DNA of 63,274 nucleotides, filler included, from Rhabdomonas costata (Eukaryota): NCBI GenBank assembly GCA_019059605.1. It is 45 parts of 45 records of this genome, joined end to end, with 100 filler letters (N's around TTAATTAATTAA, not from the genome) between each part and the next. Parts side by side here need not be neighbours in the genome. Positions count along the whole stretch, not along the records: positions 56,334 to 57,642 come from JAHMHO010019863.1; 44 more parts are not named here. One strand, written 5' to 3'. The translations under genes and the position numbers were made by a program. This document shows, in pieces, positions 1 to 63,274 of the stretch (positions within the stretch are counted from its first letter, which is position 1; every line of letters starts with the position of its first letter). The notes under the pieces were generated by a model. That model did not search any database. It saw only the letters and a list, made by a program, of their open reading frames with translations, and was not told where the DNA came from.

Positions 1-126
1 GTTTGTGGGGAACCCCAGAACATTCCCAGAACATTCTGATCAACCTCATTTTTACTGGAAAAGGAACCCTCATCAGGTTGACGGAAAATCAATGTCTCAA
101 TTCGGATGCAGGGTAGAGTCGCACAC

Positions 127-1115
127 CTCCTCGTACAAACTCTCGAGGATCCCCTCATCCACAGTGTGCAGGTCCCACACGTCAAAGGAGGAGAAGGGCC
201 TCGCCCGAACGAAGCTACCACCGCCCTCCACAGAGGGAAACAGCTGCAGCCAAGTGTCATCCCCGAGCAACACAGCGGCCTTGTGGTGGGCGGTGAGCTG
301 GGCCACCACGCTGTCGGCCTGCACGGCGTCCGTGGCGAAATTGCGGCCGGCCTCGATGAAGGCAGGGATGCCCCCCGTGGTGAGGGCTTTCAGGCGCTGG
401 CTGGTGGTGGTGGGTGGGTCCGCTCGGAAAACAAATAGCCCAGAGGAGCCACTGGGCTGCGGCGAAAGCGTGGTGCCCATGCAAAGGGATTAGCGGCTCA
501 TAGAAATGATGACAGGATTAATTTGAAGCATGCGACAATTAAATTATACCAATCCGAGGTTTTCACAACCACATCAACGGAAGTCACGAATGCTCACAGC
601 CAGGGGGTGAGCTGACAGAGAGAAGACATGGAATGGAATGGATGTGAAAGAAACCCGACAAAAACAAGAAAAACAAATGATTTTTATCTGTCTACACTTG
701 CGGTCTGATTTGGTGCCGGCTTTTTAATTCCCTGGCGAAAGATTTTGTGCGCCACAGCGAGAAAGCAACTGGGCTCAACGTTCAACTCGGAGTATACAAA
801 AAGAAGCAAGGGTGGGAGTATTGCCTGAGCTCTGGTGAAGAAGGGCATCCGCGCCACAGCAAAGTCGATCCGAAGCGCGTCAATCACGACCAGAATCACC
901 TTGGACGGGGGCCTGGGCAAAATATCACAGGGGTTTTTCCCCAGCGGGCGCTGCGGTGGCGGAACTTCCTGGACGCGGACGCCGCAGGGAGAAGACTGGT
1001 CCAGGACTTCCACCCGAGCCACGAGGAACCCCAGAGCGAACGCGGCCACCCCGAGAAGGTGCACCAGGCCCAGCCCAAGCACTCCCACCACCCCAGCCAT
1101 AACATGCCGCGGCAT
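127..1115 (-). CDS. PIGO: GPI ethanolamine-phosphate transferase (PIG-O/GPI13 family), 5' two exons (about 1115 or 1100 to 825; 456-127)
   Basis: N-terminal TM followed by GFL, KVILVVIDALRIDF, then FRADPPTTTSQRLKALTTG, GDDTW and SFDVWDLHTVDEG. Exons join in phase 0 through a CAG|GC...CAG intron (824-457); GT donor at 126. Confidence 0.93.
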
Positions 1116-1310
1116 TTCTACGATGCTTTGGTTGGAGACTGATTTCACCCCAGACATACTCGCGCAGCAAGAAGCCATCACTCACACAAAAACAATTGCA
1201 GGCACATTTTGTGTGCCTGCTCTGAAGAGAGGAAATTGGGCTGCCAGTGGGAGGTTCCGGAAAACCCTTCCGCTTTTAAGCCGATCTCTCAAGACCTTGA
1301 GCACGCACAA

Positions 1311-1410
1311 NNNNNNNNNNNNNNNNNNNNNNNNNNNNNNNNNNNNNNNNNNNNTTAATTAATTAANNNNNNNNNNNNNNNNNNNNNNNNNNNNNNNNNN
1401 NNNNNNNNNN
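1311..1410. other. Artificial contig spacer (44 N + TTAATTAATTAA + 44 N); first of 44 such spacers
   Basis: The same 100-nt spacer recurs about every 1.41 kb, and TTAATTAATTAA gives stops in all six frames. Confidence 0.99.
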
Positions 1411-2720
1411 GGTGTTTGTGAGTTCAAAGGATGATGCTATCACCTGTTATCTTTGGAAAGTAGATGCCATGGGGAAGCATCCATGGGCAGAGGAGCCAGC
1501 CACAGTCCACACCTTGCGAGCTTGCCCCGGTGGTGAAGGGCGGGCATCTCCGCGGCACGCAGAACGGTCTCCCAAGTGTGCAATACTCAGGACCCACCAC
1601 CTCCACCAACCCACCGGGAGACTACAGACCAAACCCTCGCAAATGCATCCTGGCCACTCCTTTAGCCGCAGCACCAGAGAGGCGACGCCACAGTTGCTTG
1701 GAAATAAGGAACAGGCCGACTCCAAGGCGCCCCAAGACACGCTGTTTCGCTCCAGAGTTATGGCAGGCTACTGCCGTGAGCAACCAGTGGTGTTTGGACC
1801 AGGCGCGCGCCGCCTCGGAGGTGCGATTGGCCGACTCACCTCGAGCCGCCGCCGTGCCTGGGGTGCCTCCGCAAAAGAGCAAAAGAGGTTGGGTGCAGGG
1901 GATGCACCACAGACACGTCGACAACACGGGGAGCGGAGTCGCATTCCTGAAACCAGTCAGGACCTTCGAGGCGAGTTTACAAAGTCAAAGAATGGTTGTA
2001 CTCCGGGTTGCCAGCTGACCATGCCCTTTTTGCTCCTGAATTTCCGGAATGCTTTTAATAGCATTGACTGGACGGCCGTGCTGCGGGCAGTTGCCCTATG
2101 CCAAAAAATGGAGCGTCCCCACACCGCTCAACACCACATGGGATGATTGAATCACGATGTGACAACCAGCAAGGGGATGCTTGTGGTCCTCTGTTGTTCG
2201 CTGTTACGGTTCAAAGTTTGGCCCTCGTGGCGGCGGCTGTGCAGGGATTTTCTTGGGCTGCTTGGGACGATGGCACCCAGGCGGGGTCTGTTGATTCCCT
2301 CGCCAAGGCCTTGGAAAGGTTGGAACCAGCAGCTGCGGCAATCGGGCTGAAACTCAACAGAGAGAAGTGCAAGTTGTGGGTGGAGCTCGCGGAGAGCGGA
2401 GTCTGCTTCTGGCCCCAACATTCCACAATCCCGCTTAAGAAGGACCTTTGAGGCCTTGCTCAGAGCACCCTCCCGAATGGCTCGCAGGACCGCGCGACAT
2501 GTTGGACGTGTCGGGGAGGCCACAATCCTCCTCGACAGCAGGTTTGCGTCTGGGCCGTTTCTTGCGCTGGCGAGTTGTTTCCAGCTTGACCTCCCGTAAG
2601 AGTTCCAGCCGCTGACCTGTGATCCACAACCGAAGCTACTGCAGCACACACAGATCGGCTTGGAATGTCACCCACCAATTCCATAGTCTCCACAGAAATA
2701 ATCGAATCAACGCACACACA
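1411..2720 (+). mobile_element. Decayed non-LTR retrotransposon, CRE/SLACS-like reverse transcriptase remnant with an inverted segment
   Basis: Plus strand has LLLNFRNAFNSID, a frameshift, then QQGDACGPLLFAV, W--DDG (YL lost) and IGLKLNREKC. Minus strand about 2380-2560 has RAIREGALSKASKVL...LRELHP, the usual pre-RT segment of such elements. Confidence 0.85.
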
Positions 2721-3317
2721 NNNNNNNNNNNNNNNNNNNNNNNNNNNNNNNNNNNNNNNNNNNNTTAATTAATTAANNNNNNNNNNNNNNNNNNNNNNNN
2801 NNNNNNNNNNNNNNNNNNNNGGGGTTGTGTGGGGTGCGTGTGGCTGTGTGAAGGCGTCCAGGTGGGTAGTTTGGATAGTTGCTTTTTGTTTGGGTAGTTC
2901 GGGTACTTATTTCCCGTGGAGCAAAGTGGAGAAGCGGTTTTGGCTATACTGGCACGCAGCGGCGTGTCCGCCTCCAATGTGTCCAATGCCATTGCTATTT
3001 GTCACACCTTGGCTGAGTTTTATCCCTCCGGTTGTCATCTGTACGCATCGGATTCAAATGAAAATTCATGTGAAATCAAGCGCCGGAGGTCTCCGTTGCC
3101 AATAGGTATTTATTGGCTTTATATCCGATGATCCTTTTCTCTCTGCTGGCGCGGAGCCCCCCCCACCGGCCGGCATTGGAGCTCTCGAGGCCATTGCCAC
3201 AAGAAAAATTTTGCAGCGTCACCTCGGCTCCACTTGAAGTTGCGTTTGCTGGGGCACTCAGTTTAATTCAGTGCTTTCATTGGAACGTACCAACCTTTCC
3301 CTCAGTTGGCGCGTCAG

Positions 3318-3762
3318 AGCATATTGCCCTCCGTGCGGTGGAGCGCAGCGGATTTGGAGGCCCATCCAGTGGTGCGAGAGGTGACCCGGGCAGAGCCCCG
3401 GGACTTGCCTCCTCGCCGCACCCCACTGGCGCGCCTGTCCTGCACAGGCAAGGGCCCCATCCCCGAGCCCCTGCACTCGGTTGAGGTCTCTGTGTAGAAG
3501 GGGGAAGCCTCATTTGCTTCAGCTCCTGCGTTGCTGTTAGATTCTTTTTGCCTGTCATGACCATTCACGGAAGTAGGAAGTTTCCCGCTCAAGAACTGTT
3601 CCTGTACTGTATGGGTGTGGGGTTTCTCGCAGGAGCTTGGGTTCCCGGACGCCGTGATGGGGTACATGCGGTTGTTGGGGGTGAGCGCTCCCCTGCCTAT
3701 CCAAGCCCAGTGCTGGGCCGTGCTCCTGGCCGGGCGGGACTGCGTCGGGGTGGCCCCTACAG
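3318..3762 (+). CDS. DEAD-box RNA helicase fragment (exons about 3318-3485 and 3633-3762)
   Basis: PIPEPLHSVE|ELGFP...PLPIQAQCW (Q motif) and LAGRDCVGVAPTG (start of motif I). GT-AG intron 3486-3632; next donor is GC at 3763. Confidence 0.88.
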
Positions 3763-4351
3763 GCTCCCCTCCTCCCCCTCCTCGGAATCCAGGCAGTTTA
3801 TCGGGGACAATGGCAAAGCCTACCTAAACCCCTTACAAAAAGCCATTTCAAGAGTTCTGGCATATTTTACGTGACCGCTCTAAGATAATTTTAGTTAATT
3901 TAGTTTAGTTTTTTATAGTTAATTTAGCAAAAGTTTTAAGCCACTTTGTTGGAACCCCCCCCCCCCAACTTCCATTGGGAACTCGTTGCGCCACTCCATA
4001 CTCAGCCGGCCGAAAATGACAATTGTCCATGGGGGGGCATACCTTTAGCAGTGTACCTACCTTAATAGGGGATTGGGGGAATCGCTCCCTAACCCTGTCA
4101 GAGGCACAATAAGCTGAATTNNNNNNNNNNNNNNNNNNNNNNNNNNNNNNNNNNNNNNNNNNNNTTAATTAATTAANNNNNNNNNNNNNNNNNNNNNNNN
4201 NNNNNNNNNNNNNNNNNNNNGAAGCACGCGGATGGGGGAGGGCTGTTGTTGGCTGTGAACTGCTGCGGTGTGGGGTGGCGTGCAGGTAATGACAATTCCA
4301 AAGTTCGAAAACGGCACACTTTCCTCCCTTCCTCGTGAACTGTTTTGGTAC

Positions 4352-5132
4352 CAGTTGGCGGGATTTCAGCGAAAGGAGTGGTGCCAGCAGGGCTATGTTC
4401 TCAGTGATTACGCAACGCATGATGAACAAACGCATGACGACGAATGACATCGCAAACCCGTCTGTTGTCCTGAACGCGGCACACAGCTTCCAAATTCAAC
4501 AGTGGCATCCCCTTCCCCAAAGTCCATCTCTCACACAAAAAAATAAGGGGTGGGGTTGGGGGTACAGGGCAAGGCCAAGGCACCAGCTTGTGGATTTTAT
4601 CACCGTACAGCGTCTGCAGAGAGGAGCACTGTGCGATTTGGCTGAGCGGGAGCCTCGGGATCCACTTCGCTCGACGGCGGTTGGTAATCTCCTTCGCCTA
4701 AATTCGTATGAGAGGCGCGGGCAGGGGAATAAACGTTAATCCCTCATATGCGCAGAAAAGAGTGACAAGCAGCGAAGAAAAAGATTACTTGACAAGCTGG
4801 ACGCGGTATCAGGTAAAAAGTCTTCAATATTGTTTCACTTTGAGGACGAAATCCTGAGCGTGGGCAACACGAGCACAGGAAACCACAAAAGTGTGCAGGA
4901 GGGGAGGGGGCGAGCTCTCTCAAACCGTTCGCGGCTAAATCGCTACGATAAGATTGAGGAAAATGAGGCTGTTCGATGAAGCTTGCAGCGCATTTTCTTA
5001 ACAAAACATGATTTTGGGGAATACCCTTTCCCATATTATAAAAAGAATTAAGCAGAAGGTGATGGTGAAAGGGACCTGAAGAAAAAGCATGACGTTGGTG
5101 AGCATGAAGTCCATCAGGTCAGACTTCGCAAG
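4352..5132 (-). CDS. Hypothetical protein, three phase-0 exons (5132-5076, 4697-4584, 4486-4352)
   Basis: AG/GT-bounded exons of 57, 114 and 135 nt splice into one open frame (LAKSDLMDFMLTNVMLFLQ|AKEITN...|LCAAF...). No family recognised. Confidence 0.55.
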
Positions 5133-7345
5133 CTGTGAGCAAATGAAGGGAGAGGGGACCTTATGGCCTGTTACTCACCATGACAGCGGGTTTTCAAACC
5201 TACCAAATCACAATCTTTGGAGCCAAGTGGGGTGAGGTGCCGCGCACACGGCCAAAAACAAGGAACACAACCATGTGCTGAATAATACAAACTTAATTCG
5301 AAATATATCGGCCCGGACATTTTTATTTCATATGAACAAACCTATGTTTTTATTTGGGCAGTGACAAAAGCAAACACTTTCCCTTCGTGCAAAATTATGA
5401 GCGACTTTCCGTACCGGTGCATTGTGGTATGCTGGCTGTGTACTGGACTTGCGTGTCTGAATTCGTGAGGTTTCTGAAGTCCTTCACGTTCCATCAAACT
5501 ACATATTGTACATGATCGCATGGTATGAANNNNNNNNNNNNNNNNNNNNNNNNNNNNNNNNNNNNNNNNNNNNTTAATTAATTAANNNNNNNNNNNNNNN
5601 NNNNNNNNNNNNNNNNNNNNNNNNNNNNNGTTTTTGGGTGCACCCACACGTGCATCTCATGGCTAGCTACAGCCTGCTGATCGCAGAAGTCTGCAATCAA
5701 TGTCCATGAATCTACACGCATTACGTGATCTGGCATTGTCCCAGACACCATTGAACACAGACAAAGACAATGTTTCCGAGGTGGAGAGAGCCCAACCACC
5801 GATTAACAAAACAACATTACGATGGCAGGTAGTCGCCAATCAGAGGGTCCAAGTGCTCGCTGTCCCTCAGAACAGCAGAGCCCCTTCTGTTCGAGCTTAC
5901 AGTTGTGCTGCCGCTCTGAGAGCTTAGCCGATCACCCTCCCCATTAGAGGACACTCCACAGGGGAAGGAAACCTGTTGACGCGCTAAAGAGTGGGTAGAC
6001 CCTGGAGAGAGCTTGTCCCAGGAGACGCTGCGCCGTGCACCTCAATCTTCTGTCTTCCTTGTAATGGCCCTCCTTTACGGAGTCTGCGTGCCGTTTTTAT
6101 GCACTTTTATTACCACCCGAGACTTGGACAGGACGTTGTGATGCTTAATGTCGGTATTGTGTTGCGAACGATGTTCCTAAGAGCGAACCTTTTGGGATCC
6201 GTGTGGGAGTCTTCAGGAAAGGGTGCTCTTGAGTTTCTTTGCTGTTGCGTATTTACCAGTGCGTTTCGATGTGAAGTCGTGTTTGTCCAGTTTTGTGTTT
6301 ATCTGTTTCCAGTTGGCGGAAAGTTGTTGTATCTTGATCATTCAAAGCGCGGGGGGTCTGCCTTTCGTGCTTTTGCAAACATTGCGGGGCGCGGAGCGTG
6401 TGTTGAGCTGAAAAGCTTTTTTCGGGGCTGTTGTCGCCTTTAGGGTTGTGGCTGTGCTGTGTCATTAATTGCGCAAATCGCGCTGCCCAAGGTCGTGGGT
6501 TGGGTCGTGAATTATGCAATTTCGGGACATCTCCGAAGTAACCACCCAGAAAAGCACAAGTGCTCACTGATGGCGACGACCGGGACCGGGGATCAATTAT
6601 GCCGAGTCATTTTTGCCATTGCTATTTATGCAGGTACGTATAGAAGCACGCACCTCGTGCATTTTTTGCACTCACAAACATACGTAAAAAGACATTCTTG
6701 GGCAGGGAGGTCGAGGTCTGTCTGATAAACAGCTGAAATTCGATTCGCTGTTCTGGAGTAAGGGGAGGGGGGCACGCAGTAGTTCCGAAGTCCATGGAAA
6801 CATTTCAAGGCGAGGGGCCACAAGCCTGCGGAAACGTTTCCATTGCCCCAGAGAAAGACTCTGTACTTTTTTTTTTCGTTCGTCTCCCACCTGCTTCGGG
6901 TTTCCCCGATGCACCGTGCATTTGGTCTGCCACCCAACNNNNNNNNNNNNNNNNNNNNNNNNNNNNNNNNNNNNNNNNNNNNTTAATTAATTAANNNNNN
7001 NNNNNNNNNNNNNNNNNNNNNNNNNNNNNNNNNNNNNNGGTGTGGGGGGTGGGATGGTGATTTGAAAATTTGAGCGGCAGGTTTTCTTTTTCTCGGACAG
7101 CATTTCACTCTGTCCAAGAAAAAGAAGTGCAGCAATGTTACCGGGCAACCAAACCTGCAGGGTGAAGGAAACGTTTGTGCCTTTTTGTCTTTGTCGCGTT
7201 CGAGCCTGTGCTGCCGTCGAACCGTCATTTTTCAAGTCCGGGTTGCTGAACTCCCTGATTCTGGTTTTGGTTGAGGATTTGGGGGAAACCGGCGGCGATA
7301 TTCACGGAGCCCCTCCACCCTCGCGCACCGGTGTGCTCTCGACAG

Positions 7346-7899
7346 CAATACAACGACCGCCTGGACGACCTCGAGGCGGAGTTTGGGCAGGAGCTTGAGC
7401 GCCTGCGGAGGTCCGATCTGGCCGCCAAGGCCGAGGTGCAGCGCAGTTTGGCCAGGGCCCTGGCCAGGGACGAGGAGGAGGCTCTGGTCGTCTCCCAGGA
7501 CGTGGTACCAATCACACACACACACACACACACAGCCGCCGCACAAGGAGAATGCTAATCTGGACACCGGTAACCGACGCGCCGCACTGTGTGGGTGCCT
7601 GTGTTGAATCCTCCGCTGCGCGGAGCAAGAAGCAGCGCAGAATTAGCGACGAATGTTCTTCCAAGGGGCATCAATACCAGCCGAGCTTGATCCTGCTTTG
7701 GCTCAGTCATCTTTGTTTGGAATTGAGGTTAGTTTTGCCCCTTTGCCATGAAGTGCAATTTTTTCATGCTTGGGTGTCGCAGAACCCGGAGGAGGTTGAG
7801 CAGGCGTGGCTCGTCCGGAAGTCCGAGCTGGACCAGGAGTTTACCGAGAAGGAGACCCGAATCATGCAGACCTACTCCGGGAAGATCCAGCAGCTCCAG
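7346..7899 (+). CDS. Coiled-coil protein fragment (exons 7346-7504 and 7783-7899)
   Basis: GC3-rich, E/Q/R/L-rich exons in phase 0; the second ends CAG|GC. Confidence 0.7.
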
Positions 7900-8447
7900 G
7901 CACCTTTCTCTTTTCCGCTCTTCCCTGTATAGTCTCAACTTCCCTGTGTATATATGTCGCCGTACGCGTTTAACAATTGATGAGTATAGTAATTTATTGA
8001 TTGACTAAAGGCATTTTGCCACCCACCCACCCGCCTCTCTCAGGAAGAACTACAGGGATCCCGGGGTCTGCCTGCTCCAGGCTCAACTTTGTTGTTGACC
8101 TTGGAGGGGGGGAAGGCCTGCACCTCTTTTTGTTTGTTGGACAGTCTTGTTATTTTATGTTGGAAACGTTTAGCTGTCTTCCTGGGTCTCATCACGCCTC
8201 ATCCGTCATGCAATGGTCTGAGAAGAACTTCTATGCAAACTTCATTTCCAGAAGGATGCTGTGGATCCCAATGTACCTTCCCGAGATTGCGATCTGCTAT
8301 TTGGCGTGATGAGACCCAGGAAGACAGCTAAACGTTTCCAACACAAANNNNNNNNNNNNNNNNNNNNNNNNNNNNNNNNNNNNNNNNNNNNTTAATTAAT
8401 TAANNNNNNNNNNNNNNNNNNNNNNNNNNNNNNNNNNNNNNNNNNNN

Positions 8448-9756
8448 GGTGGGACCACGACGAGGTGCCGTCGTGGTCCAGCCCTAGCGTCAGTTGAATC
8501 ACCTGTGGAGTTAGAGAGAGTGAGAGCGACAGAAGCAAAAAGAAGATGCTGGGATTATAAAAACAATACAGAGCTTTCCATGTGAGCGACTGAATATTCA
8601 ATCGCACTACTAAAAGGCCCCTCTCCACTCCTCGCAGGATTGCGAGAAACAGCTGACAACAGCACCGGGACATACCAAATGCGCTACAAAACATACGCCC
8701 ACCTGCTTCGCGGCCTCGCCCGAAGTCATCCGCTTGAACGACACCACCCTCGCCAGAAATGGTCGCACATCGCTGTACCGCTCCAAAATCGCCTCCCGGT
8801 ATGCCGCACCCGCGCTCAGCTCCGTGCGGGCATTCTGGGGAGTTTTCGAGGGCTCCTCCGACGGGGGGCAGCTTACCGAGCGCTCTTCCTTCGTGGACGC
8901 AGCGGCGGACACCGACACGGGGGGCAGCATGGGCCGCGGCCCTTGCATGGCGGAGAGGATCGTGGAAGGGGCGGGATCGGCATCATTGGAGACTGTGGTT
9001 GTAGGATGAGACCCATTCGATCCCTGTGAAGAAAGTGAAAAGTGTGCAGAACATCAGATAATCAGTTGAGGACCAAGACCTGCGGGTATTGCTTGAATAG
9101 AAGATAGAATGTCGCACTGTTGGTGTCAGCATGGCTATCATCAGCACCCCCACAGAGTTATTGATGACCGCCGAACATTCAAAGAGGGAAAGACGGGAAT
9201 CGAATGAGCAAAATATCAGCCGTTGGTATTTCGCTTAATGTAAACCTTGTAAAGCCTTCAAAACTTTCTGCTTCGGGGAGTCAATCGGTGAAAAGAAGCA
9301 AGTTAGCACTGCAGGAGAAAGGCAGCTCGAGTACCGTGGGAGGGCAGCTGAGGCAGGCCTTCTTCCGCGGGGGCTCCCCTTGCCCAGCGAAAAGCCCTGG
9401 CACTTTCAGATCGCTCTCGCATAGAGGGGCTGTTGGCAGGGAAGGCGGTGTGCAAGGTGTCAAACCAAAGGGGGGGCTGAGCAGAGACTTCGTGCTCAGC
9501 AAAGAGAACATTACCGAGGGAGGGGAAAGAGGCCCCCTGCGAATCGCGAGAGCGGACTGATGTCTGTGCAAGTCACTGGAGATGACTGTGGAAGGTGAGG
9601 AACTCGAACCAAAACTGGGTAACGTATTGCAGAATATGGAAGGAAGGGAAAACTGTGGTGCCGGATGAGCGTTGGGCTTGATTGCAGCCAGCCCCGCGGA
9701 GAAGAACCGTTCCTTCCACGGTTCCACCACTAAACTCAGCCCGATAGCGTCATCAC
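8448..9756 (-). CDS. MTRR: Methionine synthase reductase-like diflavin reductase fragment (flavodoxin end, linker, start of FAD domain)
   Basis: DDAIGLSLVVEPW at the contig end matches the end of the MTRR flavodoxin domain. Exon 9023-8703 (PFLARVVSFKRMTSGEAAKQ) splices to 8502 (VIQLTLGL). Middle exons are uncertain. Confidence 0.8.
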
Positions 9757-10290
9757 NNNNNNNNNNNNNNNNNNNNNNNNNNNNNNNNNNNNNNNNNNNN
9801 TTAATTAATTAANNNNNNNNNNNNNNNNNNNNNNNNNNNNNNNNNNNNNNNNNNNNCCGGCGGGCTGCCGTGTGCAGGCCCGCGATGTGCGGTGGTGGCG
9901 ATGGTGGTGCGGCACAGGCGAGGGTCTCGAAGAGCGCGGCGTGGAGGCTGCAGTTCCAGCAGAGCAGCGGGCTGACCTCAGATGGCCGGGTGCTGGTTAT
10001 GGCTAGCTGCTTCCGAGGGTGCGCAAATACAAATTTCTCTGGGGGTTCAATGAGAGGCTGCCCATGGTGGAGTCTATGCTCACTCCGGGGGACATTCAAT
10101 CTCAATGTCTCCTCTGCGGTCTCTGCCAGAGTCTGTTGGTTTTCGATAGGAGGGTCCGCTGTTTGTCATCCGCGCAATCACCTCGGTGATGGCGTTTGTG
10201 GATTATGGACATTGTGCGTCAGTTCCCCTCCCCCGAAAAAAACACAATTATCCTTCCTCTTCTCCCTCACTCTCTGTTTCCTCTCTTCAG

Positions 10291-10796
10291 TTTAGTTCTG
10301 GAAGACACCATTGTAGGGACCTGGCGAGGCCGCGAGGGGGAATACCACAGCTGCGGGGCAATCTACCTCACTCTGCAGGACGAATGGTGTGTGACCTTTC
10401 ACCTCTCAGTATGTATCTCTCGCTTCTCTCACCCTGCCCCCACATGCCGTGCATGCCATTCCCAACCAATACCCAACTGTTCAGATGCATTGCCTACGTT
10501 GAGCCTGCATATGCGGCTAGCACGTTCAGTTTTACACCCCTTCCACAACAATGCCTTGGGGAAAAGGATTCTTCAGATGTATACACCCCACCCCACATGA
10601 TCAGTGAGAAATCAGCAGCTCGCTAGTGGGTTCAGTGCATACACACCCTAGCACTGTTGTCCCACTGTGTGTGCCCTGGGGCTCAAATAGGTCCGACCTG
10701 GATCCTCCGAAGCTGCAGGGCGGAGCGGTATACCAGGGATACCTCGTGCACCCGGACTACGAGGAGGACTGGGACGGGCAATGCTTTGACTGGAAG
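10291..10796 (+). CDS. Hypothetical protein exons (about 10291-10386 and 10691-10796)
   Basis: A GT-AG intron joins TG|G in frame (...LTLQDEWSDLDPPKLQGG...FDWK); GC3-rich codons. Confidence 0.6.
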
Positions 10797-11265
10797 GTCG
10801 CCCGTCCTCACCACACCACTGCGGGAGTCTTCCTCCGCCCGCACACATATTGTCGGGGCTGCGGGTTCAGATAGCAAACAACAAAAACAAAATAACAAAA
10901 GTAAAATATCTGCAGTTCGAAAATCTCTGTCAGGGAGGAGAGAGGTGACGAAAACACTGAAGAGGCAGAAGAGGCACAGCACGACGGGAAGAGAGCTTGA
11001 CATACACACTCCTGGGATTGGTATTGGGGGTGAGGCAAAGAAGACACAAATGTGGACGAGTGACGTTGATCACCGTTTATCCGCCTTCTTTTAAAATGAC
11101 ATCTTCGGGAGGGGTTGTCGCATTTTGTTCAAGAGGGTTTTGTCACAACTGCGACAACCCCCCACNNNNNNNNNNNNNNNNNNNNNNNNNNNNNNNNNNN
11201 NNNNNNNNNTTAATTAATTAANNNNNNNNNNNNNNNNNNNNNNNNNNNNNNNNNNNNNNNNNNNN

Positions 11266-11883
11266 CGTGCTGTGTGGGCTGCTGGGCGCGCTCTTCAACT
11301 TTGTGGTGCTGTCCTGCGCCCGGCTGCGGGCGCGGTACATTGTGCCCAGCACGTGGAGGATGCTGGCCGAGCCCCTGGTGCTGGCCCTGGCCTTCACCGT
11401 TTCCTCCTATGTGCTGGCCTGCAGCTTCCCCTGCGTGGGCTTCCACAAGCATGTGGGCGGGCACTGCGCTGCACTCGCGGCGCCTTTTGCCCTTCGCTAT
11501 TTGAAATGCTTCAAGTGAAAGTGGATCCCCGAGAAAATATCCTTGATCTTCATTCTCCGAAGAACTTTTGCGGCGTTGGGCATTTCTTCGGACCATACTC
11601 CGGAAACCCGCCTCTGCTTTTCTTTGTTGAAATTACCTACTGTCGTATTCTTTCCTCCTTCTCTTTCTTTTGGCGCTGCATTTTTCAATCTCCCATTCCC
11701 GTGGGCTGCTTTCCGTTTTGTTCTCTAAACGGGGATAATGACAGTATTGTGTCTTTGGGTGAGCTTTTTTTACTTGGGGGCTGACCAGGCACGAACCTCC
11801 ACGGCCTGACGCCTCCTCCGTGGTGGGCTGCGCGAACCCCACGCACACTTACAACCCGATGGCCATGCTCGCCTTTAACAAGG
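11266..11883 (+). CDS. CLC-family chloride channel/antiporter fragment (exons 11266-11438, 11516-11579, 11789-11883)
   Basis: CGLLGALFNF...EPLVLALAF...FPC and C...YNPMAMLAFN resemble CLC-6/7/d helices. The frame is kept using two GC-AG introns; the middle exon is inferred. Confidence 0.82.
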
Positions 11884-12674
11884 GTGTGCTTCCAGTCTTC
11901 CTCCGCCGCCCTGCCCCCACCTCGTTATGCTGTGGGATAGATACCCGGTGTCCCGTTTGAAATGTCCCAATATGATTTTTTTTTGAATAAAACGTTGTTC
12001 AAATTTGGGACCCGAGGGTAGGGTATGTCATTTTTGTACAGCTTGAGTTGGGGGCCTGCGTTCCGCAGGGCTTCTCTAATTTTCCCGATACAACCTCAAA
12101 GACAAAACCCAAACCGAAAACCGAACTGCTTATCCTGCAACGTGACATTCCTGCGTGTTCACTCTGCAGGATTGATACCCTGACGAAGCTTTGCTGTTTT
12201 CCTGCTTTTTCTTGGGTGGTGGGAAATCCGTCTAAGAAAAAGGAAACCAGTCTCTCAATTTGGACACCTAGTGTGGTACGGCAGAGAGCGTATGCGTTGT
12301 GAACGCCTTTGAGGAGGGCATCTGGAGGGCGTGCTGTCTTCTCACTGACACGTTCGGACCTCCATTCTGCTGTATGTGCTTCCTGCTCCTGCTATGGTGC
12401 TGGCTGCTTAAATTCAGCATTCAGACACAGCGGGCTGCCGTGGCGATTGCCTTCTGACTAATGTTGCTTCACTCGTCCACCCGAATTCCAGCGACAGGCT
12501 TGTCCTTGTCCTTAATCAATTTTGAGATGCTGACCAAGGAAGCACTGATGCGGTTTACGCAACTCCCCAACAACNNNNNNNNNNNNNNNNNNNNNNNNNN
12601 NNNNNNNNNNNNNNNNNNTTAATTAATTAANNNNNNNNNNNNNNNNNNNNNNNNNNNNNNNNNNNNNNNNNNNN

Positions 12675-13937
12675 CAGCCTCGTACACAACAGGTCTGTTC
12701 CGAGGAAGAAGCACCTGTTTGTGTATGTGTGTGTTGAGTTGTGAGGAGAGGGGCATGAGTAATCGCTGAAATGATACCAAAAGGTGCAATTTGCCACGCT
12801 TAATTCTCCTTAACTGAGAAGATGTGTGTGGATGTGACTGTTTCACCGTGCGGTGGAAGGCTACTGGAAGGCCGCAATGGGACAGGGGCGGGGTGAAGAC
12901 CTGCACATAGAGCGGACACTTGGGATTCTCCTTCCGGATTGACAGCGCCGTCAGAATCGTCTCCGCGTCAGTCTGCATCACCAGGAGGGGATCGAACAGA
13001 GGTTAAACATCCCATGACAAGATGGGGAGAAGCACCTCCTCTCGCCACCGAAGCCAATAGCGGTGTATTTTGAGGTGAGAAGGCAAACCATCCGACGTTG
13101 CGCCCCTAACGCAGGATCAGGCAACCACTAATCGGTGAGAAGCCGCTGTCAGCATTTCTCTTGTTTCTTCTTTCCAGCTTCCTCGCGCAATGTGGGCCAA
13201 AATGCAGCAGACAATTGAAATTCTGGAGGCCATTGAGGTCTCAGTTTCTCTGCATTTGTTCCGCTAGCCCATTCACAGTCGGGGAGGATGGCTTGAGATA
13301 CGTGCTGTCAGGCTGAACGTACGGAAAGGGGAGGAGGTGGACCTGCGCCGCTATGGCGTAGGGCAGTACCCGGTTGGACAGAACAAACACGGCGCTGACG
13401 GAGCGGATCTTCGCACGGTGAAGGTCTCGCTCGTTCAGCAGCGAGCCCTGCAGGAAGCTGTGTTTGGTTGCAAATTGGGGAAACCCGAGGAAGCAGCTCT
13501 GCAGACAGACTGCAATGGCAATGCCCACACGCACGAGCGCAAGCACGCAGGCGCACTCAAACACGGAAATGCAACCCTTTGGTTGACTTAACTCCCGCAG
13601 CTTAAGACTGACTTCCCAAGCGGCCCACTGCGGAGCAAATCCACGTTGCAGGAAGCCTCCCCAACTGTTATCGTATCTTAATGAAGAACGCCAAAGGCTC
13701 AACATCGCAGAGAAAGCCAGTGGGCCCAATGAAGTCGTGGGGCCATGGTCAAAGGTCAAAGTCAGTATGGACCCGAATGTGGGGGCGGGGGTCAAACCTG
13801 GCCCGACCCTGTGTGGCAGAGGACTTCAAAAGGTTGCGGGTCTCACGGTCGGCGGGTGCCCGGCCCACCACACAGACGTCGCAGTCCGTGAAACCGTGGT
13901 TCTCGTGGAAGAACTCCAGCAGCACCGCCCTCAGGGC
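12675..13937 (-). CDS. BK/Slo-type K+ channel RCK domain fragment (exons 13937-13798, 13457-13343, 12972-12901, 12714-12675)
   Basis: LLEFFHENH, FLQGSLLNERDLHRAKI..AVFVLSN and DAETILTALSIRKENPKCPLYVQVL; three canonical GT-AG introns in frame. Confidence 0.9.
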
Positions 13938-14759
13938 CTGAAAATCCGCGATTCAGGAGAGCCACGGGTGTGTAAAACCAACANNNNNNNNNNNNNNNNN
14001 NNNNNNNNNNNNNNNNNNNNNNNNNNNTTAATTAATTAANNNNNNNNNNNNNNNNNNNNNNNNNNNNNNNNNNNNNNNNNNNNGTGTTGGGCAATGGTTA
14101 ATTTCGGAACACTCGAATCCTGACACAGACAAGCAGGACATTTGTTTTGGGTTCTGCACAAGATACATTTACAACGAAGAACACCAGCCGACTGAGTTAT
14201 AGGGACAAGGGTGTGTGAAGGGCAGGTTTCGAAGAGGGTAAGGAATGAATGTGTGGGTATAATTATTGAGGTTTCCGCCTTGTCCTTTAAGGCAGTCTCA
14301 TCAGTGTTACTGTTGTGTGGGGCAGCATGGGCCATGCGGTCGACCTGGGCTCCATGGTGATGCTGGGTTCCCATGGGCACCCCCTGAGGGTTTGGGCGTT
14401 TTTCCATTCCCTCGCACCGTCCTCTACCATCCTTAACCACCTCCTCCTTCCACATTCTTTGCCCCTTCTGCACTGAGCAGAGTGCAAACCAGCATACCAG
14501 CTGAGACAAGTTGAAGAACCATAACTGCCGCAGTGCCTGTGTGCCCATAAGCGAGTTGCCGTTGTTTCTGTTATTGTGTTGCATATCGACACAGAGGTGA
14601 CGTTGACCCTCTTTATGAGTTCACATGAATAGTATTGTGTGTCCTGGTTGATGTGTTCGTGCACCTTAATGGCGGTTACCCGGATACAGATTTGTCCACA
14701 CTTTGGCAGCAGCTCCCCTTGATATTCCCCCCATGCCTCTCTGTGTGTTGCCTTAACAG

Positions 14760-15333
14760 GTCCTGGCCAAGCAGGCTCTGGTTAAGCTGTATCAGGTCCG
14801 GGAAGACGTCCCAGTCTTCGACTGCGACGGCTCTGCGCTGGAGCCCGCCACCGACCTTGCAGCGGAGAAGCTGCAGAGTGAGCTCATGGACGGCGTCTCC
14901 GCGGACCAGCGATCCGCAGCCCAGGTCGGTGGAAGGGCCTTGTGCCAGCAGACCGAGGTCCTTTTAAAGAAGGACTCGGGGGACGGAGATGGGGTTGAAA
15001 GAAAGGTAGTAAGGCAGGGAACTGAAAGTTGTAAGAAGAAAAGTTGTCCCCAGCACGCTACCCGAGTGCTTGCGCGGAGAACCCCATAGTCAACGCTGGC
15101 GCTGCAAGGCAACATCTTTCCGTGAAAACGAAAATCAAATGCTGGCGTTTATGTTTCACTTGCCCCTGTTCCCCATAGCCTAACTCCCACCGGTCGCTTG
15201 GGGATGAGCTGAAGCTCCAGATGAGTCGGCGGCCCTCCCCAGCCCCTGCTCTTCGGCGGCTGCTGGAGTGGAACTGGGCCAATCTGGAATACGACTACGG
15301 CTCTGACTTGGACAGCCTTAGCCTTCAGCACTG
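14760..15333 (+). CDS. LSD1/LDL-like flavin amine oxidase fragment (exons 14760-14924 and 15179-15333)
   Basis: VLAKQALVKLYQVREDVPVFD and SLG...RRLLEWNWANLEY...SLSLQHW match the LSD1-family amine oxidase domain; GT-AG intron. Confidence 0.85.
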
Positions 15334-15576
15334 GTTCCCAAAACCTAACACCATTTGGCCGCACTGCTTTCCCCCTGAATTCCCACACCACANNNNNNNN
15401 NNNNNNNNNNNNNNNNNNNNNNNNNNNNNNNNNNNNTTAATTAATTAANNNNNNNNNNNNNNNNNNNNNNNNNNNNNNNNNNNNNNNNNNNNGTGTTGGG
15501 TGTGGTTGGGTTTTGGTGGACTCTTCCATTTGTGTGTGCCTCCTGCCCCCCTGTGGTATCCCTTGCGGTGTGGTAG

Positions 15577-15722
15577 AGGAGACTGCGAAGCTGGTGGCCA
15601 GCCTGGAGGACTCACCGAAGCCCCCTCCCCAGCGGATCACGATGACCCTTCCGCTGCTCTCGGGGGCCAGACACGTGATCTTCGTGGGGACGGGGGCCCA
15701 CAAGGCGGAGGCTGTGAGGAAG
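15577..15722 (+). CDS. PGLS: 6-phosphogluconolactonase exon
   Basis: DSPKPPPQRITMTLPLL..ARHVIFVGTGAHKAEAV is the family signature; AG/GT bounded. Confidence 0.9.
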
Positions 15723-18610
15723 GTTTTGGTGGGCGGGAGAGGGGTCGGGGGCATTCTTTTCTGCTTCTCCCGCCCGCGCAAGTATTATCACAAAGCAGCA
15801 TTGAGGGAGATGGGATGGAATGAAGTGTGGCACGCCCAAACAAACAAACACACAGGCAGGGGAAGCACTGTTCTCCAGCCTGCAGGCTTTCAAAGTGTGA
15901 GCACTGTCTTGCTTCACCCCCACCAGCAAGGACAATCTCTGGTGCAGTGGACGTTGGGTGTGTGTGTGTGTATGGTAACGGATACCACTCAACGTTTTCC
16001 ATAATGGAATTGAACAACCCCCCTACCCAACATTGATAAAGGGGGGAGGGGGGGCCAAAAACCTTGGTTGTTCAAAAACGTTGACTGATAATGGCCTCCG
16101 CGGCACGCCGCTGCCCGGCGGACCGCTCCGGCCGCCTCGTCGCTGGCCTTCTGGCCCATACTATGCTGTTTCACTCGTCCGCCCATATCCCATCCACAGG
16201 CTGGTCCTTAGCTTGCATCAATTTTTGACGTGCAAACCAAAAAAAACTCTTCTGCAGAACATTAACGCCCTAGATAGTCAGTTGGGTGAGTGCTGGCATC
16301 ACTTACCCAGCCTTTTGCATGACAAAGATAATTTTGATGATTTTTCTGTTACCACTGGTAACAGTTACCATCCCCCCCATCCAACGTCATTTGGGCCAAC
16401 CTCTCAACCTTTAAGCGTTGGTTTGAATGCGCAAGGGATTTGGCCCGTTTGGACAATCAGTGAAAGACCTTCACGTATACAAGTCGTAAACCCGTTATGC
16501 CCGCACTTTCGAACGTAGCCTCCCTGTATTCTTCAACACCCAACACCCGCACACCGATACCTTTTGGTTGAGCCCGGCCCCTTCTGGGAAAGCGCGCTGG
16601 TTTTCCAAGTGAGTTTTCCAATGATACAGGGCAATAAGCAAGATGAATCTGCATCGTGAGCAACTGTCAAGTCATTCAGAACCTTCACGACCATCATATG
16701 GTTGTAGATACGGAAAAATTTGTTTCCTTCCCCAAACCATACGCTGCCAGGGCCAACTATTCTCCCATCCGCCCACCACAACCCCCAAACACACCCACCA
16801 CNNNNNNNNNNNNNNNNNNNNNNNNNNNNNNNNNNNNNNNNNNNNTTAATTAATTAANNNNNNNNNNNNNNNNNNNNNNNNNNNNNNNNNNNNNNNNNNN
16901 NGGGTTGGTGTGCTGCAAAAAGGGCGCGCTTGAGGAAGAGGGTACTGCACCTGCCCTCCTCTTGTCCACTGACGGTGTGGGTAGGTGGTGGCCTGGGGCA
17001 CCCGATGCGGTGGTGGCCCTCGGGGCGGGGGGAAGGGACCACGGCCCCATGGCCTGCGCTGGCCCCCCTGACCACCCGGAAAGCCTACAAACACAAACAG
17101 AAGGAAGAGGGGTGAGGCAACTCACAAGTCATCTTGCAGCTCGCCTGATCTTATAATCCTTCCGCAACTCACGCAAGGAAAATAGCACCGTCATCAACTG
17201 GTTCTCTAACGCCGTATTTGTATTTGCAATCGCTGCAATTACATTCTGGAGAGTCAGAACAATCCAATTGCTTTGAATCACGGCGAGTCGGGTCATGAGA
17301 TATGTTTGTTGGATATCAGGACTGTCGAGTAAACCAATCAGTTGGCGATTCTTACGATGGACACGTGGATACGTACCGAATCTTGCCGCTCTTTGATTCC
17401 TGAAATACGCGCAAACTCCGATGTACAGGTGTTCGGCAAGCAACCAGAAAGAGAACCACCCAAGGGAACGGGAATGCGTACGGAACGCTCCGCTGAATCA
17501 AAGCGTTTCCGGCGATCTGCCCAACAAGAGGCAGGCGGGGAGGGAAAGCGGATGCACTGCAGCCTTGTGGGGGCACACCTCTGTGAGCGACAGGTGGCCT
17601 GTGAGGGGTAAAGCTGCAAACTTGGCTGGGCAGCACAGGCTCGCACTTCGAACAGACGTAGCGGGAGTGCACAAGCCTCACTGGGATTTCGTGCACGGAG
17701 CAGAAGCACCGAGGCGCGGCGGACGCAGCGGGACGATTCACTGTGATAGACACAGAGACCTCCGATTTGCATGTGGATGATGTGCCACCAGCTCATTGCT
17801 CCATGACCTGCACTAATTTCAAGAAGACTTTGCACCCCCCATATGTCTTGCCCAGTCCTCACAACGATGGGGACCTTTTGGCCCTATGAGGCGAAGAGAC
17901 CCACTGCGGCTGGAATGAAAATAACACAATACATCAGCTGGACCGCATCTGACAGCGTAGCGACGCTTTGATCATACCGAACCCGTTTCTGCAAGTATCT
18001 CAATTCAGGTCGCACTGACAACAACAATAAAAAGACAAGGTCAGAACGAGAGAAGACCTAAAGTCCGACGGTGTGTGGTTCTGCGTTGTTTCTGGGTGCA
18101 TTAACACGACCTTACCGACAGGTAAGTGCTAAGAGAGTTGCAAGCCGTATGACCTGTGGGCTGCGAAGTGGCAGATTCACTCTGAGGCTGCTGGGGTAGA
18201 ACCCAACCCCNNNNNNNNNNNNNNNNNNNNNNNNNNNNNNNNNNNNNNNNNNNNTTAATTAATTAANNNNNNNNNNNNNNNNNNNNNNNNNNNNNNNNNN
18301 NNNNNNNNNNGGTGGTTTGTGAGCTAGTGCAGCAGGTTGATCAATATTGTTTGCGTGGTGCTTTGCCTGGGGATGCGTGGAAGGAAGAAATTCTTGTGAG
18401 GGTCACAGTAAGGTGAAAACCCCAGAGTCCCTGGTGGGAGCGGGAGTGAGAATGGAGCGAAGGTGAACTGTTAGGATGGGAAAAGGAGGCCGTGAACCCG
18501 AGGCGGGGGGTTGAGGTTTGCTGCATGCTGAGGTTTGCTGTTGCGCATTTTATGTCTGTCGGTGTACTCATATTAGCGTGTAGGAGAACTGGTTCGTGTG
18601 TGGTGAAAAG

Positions 18611-19343
18611 GTCGGGGTGGACATCCTGGTGGATCTCACGGGTCACACCTCGGGCAACCGCCTGGACGTCTTTGCGCGCAAGCCCGCGCCGGTTCAGGTG
18701 ACTTGGATCGGTTACCCCAACACTACTGGGCTGCCGTCTGTCGACTACCGCTTCACGGACTCCGTGGTAACCCAACCCTGCTCCTCCCAAGAAGCCTCCA
18801 TGGCACCCCTTAATTTTTACCTGCTCGTGCATTCGCCTGTTTTGTGATTGGGTCAGGGTCAGATTGGACGTGTTGGTTTTTGCACAGTGATAAATGAAGG
18901 CGTTCTTTTTTCACGTACTCACACAACCTGTTCCGCGACAAACGCATTAGCTTCTCCTTCTATGTTTGGGGCAGAAGAAAAAGTCTGTGTGCGTGCTTGT
19001 TTGTTGGAGACAAGTTCATGAAGGGCTTGCTATTATCTCTGGGACGAAAAGTCTACATGTTTCGACAGGCCGCTGACTGGACTGGTGCCACAGCACTCTG
19101 TAAAGGTTGCAGAGTGCAGAAGAGTTAAAGCAGAAACTGTCGGGTTTGAGGTATTACCAGGGTCTCACAAGAACAGGGATCTGGTGCGGAGCCTAATGAC
19201 TTTCTTTGGTCATGGCGATGGGGGTCTTGGGGGGACAGGCTGACCCCGTTGACCGCACCCCCGCAGAGCACTACTCGGAGCGGCTGGTACGGCTTGATCC
19301 ATGCTTCCTGTGCTACAACCCAGACACCCCTGCATTCTACGAG
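18611..19343 (+). CDS. SPY: SPINDLY-type O-fucosyltransferase / OGT-family catalytic domain fragment (exons about 18611-18766 and 19239 to about 19343)
   Basis: [48 protein letters not shown] and ADP...[19 protein letters not shown] intron 18767-19238. Confidence 0.92.
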
Positions 19344-19719
19344 GCCCGCGCCCATCCCAAAGGTGTTTACACCTTTGCTGAGTTGACCACGTGCCACTTT
19401 TGAAGGAGTTCGTGTTGCGAGACCGAAGCTTATGCTGTTGGCAACGACATCCCAAACGGCGGGAACAGCATTGGAACCTGACAGAAACATTCGACCTCTC
19501 ACTCGAAGGGACCCGAAGGGAACCAGGATGCTGTGATTTGGGGTCATGCAGGGGCCAGGTGTACGAAGCAGGGAAGGGAGCATACGTCGTCCTCCCCTCC
19601 CCACCCCACCTATTCCCTCNNNNNNNNNNNNNNNNNNNNNNNNNNNNNNNNNNNNNNNNNNNNTTAATTAATTAANNNNNNNNNNNNNNNNNNNNNNNNN
19701 NNNNNNNNNNNNNNNNNNN

Positions 19720-20859
19720 TGCTGCCCGCCGCCCGCGCGACAGGGGTTGAAAGGTGCGGGGTTGGGTTGCCATACGTGAGCCGCTCGGTAGCCTGTGGGG
19801 CAGACAGCCACGCCACTGGGGCTGAGGTCTGCAGACACGAGGAGAGCGACTCGACCCACACGCCCTTTTTTCTACACACTCGAGTTGCCACATTTTAAAC
19901 TTCTCCATTTTTATATAATTGAATTCACAAGTGCAAAAGTCAACGGAAAAAGAGGAAGGATCCTGCCAAGATGCGAGCAAAGACCAAACGTAACATACAA
20001 ACACCAACAAGAGGCACCCACTACAACACAAAATTACGCTCACCAATGATCACGCTGGAAAACCCTTGGTTGTGGGTGAAGAACATGGACTTTTCCGTGA
20101 AGCCCTGGTCCACAATGTTGGAGAGGTCCCCTCCCCAGTGACTCGACGCTGCACAAAGTAAAGACGAGGAAGTAAAGAGGAGGACTGCATTGTTCAAGAG
20201 TTTCCGAGTTTACAATCTAGGATCACGTAACGAAGAATCTGTCCCAAAAAGCAAAAAAAAAAAGCAAAAAAATGATGTTTCGCATTTACTTCATCCCTTC
20301 ACAGAACACCTTCATTACCCTAATTTTATATGTTCCGAAAACCACCGCACCCTAACCCACCCAACCGAAGCAATGCAGAAACACTCTGCCACGGCACTGT
20401 GCTGTACCCTGACCAGGGTCAAAGTGAAAAGATTTGACTTGTGACGCTAGTGCATTTATGCCCCCCCCCCCTCTGCAGGGTGGGTCCACCCTGTCTGGGC
20501 TGTGATTTAGCGCTATTATCGGCCCCTTCAGGAGAGTGCATGGGGTCAGGAGGTAATGTACGGGTCCTGCTTCAGGCTTCCTCTTTTCACCGCGCCCCTG
20601 CTTTTCAGGATGCCATAGATTGTGAAGATGGCTTCTTCCCAACAGCCCTTTACAAGGCTCTACACCGAGGTCACGAGTGTCTTGTGCTGACTCACAGAAT
20701 TCACCCCAAGTCACCAGTGAAGCTATCATGACAAGGGTAGGTATTGGAGACTTGGCATACCCTGCAGCTGCACTAGGCCCAGCTTGAGGGGGTTGTGCCA
20801 GGGCTGAGTGCCCTGCTTTGTGCCCAACCAGTGCAGCACCCCTCCGGTGGAGGTGTCCC
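19720..20859 (-). CDS. Discoidin/F5-8-like domain fragment as in HECTD1 and BTB proteins (exons 20859-20761, 20148-20044, and 19828 toward 19720)
   Basis: GVLHWLGTKQGTQPWHNP..GLV, then SVIIDL....VCPTGYRAAH; two phase-1 GT-AG introns keep the frame. Confidence 0.75.
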
Positions 20860-21287
20860 CTGAGCAAGTCCGAACCAGAACCCAGCAGCGGATCACGTAA
20901 GAGGAAAACAACATAAATCGAGCATTCAAAAAGAACTGAAAAAAGCCCCATGCCAAAAAATCGTCATGGTACCAACACATAAAGCATCTGAAAACATGAA
21001 GGGGAGGGGTTCACCCACACACCACCCCNNNNNNNNNNNNNNNNNNNNNNNNNNNNNNNNNNNNNNNNNNNNTTAATTAATTAANNNNNNNNNNNNNNNN
21101 NNNNNNNNNNNNNNNNNNNNNNNNNNNNGTGTTGGGGTGTGTTTGGTGTGTTGGGTGGTGCCTTGCGATGTTCGAACTGCTTTCGAAAACGTTTCGAAAA
21201 CTTCAAAGTGGGGTGACCTTTCAGAGACATTAGAATATCGGAGTGTGAAAACTCACTGTTTTCGATGTGGCCGCGCGGTGTTCTCAG

Positions 21288-22076
21288 ATCCTGTCCACCT
21301 TGGATGACGAGCTCTACCCTGCAGAAAGCGTGCAGGAATACTTGGAGCTGCTGGGTATGCTCGCCCCCGCCCCCCTTGTCTCTCTGTTGCGTCACATGGA
21401 TCTTATACTTCCCCCGTCTTCTTATCTTGATGTTGTTATCTCGTTATGGTCTACCGCGACTCGCCCTATGTCTGGATCGATGCTGTCCTCTCCCAGGATT
21501 CCCTCTCAGCTAAGCACTGTAGTACTCCTGGGGCTCGTCGCTGCAACGCAAATGCTTGCATCTCCGTATTACCAATTAATAAAAATGGTTACAGATGGCC
21601 GATCTCGACGCAGTTGAGGTGAAACGTGTGTTTACCGTGGGTGCTCTGATGGTTGGGAGTGGTAACGGTTACCACTGGTAACCATATTTCTGGGAGAGTA
21701 TTTTAGAAATTTCGTTAAAGGCCTCGTTTCCACCTCCACTCTAGCCGCGCCACGTCCAAATTTATCAACCAAATTTATCCTACTGGTCCGTCCATATTCC
21801 ATCCCTTGACAAGTCTTTAGCCAGCAGTAATTTGAGCTACGGAGCAAAAACACTCATGTAGGGAGAACGCGAAAGGTTACTTAACCCTTTGCACTACAAT
21901 AAATTCAATTCAAGGACCCGCTGGTAACCATTACGAGTGGAACCATTACCCACCCACCCCAACTTGCATTGAGTCATACGTTGTTGTGGGACCCTTCACG
22001 CGCAGGGGTTGTTGGGGACGTTCTCAAAGAGTACCAGACTGTGGAGCAGTTCTTGCTCTCCCTTGGAGGAGCCTGA
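21288..22076 (+). CDS. C-terminus of a hypothetical protein (exons 21288-21354 and 22006-22076)
   Basis: A phase-1 GT-AG intron gives ILSTLDDELYPAESVQEYLELLGVVGDVLKEYQTVEQFLLSLGGA*. Confidence 0.6.
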
Positions 22077-22537
22077 GATTTGACGGATGGATGGGCGCTG
22101 CCACACGGCGGAACTCTGCCCCGTCCCCCCTTCAACTTTTGAGCTCTTTTCTTCGTTCTTATATCTCTGCACACACTGCGACACCTCTGCCATTTTTACG
22201 ACGTTTTTTTTGGATGACCTGCCTTGCTCGTTTTCGTGACTTTTCAATGACTGCAGTGCATGTGGGGCAGGACCGAGGACCGGGTGCGTCCTCGGGTGCT
22301 ACGCACAAAGGGGAATCAGGGTGTATAGAATCAATTCAGTTTAATGCGGTCAATCTGTTGGGTATTGCGTTCGGAAGTGTTCGGACACCGCACACTCCAT
22401 ACCAAGGACTTTTTGCAGCCTGTTGCGCGGGACCTCCNNNNNNNNNNNNNNNNNNNNNNNNNNNNNNNNNNNNNNNNNNNNTTAATTAATTAANNNNNNN
22501 NNNNNNNNNNNNNNNNNNNNNNNNNNNNNNNNNNNNN

Positions 22538-23176
22538 GGTTTTGGGGGCATTCCTCTGTGTGCTGCGGGACGGCCGAAGCTGGGGCCTGCAGCGCAGAAC
22601 ATCGCCGTGCTGGTGGTGGACGATGTCGGTCTGAGGTACTTCCCGTCTCCCTCTTTCTGGGAGCTTCTGGTTGTGTCGTTTTTCTGCTCAGGGTTGTTAA
22701 TTGGTGGCTTTTGGGGCCTGGGATGTTTTGGAAGGAATTCTGTCACTGTGTGGTCAGCTATTAACCACCGCGTGATCTCGCTGAAGCTGGTGCAAATGGG
22801 TCTCACCAACGTGCAGGCCGTGAGCAGCGGGGCGGAAGCCCTGCGGCCACCCATCGGCAACCACTGCTGCAGGCAATGTTTTTCCTTCCGCTGTCTGGGT
22901 GCGATTTGAAAAAAGATGATGATGCCGGAGATGTCGGGCCTGGAGGCCACCCGCCTGCTCAAGGAGGACCCCCGGTACAGCTCCGTGCCTGTGGTCGGCA
23001 TCACGGGGAACTGCGACGCCGAGGGCACGCGAATGTGCCTGGAGGCCGGGATGGTGGCCGTGCTGGGGAAGCCGATCGACACCCTGAGGGTGTTCCAGCT
23101 ACTGCAGAGGCTGCTGGAATCCACGCCCACCGGGCCGCCATCTGGGAACCGCGATACGCTCGAGCAGACCCCTTAA
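22538..23176 (+). CDS. C-terminal response-regulator receiver domain (hybrid histidine kinase style); exons ending 22628, 22758 to about 22845, and 22916-23176
   Basis: VLVVDDV|AINHRVI..L..MG...SSGAEAL and MMPEMSGLEATRLL...VPVVGITGN...CLEAGM..LGKP. The segment with the phospho-accepting Asp was not found. Confidence 0.88.
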
Positions 23177-25816
23177 TTCGAAGTTAGACGTGGAGAATTA
23201 TGGTCATTTGTAGATGTGTGGTTCAGTCAATGGCCATCCCATCAGGTTGCCCCGCGAAAATGAATCCTTTGGCGTTCTTTTCAGTTGTCTTGCTTAGCGT
23301 TGTGGTTGGGGTCCAATCCCCCCACATGAGGTGCTTGCAGACCCTTCAGCACTCATTTTATACGAGCATCCTTCCATCCAAACGTCACATGTGCAGTCAG
23401 CGAGGAGGAGTTAGGCTTCGTAGTCACAGGTGCTTTGCTCCCAAGCGGGTTATGCACTCTTTTTCATTTTTTTGCTTTATAGAATACCTCTCTTTGCTTT
23501 GTTGTCGTGAAGGCTGTTTCTGTGCTACCGTGTGTTGCCGTGTAGCTGGCCCACCAGTGCTGAGCTTCTGCTCAACACTTCCGCGGATTTTGCGGATTCT
23601 TTACGGATTTCTTCCTTCACTGACTCAGTTGCTTTCATTCCATTTCTTGTGCTTTCCCGCACCACCTCTGCAAACATTGCAAGACAACCATGGCCCGTAT
23701 TTCATTTTGACTTTTTGTGGAGACGCGGTTTTGGACTGATTGGTTTCTCTGGGCCGCCGAAAACTTATGAGCGCTCAACCGCAATCAGCAGCCGCGGCCG
23801 GTGCTTCGGTTCTGTGAGTGCATATTTTCTAGTCCACCAACACAACNNNNNNNNNNNNNNNNNNNNNNNNNNNNNNNNNNNNNNNNNNNNTTAATTAATT
23901 AANNNNNNNNNNNNNNNNNNNNNNNNNNNNNNNNNNNNNNNNNNNNGGGGCCAATAAAAAAGAAAGTGGCTGCAGACCCTAAAGAGCAGAGGGAAAACTG
24001 GGGGGCCAATAAAAAAGAAAGTGGCTGCAGACCCTAAACTAGATGCCTTTTTGTTGCTCGCAAGGAGGTACTTATGGCACTGCTCCCTTCCTTAAACGCA
24101 ACTCTGAAAATATGCGAGGGCCTGACCATTGGACATTGCATTGTTTGCGATGGGGGGGGGGAGTCCATTGCTCGATCCATTTGTGGATCACTACCCTGGC
24201 ACGGCAATTCTACCCGTTTGAGCGGTTACATTAGGTGAGGTGAGGCCGGTCTGAACCTCACAGTGTCATGGTACCTCTGTAGATCCAAGAATTTGAGGGG
24301 CAAAGGGGCGCAGAAAGAAAATATTAAAACTCATACTTCAATCTGTTTCTGCACCTATGAAAATATCGCGATCCTCAAAGCTCTACACGACACATGAACA
24401 GGGTTCCAGATCCAGATTCCAAAATTCGGGAGAAGATGCAAGATGACAGAGAGCATATGCAGCATCTCGGTGTGAACACACAGCCACCGAAAAGTTCCCA
24501 GAAAAAGAGAACGTGATTGATCAAAAACACCCGTGGCGCGGTTAGAACCTCTGCCGGTCAGCCGCCTGACTCTGCGCGAGGGGCTCGAACAGGACACCCT
24601 GCTTGGCCGCTCGGTGCATTTGCTTGTTGTATAGGGACTTGTAGAAGTGATATTCGTGGGTCGAAGCTGCGACATAGGAAGCCAAACCCCATGCCCACTG
24701 CGAGTCCTATTATTTGTCTGGGCCTGTCTACATTTCGGAAAACGGCACGAGAACATACAGCAAAAAAGCAGCAACCACTGCTCCCCACCTTTCAAGGTAT
24801 GCACGATTTTGCCTTAACCCATGAGGTCTCCACAAAAAAATTCGTCTGATGGCTGACGGATACCATCGGTCAGGATTCACCCAATTCTGCTTAATCTTGG
24901 AGGGAGAGTGGAGGTAGATGCATTGCGTTAAGGTCATACGTTGCCCAGCAGTGGTCTTGAGCTCGCCCGGATCCAGAAGGATGTCCTTGTAAGCAGCTGC
25001 AGCAAGAAACCCAACTCGCTCCCATTTAAATGAACCAGGAAGCAAACTATTCACTTTTTTTCCGCCACTTCCTTCACGCACTTCTTTTTTGCCTTTAAAC
25101 TGGTTTCGGATCAATTTCCATTTCCCATTTCAAACGCAGCGTACGTTACTGCGGACTAAAATGCCACCGTGGCGTTCGCGCAGTGAAGTGCAGACGAGGG
25201 ATACCTCCGAGTTCGACGGAAATAACTTCACAGGGAAGCATGATACCCAAACAAANNNNNNNNNNNNNNNNNNNNNNNNNNNNNNNNNNNNNNNNNNNNT
25301 TAATTAATTAANNNNNNNNNNNNNNNNNNNNNNNNNNNNNNNNNNNNNNNNNNNNTTTTGGGGGTGCAATGACAAAATAATCAAAAACAACACAAAGTCA
25401 TCACCTCGCATAGCTCATATCCATATGGAGAGGGGAAGGTGAATAATCCACAATCGGAAATTAACCGGAACCAGCTGAGTATAACTTTTCAGGTGAGTTC
25501 GATAGTAACTATAGTGGTTCAATAATAATTTTTGTATTAGTTGAAATAGTGGGGGGGGGGGCGCCTAGCCTACTGCACATAGCCCTCCCCTCCCCTCTAT
25601 CTGTCACACACACACACACACACGCTTCAACCAGGCAACAGCCAGCGCGCAATGCGCCCAACACACACACGCACACGCTCCGAAGGTACCTCTCGCAAGC
25701 ACCCGTGGCCAGCAGCGGGTGCGCCCGTCAGTCCACAGCGGTCAATATAATAAATAGCAATAGTCAATCAGGCAACAGCCAGCGCGCCCAACACACGCGC
25801 ACACACATGCGCCCAG

Positions 25817-26665
25817 GCGGTATGGCTGGACTGGACAGCAGGGCAGGCAGCAGCACCAGCAGCAGGAGCAGGCCAAGGAGGCCGAATTTGCGGCCAAGGT
25901 GCAGGCCTTTGAGCTGCAGAGGGCTGCCCACGAGAGGTGTCGCCCTTAAAGTGGTTGATGGCTTTGGATCAGCACCCGTGCTCAAGAGCCTTACACATTC
26001 TCTCTGTGCTACTTTTGGCGCAGGGAGCAAGTGGCGCGGCGCAACCGGTTCCAAGAGCTGCAGCAGGATGAGGCTTGGAAGCAGGCCAATCTGAGGTGCT
26101 GCCCGAGCTGCAAGCGGCCCATCGAGAAAGTGGCGGGGTGTGACTTAATGGTCTGCGGCAGGAACTACCACGGTGGGGACCAACAGGTGTGGTGGCATCG
26201 GCTGTCTGGTGCAGGATCACTTCTGTCATCAGTGTGCTCTGGGAAACGTGCTAAAATCCATGCGGCATGTAGCTCAAGGCAGGTGGGTGGGCATCACGGC
26301 CGTTGGGATGTGTCTCGGACTTCGATGCCTCTGTTCCCTTCCGTATCACCCCTTCCATTCTTTTGGAAAATCTTCAGAATGGCTGCGGGCACAACTTCAA
26401 CTGGACCCAGGCCCTGCCCTATTCCGCCTCGGTAGCACACCTAACCCCGGATTTTGGGGCCTTTACCGGGGAGGCCCCCAAGGCCGACGCCCGGCTCAGC
26501 CATGGCGAGTACCTGAGGTGCGATTTCTGCCACCTCCCCGTGGCTGGGCTGCTGTTTCAGTGCCTCAACTGCCCATGCTTCAACCTCTGCTCCGGGTGCG
26601 AGCCCAGGCTGCACTCCCAGGACGCCCATCCGCCGTCCCATATCTTCCGCATCCACAACACCCAC
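25817..26665 (+). CDS. RBR-type E3 ligase fragment (IBR/RING2-like) followed by a ZZ zinc finger (exons ending 25936, 26024-26186, 26378-26665)
   Basis: CPSCKRPIEKVAGCDLMVCG...GCGHNFNW and CDFCHLPVAGLLFQCLNCPCFNLCSGCE...HPPSHIF; canonical introns. Confidence 0.9.
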
Positions 26666-27222
26666 NNNNNNNNNNNNNNNNNNNNNNNNNNNNNNNNNNN
26701 NNNNNNNNNTTAATTAATTAANNNNNNNNNNNNNNNNNNNNNNNNNNNNNNNNNNNNNNNNNNNNGTTGGGAGTCTATCTGTTCTGAGGGTAGTGTGGCA
26801 AGAAAGCAAAAACAGCAAGCCACAGCCAACAACCAGCCTGCGCGCGCGGAGGGTGGAGTGGTGCTCGCCCAGAGAAAGACCCACCAGGCTGAGGAGTTAA
26901 CAGCAACCAAATACCAATGGAAAAGCAGGATAATACGTCCTGCTTTACTTCATTGAATGCTTCATATAAGGAGGTGAGACCGCGCCGAAGATCCTAATAA
27001 TAATATCGGGTGAAAATCGACAAGACCTGAAACTGATGGGTGGAGAACATGACTAGGAAGAAACAGATGAAAAGGAACTCAATAGAATAGGAAGGGGCAG
27101 GATGCGCAAGGATTGAATGGGAAAAATATCCTTGGCATCGGAGTGGAATCGGTGAGATCGGGATGGCATTCCCGCCTTTGCTGTAAACAAAAACAATGCG
27201 GAATAAGGATGACATGCACATA

Positions 27223-27552
27223 CCAAAGCGAGACGGGCAGCATAGGCAGCACCCAGGAGTAGGCCGAGGTGTTGATCCCCACGGCCTGCTTGCTCTTGTC
27301 GTCCACCAAAAACACCATTGTCGCCGGCACCTTCACTGAAACCACGCAGGTGAGGGAGCGGGCGGACGGAGCGGGGGAGGATGTGCTTGCCACCTTCCCA
27401 CCCGACGATGAGGTGACAGACGAGGGCCTAGCCCTCTCCTCAGAAAGGTCCATGCGGACCTGCCGCGCCTGGAAGGCACCGATGAAGTATCCGACCCCCC
27501 ACAGACCGCTGTAGGCCAGCATCCGAGCTCCGCTACCCATTCCAGGGTGCAA
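27223..27552 (-). CDS. Hypothetical, possibly membrane protein exon
   Basis: GC3-rich open frame with hydrophobic segments; boundaries approximate and no family recognised. Confidence 0.4.
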
Positions 27553-30500
27553 GTTGCGGTCGTGGGCAAGGATGTAGGCAGGTGGGCGCCGATAGCACTG
27601 AAATCGTGGCCAGAAAAAAAGAACAACGCAAGTTGCCGCGGGAGAAGTTTAGCTGGTGACGCTTAGATGAATGCAGAGAAAGCCGTTGACACCTGCACTC
27701 ATGAGCGCAGGGAAAAAATCGGACAATTGGAGCAGGCGGAAAGAAGCAAAACGGCTTCAGAAAAAACGAAAAAAAAACGACCATGCTAATCCTGGCATCG
27801 AGGATTACGACGTGCTCGACTCCTGAGGTTAGCTGGCACTGCTTTCGGCATTTTTCAGACACACTGAAAAGCGTGAGCTGAAGACGATTCGAAATTCGCA
27901 AGTCACAGCATTTCGGAGCGGAGCAGGCCGATGGGCATCCAGAACCAAACGAGTTTTGTGGGGACAGACCTTGAGACCCTCTTGACAGCAAAAAAAACCT
28001 ACTTGTCTCAGTGTCAAAGACTGCTCTGTGACAACATCACACTGCGGGTAAAGCGCAACCCCGGCTACCCCAAANNNNNNNNNNNNNNNNNNNNNNNNNN
28101 NNNNNNNNNNNNNNNNNNTTAATTAATTAANNNNNNNNNNNNNNNNNNNNNNNNNNNNNNNNNNNNNNNNNNNNGAGGCAGCTGGAGGGGTTTTCGGCTT
28201 TCCCTGCATACTTCCATTATTTTTTTTATACAAGTTCAGTCTCTTCCTCACTTCCAGACGTGTCTACGTGTGCTGACCATTTCTCTTTTTCTCTTTCATG
28301 CCATAGGCTTCTACTCAATTCTTGACGTCTTTTCCTGCATTTCACTGCCATTTTTACCCAACCACTCCAGTAATGTCCCTCCCACCCACGCACCTTCTAA
28401 ACGCATTGCTCTAGCTTTCTTGCGGGTTTTGGGTTGCAGGCATCCATCTGCAATGCGTGCATGCCTGCATAGCGGGCCATGCGGGCGTTGAAAAAGGGAC
28501 TCCTGGTGCCTCAGCTGGCTCGCCCTTTTCACTCCTTGCTCTTATTGATGGCGGATGCATGGATGCAAAATGGTTTCTCGGTGGGTTCCATGGCCTCCAC
28601 ACCCAAAGTGGTTCCGCAGTCCAGTCCAAGAAGGGATGTGCTGGATCCCGCTTTGGCTTGCGATTTTGTCTCCTTCCCACTGGTAGCCCCGTTTTCCCCC
28701 TGTCCCAGGAACAACGCGCCACGAGACTCCGGCGGGCTTGGCAAAGGGAACAGGTGTGCACCCGCTCGACGCCCCACATCCTCGCTATCTCCCACATTCC
28801 GACGACATATTGATTGGTGGGGGCCTATGCTATGGTATTTCCTACCTCTTTTTTTTTGGCATTCTTCTGTTGCGGTGGGTCCCCTCTATCGGGCCTTCAT
28901 TGACCATGAGACCCAGGGCTGCATGTGAGCATATTGTTTGGGTGTATTCTGGTTTGCAATGTCAGCCTGGTCGATGGTGGTGGTGCCCTCTCGATTTCCC
29001 TCAGACCCAGAGCCGTGGTTGTGACTCCTTTGTTTTTTGAACTTTGTTCAGGCTTTGCTTGAGCTGCCGAGGCTGGCGGCTACTGAGGGGCCTTCCTGGT
29101 GGGGACTCCATCCCAAGGCCTCAAGGAGGAAAACCCCTGTGTCGATCCGCAAAACCATTGGCACCCTCTACCGGATCATCGACCCCAATGAGGGGGGGCG
29201 GAAACCTATTCTTCTGTGAGGCGCACTGACGACTGTTGTCACACTACTGCACTGCACAGTGAGGTGAACTGGAAGGAAATTCCTCCCCGCGATCGAATCG
29301 AATGTCAGGAGCATTATTTGTGCAAAGAAAGAGTCGAGAGATAGGATCCTGGGGAGCAGCATAGCCGTTTGACGGATTCTTCTGATTTCCTTCGGAAACT
29401 TCAGTTTTTCCAACAGGGCACAAAGCATCACAGCAACAAAGCCGAGGGGAAACCGGAGGAAACCACCAAAACAANNNNNNNNNNNNNNNNNNNNNNNNNN
29501 NNNNNNNNNNNNNNNNNNTTAATTAATTAANNNNNNNNNNNNNNNNNNNNNNNNNNNNNNNNNNNNNNNNNNNNGTGTTGGGTGTGGTTGGTGTTGTGGG
29601 GGCACGGGTTGACCGCGCTTTTGGAGAGAGGGGGGGGGGCATTGCCATGAACGATTGTGATGGTGGTCAGTTGACTTTGAAACTGGCTCCCTTTGTTTGA
29701 AAATCTTAATTAAGGCGGGTCGAAGGCATGCTGCTCACAAGGATGGGGGGGGCCCTGGAAACACCGTCGCGCCGTAAAAGAAAAAAGCATTGAAAGAATT
29801 GACCGCTGACCCATTACCCAGTTCTCTGGCTTCCCTCCTGCAATTTCCCTTCACTCTCAGGGCTCACCTCCTTCTCGCCAGCACTGGCTGGAGCACGAAA
29901 ACGAGCCCTGCACTGTGCAGAAATTTGTCCGTGTGGCCAAGGAAAAGGTAAGTCTGGCGTGGCGCAGAGTCGCTGTTGGTTCACTCTCCCTACTTCCGGG
30001 AAATCTCCTTTGTGTCATCCAACCTTTGGAATGCGTCCTAGAGATGCCCTTTGCTCGATGCGTGTGCGCGTTATCAACCTGATAGGTGATTTCTACATGA
30101 TGTGTTGTGTCTCAAAGCAATGCTAAAGGGGACGTCTTCAGTGGAAACAAACCTCGCGTGACAACAGTTCAATTGGATTACCATCCGGAAGTCACCTCTG
30201 GGGGTGTTGGCTAGATCGTTGTTTATCGCTGCGTCCGCAGCTGGTCTTGCTCCTGACTCGTCCTTGTGCAGCCCAAAAGGGTCTCGGGGTCGCACAGCAT
30301 CGGCTTTGGGTGGTTTGGAGAGCTGTGGAAATATTATCATGGGATGCTTAGTGATTTGGTGGGAGCCGTAAATTTGTATAGTCGTATCATCGTATGTTTG
30401 TTTGTGGAAAGGACCACTCACGGACAACTGTACCAGGGCAGGACGTCTGAGTAACCCAAGCCTAGAAGCAAAGAGCAGCCAATGGCCCAGTAGCGCTGGG

Positions 30501-33015
30501 TAACCACAGATAGTTGGATGCCTTTCTAACTGCTCCCATGAGGTTTCATAACGTCATCCGGCCAGCAAAAAAAAGGGCTGTGCGCGGCCCCCAAAAGGGC
30601 CACTGAGGTGATAGTTTTGATCGATGCCCGTTGCGCGGTTCCTCCAGAGAAACCCTCTCGTGTGCAAACATACAATGGATTGGTTGTTCCCGGGGGGAGC
30701 GGAGGGGGGACTCGCTTGCTCGCTCCCCTTGCTTCAGGCCGGGGTGAAGTCCGAGGTCCCAAGGGCCCTACACGCTCTGTGGGCCGAAGTGTTTGTGAAG
30801 CACATGGTGCTCGGCAGAGTCTCTGTCCCTAACCTTTACCGCGCGGTGCGCCGTTATGCCCCCCGCCGACCCCCAATCGCCACNNNNNNNNNNNNNNNNN
30901 NNNNNNNNNNNNNNNNNNNNNNNNNNNTTAATTAATTAANNNNNNNNNNNNNNNNNNNNNNNNNNNNNNNNNNNNNNNNNNNNGGTTTGGTGGGGCAGTA
31001 AACACAAACGACATCTTCACACCAAGATTATCTTTTTATTAAACTTCGAAGAAAAGACACTTGCACAATTGGACGTTGCCTCCTGTCTATTTCCCTTCTC
31101 TCAATGTTTTCTGTATCAAAAATCACACATGTTTGAATGAAAAAATATTCGATAAATAGTGCTCAAAACCTCGCTAATGGTCCATTTCGAGACAATTGCA
31201 GGATCGTCAGGAAAGTCCTCCATCCCTGTAGTAAGTTTGTAATTCTTACGCCTGCATTTTTCACTGCCTCTTGAGGCTTGCGTGGTAAACGGTGCACATC
31301 AGAGCTCAATAATTTTTCATTTTTTGTAGTAATTAATTAATTATATTGTGTGTATGTATTTGAGTTTATTTTCATTGGGGCGCTGGACCTGGCATGCGGT
31401 GTGGTGAGCATTGATAAGATTGCCAGGAATGTGCAATTTCCAGGTGTTTAGGCATGCTGTAAAAATCCACCTCAGAAAATAACCCTCGAAGACCAGGCAA
31501 TAAGGGTATTTTATGGTCAATTTGCATGAGGATGTCAGGCATTGCCACAACTGTTACTGGCTCTCCCAGGTCAACTAAAGGGAAACGGGGCTTTTCAGGG
31601 TCTCTTTGTGAGTGGTATAATCGGTGGTTGTGGGACTAATTTAAGCATTATTTGACTCATTGTTTAACTTTTTTCGCTAACTACCTGTGATGGCATGTAA
31701 ATTACTTGCCTTCGAAATTTTTTTCACCTGCAGGCGGTTAACACGGAGCGAAGCGACGCCGTAGGCAAATAACTGGAAGGTTATGGTACAAATCTATTGT
31801 TTTTTGTGCCCTTCGCCATCTAACAAAGACCGTTTCGAAAACACATCACACAGTAAAAATTGGCTAATAATTCGCCGCCGAGTGTGTGTTGGAGCTTCAT
31901 CAGGGAGCTCTTCCCCGTTCCTCATTTCAGCTCCCTCTGTTTGCTGTTTCTGTTAGCTACGTCATCGCCAAGTCGCTCATTGCCAACCCTTATACAACAT
32001 TTACCCCTAAGTAATTTTTTTCTGCCCTCCCCTCCCCCGAAAAGCAAAATCGGACCCTTCTGGGGTTGCTGAACAACGCATATACGCCCTCTTTCCCAAG
32101 TGGTCCCACGTAGCCGTCGCCTTGTGTTTGCGTCGCCATCTAACCCCCTGTAAAAAATTCTTGTTGGCATGCCCGGTGTCAAACGGATTTTTGCACTCCC
32201 CCTCCTCTCTTCGGTTTTTATGGGAGTGTTTATGGGACTGGGTGGCCCATTGTGGAACATGGACCACCCAGTCCCATAAACACCCCCAAACCNNNNNNNN
32301 NNNNNNNNNNNNNNNNNNNNNNNNNNNNNNNNNNNNTTAATTAATTAANNNNNNNNNNNNNNNNNNNNNNNNNNNNNNNNNNNNNNNNNNNNGGTTTGTG
32401 GGGATAATCGTCCGTTCCACTTCCCATGTCGTGATATTCTCCGCGTCAGGTCCAAAGTCAGCGAACTCGGGAAAAGCTCAAAGCGTACAAGCAAGAAGAC
32501 ACCTTTTGAGCGGGTAGTCAGCGGAAAAGTGTTGCCTTTGGATCCCTTTTTTGCCTCTGTAAGTCCGAATTCGTACATTTTAATGCACAGCGAGTAAGAA
32601 TTTTTGCTTTTGAGGTGACGTGGGCAATATTTCTGGCAAGCATTTTGGGGACCTTTTTTTTCTTGTCCTGGAGGGGGTGGTGTGCGAAGCAAGCATGATG
32701 GAGGTTGCCGTGATACCACCTATTCCCCTCGTATAAAATATAAATCGAGGGTTTGCTGGGGGCTGCCGGACTCCTTATCCGACCTATAGACCCCAAAGGG
32801 CAAGCTACAGCGCAGCCGGACACCTCAAGGCCCCATGGACCGCTTATGGGACACTCCCTTACACACACACACACAAAGAGGTGGGGCCTGGCTGAACAAT
32901 GGTGCCTTTGTGTGGCTGCGCGAGCATGTCCAGATAGGGTCATTTGAGGGACCCTTCTGAATGACACACACATGCACACACCCAAATCGTCTTTGTATGT
33001 GTCAATGGAACGCAG

Positions 33016-33135
33016 GTGGCGCAGGACTCCCTGGAGATGCTTCAGAAGAAGGTCGGTGAGAGGGCCACCCGGCTGCAGGCCGAGCAGGCGCTGTGCGCGC
33101 AGCTCCGGGAGGAGTGCGAAAGGATGGTCGCCGAG
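33016..33135 (+). CDS. Coiled-coil protein exon
   Basis: 120-nt exon bounded by CAG| and GAG|GT, reading VAQDSLEMLQKKVGERATRLQAEQALCAQLREECERMVAE. Confidence 0.65.
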
Positions 33136-34024
33136 GTTTGTCTGCGCATCTGCCGCTGCGCGTGCCCGTGTTCCAAAATGGAATGGTGATGTCAAAAAAA
33201 TTGAATTGAGCACTTCTCCACTGAAATGCATTATCGTAGGCTATCTGAGTCTTAATCTCCCTGCTTTACTCACCCTTCCGTGTTCTCTCATGTTGTTGAC
33301 CATGTTGTCGCGCTCCATATAAATCATTAACGACTTTCATAGTGTGAACGTTGGGGATGGGTAACATGCATTTTTTTTGCAGGTGGGTACCAAAAAAGTC
33401 CAAAAATCGGACCCTAATTGCCATATCTGCTATAGCTCCGCCTGGAGATGAAGAAGTAGAGGAAGTCGACCGGTATACCACACTCAGGACCCCAGCCGTC
33501 CAGTCAAGCTCAAGTTCTGATACCCCTCCCCTGGTTCCGGTCCCGAGGGTTGAGTGGGGTGAGAGGGTGGTTGCATTTTGGGAGGTCACCCAGTGAAGTG
33601 GGCGAAGGTTTGGGACAGGTGTAAATGAGGGTGGCCCCTGGAATAGGCCAGGTCCGGAGGCTCCAGCTAGGTGCTGATGGAAAACTCCATACCCCCCCCA
33701 CNNNNNNNNNNNNNNNNNNNNNNNNNNNNNNNNNNNNNNNNNNNNTTAATTAATTAANNNNNNNNNNNNNNNNNNNNNNNNNNNNNNNNNNNNNNNNNNN
33801 NTTTTTGTGGTATACAGTAGCACACTTCGCCTCCTGGAAGCCTAGTCTGGTCATATTTATCGGCCACTTCTTGTCCACGAGGTGAAGTGTGCTACTGTAT
33901 ATCACTAAAATCAAACCCTGGAGCAAAGCCTTTGTTCTTGAGCCCACCAAAGAAGCATTGAGGGACACATTGAGGGACTGGCCTGTGATAATCTGGGAAG
34001 GAGGAGGAAATGTGGGAAGCATTC

Positions 34025-34792
34025 CTTCATCGCAGGGATCCTGTGCTCGGTGTCGTGCTTGTACATCGCGATGCGGCCCAGGCACCGCACAAACCCCAGG
34101 AAGTCCAGCTGGGTGCCCTCCACTACTGCTGAGAAGATCTGCGAGAACTGCAGCGCATCCTCCCGGGCATCCTGGTGAAAAAAAGCGAGTGGAAGATAAC
34201 TTTTTATTGGGACAACACAATGAATGGGTATTGCGGTCATTTCCGTACAGCTCATGAGCTCGCGTATCATTGACTCAGTATCGCGGAGACATACTGCACT
34301 GTAAGTTGTAAGGTTGTAAACGACGGTTGCGGAATCACGGAAGCTCTTGATCGTGACCAGCAACGCCAAACCTGTTCCCTTGTAAAGCCCACTTCCTCGT
34401 GGAGCTGATGCCTCGGTCTTTTGGATTCGTGGTTTGCATATTAGCTTTAGAGCAAACGCTCGTTAACAGTCAGGTTCAACCTCGTCCCTGTGCCCTCAAG
34501 CACAGCGGTGTCGCAATAAGCGAGAGCAAAAAGGCAGTCTTGCTTAAGTGTGTATGTGTGTACGTGCGCGCGCGCGAATGTTGTCAATTGTACTCAATCG
34601 ACGTCATGGGACAGCTGAGTTAGGGAAGGGGCGCAGAGACGAGACCTTGCCCTTGCGGACCAGTCCGGCGTCATGGGTGAGCTGCAGGAAGGCGTCCAGG
34701 CTCATCCGGCCCTGAAACAGGGGCTCTCCACCGCCTAGCGTAGCGGCCCAGATCCGCCGAAGTGCGCGGCAGAAGTCAGGGTTCCGGAGGGC
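34025..34792 (-). CDS. EF-hand-like / p25-alpha-like domain protein fragment (exons 34792-34646, 34404-34372, 34171-34025)
   Basis: RMSLDAFLQLTHDAGLV and QIFSAV...LDFLGFVRCLGRIAMYK; phase-0 exons including a 33-nt microexon. Confidence 0.65.
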
Positions 34793-36198
34793 CTGAGCGG
34801 TATTTTTTTGTTTTCGCGGTCGGAAGAATCGTGGCATGAGCGCAAGGCCAGACCCAGACTCACCCGGACGCCATTGGCCTTAAAATGAGGAAGGGAACTG
34901 GGAATGCGACCATGGCATCGTATGTTCACCCCGGTTGGAAGTTCAAGTTGATTCGACTCAAGAGCACTTCAACACTTCAACAACCCATGCGATCACAGGT
35001 GATCCCTGCCGGAGTCCCAAAAAAAGTTGGTGGACTACCCGGGACTACCACTCTATTCATTCCACGCTGGAGGTGGCACAAAAAGACAGCGTGAGAGCTG
35101 CAAACCCCACNNNNNNNNNNNNNNNNNNNNNNNNNNNNNNNNNNNNNNNNNNNNTTAATTAATTAANNNNNNNNNNNNNNNNNNNNNNNNNNNNNNNNNN
35201 NNNNNNNNNNGGTTTTTTTTCCCGTAACGAAACGTAGCGTAGTGTAGGGTTTGGTGTATAGGCATGTCTGTGTGTGTCCGTGTGTGCCAATTTTACGTGG
35301 AGCTTTTTTTTGCGCGAAGTAGTAGCGAAGCCTCGGGGGAGGTGTTTGTCCTACCCCCAGGTTCGTGGTAGGAAGTCAGCCAATGGAGGTGGTCCGGACC
35401 GCCGACTCGAAGGCTGAAGGTAATTGGTAGCACTGGCGAAAAATGCCAACCCCCTTCCGGCGATTTCTTTTTCACAAAAACGCTAAAAATCGTGTTTATT
35501 GACTATGAACGAAGTAGACTTCCAGTCCAGCTCGGAAAAAGTGACCTATCCCCCCATTTTTGGGGTCGGGGAACAGGATACACACGGTTTGAAGCTTCGA
35601 ATCGACCACTTAGACCCTTACATTGGCCAATTTTTGACCGAAAATTGGCCCTTTTTGGCCTTCCTCGGTGGTACCCTGCAAGGGTCGAAAATGGGGTTCT
35701 GGGGGTGAAAAAATCGACCCCCCGGAAATCGACCCAACTTGATGGCTTGAGGTCGGGGATGCCGAAAAAACGCGTGCGGAACTTGTGCGGATTTGAGGGC
35801 TTCTCGAGGTTGTGGTGAGGGCCTTTGAGCCCATTTTCATTTAAAAACGGGCTTTTTGGCTCCAAAAAGGGGTCAGAAAGGGGTCAAATTGAGCGAAATT
35901 CGACTCCTTGGGCGAGAGAGAAATACGGTACCCAAAGGGTAATGGGAGGTATTTCCAACCACTCCGAGCCTGGTATAACTGGTATAAGGCCGCCAAACCA
36001 GGGGGCCACGTTGCTGTGGAGGTTATGTTTGTTGAACCCCTTTTGGGAAGGAGTTTGAGTAACTGAAGACTTTGAGGCCACGAGCCACTTCTTGGGGAAT
36101 GGTTTGGGAGACGCGATGCAAATGCTTTCGTGCGGTGTTTGCAGAGACCAAGAGAAGTGAGTATCGGGCTGTTGTGACCCATCTCCCCCAACCCCCAG

Positions 36199-36392
36199 GA
36201 TGTCGTGAGGAAGCTCCTGGACGACGGTAGTGGCGGCGCGGCAGGGCTTCTGTTGCCTATGGCGGGCTCCTCCAGGCTGGACTGCTCTGAGGCTGCGAAG
36301 ATGTCTCGCAGCCCCACCCCGCCGCGCAACCTCAGGCACTTCTTCCCCGCAGGAGGCTCCGACGCCTACTTCCCTGGGGACGCACGCAGCCG
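36199..36392 (+). CDS. Hypothetical protein exon
   Basis: GC-rich open frame after a CAG acceptor (DVVRKLLDDGSGG...), ending near CG|GTAC. Confidence 0.45.
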
Positions 36393-38209
36393 GTACATAG
36401 CTACCCAAACCCACCCGCTCCCCTGTTCCGCCACACATCACCTTCCCTTTTTTTGCGATTGCAAAAAAAAATATTTCGCCCTTTTCGATTCAGATGGGCG
36501 GGTGGGCATATGACACCANNNNNNNNNNNNNNNNNNNNNNNNNNNNNNNNNNNNNNNNNNNNTTAATTAATTAANNNNNNNNNNNNNNNNNNNNNNNNNN
36601 NNNNNNNNNNNNNNNNNNGGGGTTTTTTTCACTGAACTTCATCACAGGCATACCAGATCATGAAGTTCAGTGAAAAAGACCCTCAGCTACCTGTCACCAC
36701 ATGCAACACGGATCACTTCCTGCCTTGAATCTTTGCCTTACTGTTACAAATTGACAATTAGTTTAAGTCCTGTGTCCAGGAGAAGTACGCGACGTTTGCG
36801 TCGCCATCAGTGATTCAATGCAGTTGAACACGGTGAGGCACTAACAGCTCGATTCCGCACAAATTTCCTCCAATGAGCGGTCGCGGTCGCAATGTAACGT
36901 CTTTTATGGAAGAACAGTCGAGCGAAAATTCAGAAGGATCTGCTCAACTACAGAAAGGTTGCGCAGGTCTTCATCGAGAACTCTAGAATCGATGCAGAGA
37001 TCTTCAGAGCTACAGGAAGCAAAAAGAGCATATGGAGAGTCCACCTCCAACTCTTCTGCCTCCACCGAGAAGTCTCTGAAATCTTCAGCTTCTTCCATCT
37101 CCAGCAGACGACGCTACGAACAGATAGAGGGTCTCCGTATGCAAGAAAAAGTGAGGAGCATAGCATTTAGAAATAATGCAGGTACAAATGGCGACGATAC
37201 TGAAGAGACAGCAAATGTGGAGAGCTCGTGGACAAATGCAAACGCCGCTAGTCGCCCATTCATTGCGTGACTCCCGTGAAGAGACTGTTTTTACTACGCT
37301 GTAAAAACCACAAAACACAAGCCTTTTTATTCCACCACAGCTCCTAACCATCCCTTCCACCATCCTAGTCCACGAAGATTGATTCCACAGCTTGACTGTG
37401 GAATTTACGCCTCCACCTTCACATCTCTATGCTTCATCGCTCTTGTACGTCGCATCTTTTTAGCTGTTGCTCTCTAAGCTGCGTCCACTCATCATGATTT
37501 GGCGGCACTACATCATCAAAACCATGACTTTCTAGTACCGCGTAAGCTTCCAATCCCAAAGTCACAAACAATATATCATCATCACTTCTCATCAAATATA
37601 CCATCACCTCTCTTTCAACGTATCTGCAAAACGCTGAGACCGGAGCGATTCTTTTTACACCAAAACAGCAAGCAGAGGTCCAAAATGGCATGCTAACTGA
37701 AATGATTTTGTGTTACAGAATTACTTAACCATGTACGTATACATAAACGTTATAGTTACACGCGCATTTCTACATCACTCCAAAAGAAAAAAGTAATACC
37801 AGTGTTAAACAGCAGCAACTCTTTCTCGTGCACCCATCCGCCTGTTTCCACTCAACACAACTCAACGCTACCAGTTTTCTCTTTTGGATTGGTGCACCGT
37901 CCATACATTCATCTAACACACACCCCNNNNNNNNNNNNNNNNNNNNNNNNNNNNNNNNNNNNNNNNNNNNTTAATTAATTAANNNNNNNNNNNNNNNNNN
38001 NNNNNNNNNNNNNNNNNNNNNNNNNNGGTGGGGTGGGCATCATGGAGTGCAGCCGGGGTTTCCCGCTCGAGACAAATGGAGCGGGAAACCCCGGCTGCAC
38101 TCCATGATGCCCACTTCATCCCCAAATGAAAATGTCCCAATCCCAATCCCTGGGGAATCCAATGTAACCGCTGTGCACTGGAGAGGTCACATCACACCGA
38201 GCAGAAAAT

Positions 38210-38275
38210 GTATACTTACTGGGAATCGAACCCACATCATTGCATAGGAACCTTTTGCCACTGTTTCACAGCTGT
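38210..38275 (-). repeat. tRNA-derived (SINE-like or pseudo-tRNA) remnant
   Basis: The minus strand has a T-arm/B-box TGGG-TTCGATT-CCCA with a weak A-box upstream, but no full cloverleaf. Confidence 0.3.
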
Positions 38276-39546
38276 AACTTAGTAATGCAAGGGTGCAGGC
38301 GGACCATGACTTGGCATTTTTTGGGTCGTGCCGGTAGCTTAGCTATTTTTTGGGTTTGGCTGACGCCACAGGCGCCAAGCCAACTAGCAGGCTGGAAGCA
38401 AGACAGCTTTTGTGGTGCAGTCCTACCTGCTGCGCTGATCCAGCGTCCCATTCGATACCTGCACTTTGACACTGATTCATACAGAGATACCTATCCTTGA
38501 CCGCGATGCATTTATCAGTGATTGATATGCATGGCCATCCATCTTGTTCATCTAAAACACTGCCAAGGAAGATAATTGAGAGGTCGGACACATTGCAACG
38601 TAGTCGTTATATTCTTGTCACGGCTTTTCAAAAAAAACCATTTCGCCCTAACCCCGTTGTGCCACTCCCACAACCGCGGCGCTCCACACCAAGACTCAGG
38701 GACACCATGTTGCACTACATGTAGATGTGTTGTCAGGATTTCACATGAGCCAACCTTCCCAAGGAAGAGTTTGCACTTCAAATGCGTCGAATCCGTACCG
38801 TAAACTTCTTCGCTCAGTCTTTAACCTTATTTTGACCCTGGTCTTAACCCTGCGCCTCACGTCCGCTGTCCCCTCCCGTTCTGTTGGAGACGAAAGGTTG
38901 AAGGACTTTTGGCCATTCTTTCCTTCGGTGCTTTTGGCTTGTCATTTTCTTGAAGCTCTTCCATTACTTTTTCCAGCGGAAAAAGTAATGGAAGAGCGGG
39001 TCGTTTACCATGATCTGTGGCTTTCACACGCCTGGCTGATGCGGCGAATAGATCACTGTATATTTCCGCGTTTCGTGTTCGGGTTCACGTTCGTGGGCTG
39101 CATCTTTCTCCATCATGATGTCGCTGCTAACTGCCTTTTACCTCTCCCTTTAATCACTTGACACACCGCGGATTCCACACCACACAGGTGGACAGGTGGA
39201 GAAATAGTAAAGTCCACATCCCTGTTTTAGTCTTTGGCAATGGAACGACGATATCAGCGCGATGCCATTGGCGGGCGGAGGAGAGAGACGTCTGGATTTA
39301 GTTCGGAGATCTGGATTTCGGTGCCCCAAACAAAANNNNNNNNNNNNNNNNNNNNNNNNNNNNNNNNNNNNNNNNNNNNTTAATTAATTAANNNNNNNNN
39401 NNNNNNNNNNNNNNNNNNNNNNNNNNNNNNNNNNNGTTAGCTGTTTTGTTGATGATCAAGCAAAGAAAAAATCCGTTGGTTGGCCACGTCATTTTTTCAC
39501 TCTCCTCTCTCTCTCTCTCTGTTGGATCATTGTTTTTCGCTGCCAG

Positions 39547-40720
39547 GCTGCCAGAGCTCCAGTTTTATGGCTCCTCGGGGCGCGCAGAGGCTGAGGAAAT
39601 CTTCAGGGTTTTTGTTCTGGTGTGTGTGTGTGTGCGCGCGCGCACGCGCGTTTCGATATGCAGCCGTCAAAAAAAGTTGACTCATGTGTTCCCTACCTTT
39701 TTTCGTGTGTGCGTGTGTTTGCCCATTCTGCTACTTCGGTTGCCCACACAAGCAGGAAGCCGTTTTTTTGCAGTAGATCGCCACAGCATATCCACCCATG
39801 CCCACAGGCGCTGGAGCTGGTGCAAGAGTTGGTCGGCTTTTGGAAAACTGTCACTTGCTCCCTGACGTACTCAGCACTCCTTGGTTCCTTATATGGCGGA
39901 GATGTGCGGGTGTTATTTTTAACCAATCTTGGAAGGCCAAAACTGCCAGAGAAATGCGTTGGCTGAAGGATGGGCTACTTGGATTTCTGCCCGCAGAGTA
40001 CCGTGCCTTGCCCTTTGTATCCATTGTGTCTTTGCATCTTCGGGGGGGGGGTGCGGAAGGCAAGCCATTTCCTCGCAACTACTGCCGCCACGTTAAGCTG
40101 TGTCCGGTGTCTGGCCTTACCCCATAGATCCGTCGCATGGAAGCCTCCGTGACGCAAGACTTCCTGCCCAAAATCATTGAGCTGCAGGGCCAAGTCGGGC
40201 AGCAGGTCTCATACGCATATTCTCTCTCACAAAAGCAAGCGCTCATTCACGCCAACAGCCGTTCCTGTTCATTTTTTGGCGTTGCCTTTGCCTCGCGGCA
40301 TCCTAACTGGAAAAATCTTCTGGGATTCATGCAACGTTTTCCAAGTGCAGAGCTCCCCTCCCCTCCCAATTCGTCAACACAGATTTGCAATGGTCCTATG
40401 AAAATGGACAAAGTGTTGAGAATTCTGTTTGTTCAAGGGATTTGAACGCGGTTACTGGGTGTCTCGGTGACCGCAGTAAAGTGCCCGCAAAGGCTCAGCG
40501 ATGACTTTGCCTGTACCACGCAGCTGTCGCAAGCGCGCCTTTGTGTGGTCGCGCAAGAAAGATTTCCCCTCACTCACGTGCCTGTGCCCTCTATTCGCAG
40601 GTCTTGCTGATCCTGGAGCACTTCCAGAACTCCTCCTACGGGGTCCTCGCTGATGACGCCCTGGCCACGGCGCTGTACAACGCCGCCCCACCCAACAAGC
40701 CCTCCTCTGGGCTGGGCAAG
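39547..40720 (+). CDS. Hypothetical protein, about five short exons
   Basis: GC3-rich AG-preceded exons (LPELQFYG..., ALELVQEL, AKTAREMRWLK, IRRMEASVTQDFLPKIIELQG, VLLILEHFQNSSYG...); some donors are ambiguous. Confidence 0.6.
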
Positions 40721-43700
40721 GAGTCTCACCCCTAACCCACACCNNNNNNNNNNNNNNNNNNNNNNNNNNNNNNNNNNNNNNNNNNNNTTAATTAATTAAN
40801 NNNNNNNNNNNNNNNNNNNNNNNNNNNNNNNNNNNNNNNNNNNGTGGGGGTGGGGGTGATGCGGGTTTTTCAAGTATGGTCTGACCTCCCGGATAACCAA
40901 AGCTGCCTGCCTTCTAGATTTATGCATCGAATCGAAAACTTGCCAGTAGCGTTATCCTAGGGTTGGGATCAGGGTTGGGGTTAGCTAGTGTTCTTGGTGA
41001 CCTCCAACTAACCCTGAAAGCCTCAGTGTAACCCCAACCCCGGTCTCAGCAGAGAAGGAGTAAGTGCGTTAGCCTCGACAATATGGTTGGAAAAAGTGAA
41101 AACACTGCACTTGTGTTTTCGTCTTGTGCTGGCATCTCTTCGGGCACGCTTTGTTGTTGTTGCTATCGGTTCCTGGACAGCGACCGATGCAAGAGTTGCT
41201 GGTCAGCTTTGCTTGTGGAGCACCTTCTAATCAGCCATTTAATAGAGTATGACGTGGGCGACTGATTGATGTGTGTCTCCCAGGGATGGTCCTTGTTTCC
41301 GCCCCTCCGTGGGTCTCTGACTTGGACCGCGCCAACGCGTTGGCGATGGAGTACAGAATCAGGTCTGTTTGCTTCATGAACGTTTTCTCCCCATTGGCGT
41401 ATTATGTTGTCGTCTCCTTGGGGGTAACGGCATATCTGTGGATCGGAGGAATATTTTTCTGCGTTTCAAGTGTCTAAAAAAGCACAGGCAACCTTTTATG
41501 AAAACGTACAGTTATTGCTCGACTCCAAGATTCCACACCAAGCAACATAAAGCAAAAAGGGGCATATGTCCTTCCCTCCTCCTCCACCCCCTTCAAGTTT
41601 CTTTTTGCCCCTCTACCACCACCACCCTGGTTCCACACAGCTTTTGTCATTAACATGAGAGTATCTGTTGACAGGTCGGAAAATGAAAGACCAGACATCA
41701 GGGGGAGAACTGAAGAGCCAAACGAAAAAGTGCCTCTTCCCCGTGCATGCATCCTGGGGCTCCCGCCCTCCCACACGTGCATCGCCTTCTAACCTCATGC
41801 AAATCTTTATCCCAAACATATCCTCAGCAACCTTACTGGTGCAATGGAAAGCCTCCACCCAGAGAACCCGTTTGCGAAGACTTCAAGATTTTTGTCTGGA
41901 AAAACCCTGCGACAGATCACTTCGAATAAAAGGACTGCAAAGAATTCAAATTCAAAGGAAAGCGGAAATGAAGAGACAAGAAGCCATTCGGTCAAGCAAA
42001 ATAAACATAAGCATTGGTGCGCTACACTATGCGCTCGCAATTTTCGCAAAATATGGATTTTTTAATACACGGCCCGTTTTCACCTCAGACTCCTTGTGTA
42101 CCCCTGGGGTACTCCGAGCAGGCTGCCAACCCCTGCAGCCTAACCAACCCCNNNNNNNNNNNNNNNNNNNNNNNNNNNNNNNNNNNNNNNNNNNNTTAAT
42201 TAATTAANNNNNNNNNNNNNNNNNNNNNNNNNNNNNNNNNNNNNNNNNNNNTGTGTTGGGTGTTTGGGGTTGGGTGTTCGGTCCTGTTTGCGTTTTGAAG
42301 TGTGGGTCTGGGTGTCAATGTGTGCGTATGAGGTGTTGGGGATGATTGATTGGTAATGTTCTAAGTGGTTTCTGCCGCTGATGTCTTTGGAAGTTTGGTT
42401 GCGTGTTCGGTTGCTGCGTTTGTTGTGCTGGGTGTACTGGTAGGCTTACGGTTCTGGTTGGGTCTGTTTGGTCTGCTGTTTGCATGGGTGGGTATTGTGT
42501 CGCTTTCTGTGTTCTGATTTCGGTGTTTGGTTTCTGTACTTCCGCCTAGGTTGTGGTGTGGCGTAGTACTGGTGCGGTTTTCGTGAAGTTGTGGTGTACG
42601 GGTTTGGAGCTTGTAGTGTGGGTGCGTAGTGTGTCTCGGTCTCGAAGCACTGTCTTTGGATGTATGGTGGTCGAAATGGAGCTTATGTGTAATGGTTGGC
42701 GGTGCTGGTGTGGTGCGTAAATTTTGGTGTATGCTTCAGGTTTGCTGAGTGGGTTTAGTGTGGTGGCTTCCTGTGTGTTGTGTTCCACTGTTGCAATCGT
42801 GACTTTTGTTGTGGGTCTTGCTGTTGTGTTAGTTTTAACATGGGTTATGGATGTGTACTTGGTGTTAACTTTGTTGGGTTGTGCGGGCACTGCGGTGCGT
42901 TTGGTGTGGCTGGTGATTTTTGCGGATGTGTTTTTCTTGGTTCAGTGTGGTGTTTGGTGCTTGTGTTGGAATTGAAGTGGTTGTTTGTCGCGGTTTTTGT
43001 TGCGTGGTTTTCTGTGTGTGATTAGTGGTAGGGTTCTGCGTTTGTTTATGTAGCTGTGGTGGATGGGCCTTCATGTTTCTGTTTGATTGACGGTCACACG
43101 GTAGTAGAGTAGTGATTATTCACGGTTTTGGGTCTTTATGTGTGTGTGTTTCAAGTTATGCGTCGCTTCCGGTTGGTTTGGTGTTGATTCATGTGCTGGG
43201 TTTGTTACAGGTGTTGCTTTTGGTTTCATTGGTGTTGCAGTGGGTTCATAGTGGTTTGTCTTCGGGGCTGTTGTGGGTGTACGGTTGCTCGTGTTTTGGA
43301 TATGTGGTAGGTCATTTGCATTTGTGCGCTGGGCTTGGACAAGGAGTGGTGTGCGTTGGTTTAGGTGGGTTTGACAAGAAGGTAGTTGAATACCAGGGCT
43401 AATAGAATGTGTGTGTTGTGATGTGGCTTCGGGGAATGTGGAGTTGTGGGATAGATGGTTCTTGACTTCGTTTCTTGTGTTCTCTCCAGTATTTCCACCT
43501 GTAGTCACACAAACTATAGGCTGTGACAAAACCACTCTAGCGTGGGTTGACCGAGTGTTNNNNNNNNNNNNNNNNNNNNNNNNNNNNNNNNNNNNNNNNN
43601 NNNTTAATTAATTAANNNNNNNNNNNNNNNNNNNNNNNNNNNNNNNNNNNNNNNNNNNNTTGTGGGTGGGTTTTGCCCATTTGCTGATGGGTGATACTGA

Positions 43701-44371
43701 AAGCAGGTTTCCCCGCGTAGGAAGGGTTGACACCGTGGTCCGTGGTCGGCGGTCCGTGTCGAAGGTGAAGGCGAGCCCTGCCTCCTTTTTATGATGTTCT
43801 TTAGACTGTTCTCTTTCGATTTGTAGCTGTATATGACTGTGTAGTAAGTGTGTGTAACGCGCCGTGGTTAAAAACTCTCAATTTACGGTGTAGCCTGCTA
43901 TGCGAAAGTATGCGACGAGCAGTGTGTTTGGCTATCCGCATTTTCCCAGAACTTATTGGTGCCCGCGGCTACAACAAAAGAACAGCTGTTTGCCCGTACT
44001 GCTACCCCGGGGAACGTGGTAAGAAAGACCCCAGAAAAGCATAATCGGCTCTTCCTCGGGTGTAAACAGACCTTTTTATGTTCACGGAACCCGGTTTTTG
44101 TAGATTTGACCTTTTCGGGAAGGTCTGCTGTTGACCCGGTTATTCGTTTTTATCCCCTGGGTCCGTTAGCAAAAAAAATGCAAGGCTAGTAACACCCCGA
44201 AACTGAGAATTTAGTATGCGTCATTTCGAACAGAAGCCTTTTTAGCCTATATTTATGCTCGTGGTCCTTCGCGGCATCCTGTGGTGTGCCGTGGTTAAAA
44301 ACTCTGTTTACCGTGTAGCCTGCTATATGTGTGCGGTTGCGCACGAACAGCGCCCGACGACAACGCAGCAG

Positions 44372-44518
44372 TCGTGCATCCGAATTCTGCGGAGCCTTAA
44401 GCAGGTCAAGAGGTACATCCCCCAGGCCGTGCTGACGCAGCTGCAAGGGGACGACGATGGCGAGGACGACGATAATGAGGAGAAGGATTTACACCCGTCC
44501 GGCAAAGAGGACGAGCAG
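44372..44518 (+). CDS. Exon resembling the post-HAMP linker of protist receptor-type nucleotide cyclases
   Basis: ILRSLKQVKRYIPQAVL followed by an acidic linker; CAG/GT bounded. No catalytic domain is in the contig. Confidence 0.55.
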
Positions 44519-45294
44519 GTTCACCCCCCTCACACCTTTGATTGCCACCTTCTGGGGTAAACGCTTTCTGTAATGGTCTCTTGGCCTGCGGCTCTCTCGC
44601 ACACACCACACACTTTCTCTCTGTTTTGGAATGGGAAAGTGGAAATGGAGGTGCCAGTTTGGTGGTGTCCGCTTGTTTTTACCCTCCCCCCCCAAAAAAA
44701 AATCTTCATGTGCTCATCACTTAGACTGCTCTATTTGTGTGAATATGTTTTCCTTGCGGGCTGAACGAGGGTTCATGTTTCAATCTGTTGGGAGAGTGAC
44801 CACCAGAGAACCGATTTCCTGTGAAGACAGGGAGAGTGAGTGAGGGATGAGGGAGGGAGGGAGCGAGTGAGTGCTTATGAGTGCCATTTTCCTCCTTTTA
44901 CCCAAAAACCCCAAAGAAATGTACCCCAGTGCTGGAGGTCGGATGAGATAGAATTTCAGGATGGACTTNNNNNNNNNNNNNNNNNNNNNNNNNNNNNNNN
45001 NNNNNNNNNNNNTTAATTAATTAANNNNNNNNNNNNNNNNNNNNNNNNNNNNNNNNNNNNNNNNNNNNGGTGGGTGGTCGCTGAGAGGCACTCCGTACCC
45101 CCTTGGCCCAGTGCTGTAGAGGTCAGCACCGTGAGTGCCTCTCAGCGACCGAAAGCGCCACACCACGCACACGGGCACGTACGCATCACATAAGCCCAGA
45201 AGGCAAGGACATAAGCCCAGGGCCCAAAGAACGCATAACACGCCCAAAACCCAAGCGTCAACGTTTGCAGTGCTTGGGGCCTTGGGAACTTCAG

Positions 45295-45756
45295 CGGAAA
45301 AGAAAAGATTCGGTTGTGGACACTCACCCTTCGTTGCGAACCCCTGGTTCAGGTATCCTGCGTTAATGAGCAAGCACAACTGCGACTATAGCACATGTCC
45401 AAAGGGGAACCAAGCACACACACACTCTCACTGTGTATGTGTGGCATTGGACTAGGCGATGCAGCCACGTTCGACGAGCGGAAGTCCTTCGAGCTTCTGG
45501 AGAAGAACATCGAGCTGTACGAGAAGCAGACCTCCTTTCCATACTCCGCGCTGCAGCGCAATGTGCTGTACGGGCTGCGCAGCCCCGCCTCCGTTCTGTT
45601 CGAAGGATTCCCTGCGCCGCCGTTTTGGAGCGACGAGGGCGTCCCCACCGCCACCGCTGGGGAGGCAGGGCAGGGCACAGGGGAGGTCTGCCTGGAGGAG
45701 TATCCTGACTACCCCTACGATTACAGGACACGGGTCATCGCCTGCCAGAACGCTCG
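45295..45756 (+). CDS. Hypothetical protein (exons 45295-45352 and 45456-45756)
   Basis: Phase-1 GT-AG intron; strongly GC3-biased 301-nt exon (FDERKSFELLEKNIELYEKQ...). Confidence 0.7.
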
Positions 45757-48123
45757 GTGTGTGCACACAACAACTACACTGCCGCAGTGGAAGGGCGGGT
45801 GTGCGGGTTCACATTTCCATCGTTGTTTTGTATATCGCATGGATTACGACTACTGTATTCTCGTGGCGTTCTTGACGGACATGCACCCCTCTCCACTATC
45901 TAACGGAGATGCATCCCCAGGTTCCTAGGCGTTCACAGAAGGAATCGGCACCCCTAATACTTCTAATGAAACAAAGAATAGCGAATTCAGTGCGGCAGCA
46001 TCGAAATGGTACCCCTACGTACTTGGGAATATTTTGCATTCGTGCATGGAGTTGGAGTTGTACCCGCTCTGCACTTCGGATGGGGACTACTTGCGGCGAA
46101 GCGGAGCGGTGCTCGTGGCCGCCCCAGTCACATTCGGTACGGTATGGTGCGACAGTCTCAAGGTCGTCCTTGGAGTGGTGCATCCGCTGTGCCCCATAAG
46201 TTGTGAAGTGGTGATGAAGTCCCCGGCAGTTGCAGCGAAGCCCGCAGCAGTTGCAAAACCGCAGCCAGCTTCAAAGCCCCTGCTAAAACTACCACCGAAA
46301 GCCATTATTCCGATGACCAGCAGTTGGCTCCATCGTAAAGGGCTAGTCTGTCCCCCAACACCCACCAAACCCAAAANNNNNNNNNNNNNNNNNNNNNNNN
46401 NNNNNNNNNNNNNNNNNNNNTTAATTAATTAANNNNNNNNNNNNNNNNNNNNNNNNNNNNNNNNNNNNNNNNNNNNGTGTTGGGTGTGGTTGGGGTTGTG
46501 GGGGGGGGAGTGCCGGAAATGAAACGCAGGAAACGGAGGAGCTCATGAACGCAACGAAGCCATCAACGTCTTTGCTGTGGCGAAGCGACTCCTCACAGAC
46601 AATGCCCCCTATGCTGGAAAACATGGAAAACATTATTCTCCGGCGAATCGAGGCCGGACTTCTGGTTAGTAGCTTGACTCCAGCCAAGAACAGTAGAATG
46701 CGATTGCGATTGCGATTGCAACGGGAAAAGCAATGAGGAACAGTGGCCATGCCATCGCATTTACCAGAGGATGCAGACGACCTCCACCTACGCCAAAGCA
46801 TTTGCCCGACACAGCACCTACAGTCTAACACAGAGGTGATGATTGAGTGATCACGTTGGTGAAGGTGGGCGAGCTAACATTGAAATGATCATGAGCTAAC
46901 ATTTAAACAAAGCGGGAAGTAAAGTTGCCAATAGCTGGGGCGGGATTCATGGGAAATTGCTTTGTCATTTAAACCCCGTCAGCAGACTCCTGCCTACAAA
47001 GCGAACCCTGCTTGGTAGTTTCCCGGAAAAAATGCCAAGACCGAACTGCACAAAAATCACACCACCCTCGCTCAAAGCCACACGGGAGCACAGTGCAAAG
47101 CCTGAGGAGGTTCTTGGGGGAAGCGGGCACAGCGGGCGGTAAAAACGGGAGCCAGGAAGGGAACGGAAGTATACCATCTCACCCCATCCCAAGCCCCCAA
47201 TCTTCCGCAGCATTCGGTGTTCCCACCCCGCTATAACCCCGTCCACAGACAGACACAGGCAAAGGGGTTGGGCCCATTCTTCAGAATTCCACAGCGAAAA
47301 AACCGCCACAATAAAAAGTCTGAGAAGGAGCCAAAGGAGAGGAATCATATATACCTTCTCCACATCCCCCCTGCATCCAAAACCCACTCACTAACCCCCC
47401 CCCTCCTTCACGTCTTCTTTCCAGTCATTCAGGAAAAGGAGCGCGGTGACTTTAGGGCTGAGCATTGAGCTCCTTCATGACCTCCAGGTAGCGTTGCTGT
47501 CACAAGACGGGAGGGAGGGGGATGAATGGATTGAAGTGCGCAACGCGTGGAAGTGCCGTCCGTCCAAAAGCAGGATGAGAACAGATGCAAAACAAGGCGG
47601 CATACATAAAAAGGGATGAGAAAACTCCAAGCTGATTGATTGCAACCATCGCTCCGCCAGACATGTGTCCCAGCGCTCCGAATGAAATAACCCAAACGAG
47701 AACTGACAACTGATCTTATCTGAAGCTAACTGCCAGCAACTTCAGAACGGGGTGGGCATGCCTTGATGGCATCAATGTGGTACANNNNNNNNNNNNNNNN
47801 NNNNNNNNNNNNNNNNNNNNNNNNNNNNTTAATTAATTAANNNNNNNNNNNNNNNNNNNNNNNNNNNNNNNNNNNNNNNNNNNNAAGCGTATTTCATGGC
47901 TCTGTTCCCACAGAGCGTACAGTAAAGCTTCGGACCGGAAAACTCTAAAATGGCTGAAGAACATGATGAACTGCTTACAAAAAGTAGTCCTCGGCAGAAA
48001 GAAAAGAGCAACATACGCACAAACGCACAGACACACACCATGGCGACTTCCAAAAATATCGCCGGGGAGTATTCCATTTGCGCAGATCAGCCAGGCTCCA
48101 GCCCTGCGAACATTGTGGTGTAC

Positions 48124-48274
48124 CCACGTCACTGCGCCCGCCAAGGACAGACCGTGCAGTGGGGGACCGCAGTGGAGTTGGGGCGGGGACGGGTACGGGA
48201 CTCCGGCCACAGGCCGCAAAGAGCAGCACCACAGCGGTCAAGGCAAGCCCTAGCACAGCACGAAAAGGCCGCAT
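48124..48274 (-). CDS. Possible first exon of a secreted or signal-anchored protein
   Basis: MRPFRAVLGLALTAVVLLFAACG is signal-peptide-like, with an upstream pyrimidine tract and CAG and a G|GTAC donor. Confidence 0.35.
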
Positions 48275-48613
48275 CCCCACAACAGCACTACTACAGCACT
48301 GCGAAGGGCAGGCATGGGGACGCCCCTGCGGCACCAAGGGCGGAAAAGGCCAGCATACGTTAAAAGATTCCACTGGGAAAGGCAAAAAAAAAAAAGCAAA
48401 ACGCAAAAAAGCAAACGAAAGGCGAAAGGCAGTCAACCACGGAACTCAGGAGCGCACACAGCAAACACAAAACGCAACATCAATGGGGCCTCGTCAGCTT
48501 AGCACGATTCGCTACAAAACCAAACTTGGTGGGCCACCGAGGTATCGCATTGCCATCCGGAACCCCTCTCCGTACGCTGCCTTGGGAAGTTCAGGAGTCC
48601 CATTGTGCGGCGA

Positions 48614-48648
48614 GGAAGTGGAAGTGGAAGTGGAAGTGGAAGTGGAAG
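48614..48648 (+). repeat. (GGAAGT)n hexamer microsatellite
   Basis: About six tandem copies are visible. Confidence 0.9.
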
Positions 48649-50699
48649 AACCAACCGCCATATTACCAGGCATTAAGAAGCAGGTGCAAGAGTCAGGTAT
48701 GTTTTCCTTGGGACTCTGCTTAAGGACCCTTGAACGCGTGCTGACCCTCTCAATAACGCCTAAGTTTGTCGCACCCAAATCACTGACCTTTACCAACTAA
48801 AAACACAAATTTGCCCAATATTCGAACCTCAGGTTTCACCCTGCCTTGATCACAACGTGAGAGAAGAAGCTTCCGACAAGAGGCAAAGGCTCGTAGTTGA
48901 CAGGGAACTCAAGGGGAGTGAAGGGGTGGGGGAGATGATGTACAGGGAAACGAGACATTGAGATTGAGACCAAGATTGTGAGAGATGGTGGGTGTGTCCG
49001 TGAAGGAAAGAGAAGAGCTACGAGAAAGGAAAGGGACAGGAGGCAGTGAGCTGTGCTGAGAAGAGCACAACAAAGCCTATGGAGCCTCAAAACTCAAGCT
49101 CTACCACCACTCCTCCCCGCCCCCGGAAGCCCAAACCTCAGAGATCGGGGCCCCCGACAGCGATACCACAGGAGAGCAGAAAAGCACCAGGANNNNNNNN
49201 NNNNNNNNNNNNNNNNNNNNNNNNNNNNNNNNNNNNTTAATTAATTAANNNNNNNNNNNNNNNNNNNNNNNNNNNNNNNNNNNNNNNNNNNNTTGTTGTG
49301 GGACTGTTTGCGGCACACAAACTGGAACTGAAAACTACTGGTTGGATAGGTTTCGGGGGAGGGTACTCATCTGCCTTCCCACCCCAAGTATCAGTGTTCT
49401 GAGGGAATTTGGCTGCGGGTTGGGAAAGCCACAATCTCCACACGGACACATGCCGTGTCGACACTCCGAGGAATGAGCAAGCAAGCGCTGGTATCTTGAA
49501 GCTTGGTATCGATGAGCACCACACACACACACACACACTGCAATTGCAAGCTGCGGAGACAGCAACGAGAAATGGCTGGGAATTGAATCCGTTCACTGCC
49601 TGCTGATGGTGGGGTCAGCTTCTCTCCCTCCCTCTGCAGGGTATGGTCGGAGCCTCCAGGCTACGGTGGGTTCGTGCGTGAGTCAGTTGAGCCTCACGCC
49701 CCCCGCGATGCGAAATATTGAGACCCATCTGGCGGCAATGGAGCAGACCCTAAGTCCGCATCCCTCATCTCTGTCCCATCCCTCCTTATTCTCACCTTTC
49801 TCATCTTTCTCAGCTATTTTTCTGACAAACCCAAAGGCAGTAAAAATAAACCAACCCCAATTCCCTGTGACAGCCTTCAAGTGACTTTGCGAAAGCATTT
49901 ATCATGATGACAAAATGACATTCTTGCCTGCCGCCCATAAAACCTATAAACGGATGTCATTGTGCGCGCAAGTTTGAAGAAGCGTGCCATTTTACCCCGC
50001 TGTCTTTTCCGCTTTGAATTGAATTGAATTGAATTGAAGGGTTATGGCTTTTTCTCAGCGATGGTTCGGGGCGAGCTTGCCAAGTGGTCACGCTACGGGT
50101 ATTCTTCGCATTTCTTCGCTCCGATGTGTTTGCTTTATGTCTTTTTGGTTCTAAGCTTCGGATTTGACTCTGTTTGATTGTTGAGTTTTGAGCACTTCAT
50201 TGCCCGTACTTCTTCGGGCTCCGTGTGCGATGCTCAGGAAGTACAGTGGAGGCTCACTTCTGAAACTTTGGATTCGGCGTTTGCAGGCCACTGCTGAACT
50301 CTGAGGCCTCACAAGCTGCCAAGGCGACTTTGGATTACTTTGAGTCCTTCGCTCCCTTTGCGGTACTGGCTCTTCTGTTATTTCCATGTGGTGTTAAGAC
50401 TAACCTGGCGCCATGATGCTGCGGAGCGCGATCCGCAAATGCCGTATGACGGCCTGAGGTGGAAGTTGTCATACAAAGCCATTTCAAATATTCGGTCTCA
50501 GCATTGATTTTCATTGTCCCAGAGCAGAATTTAGCAGGACAGATGCGTCGCTTTAACTCCCGTCTCTCCACCTCCTTCCTTTTCAGTTACACAACCCCCN
50601 NNNNNNNNNNNNNNNNNNNNNNNNNNNNNNNNNNNNNNNNNNNTTAATTAATTAANNNNNNNNNNNNNNNNNNNNNNNNNNNNNNNNNNNNNNNNNNNN

Positions 50700-51195
50700 G
50701 GGTTGGTGGTGACAACCAGATCGGTTCTTCAGGAATGCAGGCATTTGCTGCCTCATCTGTTTTTTTTTCCGAACTCACGTCCTTCATTGCGTGTGACAAC
50801 AACATCGCAGATGCAGAACTGCACGCTCTTGCCGCTTCTAGGTTCTTTCAGAACCTGGCGACCTTGGAATTGGGAAGTAATCAACTTAGTGCTGAGGGTA
50901 TGCAGGCCCTTGCAGTTTCTCCTTTCCCAAACTCACGTCCTTGGTTTTGGGTCAGAACGAGATTGGGTCTGCAGGAATGCAAGCGCTTGCGGCTTCATCA
51001 AAATTTCCCAACCTCACATTCTTGGACGTGCATCAGAAAAAGATCGGGAATGAAGGGATTGCGGCAGTTTCCGCTTCGCCTTCCTTTCCCAAACTTGCGT
51101 CCTTAGTTGTGTTCGACAACGACATTGACGCTGCAGGAATGCACGCACTTGCCATGTCATCGTTCTTTCCGAATCTCACGTCCATCGAGGAGTGA
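50700..51195 (+). pseudogene. Intronless 28-aa leucine-rich-repeat protein C-terminus with a frameshift near 50928
   Basis: About six repeats of N.I...GMQALA.S..FP.LTSL.L; the frame switches from ORF 50735 to ORF 50941 at TTCCCAAACTCACG. A sequence error is also possible. Confidence 0.8.
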
Positions 51196-52109
51196 TTTGA
51201 TTTTTTCGGACGTTTAATGGTGTTGAACGTTTGACTGCGCCCCCCCCCCCTGCGAAATTACAGTGGTGCCAATGTACCATCATTACATCTCTACGCGTTG
51301 CTGAGGTATTTTAGGGGCGCGCACACGCACACGTCCACACATAAACACTCCTGGATGTGGCTGTGATTCACATTCCGATATGCCTTCACGGCTTTGTATC
51401 TTCACTGTCTACGGTTTTCGGTTTCGAGAGGACCTTTCCACGTGCATTCTTGAATTAAGCAGTGAGACTTTTGACACCAAATTTCCGCCTTCTCTTAAGC
51501 CAGAAGACTGTAAGAAGCTGTGCTAACCTAGGTATTGTGATCACCTCTGGGCGGTGCCAGTTTTGCAGGAGCCATCCTCCCAGCGCTCCGCATCCGAGCT
51601 TATCGGACTTATAGCGGGTCACTGTGCCGCAAATGTGAACCCTGTCGGTTCGTCCTGGAGACAGACCAGGGCATGCATCGTAAACTCGGGCGTGGGGGCG
51701 TTTTCGATGTTTTCGGGCACGAACGCACGCGCTCCCCTTCCTGTGAGTCTCCGCCTCCCGTTCTCCCGTTTTCACCTTCAGCCTTCACACTCCCCTCGTT
51801 TTCTTTTTTTAGGACTCGTTCTCGTTCTTCCACAGAAGTGACCTGTGATCTGAGGGCACTTGGGAATGCCCTTTTCGGATTAGGTTGACTGTGTGGTGTG
51901 GGCCAGTGAGGAAGAGAGAGAGAGAGCGGGAGAGCAACGGCGGCGCAATGCAGGGCTGCTGGGCCGCCGTTGCTCTCCCGCTCTCTCTCTCTCTTCCTCA
52001 CAACCCACCNNNNNNNNNNNNNNNNNNNNNNNNNNNNNNNNNNNNNNNNNNNNTTAATTAATTAANNNNNNNNNNNNNNNNNNNNNNNNNNNNNNNNNNN
52101 NNNNNNNNN

Positions 52110-52867
52110 ACTACAGCAACAGTAACCTGATCACCAATCCCCCTCCAATCGCCTCCTTCCAGAGATATAGTCCAGTCAACTCCACGGACCCCACCATTGC
52201 GGAGTGCGGGTGGTGGCTGAAGCGGAAGTTCATATCATGGGACGCGATCCCTGTGCTAGACACGGTTGTCCCCCTTCAGGGGGAGGACTACTGGCTCAGC
52301 ACTGCGGCGATTGTCACCGAGGTTTCGACCTTTCCTTTGCCCATGCCACTCGGTTATCCGCTCCCCTTTTCCCAGATTTTGAGGAATGGAAATGGGCAGA
52401 AGCTGCTCGCCGCACCCCGTGCCGAGCCAGTGGTTTCCTTTGGAGGTTCGCCTCTTAGACCGTGGTGGCTGTATAGTGTCAGCTGTTGTTTTTATCTGGT
52501 CCGAGATTGCCCGTCTTGTGATGAACAACCTTTTTTTTTTGCATGATGAAGGTCATGTAATTGGTCGAGGCGGAATAGTTTGAGCTTACGCCCGAAGCCA
52601 TTGTGGTCACCTGCAAGCTGTAAGTCCTCCGAATTGCTTTTTCAGTACGGGCTGCGGGTGACCCTGGTGCTTCTGGTGGACCGCGGCACTTTGATGGGCC
52701 CTATTGAGGCGAGCAAGGCCGCCACCCTTGACGATCTCAGCCGGGCCAACACGACCAACACTGTGGTGCTTGTAGTGGTTGTGTTGGGAGCGCTTGGGTT
52801 TGCGCTGCTGATCAGCTGGCTGCTGACGGTGTCGCTGTCGCGGCTGGCGGAAGGAATGGACCTGCTG
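52110..52867 (+). CDS. Membrane receptor fragment: extracellular Cache-like end, TM helix and HAMP start (exons 52110-52321 and 52646-52867)
   Basis: GEDYWLST...|YGLRVTLVLLVDR..LMGPIE, a long hydrophobic helix, then LTVSLSRLAEGMDLL; GT-AG intron. Typical of protist receptor cyclases (inference). Confidence 0.75.
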
Positions 52868-55003
52868 GTACGACCTTGAGCTGCTTTTTGTTTCGTTCCC
52901 CACCCCTAACTGAATTATGCTGTTCAACTTGACCTCATTCTCGAAAAGTGGCTCTGGCGGTTCTCTTCAGACATTCGGTTTCTCCCGTTCCTTATGATTC
53001 ACTGTAGTGGTTTTTCGTCGCCCCCCTCCCTACACGGCTCATGGAATGGACCTGCTGGTACGGCTTCTCACTTATCGTTTCGGAATAATATCTTGCCTGG
53101 AGCTTTTCTCCGGCGTGCTTTATGTCGGTTCTTATTTAGTTCATTCGTTTTTGTGAAGTTTGAGTACTCAGCTTCCGCGTTAGATTGTGGTCGCCCCGTG
53201 CATAGTATGGTTTGAGGCGCTCCCACAGTCGGAAGTTTTTTTCATTTGTTCAAAAATTCGGGCGTATGTTATTCAATTTAAAGCAATTCGATGAGATTGC
53301 GCTCTTTTTTCTTCGTTATTTTCTCTCGCTCGGATTCACTTTTCCTGAAGGTTCAACGACAAATTTGAATCAGGGCGAACAGCAATTGAGGTGAGGGGAG
53401 CGAAAAGGAAAAAACAANNNNNNNNNNNNNNNNNNNNNNNNNNNNNNNNNNNNNNNNNNNNTTAATTAATTAANNNNNNNNNNNNNNNNNNNNNNNNNNN
53501 NNNNNNNNNNNNNNNNNGTGGTGGGTGTGGTTGGTGGTTTTTGGATGGTGCGGCGTTTCCATTTGCCCATTTCTTTTTCCGAATCGTTCACATTCCCTTT
53601 TCTCTTCGATGCACAAGTTTTAGATCCTCCGCCCAAACCTTGTCCACCCAGTCCCCTCGTATAACTTCCCTGAACGTCATCAACAGACTTCCTTTTGTTC
53701 CGACCTCCGCGCTGCGTGCATTTTCCGTAACCAATTCATTGTTTCCGCACACCTCCCAGAACCACAGTCGTTGCCTTGCGACATTCTGTCACTCAGTCAG
53801 TTCACTGCCGCGCGTCCCAAATCGGTATTCACAACCACAAACTTATGCTTACGACGAAGTTGTGCTCTCCACCGACACCACCAAGACGTTTTACACTCCG
53901 CATTACTGAAAGGAGCAGGTGCCACGGGCGCATCTCACCATCCGTCTATAGAACCTGAAACCCCCTGCAAAAGAGGAATGTCACAGGCACCAACGAATGG
54001 GGGGAGGGGAGAGAAGGGGAGGAGGAAGGAGGAGGAAGGGGGAGGGGGGGGCGTTGGGGTGTAGGCGGGAAAAGAAGGGAAAGGCACAGCCGGCGAACGC
54101 GAGGGGAGAAGGGGAGGGGGGCAAGAGACGCGAAAGCACCACGGGGTGCAACTGGGAGAACAGGTAAAAACAAAAACAGAACTCCTTCTAATTAAAGGCT
54201 GAGGGATGAGCGCACACTTTGCGGCTGGGCCGTGCCCTCTTTGGCGACAGCCTTTTCGAGCAAAAGGATCCCACTGGGAACGTTTCCGGACTGAAGGGAG
54301 CTCTCGTAGACAAACTCCTGCAACTTCAGACCCTAAACCGCAAAGCGAGAACAAAGGTCCAAAAAAATTGCACACACTCAAGGTGAACGAGCGATTGCTT
54401 GAACGAAAATGAGGAGTATCCACGTTCTCGAACTGGCGTTCGAATCAACATGCAATCCCTGGCTTCTCCCGTGATTCATCAGCCACCACCTGGGCTGGAG
54501 GCGTCGTTTCCCGAAATTTACGTATCCTAATCCGAATGTAGACATAACACACTCAAGTCCGAAAAAGCACTGCTGTTTCCAATTGAACTTCAATTGAAAC
54601 TACCATATCTTTAAAACACCAATATAGGGGGTAGGGGTGTGGGAGGGACAGACCTCGTGCTCCAAGCACACCCCGTGCACAAACGCCACCACGGCTGGGC
54701 TGTCCGCGCTAGCTCTCAAGATTGTCCCCAGCCTTGAGGCGATGCTGCCCCGCAGGACTGCCGCGGGTGAGGCCGCGGTTGCCCCACCCCCACCACCGCC
54801 CGCCACGGGGGCAGCCCCCACACAANNNNNNNNNNNNNNNNNNNNNNNNNNNNNNNNNNNNNNNNNNNNTTAATTAATTAANNNNNNNNNNNNNNNNNNN
54901 NNNNNNNNNNNNNNNNNNNNNNNNNTTTTGGTGTTATAGTTCTCAGGAGCTTTACAAAGGAGTTCTCACAACAGGGTTTGGCGGTGGGTGTGGGGACCGT
55001 GCA

Positions 55004-56220
55004 ATGGCTGCGTCGGTGGTTGCCTCGGTGTGCACGTGGGTTGGGTTGGGGCTGAGTCACTATGAGGAGGCTGTGCTGCTGTGGTGGCTGGCTGTGGCGA
55101 TGGTTGCGTTCAGCGCCTTTGCCGCGGTGGCGCTGCAGTTCATGCCGGCGTACTACGGACGCTTCACGGCGATGGCTGGGCCCTGGCAAGGGCCCCTGAT
55201 CCCGGGAAAGCTCGCCTGGGTCGTCCAGGTCATTGGATTGGGTCATTGAGTTGGCACTGTCTGCACTGGAATGGCACTGAGGGGCAGTGGAATGACTCTA
55301 TCATGAAGACAGAAATGGTGGGTATGGTGGGTAGTTGCAGCGGGCCAGATGCGATGATTGTTATGATTACAAGAAAGCAAATCCTCATGCGCGTCCTAAT
55401 TGAAAAAGTTGGAAAAAAAAATAAGTTAGGGGTGTATCACTGGCCTTGTTCACTGGCCTTCGATTCCCTGCAATGGCGAGCTAGCCATGTTCACTCCCCG
55501 TACCGTATATCCTCTGCCCCGTCCTTTGCAGGAAATCCCCAACGTGGTGCTGGCGGGGCTCTTCCTCTTTGTTTGCCCGGGGAGGACCCCCTTACCCACC
55601 CCCAACGCCGTTCTGCTTGGGCTGTTCCTGCTGCACTACACCCAGCGGGCCCTGGTGTGTGCCCTTTCTCTCTCGCACGCGAGTGGTGCTCCACAACTCA
55701 GGCTGTTCCTTGGTCCCGTGGTTTCCTCCATCTGCCTTTTCCACACCCATTTGTTTGGGGGGCTTAAAACGACGTGAGGCTGTGAGCATTGCTGCTCTCA
55801 GAACCCACCACGGTGTTCTTATCGCCTGTCACGGTTAGCGGCATCCTTTGCTTTCCGTTTAACTGCTGGGAGTGACAATCAGCGGTGCTGCACCGTTTAG
55901 CTCCAGACCAACTTGACGGGGTTTCAGAACACTTCATCCTCGCCTCTGATTTTGACTAGTCACCGTCTTTGATGTTGCTCAGTGGGGCAAAGTGGTCTTG
56001 GATTCTGACTGTGACAGCCTCCTGCGTTTCGTTGTTGTTGTTTTACCCCGTTTGTCAAATACAAAGATATTCCCTCTGCTGATCCGTGGGGGAAAGCCCA
56101 CCCCGCTGACGATCTTCCTGTACGCCCTTGCCTTCTGTGTGGTGAATGGGTACATGCAGGCCTGTACGCTGGCCCGCCACGCAGAGTTTCCCAAGGACCA
56201 CCTGCGCTCCCCTCAGTTCG
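55004..56220 (+). CDS. SRD5A: Steroid 5-alpha-reductase / DET2 family (exons 55004-55228, 55532-55654, 56067 to about 56220)
   Basis: YGRF, IPGKLAWVVQ|EIP, LFLLHYTQRAL|IFPLLIRGGKPTP and FCVVNGYMQ; two GT-AG introns. Confidence 0.93.
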
Positions 56221-56413
56221 TGTACCACCAAAANNNNNNNNNNNNNNNNNNNNNNNNNNNNNNNNNNNNNNNNNNNNTTAATTAATTAANNNNNNNNNNN
56301 NNNNNNNNNNNNNNNNNNNNNNNNNNNNNNNNNAAATATTCTGCAATGCTGTAAAAGGGGTGTAAAAGGGTTGCCTTCGGGAAATTCGGGTTTCTCTCTG
56401 CTGCATTTTTAAG

Positions 56414-56936
56414 GCGCAGACGTTAACCTGGCCAGAACGGACAGCGGGACCAGCCCGCTGTACATTGCGGTGGAAAATGGGCACGTGGAGCTGGCGGAAC
56501 TACTTCTTCAGAAAGGATCGTGTACTTTTTTGGCTGACGTTGTTGGTGGTGCTTTGCTTCGTTTTGGAGTGGGAATCGGCGATCTTTCCATGGGTGCCTT
56601 CTTTGGATTGTGGGGAAGGCGCTTTGTCGCTGTTTGATTTTTGTGATGTACAGGCTGGGAGTGTTACCTGCGGATATGACGTGTATGACGTGTATAGTGT
56701 CTTATTGTTTGTGTCACACCCAGCGAACGTAATTACAGCCTCTCTGAAGCAAGGCGTGTACGTGTACTGTTTCCGAATTTAGTGGGGTGGAATCAGCGGT
56801 GCCAGCCAAGAAAAAGTATGCGTTTTTTCCATTGCAGGGGCTAACGTGAATCAGCCGAACATCGAGGGGGTCAGCCCGCTGAGCAGAGCCTCGGAGGACG
56901 GTTCCTTGGAGCTTGTCGCTCTGCTTCTCGATAATG
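56414..56936 (+). CDS. Ankyrin-repeat protein, one repeat per exon (56414-56515 and 56838-56936)
   Basis: GADVNLARTDSGTSPLYIAVENGHVELAELLLQK and GANVNQPNIEGVSPLSRASEDGSLELVALLLDN; phase-1 exons of 102 and 99 nt. Confidence 0.92.
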
Positions 56937-56986
56937 GTATTTGTGCGTCGGCAAAAACTGCGTGATGAAGGCTTTTGTTGATGTTG

Positions 56987-56994
<8 letters not shown>

Positions 56995-57018
<24 letters not shown>
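56995..57018 (+). repeat. (AC)n microsatellite; similar tracts near 7513, 25605, 32862 and 49520
   Basis: Directly visible; mostly intronic. Confidence 0.9.
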
Positions 57019-57022
<4 letters not shown>

Positions 57023-59150
57023 CCGTGAGAAGCAGGAGGTGAGAGATTTCTGGTCTCCAATCTGGCTTTGTGTGGTTGCATCAAGCCGGTTCACCTTCTT
57101 TTTCCGCTAATTCTCACTCTCTTCTCTCCCTGTGCAAACCGGTGTGTAATGGTCCATCAAGCTTGCATGCGGCTTCATCAAGAAGCGAAAGTAAAAAGCA
57201 TCGGCCCTCAGTCAAGGGGCGGAGGGTGCGACGACTCAGGCGAGCGAGCTGGTGAGTTTTAAAAGTAAAAAATAGAAGGCCCCCTTTGTAAAAAAATTTT
57301 TTTTCAAGAATCACAGTGCATGCCCGCACAGACGGGGTGCCAGTGTCCATTTGATGAGCAAATAAGCACAGACAATAAAAAAACATCTAACAAACAGCCA
57401 CCTGGTGGTGAAGAGGAGGAAACTCGTGATGCGAAGTCGGTCGCTGTTTCCGCTCTCAATAATTAGAAAAAACAAATAGCGGGCGACTGCACGGAGACCT
57501 CATATCATAGATCCTCAGAGAGTGAGAGGAAAAGTAGCTGAAAAGGGAGATGAATTGGAGATGCGCAGGTGTAGGCATAGGCGAAGTTGGCCGTTTCTGA
57601 CTGCAGGGTCCCCTTCAAAAAAAAGTGTTGAACCAACCCCCCNNNNNNNNNNNNNNNNNNNNNNNNNNNNNNNNNNNNNNNNNNNNTTAATTAATTAANN
57701 NNNNNNNNNNNNNNNNNNNNNNNNNNNNNNNNNNNNNNNNNNGGGGGGACGGGGAAGAGCGGTTTGCGCGAAAATTTGGAAGTGTAGGACACAGCCTCTT
57801 ACACACTTTCGCTCTCTTGATTTCCAAACCAAGAAAAGAAATTGACGGACGCGACCCAGGTTAGCTGGGAAGCGATTGAGGAACTGGGAAAAGTTGGGAA
57901 AATCTCTCTCTCTCTCTCTTCAGAGGCTCTACCTTCCCATGGCTTGCACCGATGAGGAACCCCGAGGGCAAGGCAAAGACCACAAACAGGCGGTCCGCGG
58001 GGTTGGCAATCAGCGAGAGCAGGATCGCACTAACCTCATATGTGCTCGCAGACATGTCAGCTTTTACCGCAGCCTGGAGGTTGGCCATCGGCATCGTGCA
58101 CTCCAGAGTCACCCGGGGGATGCCTAAGGAGAAGACGGAGAAAGGGAGCTGAATCTTTGCCTATATCGTTACTACAGCAGATTTTTCCCATTGCACCCAC
58201 TGAAAATGGGGTGCATTTTTCACTGCAGGTTTGAACTGTCCTGCAAAAGGCGGCAGGTTTGTGTCCGCATCGCAGCACTAGCGCTGACAAGGAGTTCAAA
58301 CCGACGCAACGGGAGTGAGATGGCAGCGAGGATTGTGGTTGAAGTTAGGGTTGGCTTCCTCTCCCCTTCAATCACATCTCTCAGTCCCGAGAGGCGGCGG
58401 CATTGCCGCGTTTTGTCTTCCTTGGGGCCCAAGATGTCACCTGTGTCACAGTAAGTGGTGGGCGTCCCGGAGAGGCTATTGGGGCTTCGGAGTGACGCGT
58501 CGTTTTTTGTGAACAGGGGAACCGCCTGCTTTTGGATGGGATCTGGGGTTCATCAGGCGAAACAAGCCGTAATCACTGTGGAAAAATGAACAAAAATTCG
58601 AGTTCTCGAATACAATACCAAGCCTGATCCCCGTCCCCCCCTGATATGACGGGATCTCACGTAAAGTTTTTTTTTTTTGCAAATGATCAACTTCCAATCG
58701 CAATGAAGCCTCCATTCCAAGCTCCTTTTTATTTTCAATTTGGTCATTACCTTTCGCTGCATCGCTTCATGCATTCTTCGTGCTGCCACTTCAGCCTTCA
58801 CTCGAGTGCGACACTAAAGGCTGCGAGAACGTTTGCACAACGCAGGAAGGTGGCCAGGGAAGTACGGAGGTTCGTTGATATCCGGTAGCAGCATTCCGCC
58901 TGCATTTCCCAAGCCTGTTGGAGTTGTCGGGGCGCACGCGCTCTTGGCCACACAGGTACTCGCAAGAGCCTACCTTCGGAGCGAACGATGCCGAGGGGTA
59001 GCGCAACTACCTTTTTCCAGCGGCTACCCCGCTGCTCCATTGCTGCTTGANNNNNNNNNNNNNNNNNNNNNNNNNNNNNNNNNNNNNNNNNNNNTTAATT
59101 AATTAANNNNNNNNNNNNNNNNNNNNNNNNNNNNNNNNNNNNNNNNNNNN

Positions 59151-59156
59151 GGTGTT

Positions 59157-59191
<35 letters not shown>

Positions 59192-59203
59192 AGGTGTAGG
59201 TGT
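59151..59203 (+). repeat. (GGTGTC)n / (GGTGTA)n hexamer tandem repeat
   Basis: About eight copies at the contig start. Confidence 0.85.
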
Positions 59204-61966
59204 ATGTGTCCATGTTGTCATTGATGAATGAATCCGTGAGTGAGGCAAAGAGGTGGAGAGTAGGAAATATTAAACTTCCAAAGGACTAAATTAGCCACAA
59301 AAACAACATTTACATGAATGGAAACGAGAAGGTCATGAAGTACAGACCTGAAGCACATGATTATCTACAGGAAGTCCATGATGACCAGGCCACAGGATTA
59401 TCTTCGAAGGTTCAACGCTTGAGGAACCTCTTTTTAGCAAACAATACAACAGCAAAAACAGTCTGTGTATGTCTAAGTGTGACTGCCTCATGTTGGTGTA
59501 GCAGCTGCATAGTAATGTTATGCGTCTAAGTGGGTAACCAGTCCTATGGTGACAGTGCTCCACGATAGAGCCAGTTGTCGATTGCTCTAAACTCCCACAG
59601 GCTGACACAAGCACCCTAGTAACACTATGGGTATACACCACAGTTGTGAGTAGGCTTCAGGAGTCGCTTAGTCATTGTAGCGGATACTACCGGTAAACAC
59701 GTCCGGAGGAAGCTAGAAGGACAGGCCAAGGATCAACCCAGCCAACACCCAGCGATGATGTCAATTGTATATCCACTACCGTTGGTGCAAAGCTGACTGT
59801 CATGAATCAGGAACCATCCCACAGGTGACGATGCCAACCGTAGCATCGGATGTTGGTGGGAGCATGGAAGTCTCACCGTAACAGGTGCGCATGGAGCTAC
59901 CTTGTGGTGATTCTGCACTACTACGCCAATGTGGCAAGTTAGAGTGTGTGTATCGATACTTTTTGGTTGATTTCACCTACCACTATATGGTAGAGCATTC
60001 CGTATTGGAGATCTCCGAGACAATTACGACAGGTATACTGACAACTATGATGTAAGAAAAGTACAATGCCAACCCTTATTGTGATGAGTGGACTAAGCAT
60101 GCTACACTACAACTAAATTTCTGCAGGAGAGTAAGAGTGACGTTGAGGTTAGAGAGGAACTTTGAAAGAGGCCACACACACAATGATGATGCACTTCACG
60201 CTGACCTCACGTTGAGGATGGCTACGTAGATGGTGATCATGGAGGTTTTTGGAGGAGCCCTGAGGATGTTTGCGTCGTCGCCTGCTCCTGCGCTCGCATG
60301 ATCCTCCAAGATGCGTGGTTTGTCGTTCCATCACACTAAGATGGTTCCATTCCTCACCTTCACCTTCTACGCCGTCTCTACAAAGCATGCGGTTACGCTA
60401 CTCACATTCTACGTTCTCACAATTGTCATCTCCCCAACCAACCAAACACACCCACCACNNNNNNNNNNNNNNNNNNNNNNNNNNNNNNNNNNNNNNNNNN
60501 NNTTAATTAATTAANNNNNNNNNNNNNNNNNNNNNNNNNNNNNNNNNNNNNNNNNNNNGAGCCCGGGAAAGCGACTGTTAGGTGTGCCCCCTAACGCTGA
60601 TCTCCACTCTGATTGTCTCGTTCCGTCTGTTTGTGGTTCGTAGTGCACGTAGCCCACATTATGTTTGCAAGTTTACAAGTTTGAGTATGTTAATGCATTT
60701 TGACTGAGGTTGAATCGCTCTGAAAAGTGCTCTGAAGCCTGCGTGTGGTAAGGATTCTCCCAATATGCCACCATTTTGTGTGCGCCCTGACTTTGGCGAG
60801 CTTCAGGAAGGAAGCTTGCGGTAAATTCAGGCACCTGAAATGAATGTTCTATCTATTATTTATTTATTTTTTATTGAGCACGCCGTTGTTTTTCAGAGTC
60901 ATCGGGACTTAGGCGGGCATGGGAAATTCTGCCGACCACTGTGCAAGGGACGCTACCTCCGTTGCCCTCGAAGGGAAGAGGCCTGGACAAGGTCTGCGGT
61001 TCTGCGTTGGCTTGGCTCGTTTCCTGTAAGCTCTGGCAGTCAGTTGACAATTGCGGTGGGTTCTATGACAAGCGATTTTTCTTGCGAATGTGTTGTACAG
61101 ATTTTCTGATGTTATATACACAAGTTCGGTTCGGTGACAACCACTGGGCCCTTTTCGCCACCTTTCTCTCTCATACTCCGTCTCATTTTACAGGCCTTCA
61201 TTTGGGCATTTCCATTGCTGAACGTCAGATTTACAAATGTGCAAAAAAAAAAGCGTGTGGGGCAAAGGGCATTTTCAGGTTCCAAAAAGCGATGTCATCC
61301 TGGTTCAACAGCAGCACGAATCGGGGAGATGAAGAATGGGAGTGAGTGAAATACCGATGTGTTGCAACAAATGAGATGGATTATAAACTGTAACTTTTTG
61401 AAGAATGAAAATGTGATGAGGTCGAGCAAGGCGGAATATTTGGAACGGGTTGGAGGAGAAATGGACAACAGGGAGCACGGCAAAGAGAGATGGAGAGAAA
61501 GAGAGGCCAAAAGACTTTGAGAAAGAGTCTCTGCCCCCTGTGGCATTTTTTGAATTCCCGCGGTGCAATGTACAGCGTTGAGATCTTTCAAGAAGTCACC
61601 TTTCCAAAAAAAATCTCTCTGTCGGTGTGTTTCGGTCTGCTGAACCATCGCGGGTTGGCACCTCCGTGTGCGGTCGTGCCCTTTGATGTTGTTCCTTTCT
61701 TCAACCGAAAAACCTCTCCCCTCTGCTTATATCAGGCGGATGGTGGTGATGTCCTTTCCGAACGCTTCGCCGCTGCCGAGCGAGTGCTGCGAGACGAGCG
61801 CCGCCTGCTCCACCCCATTCCTGCCCGCCCCCTGTGGGGAACCATTCCCGTCCCTCCCCACACAACNNNNNNNNNNNNNNNNNNNNNNNNNNNNNNNNNN
61901 NNNNNNNNNNTTAATTAATTAANNNNNNNNNNNNNNNNNNNNNNNNNNNNNNNNNNNNNNNNNNNN

Positions 61967-63274
61967 GTGGACGGAGCTGGTGATTCGGTGATACCGTTCG
62001 TGTTCGGGGCTCGCGGGGGCGCCTCGCGGCGTCATCTGTAATGGAGGCTTCTGCCAGCCTTACCTTTATGGGGCTGGCCCCGACGGAAAACAATAAAACT
62101 GATGGGCTGAGTTTTGCGGGACGGGTGTATTTAGGTGTGTGTGTTCTGCTTTTGGTGCGTCAGTGCTATCACGCAGCCTGCTGGGATCGTCCTTTGATAG
62201 CCGTCTGTGCATATGTTTGTCCCTTGCACTTGGTGTGGTTGTGCGATGGAAAGTATTGCGGTGGGTGCAGACGAGAACGTTTTGGTTCCACGGCCATGCT
62301 GGGGGGCTCAGGCCAACCCAGAAGTAGCCAAGGAGTGAAGAGCGGGTTCTGTGTGTCTGTTTGATATTCCAGCCTGGCCGTGTCCCTCTCAGGTTTTTGG
62401 GAGGCCATATGATACGTAGCCCACGGTTTTCCGCAGTCTTGCCTCCCTCCTTTTCTTGTTTTCTCCTTCCCTTCTTCCGGTTAGTCTCTCACGAAAAGCT
62501 GTGTGTAAAGTTGCCGTCCACACCCACTGTCTTGGGCAGTGATTGATACCATCCGTTTTGAAAGATTGGTTGGGTTTCTTTTTCTTCTGGTTTTTCTCTT
62601 TTTGTCCCGATCCAACTCCGGTTGAGGAGGGGAGGAGGAGGCGGAACTAATGCATTGGTCCCAGCAGTTGTCAGCAGCACCCGTTCGCTGTCTCGATGAA
62701 AAACTGAGCAACGACGATCTGCTAGAGAGACCTCTCAGATTCATTCCGTGCTCGCATTGGAATTTTATGGATGGGTGATGTTTTTCTTATTCTGTACTTC
62801 TGGCGCATGGAAATTTTTTCGGGGGTGGGGTGTTTCCTTCGTGTCTTTGCCGCTGCCATCCTTCCCCCGCCCTCCGTGAGAGGTGTGTGGGAGAATGTGC
62901 CTATCCCTACCAGGTGATTGTCCCAGGATGTGTGTGGCTTTGGGTGCTTGCAGTGATTCGCGGCGAATCTCGAGCTCGTTTTCAGTTTGATGTGCTTTTG
63001 ATTTTATGCGGTGGTCACCTCCGGATGGCGCGACGCTGTCATTTTTGCGTTTTGTCCGCTGACGGTGGTGCCAGTGTGGTGGGGTTCCCCCAAGAACGTG
63101 GGGCGATGCATGTGAGTCTGTGAGGAGGGGTATGGTAATAACTGTCTGTGGACGGAGCTGGTGATTCGGTGATACCGTTCGTGTTCGGGGCTCGCGGGGG
63201 CGCCTCGCGGCGTCATCTGTAATGGAGGCTTCTGCCAGCCTTACCTTTATGGGGCTGGCCCCGACGGAAAACAA
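61967..63274. repeat. 1181-bp circular or tandemly repeated non-coding unit with a 127-nt terminal direct repeat
   Basis: 61967-62093 is identical to 63148-63274. Confidence 0.9.

What the first reader, a model, noticed from the sequence alone, without database searches (positions are those of the whole stretch)
56414..56936. Probable GA-AG intron between two ankyrin-repeat exons
Seen: exon 1 reads ...CAG AAA G|GATCGT (intron from 56516) and exon 2 starts TTGCAG|GG GCT AAC (56838). Splicing at GA gives LLLQK-G-ANVN, the ankyrin consensus, and puts the intron in the same phase-1 Gly position as the flanking junctions (AAG|GC GCA GAC and AAT G|GTATT). The nearest in-frame GT (56522, T|GTACT) would give QK-GSW-ANVN, a two-residue insertion with a poor exon end. 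Known: GA donors are rare outside a few lineages such as dinoflagellates. Inference: this genome tolerates GA donors when the exon ends in AG.
Basis: partly seen in the sequence, partly recalled or inferred. Interest (0 to 1): 0.7.

Follow-up and report, generated by a model that had tools for sequence, protein, structure and literature searches.

The report
Probable GA-AG intron, euglenid ankyrin gene
Two ankyrin-repeat exons on a small contig of a euglenid protist are separated by a 322-base intron that most likely starts with GA instead of the usual GT, a rare splice-site variant already listed in this organism's published intron tables, but no RNA data could be reached to prove it.

Summary
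The sequence is as described. Exon 1 (56414-56515) and exon 2 (56838-56936) each encode one ankyrin repeat. Only the join AAAG|GA...CAG|GG gives the canonical K-G-ANVN link. The boundary can slide by one base, so GG..CA and AT..GG give the same mRNA.

The window is a chain of 45 contigs of about 1.3 kb. Earlier scan notes and a matching contig-length series point to the euglenid Rhabdomonas costata.

That species' published transcript-to-genome table lists 90 GA-AG introns among 11,418. Five of its 26 read-verified, annotated non-GT/GC introns are GA-AG. The variant is therefore rare but on record, and this scan met one before in the same genome.

The intron fails the tests for Euglena-type nonconventional introns. 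Its 3' end is conventional.

A predicted 26-bp helix clamps the intron ends and covers the nearby GTs. Its excess over background depends on the settings used (0.9% with tuned settings, 6-43% with untuned ones).

No RNA or read evidence was reachable. My odds are:
- GA-AG splicing: about 0.5
- the GT at 56522 (two extra residues): 0.2
- a dead donor, pseudogene or base error: 0.15
- structure-guided nonconventional excision: 0.1

It is a new member of a known kind, of low interest.

The parts
56334..56413 (+). 3' end of the upstream intron, cut by the contig start; it ends in a pyrimidine-rich tract and AAG
   Evidence: Sequence; contig limits.
56414..56515 (+). Exon 1: one ankyrin repeat (34 codons, phase 1 at both ends)
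   Evidence: Translation. Pfam Ank 26.8 bits (cut-off 21.1) and Ank_4 26.8 bits.
56516..56837 (+). 322-nt intron in the GA..AG register; 56515-56836 and 56517-56838 are equivalent
   Evidence: Sequence. It is the only join that gives K-G-ANVN. Fold.
56516..56523 (+). 5' splice region GATCGTGT: GA at +1/+2, GT at +5/+6 (out of frame) and GT at +7/+8 (in frame, the rival donor at 56522)
56519..56545 (+). 5' arm of the predicted helix that closes the intron (intron +4 to +30)
   Evidence: Its excess over background is not robust.
56794..56822 (+). 3' arm of the predicted closing helix (intron -44 to -16)
56823..56837 (+). 15-nt T-rich pyrimidine tract ending in CAG: a conventional 3' splice site
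   Evidence: Sequence.
56838..56936 (+). Exon 2: one ankyrin repeat (33 codons, phase 1 at both ends)
   Evidence: Translation. Pfam Ank_5 21 bits, E 4e-4, below the cut-off on its own. It is 45-48% identical to exon 1.
56937..57642 (+). Downstream intron starting GTATTTG, with an (AC)15 microsatellite; no further ankyrin exon before the contig ends

Best explanation
This is a fragment of an intron-rich ankyrin-repeat gene of a euglenid, very probably Rhabdomonas costata. Each exon encodes one repeat, and every intron sits in phase 1 of the Gly codon that opens the next repeat.

The 322-nt middle intron is most likely removed by the ordinary U2-type spliceosome. It would use a GA donor (AAAG|GAUCGU) and a conventional acceptor (U-rich tract, CAG|G), giving ...LLLQK-G-ANVN....

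Shown: the sequence, the reading frames, the ankyrin register, and the fact that GA-AG introns are on record for this organism.

Inferred:
- that this GA site is the one used;
- that recognition is helped by the G at +1, the exon-end AAG, the GU dinucleotides at +5 to +8 (which resemble the U1-complementary GUGUG of Euglena) and the strong acceptor;
- that a predicted long-range helix which brings the two splice sites together and covers the cryptic GUs may contribute.
For: 1. Sequence, frames and phases are as described.

2. Ankyrin identity: exon 1 passes Pfam Ank and Ank_4.

3. Register, measured in 119 retrieved ankyrin proteins. The spacing from G.TPL to the next GA.VN is 23 in 241 of 297 cases and 25 in 4 of 297. 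G at +23 is followed at once by A.VN in 252 of 659 motifs, and by a two-residue insert in 0 of 659. The GA join gives spacing 23.

4. The acceptor is conventional, and at exactly the position the repeat predicts.

5. GA-AG is on record in R. costata (supplement of PMC8219788). There are 43 GAAG plus 47 CTTC rows, which is 90 of 11,418 rows in Table S2. Whole-file counts are about twice those of GG-AG, AT-AG or TT-AG: 185 occurrences against 91, 82 and 92. Five of the 26 rows in Table S5 are GA-AG; these are supported by STAR read mapping and have NCBI homologues.

6. The nonconventional-intron signatures are absent.

7. GT at +5/+6 next to a noncanonical donor is a constellation reported to recruit U1 (PMC6280755, passages). 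The conventional 5' splice-site consensus of E. gracilis is GTGTG (PMC11170887, passages).
Against: - There is no RNA evidence of any kind. No near-identical transcript-derived protein exists in the protein collection.
- By its place in the contig series, this contig has no row in the published intron table.
- GA-AG is under 1% of the listed introns, and an in-frame GT lies only 6 nt downstream.
- Exon 2 alone is below the Pfam cut-offs.
- Only two exons are visible, so a decaying gene copy cannot be excluded.
- Another gene in the window (LRR gene, 50702-51192) changes frame without an intron-sized gap. So either assembly errors or pseudogenes occur in this assembly.
- The helix is not robustly above background.
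Confidence: 0.5

Rival explanations
1. The spliceosome uses the GT at 56522 (CGU|GUACUU) with the same acceptor. The protein then carries two extra residues (QK-GSW-ANVN). The GA is just the third base of a Gly codon, perhaps the relic of an older GT donor that mutated, after which splicing slid 6 nt downstream.
For: The GT is in frame and leaves the frame open. GT-AG makes up 9,461 of the 11,418 published rows, against 90 for GA-AG. Ankyrin repeats do vary in length: TPL-to-TPL spacing is 35 in 15 pairs against 33 in 176. Exon 1 itself has 34 codons.
Against: The needed G-xx-A.VN arrangement occurred in 0 of 659 motifs, against 252 canonical. The site has U at -1 and no match beyond GUA. In the predicted fold this GU is paired with probability of about 0.96, although that helix is not robustly significant.
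Confidence: 0.2
2. The donor is dead. This would be a pseudogenised or unexpressed repeat-gene copy in which GT mutated to GA. Alternatively, base 56517 is an assembly error in a low-coverage contig built from amplified DNA, and the real donor is GT.
For: Only two exons are visible. The contig is not matched by any row of the published transcript-mapping table, and no transcript-derived protein was found. The genomic DNA was amplified before sequencing (author contributions in PMC8219788). An LRR gene elsewhere in the window shows an apparent 1-nt frame break.
Against: Both exons are open and keep the ankyrin consensus, and both flanking splice sites are intact. Only about 5 of about 48 neighbouring contigs have any row in that table, so absence from it says little. 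If base errors at +2 were the main source of GA-AG calls, GG-AG should be as common. It is about half as common.
Confidence: 0.15
3. The intron is removed by the euglenid nonconventional pathway, which is guided by structure and probably independent of the spliceosome. On this reading it is an 'intermediate/nonconventional' intron with one canonical border. The GA then means nothing: the long-range helix defines the cut sites.
For: - Euglenids carry such introns, and seven were curated in R. costata.
- The boundary is slidable, as in most nonconventional introns (PMC12501133 section 5).
- A 26-pair helix (+4..+30 with -44..-16, -27.9 kcal/mol) closes the intron, leaving 3 nt and 15 nt free.
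- The whole-intron fold has z = -2.23, with 1 of 100 shuffles as good.
- The published R. costata examples also have stems followed by pyrimidine-rich 3' tails of about 6-13 nt (my reading of Table S6).
- By the definition in PMC4770533 (abstract), one canonical border plus a stable end-joining structure counts as the intermediate/nonconventional subtype.
Against: - The genetically defined code N3CDG-/-CH'GN5-6|R is not met in any of the three registers.
- The 10 + U7 + 10 terminal pairing energy is 0, -1.7 and -0.5 kcal/mol, no better than random (mean -2.06).
- The Y|R...Y|R border pattern of PMC4770533 is not met: both the upstream exon end and the intron end are purines.
- All seven curated R. 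costata examples start GC, and none ends in AG.
- The helix is an outlier only with window sizes chosen after seeing it: 0.9-1.5%, against 5.9%, 9.4%, 34% and 43% with symmetric 50, 40, 30 and 25-nt arms.
- A conventional GT-AG intron inferred in the window scores -20.4 on the same measure.
Confidence: 0.1

Closest known systems
GA-AG introns listed for Rhabdomonas costata (Soukal et al. 2021, PMC8219788, Supplementary Tables S2, S3 and S5)
   Same: Probably the same organism. The boundary dinucleotides are the same. It is the commonest single class among the read-verified, annotated non-GT/GC introns (5 of 26), and there are 90 of 11,418 rows overall.
   Different: Those cases rest on transcripts; this one rests on protein consensus only. 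The paper tabulates them but does not discuss them in the passages and section I read.
[quoted passage not shown]
   Same: A GA donor after an exon that ends in AG, together with a normal AG acceptor.
   Different: In those animals GA-AG is more frequent than GC-AG, and the GA is followed by a conserved A. Here +3 is T, and in R. costata GA-AG is seven-fold rarer than GC-AG (90 against 634 rows).
The GA 5' splice site of human FGFR genes, and noncanonical donors helped by a neighbouring GT (Brackenridge 2003 as cited in PMC7072748 and PMC6280755; the original was not held)
   Same: A GA donor with a canonical GT 6 nt away, and a GT at +5/+6 that could recruit U1 before cleavage at the noncanonical site.
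   Different: In FGFR the helper GT lies upstream of the GA; here the GTs lie downstream. No experiment exists for this locus.
Euglenid nonconventional and intermediate introns (Milanowski 2016 PMC4770533; Gao 2024 PMC11170887; Nomura 2025 PMC12501133)
   Same: Same lineage. The boundary is slidable, the intron's first base and the next exon's first base are purines, and a predicted structure brings the ends together, with pairing that starts at +4.
   Different: There is no CDG/CH'G motif. The 3' partner lies at -18..-16 instead of -8..-6. The 3' end has a conventional pyrimidine tract and CAG. The borders do not follow the Y|R pattern (sequence).

Membership tests
U2-type spliceosomal intron, GA-AG subclass | AG at the 3' end preceded by a polypyrimidine tract | tested here: met
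   The intron ends TTTTTTCCATTGCAG at 56823-56837.
U2-type spliceosomal intron, GA-AG subclass | G at +1 and A at +2, with the exon ending in AG | tested here: met
   AAAG|GATCGT. However, the registers GG..CA and AT..GG give the same mRNA.
U2-type spliceosomal intron, GA-AG subclass | Removal at these exact boundaries seen in RNA | not testable with these tools
No genome is held. No transcript-derived protein was found. No row of the published intron table could be matched to this contig.
U2-type spliceosomal intron, GA-AG subclass | Branch point and lariat formation | not testable with these tools
   No branch-site consensus for this species was available to me.
Euglena nonconventional intron (Nomura 2025 code) | 5'-N3CDG-/-CH'GN5-6|R | tested here: not met
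   All three equivalent registers fail at both ends. Only the purine at the start of the next exon is met.
Euglenid nonconventional intron (Milanowski 2016 features) | Pairing of +4,+5,+6 with -8,-7,-6 | tested here: not met
   The 10 + U7 + 10 fold gives 0, -1.7 and -0.5 kcal/mol for the three registers; the random mean is -2.06. In the predicted helix, +4..+6 pair with -16..-18.
Euglenid nonconventional intron (Milanowski 2016 features) | Pyrimidine at the upstream exon end and at the intron's 3' end; purine at the intron's 5' end and at the next exon's start | tested here: not met
   The two purine positions are met. The two pyrimidine positions are not, in any register (sequence; criteria).
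Euglenid intermediate intron (intermediate/nonconventional subtype) | One canonical border plus a stable RNA structure that brings the intron ends together | tested here: inconclusive
   The canonical 3' border is present. A 26-pair helix is predicted. Its excess over random pseudo-introns is 0.9-1.5% with tuned arm lengths but 5.9-43% with untuned ones.
Ankyrin repeat (Pfam PF00023 and clan) | Profile match above the curated cut-off | tested here: met
   Exon 1: Ank 26.8 bits (cut-off 21.1) and Ank_4 26.8 bits (cut-off 22.7). Exon 2 alone: Ank_5 21 bits, below its cut-off of 27.
Rhabdomonas costata draft assembly (organism attribution) | Agreement with the published assembly | tested here: inconclusive
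   The window's contig lengths (1310, 1310, 1300... 1309 at the 17th) fit NODE_21038, 21040 and 21054 of Table S2. NODE_21074 (1308) does not fit at the same offset. The 17th contig carries a + strand spliced gene with at least one GT-AG intron, as that table predicts, but I could not place the second. The species name itself comes from earlier scan notes.

The most novel reading that the evidence does not exclude
GA-AG introns of Rhabdomonas might form a helix-clamped class lying between conventional and nonconventional introns. In such introns a long-range stem starting at +4 would bring the 5' site next to the pyrimidine tract and hide nearby cryptic GUs. That would let the spliceosome, or the nonconventional machinery, cut at a GA. 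It would be a living intermediate in the conversion between the two euglenid intron types. An earlier first-stage note on another GA-AG intron of this genome also spoke of end pairing (e1-7141488), but I could not see that sequence.
Probability: 0.1. Interest if true: 0.55.

Novelty: new member of a known kind. Interest (0 to 1): 0.2.

Why it matters
Practically, gene models for this euglenid must allow GA donors. A GT/GC-only predictor would here add two wrong residues or break the gene.

Biologically, euglenids are the lineage where conventional and nonconventional introns coexist. GA-AG is the commonest of the boundary classes I counted among the non-GT/GC rows of the R. costata tables, yet it is not discussed in the parts of that paper I read. 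Two full-text searches found no paper that discusses GA-AG introns in euglenids.

A systematic look at those 90 introns could show whether they are plain spliceosomal variants or something between the two intron types. This single locus, without RNA data, cannot decide that.

Tried and rejected
1. My first guess was a dinoflagellate genome, based on recalled GC/GA donors and a G after the acceptor. I dropped it after the earlier scan notes and the contig-length series pointed to a euglenid.

No genome is held.

3. I looked for a transcript-derived protein. Searching with exon 1 among longer proteins gave 119 hits from 160 candidates, all generic ankyrin proteins; the best was 76% identical over 53% of the query. 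Among proteins of similar length there were 4 candidates and none significant.

4. I tried a census of real introns in the other 44 contigs, to get a species-specific 5' splice-site profile and a helix background. Pfam on 150 of the 709 ORFs of at least 50 aa (contigs 1-10) gave one weak Torsin hit. A further 46 ORFs gave one receiver domain and one LRR gene. I abandoned this as too low in yield; 513 ORFs were never scanned.

5. I looked for paralogous ankyrin exons or copies of the intron within the window. There were none beyond the two exons and (AC)n matches.

6. Rfam on the whole window found nothing at gathering thresholds.

7. A U12-type intron does not fit: none of the three registers is AT-AC.

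8. The second GT-AG intron that Table S2 predicts for the contig I equate with NODE_21054 could not be placed. The original FGFR paper was not held.

Full report
WHAT THE WINDOW IS. The 63,274-base window is not one locus. It is 45 contigs of 1,300-1,310 bases joined by linkers of 44 N, TTAATTAATTAA and 44 N. The finding lies on the 41st contig, 56334-57642 (1,309 nt). That is all the context there is.

THE OBSERVATION. One search shows the bases exactly as described. The upstream acceptor is tttttaAG|GC at 56413/56414. Exon 1 runs from 56414 to 56515 and ends CAG AAA G. The next bases are GATCGTGTAC. A T-rich tract and TTGCAG end at 56837. Exon 2 runs from 56838 to 56936, and its donor is G|GTATTTG.

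The two exons translate to one ankyrin repeat each. Exon 1 alone passes the Pfam Ank and Ank_4 cut-offs. Exon 2 alone scores 21 bits on Ank_5 (E 4e-4), below the cut-off. The two exons are 45-48% identical to each other, and nothing else in the window resembles them. All three junctions are in phase 1 of a Gly codon.

One thing was missed: the join is slidable. Introns 56515-56836 (GG..CA), 56516-56837 (GA..AG) and 56517-56838 (AT..GG) give the same mRNA.

ALTERNATIVE JOINS. I listed every GT, GC or GA donor and every AG acceptor that keeps both exon frames open. With the strong acceptor at 56838, the GT donors are:
- 56522, which adds two residues (GSW in place of G);
- 56546, 56549, 56561 and 56594, which add ten or more non-ankyrin residues.

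The GT at 56520 is out of frame.

To weigh GA against the GT at 56522, I used the 119 ankyrin proteins retrieved with exon 1. The distance from a G.TPL motif to the next GA.VN motif is 23 in 241 of 297 cases and 25 in 4 of 297. Of 659 G.[TS][PA]L motifs, 252 have G at +23 followed at once by A.VN-like residues. None has the two-residue insert that the GT reading needs. The GA join gives exactly the canonical spacing. So the protein side favours GA by roughly two orders of magnitude, provided the gene is functional.

ORGANISM AND WHAT IS ALREADY ON RECORD. I first thought of a dinoflagellate. Earlier notes of this scan name the genome as the colourless euglenid Rhabdomonas costata.

I checked this against Soukal et al. 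2021 (PMC8219788; passages, section 7 and supplementary file 6). The window's odd contig-length series (1310, 1310, 1300, then 1309s) fits NODE_21038, 21040 and 21054 of their Table S2. NODE_21074 does not fit at the same offset. The contig I equate with NODE_21054 does carry a + strand spliced receiver-domain gene with a clear GT-AG intron (22619-22757), but I could not place the second intron the table lists. The attribution is therefore probable, not proven.

On that numbering the finding's contig falls between NODE_21074 and NODE_21086, where the table has no rows. The only 1309-nt contigs listed are NODE_21009 and 21054. So no published transcript mapping covers it. Only about 5 of about 48 neighbouring contigs have any row, so this absence says little.

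Table S2 has 11,418 transcript-inferred introns. Of these, 43 are GAAG and 47 are CTTC, which makes 90 GA-AG rows, or 0.79%. For comparison there are 9,461 GT-AG and 634 GC-AG.

Whole-file occurrences, where most rows appear in both S2 and S3, are:
- GA-AG: 185
- GG-AG: 91
- AT-AG: 82
- TT-AG: 92

. GA-AG is thus about twice as common as comparable one-off classes.

Table S5 lists 26 introns with non-GT/GC boundaries that were supported by STAR read mapping and lie in genes with NCBI homologues. Five of them are GA-AG, more than any other class. The authors' seven curated nonconventional introns (Table S6) include none of these. The passages and section I read do not discuss GA-AG. Two full-text searches found no paper discussing GA-AG introns in euglenids. 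An earlier follow-up in this scan reached the same view for another GA-AG intron of this genome, in a DHHC gene (e1-7141488).

IS IT A NONCONVENTIONAL EUGLENID INTRON? Euglenids also have introns that need no GT, so this rival matters.

- The genetically defined Euglena code, 5'-N3CDG-/-CH'GN5-6|R (PMC12501133, abstract and section 11), is not met in any of the three registers.
- The terminal-pairing test of Gao et al. (PMC11170887, passages) gives 0, -1.7 and -0.5 kcal/mol. Random pseudo-introns average -2.06.
- The Y|R...Y|R border pattern of Milanowski et al. (PMC4770533, section 8) is not met.
- The 3' end is a conventional T-rich tract plus CAG.

On these grounds the intron is of the conventional kind, with an odd donor.

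A PREDICTED CLOSING HELIX. Folding the intron gives -106.9 kcal/mol, with z = -2.23 and 1 of 100 shuffles as good. The fold is closed by a 26-pair helix between +4..+30 and -44..-16. It has 10 G-C, 9 A-U and 7 G-U pairs, and an energy of -27.9 kcal/mol against -21.7 on the opposite strand. The helix leaves GAU free at the 5' end and the 15-nt pyrimidine tract free at the 3' end. It covers both nearby GUs.

In the 523-nt exon-intron-exon context the sampled pairs have probabilities of 0.65-0.999. In that fold the pyrimidine tract is itself predicted to pair with exon 1.

This looked like the 'intermediate' introns of euglenids, but the statistics are soft. With arm lengths chosen after seeing the fold (30 and 45 nt), 1.5% of 4,000 and 0.9% of 2,000 random 322-nt pseudo-introns do as well. 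With symmetric arms the fractions are:
- 50 nt: 5.9%
- 40 nt: 9.4%
- 30 nt: 34%
- 25 nt: 43%

. A conventional GT-AG intron elsewhere in the window scores -20.4 on the tuned measure. I therefore report the helix as a feature to test, not as a finding.

HOW IT MOST LIKELY WORKS. The best-supported reading is ordinary U2-type splicing at a GA donor. The exon ends in AAG, +1 is G, +5 and +6 are G and T, and the acceptor is strong.

The GTGTA at +5 to +9 resembles the U1-complementary GTGTG consensus of Euglena gracilis. A GT at +5/+6 has been proposed to recruit U1 to a neighbouring noncanonical donor in human reporters. The FGFR GA site likewise depends on a GT six bases away (the original paper was not held). 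These steps are inference.

My odds:
- GA-AG spliceosomal: 0.5
- GT at 56522: 0.2
- dead donor, pseudogene or base error: 0.15
- nonconventional excision: 0.1

The error and pseudogene rival is kept alive by three facts. The DNA was amplified before sequencing. The coverage values in the contig names of the published table are low, from under 1 to about 12 for contigs of this size. And an LRR gene in the window changes frame without an intron-sized gap.

VERDICT. It is a further example of a rare splice-site class that is already tabulated for this organism and was already met by this scan. It lacks RNA proof. I rate it a new member of a known kind, of low interest. The only open thread is whether the GA-AG introns of this euglenid share long-range end pairing. 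That needs the 90 published cases, not this one locus.

Noticed in passing
window 1-63274: The window is a pseudo-molecule: 45 contigs of 1,300-1,310 nt, roughly sorted by size, joined by N44-TTAATTAATTAA-N44 linkers. Anything that appears to span a linker is an artefact.
   Followed up: yes
window 50702-51192 (+): An RNI-type leucine-rich-repeat gene (Pfam LRR_6, E 8e-10 and 2e-6). Its repeat pattern continues from one reading frame into another near 50920-50935 without an intron-sized gap. This is an apparent 1-nt indel, so either an assembly error or a pseudogene.
   Followed up: partly
window 22598-23176 (+): A spliced response-regulator receiver-domain gene (Pfam Response_reg E 4e-9 on 22910-23173). 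It has an inferred GT-AG intron at 22619-22757. The stretch that should encode the phospho-acceptor strand could not be placed in frame.
   Followed up: partly
window 42252-43559: A whole contig with extreme strand asymmetry (GC skew 0.36, AT skew -0.43; the + strand is mostly G and T). No tandem repeat was detected.
   Followed up: partly
window 56989-57019, with matches at 7513-7538, 25605-25623 and 49520-49538: (AC)n microsatellites recur in several contigs. One lies in the intron downstream of exon 2.
   Followed up: no
window 6444-6722 (+): An ORF with a weak Torsin (AAA+) match: E 0.00099, 19.7 bits, below the cut-off.
   Followed up: no
window 56469-56479 with 56826-56836: In the 523-nt pre-mRNA fold, the pyrimidine tract of the intron is predicted to pair with a GCGGUGGAAAA stretch in exon 1. 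This is a prediction only, and I ran no control.
   Followed up: no
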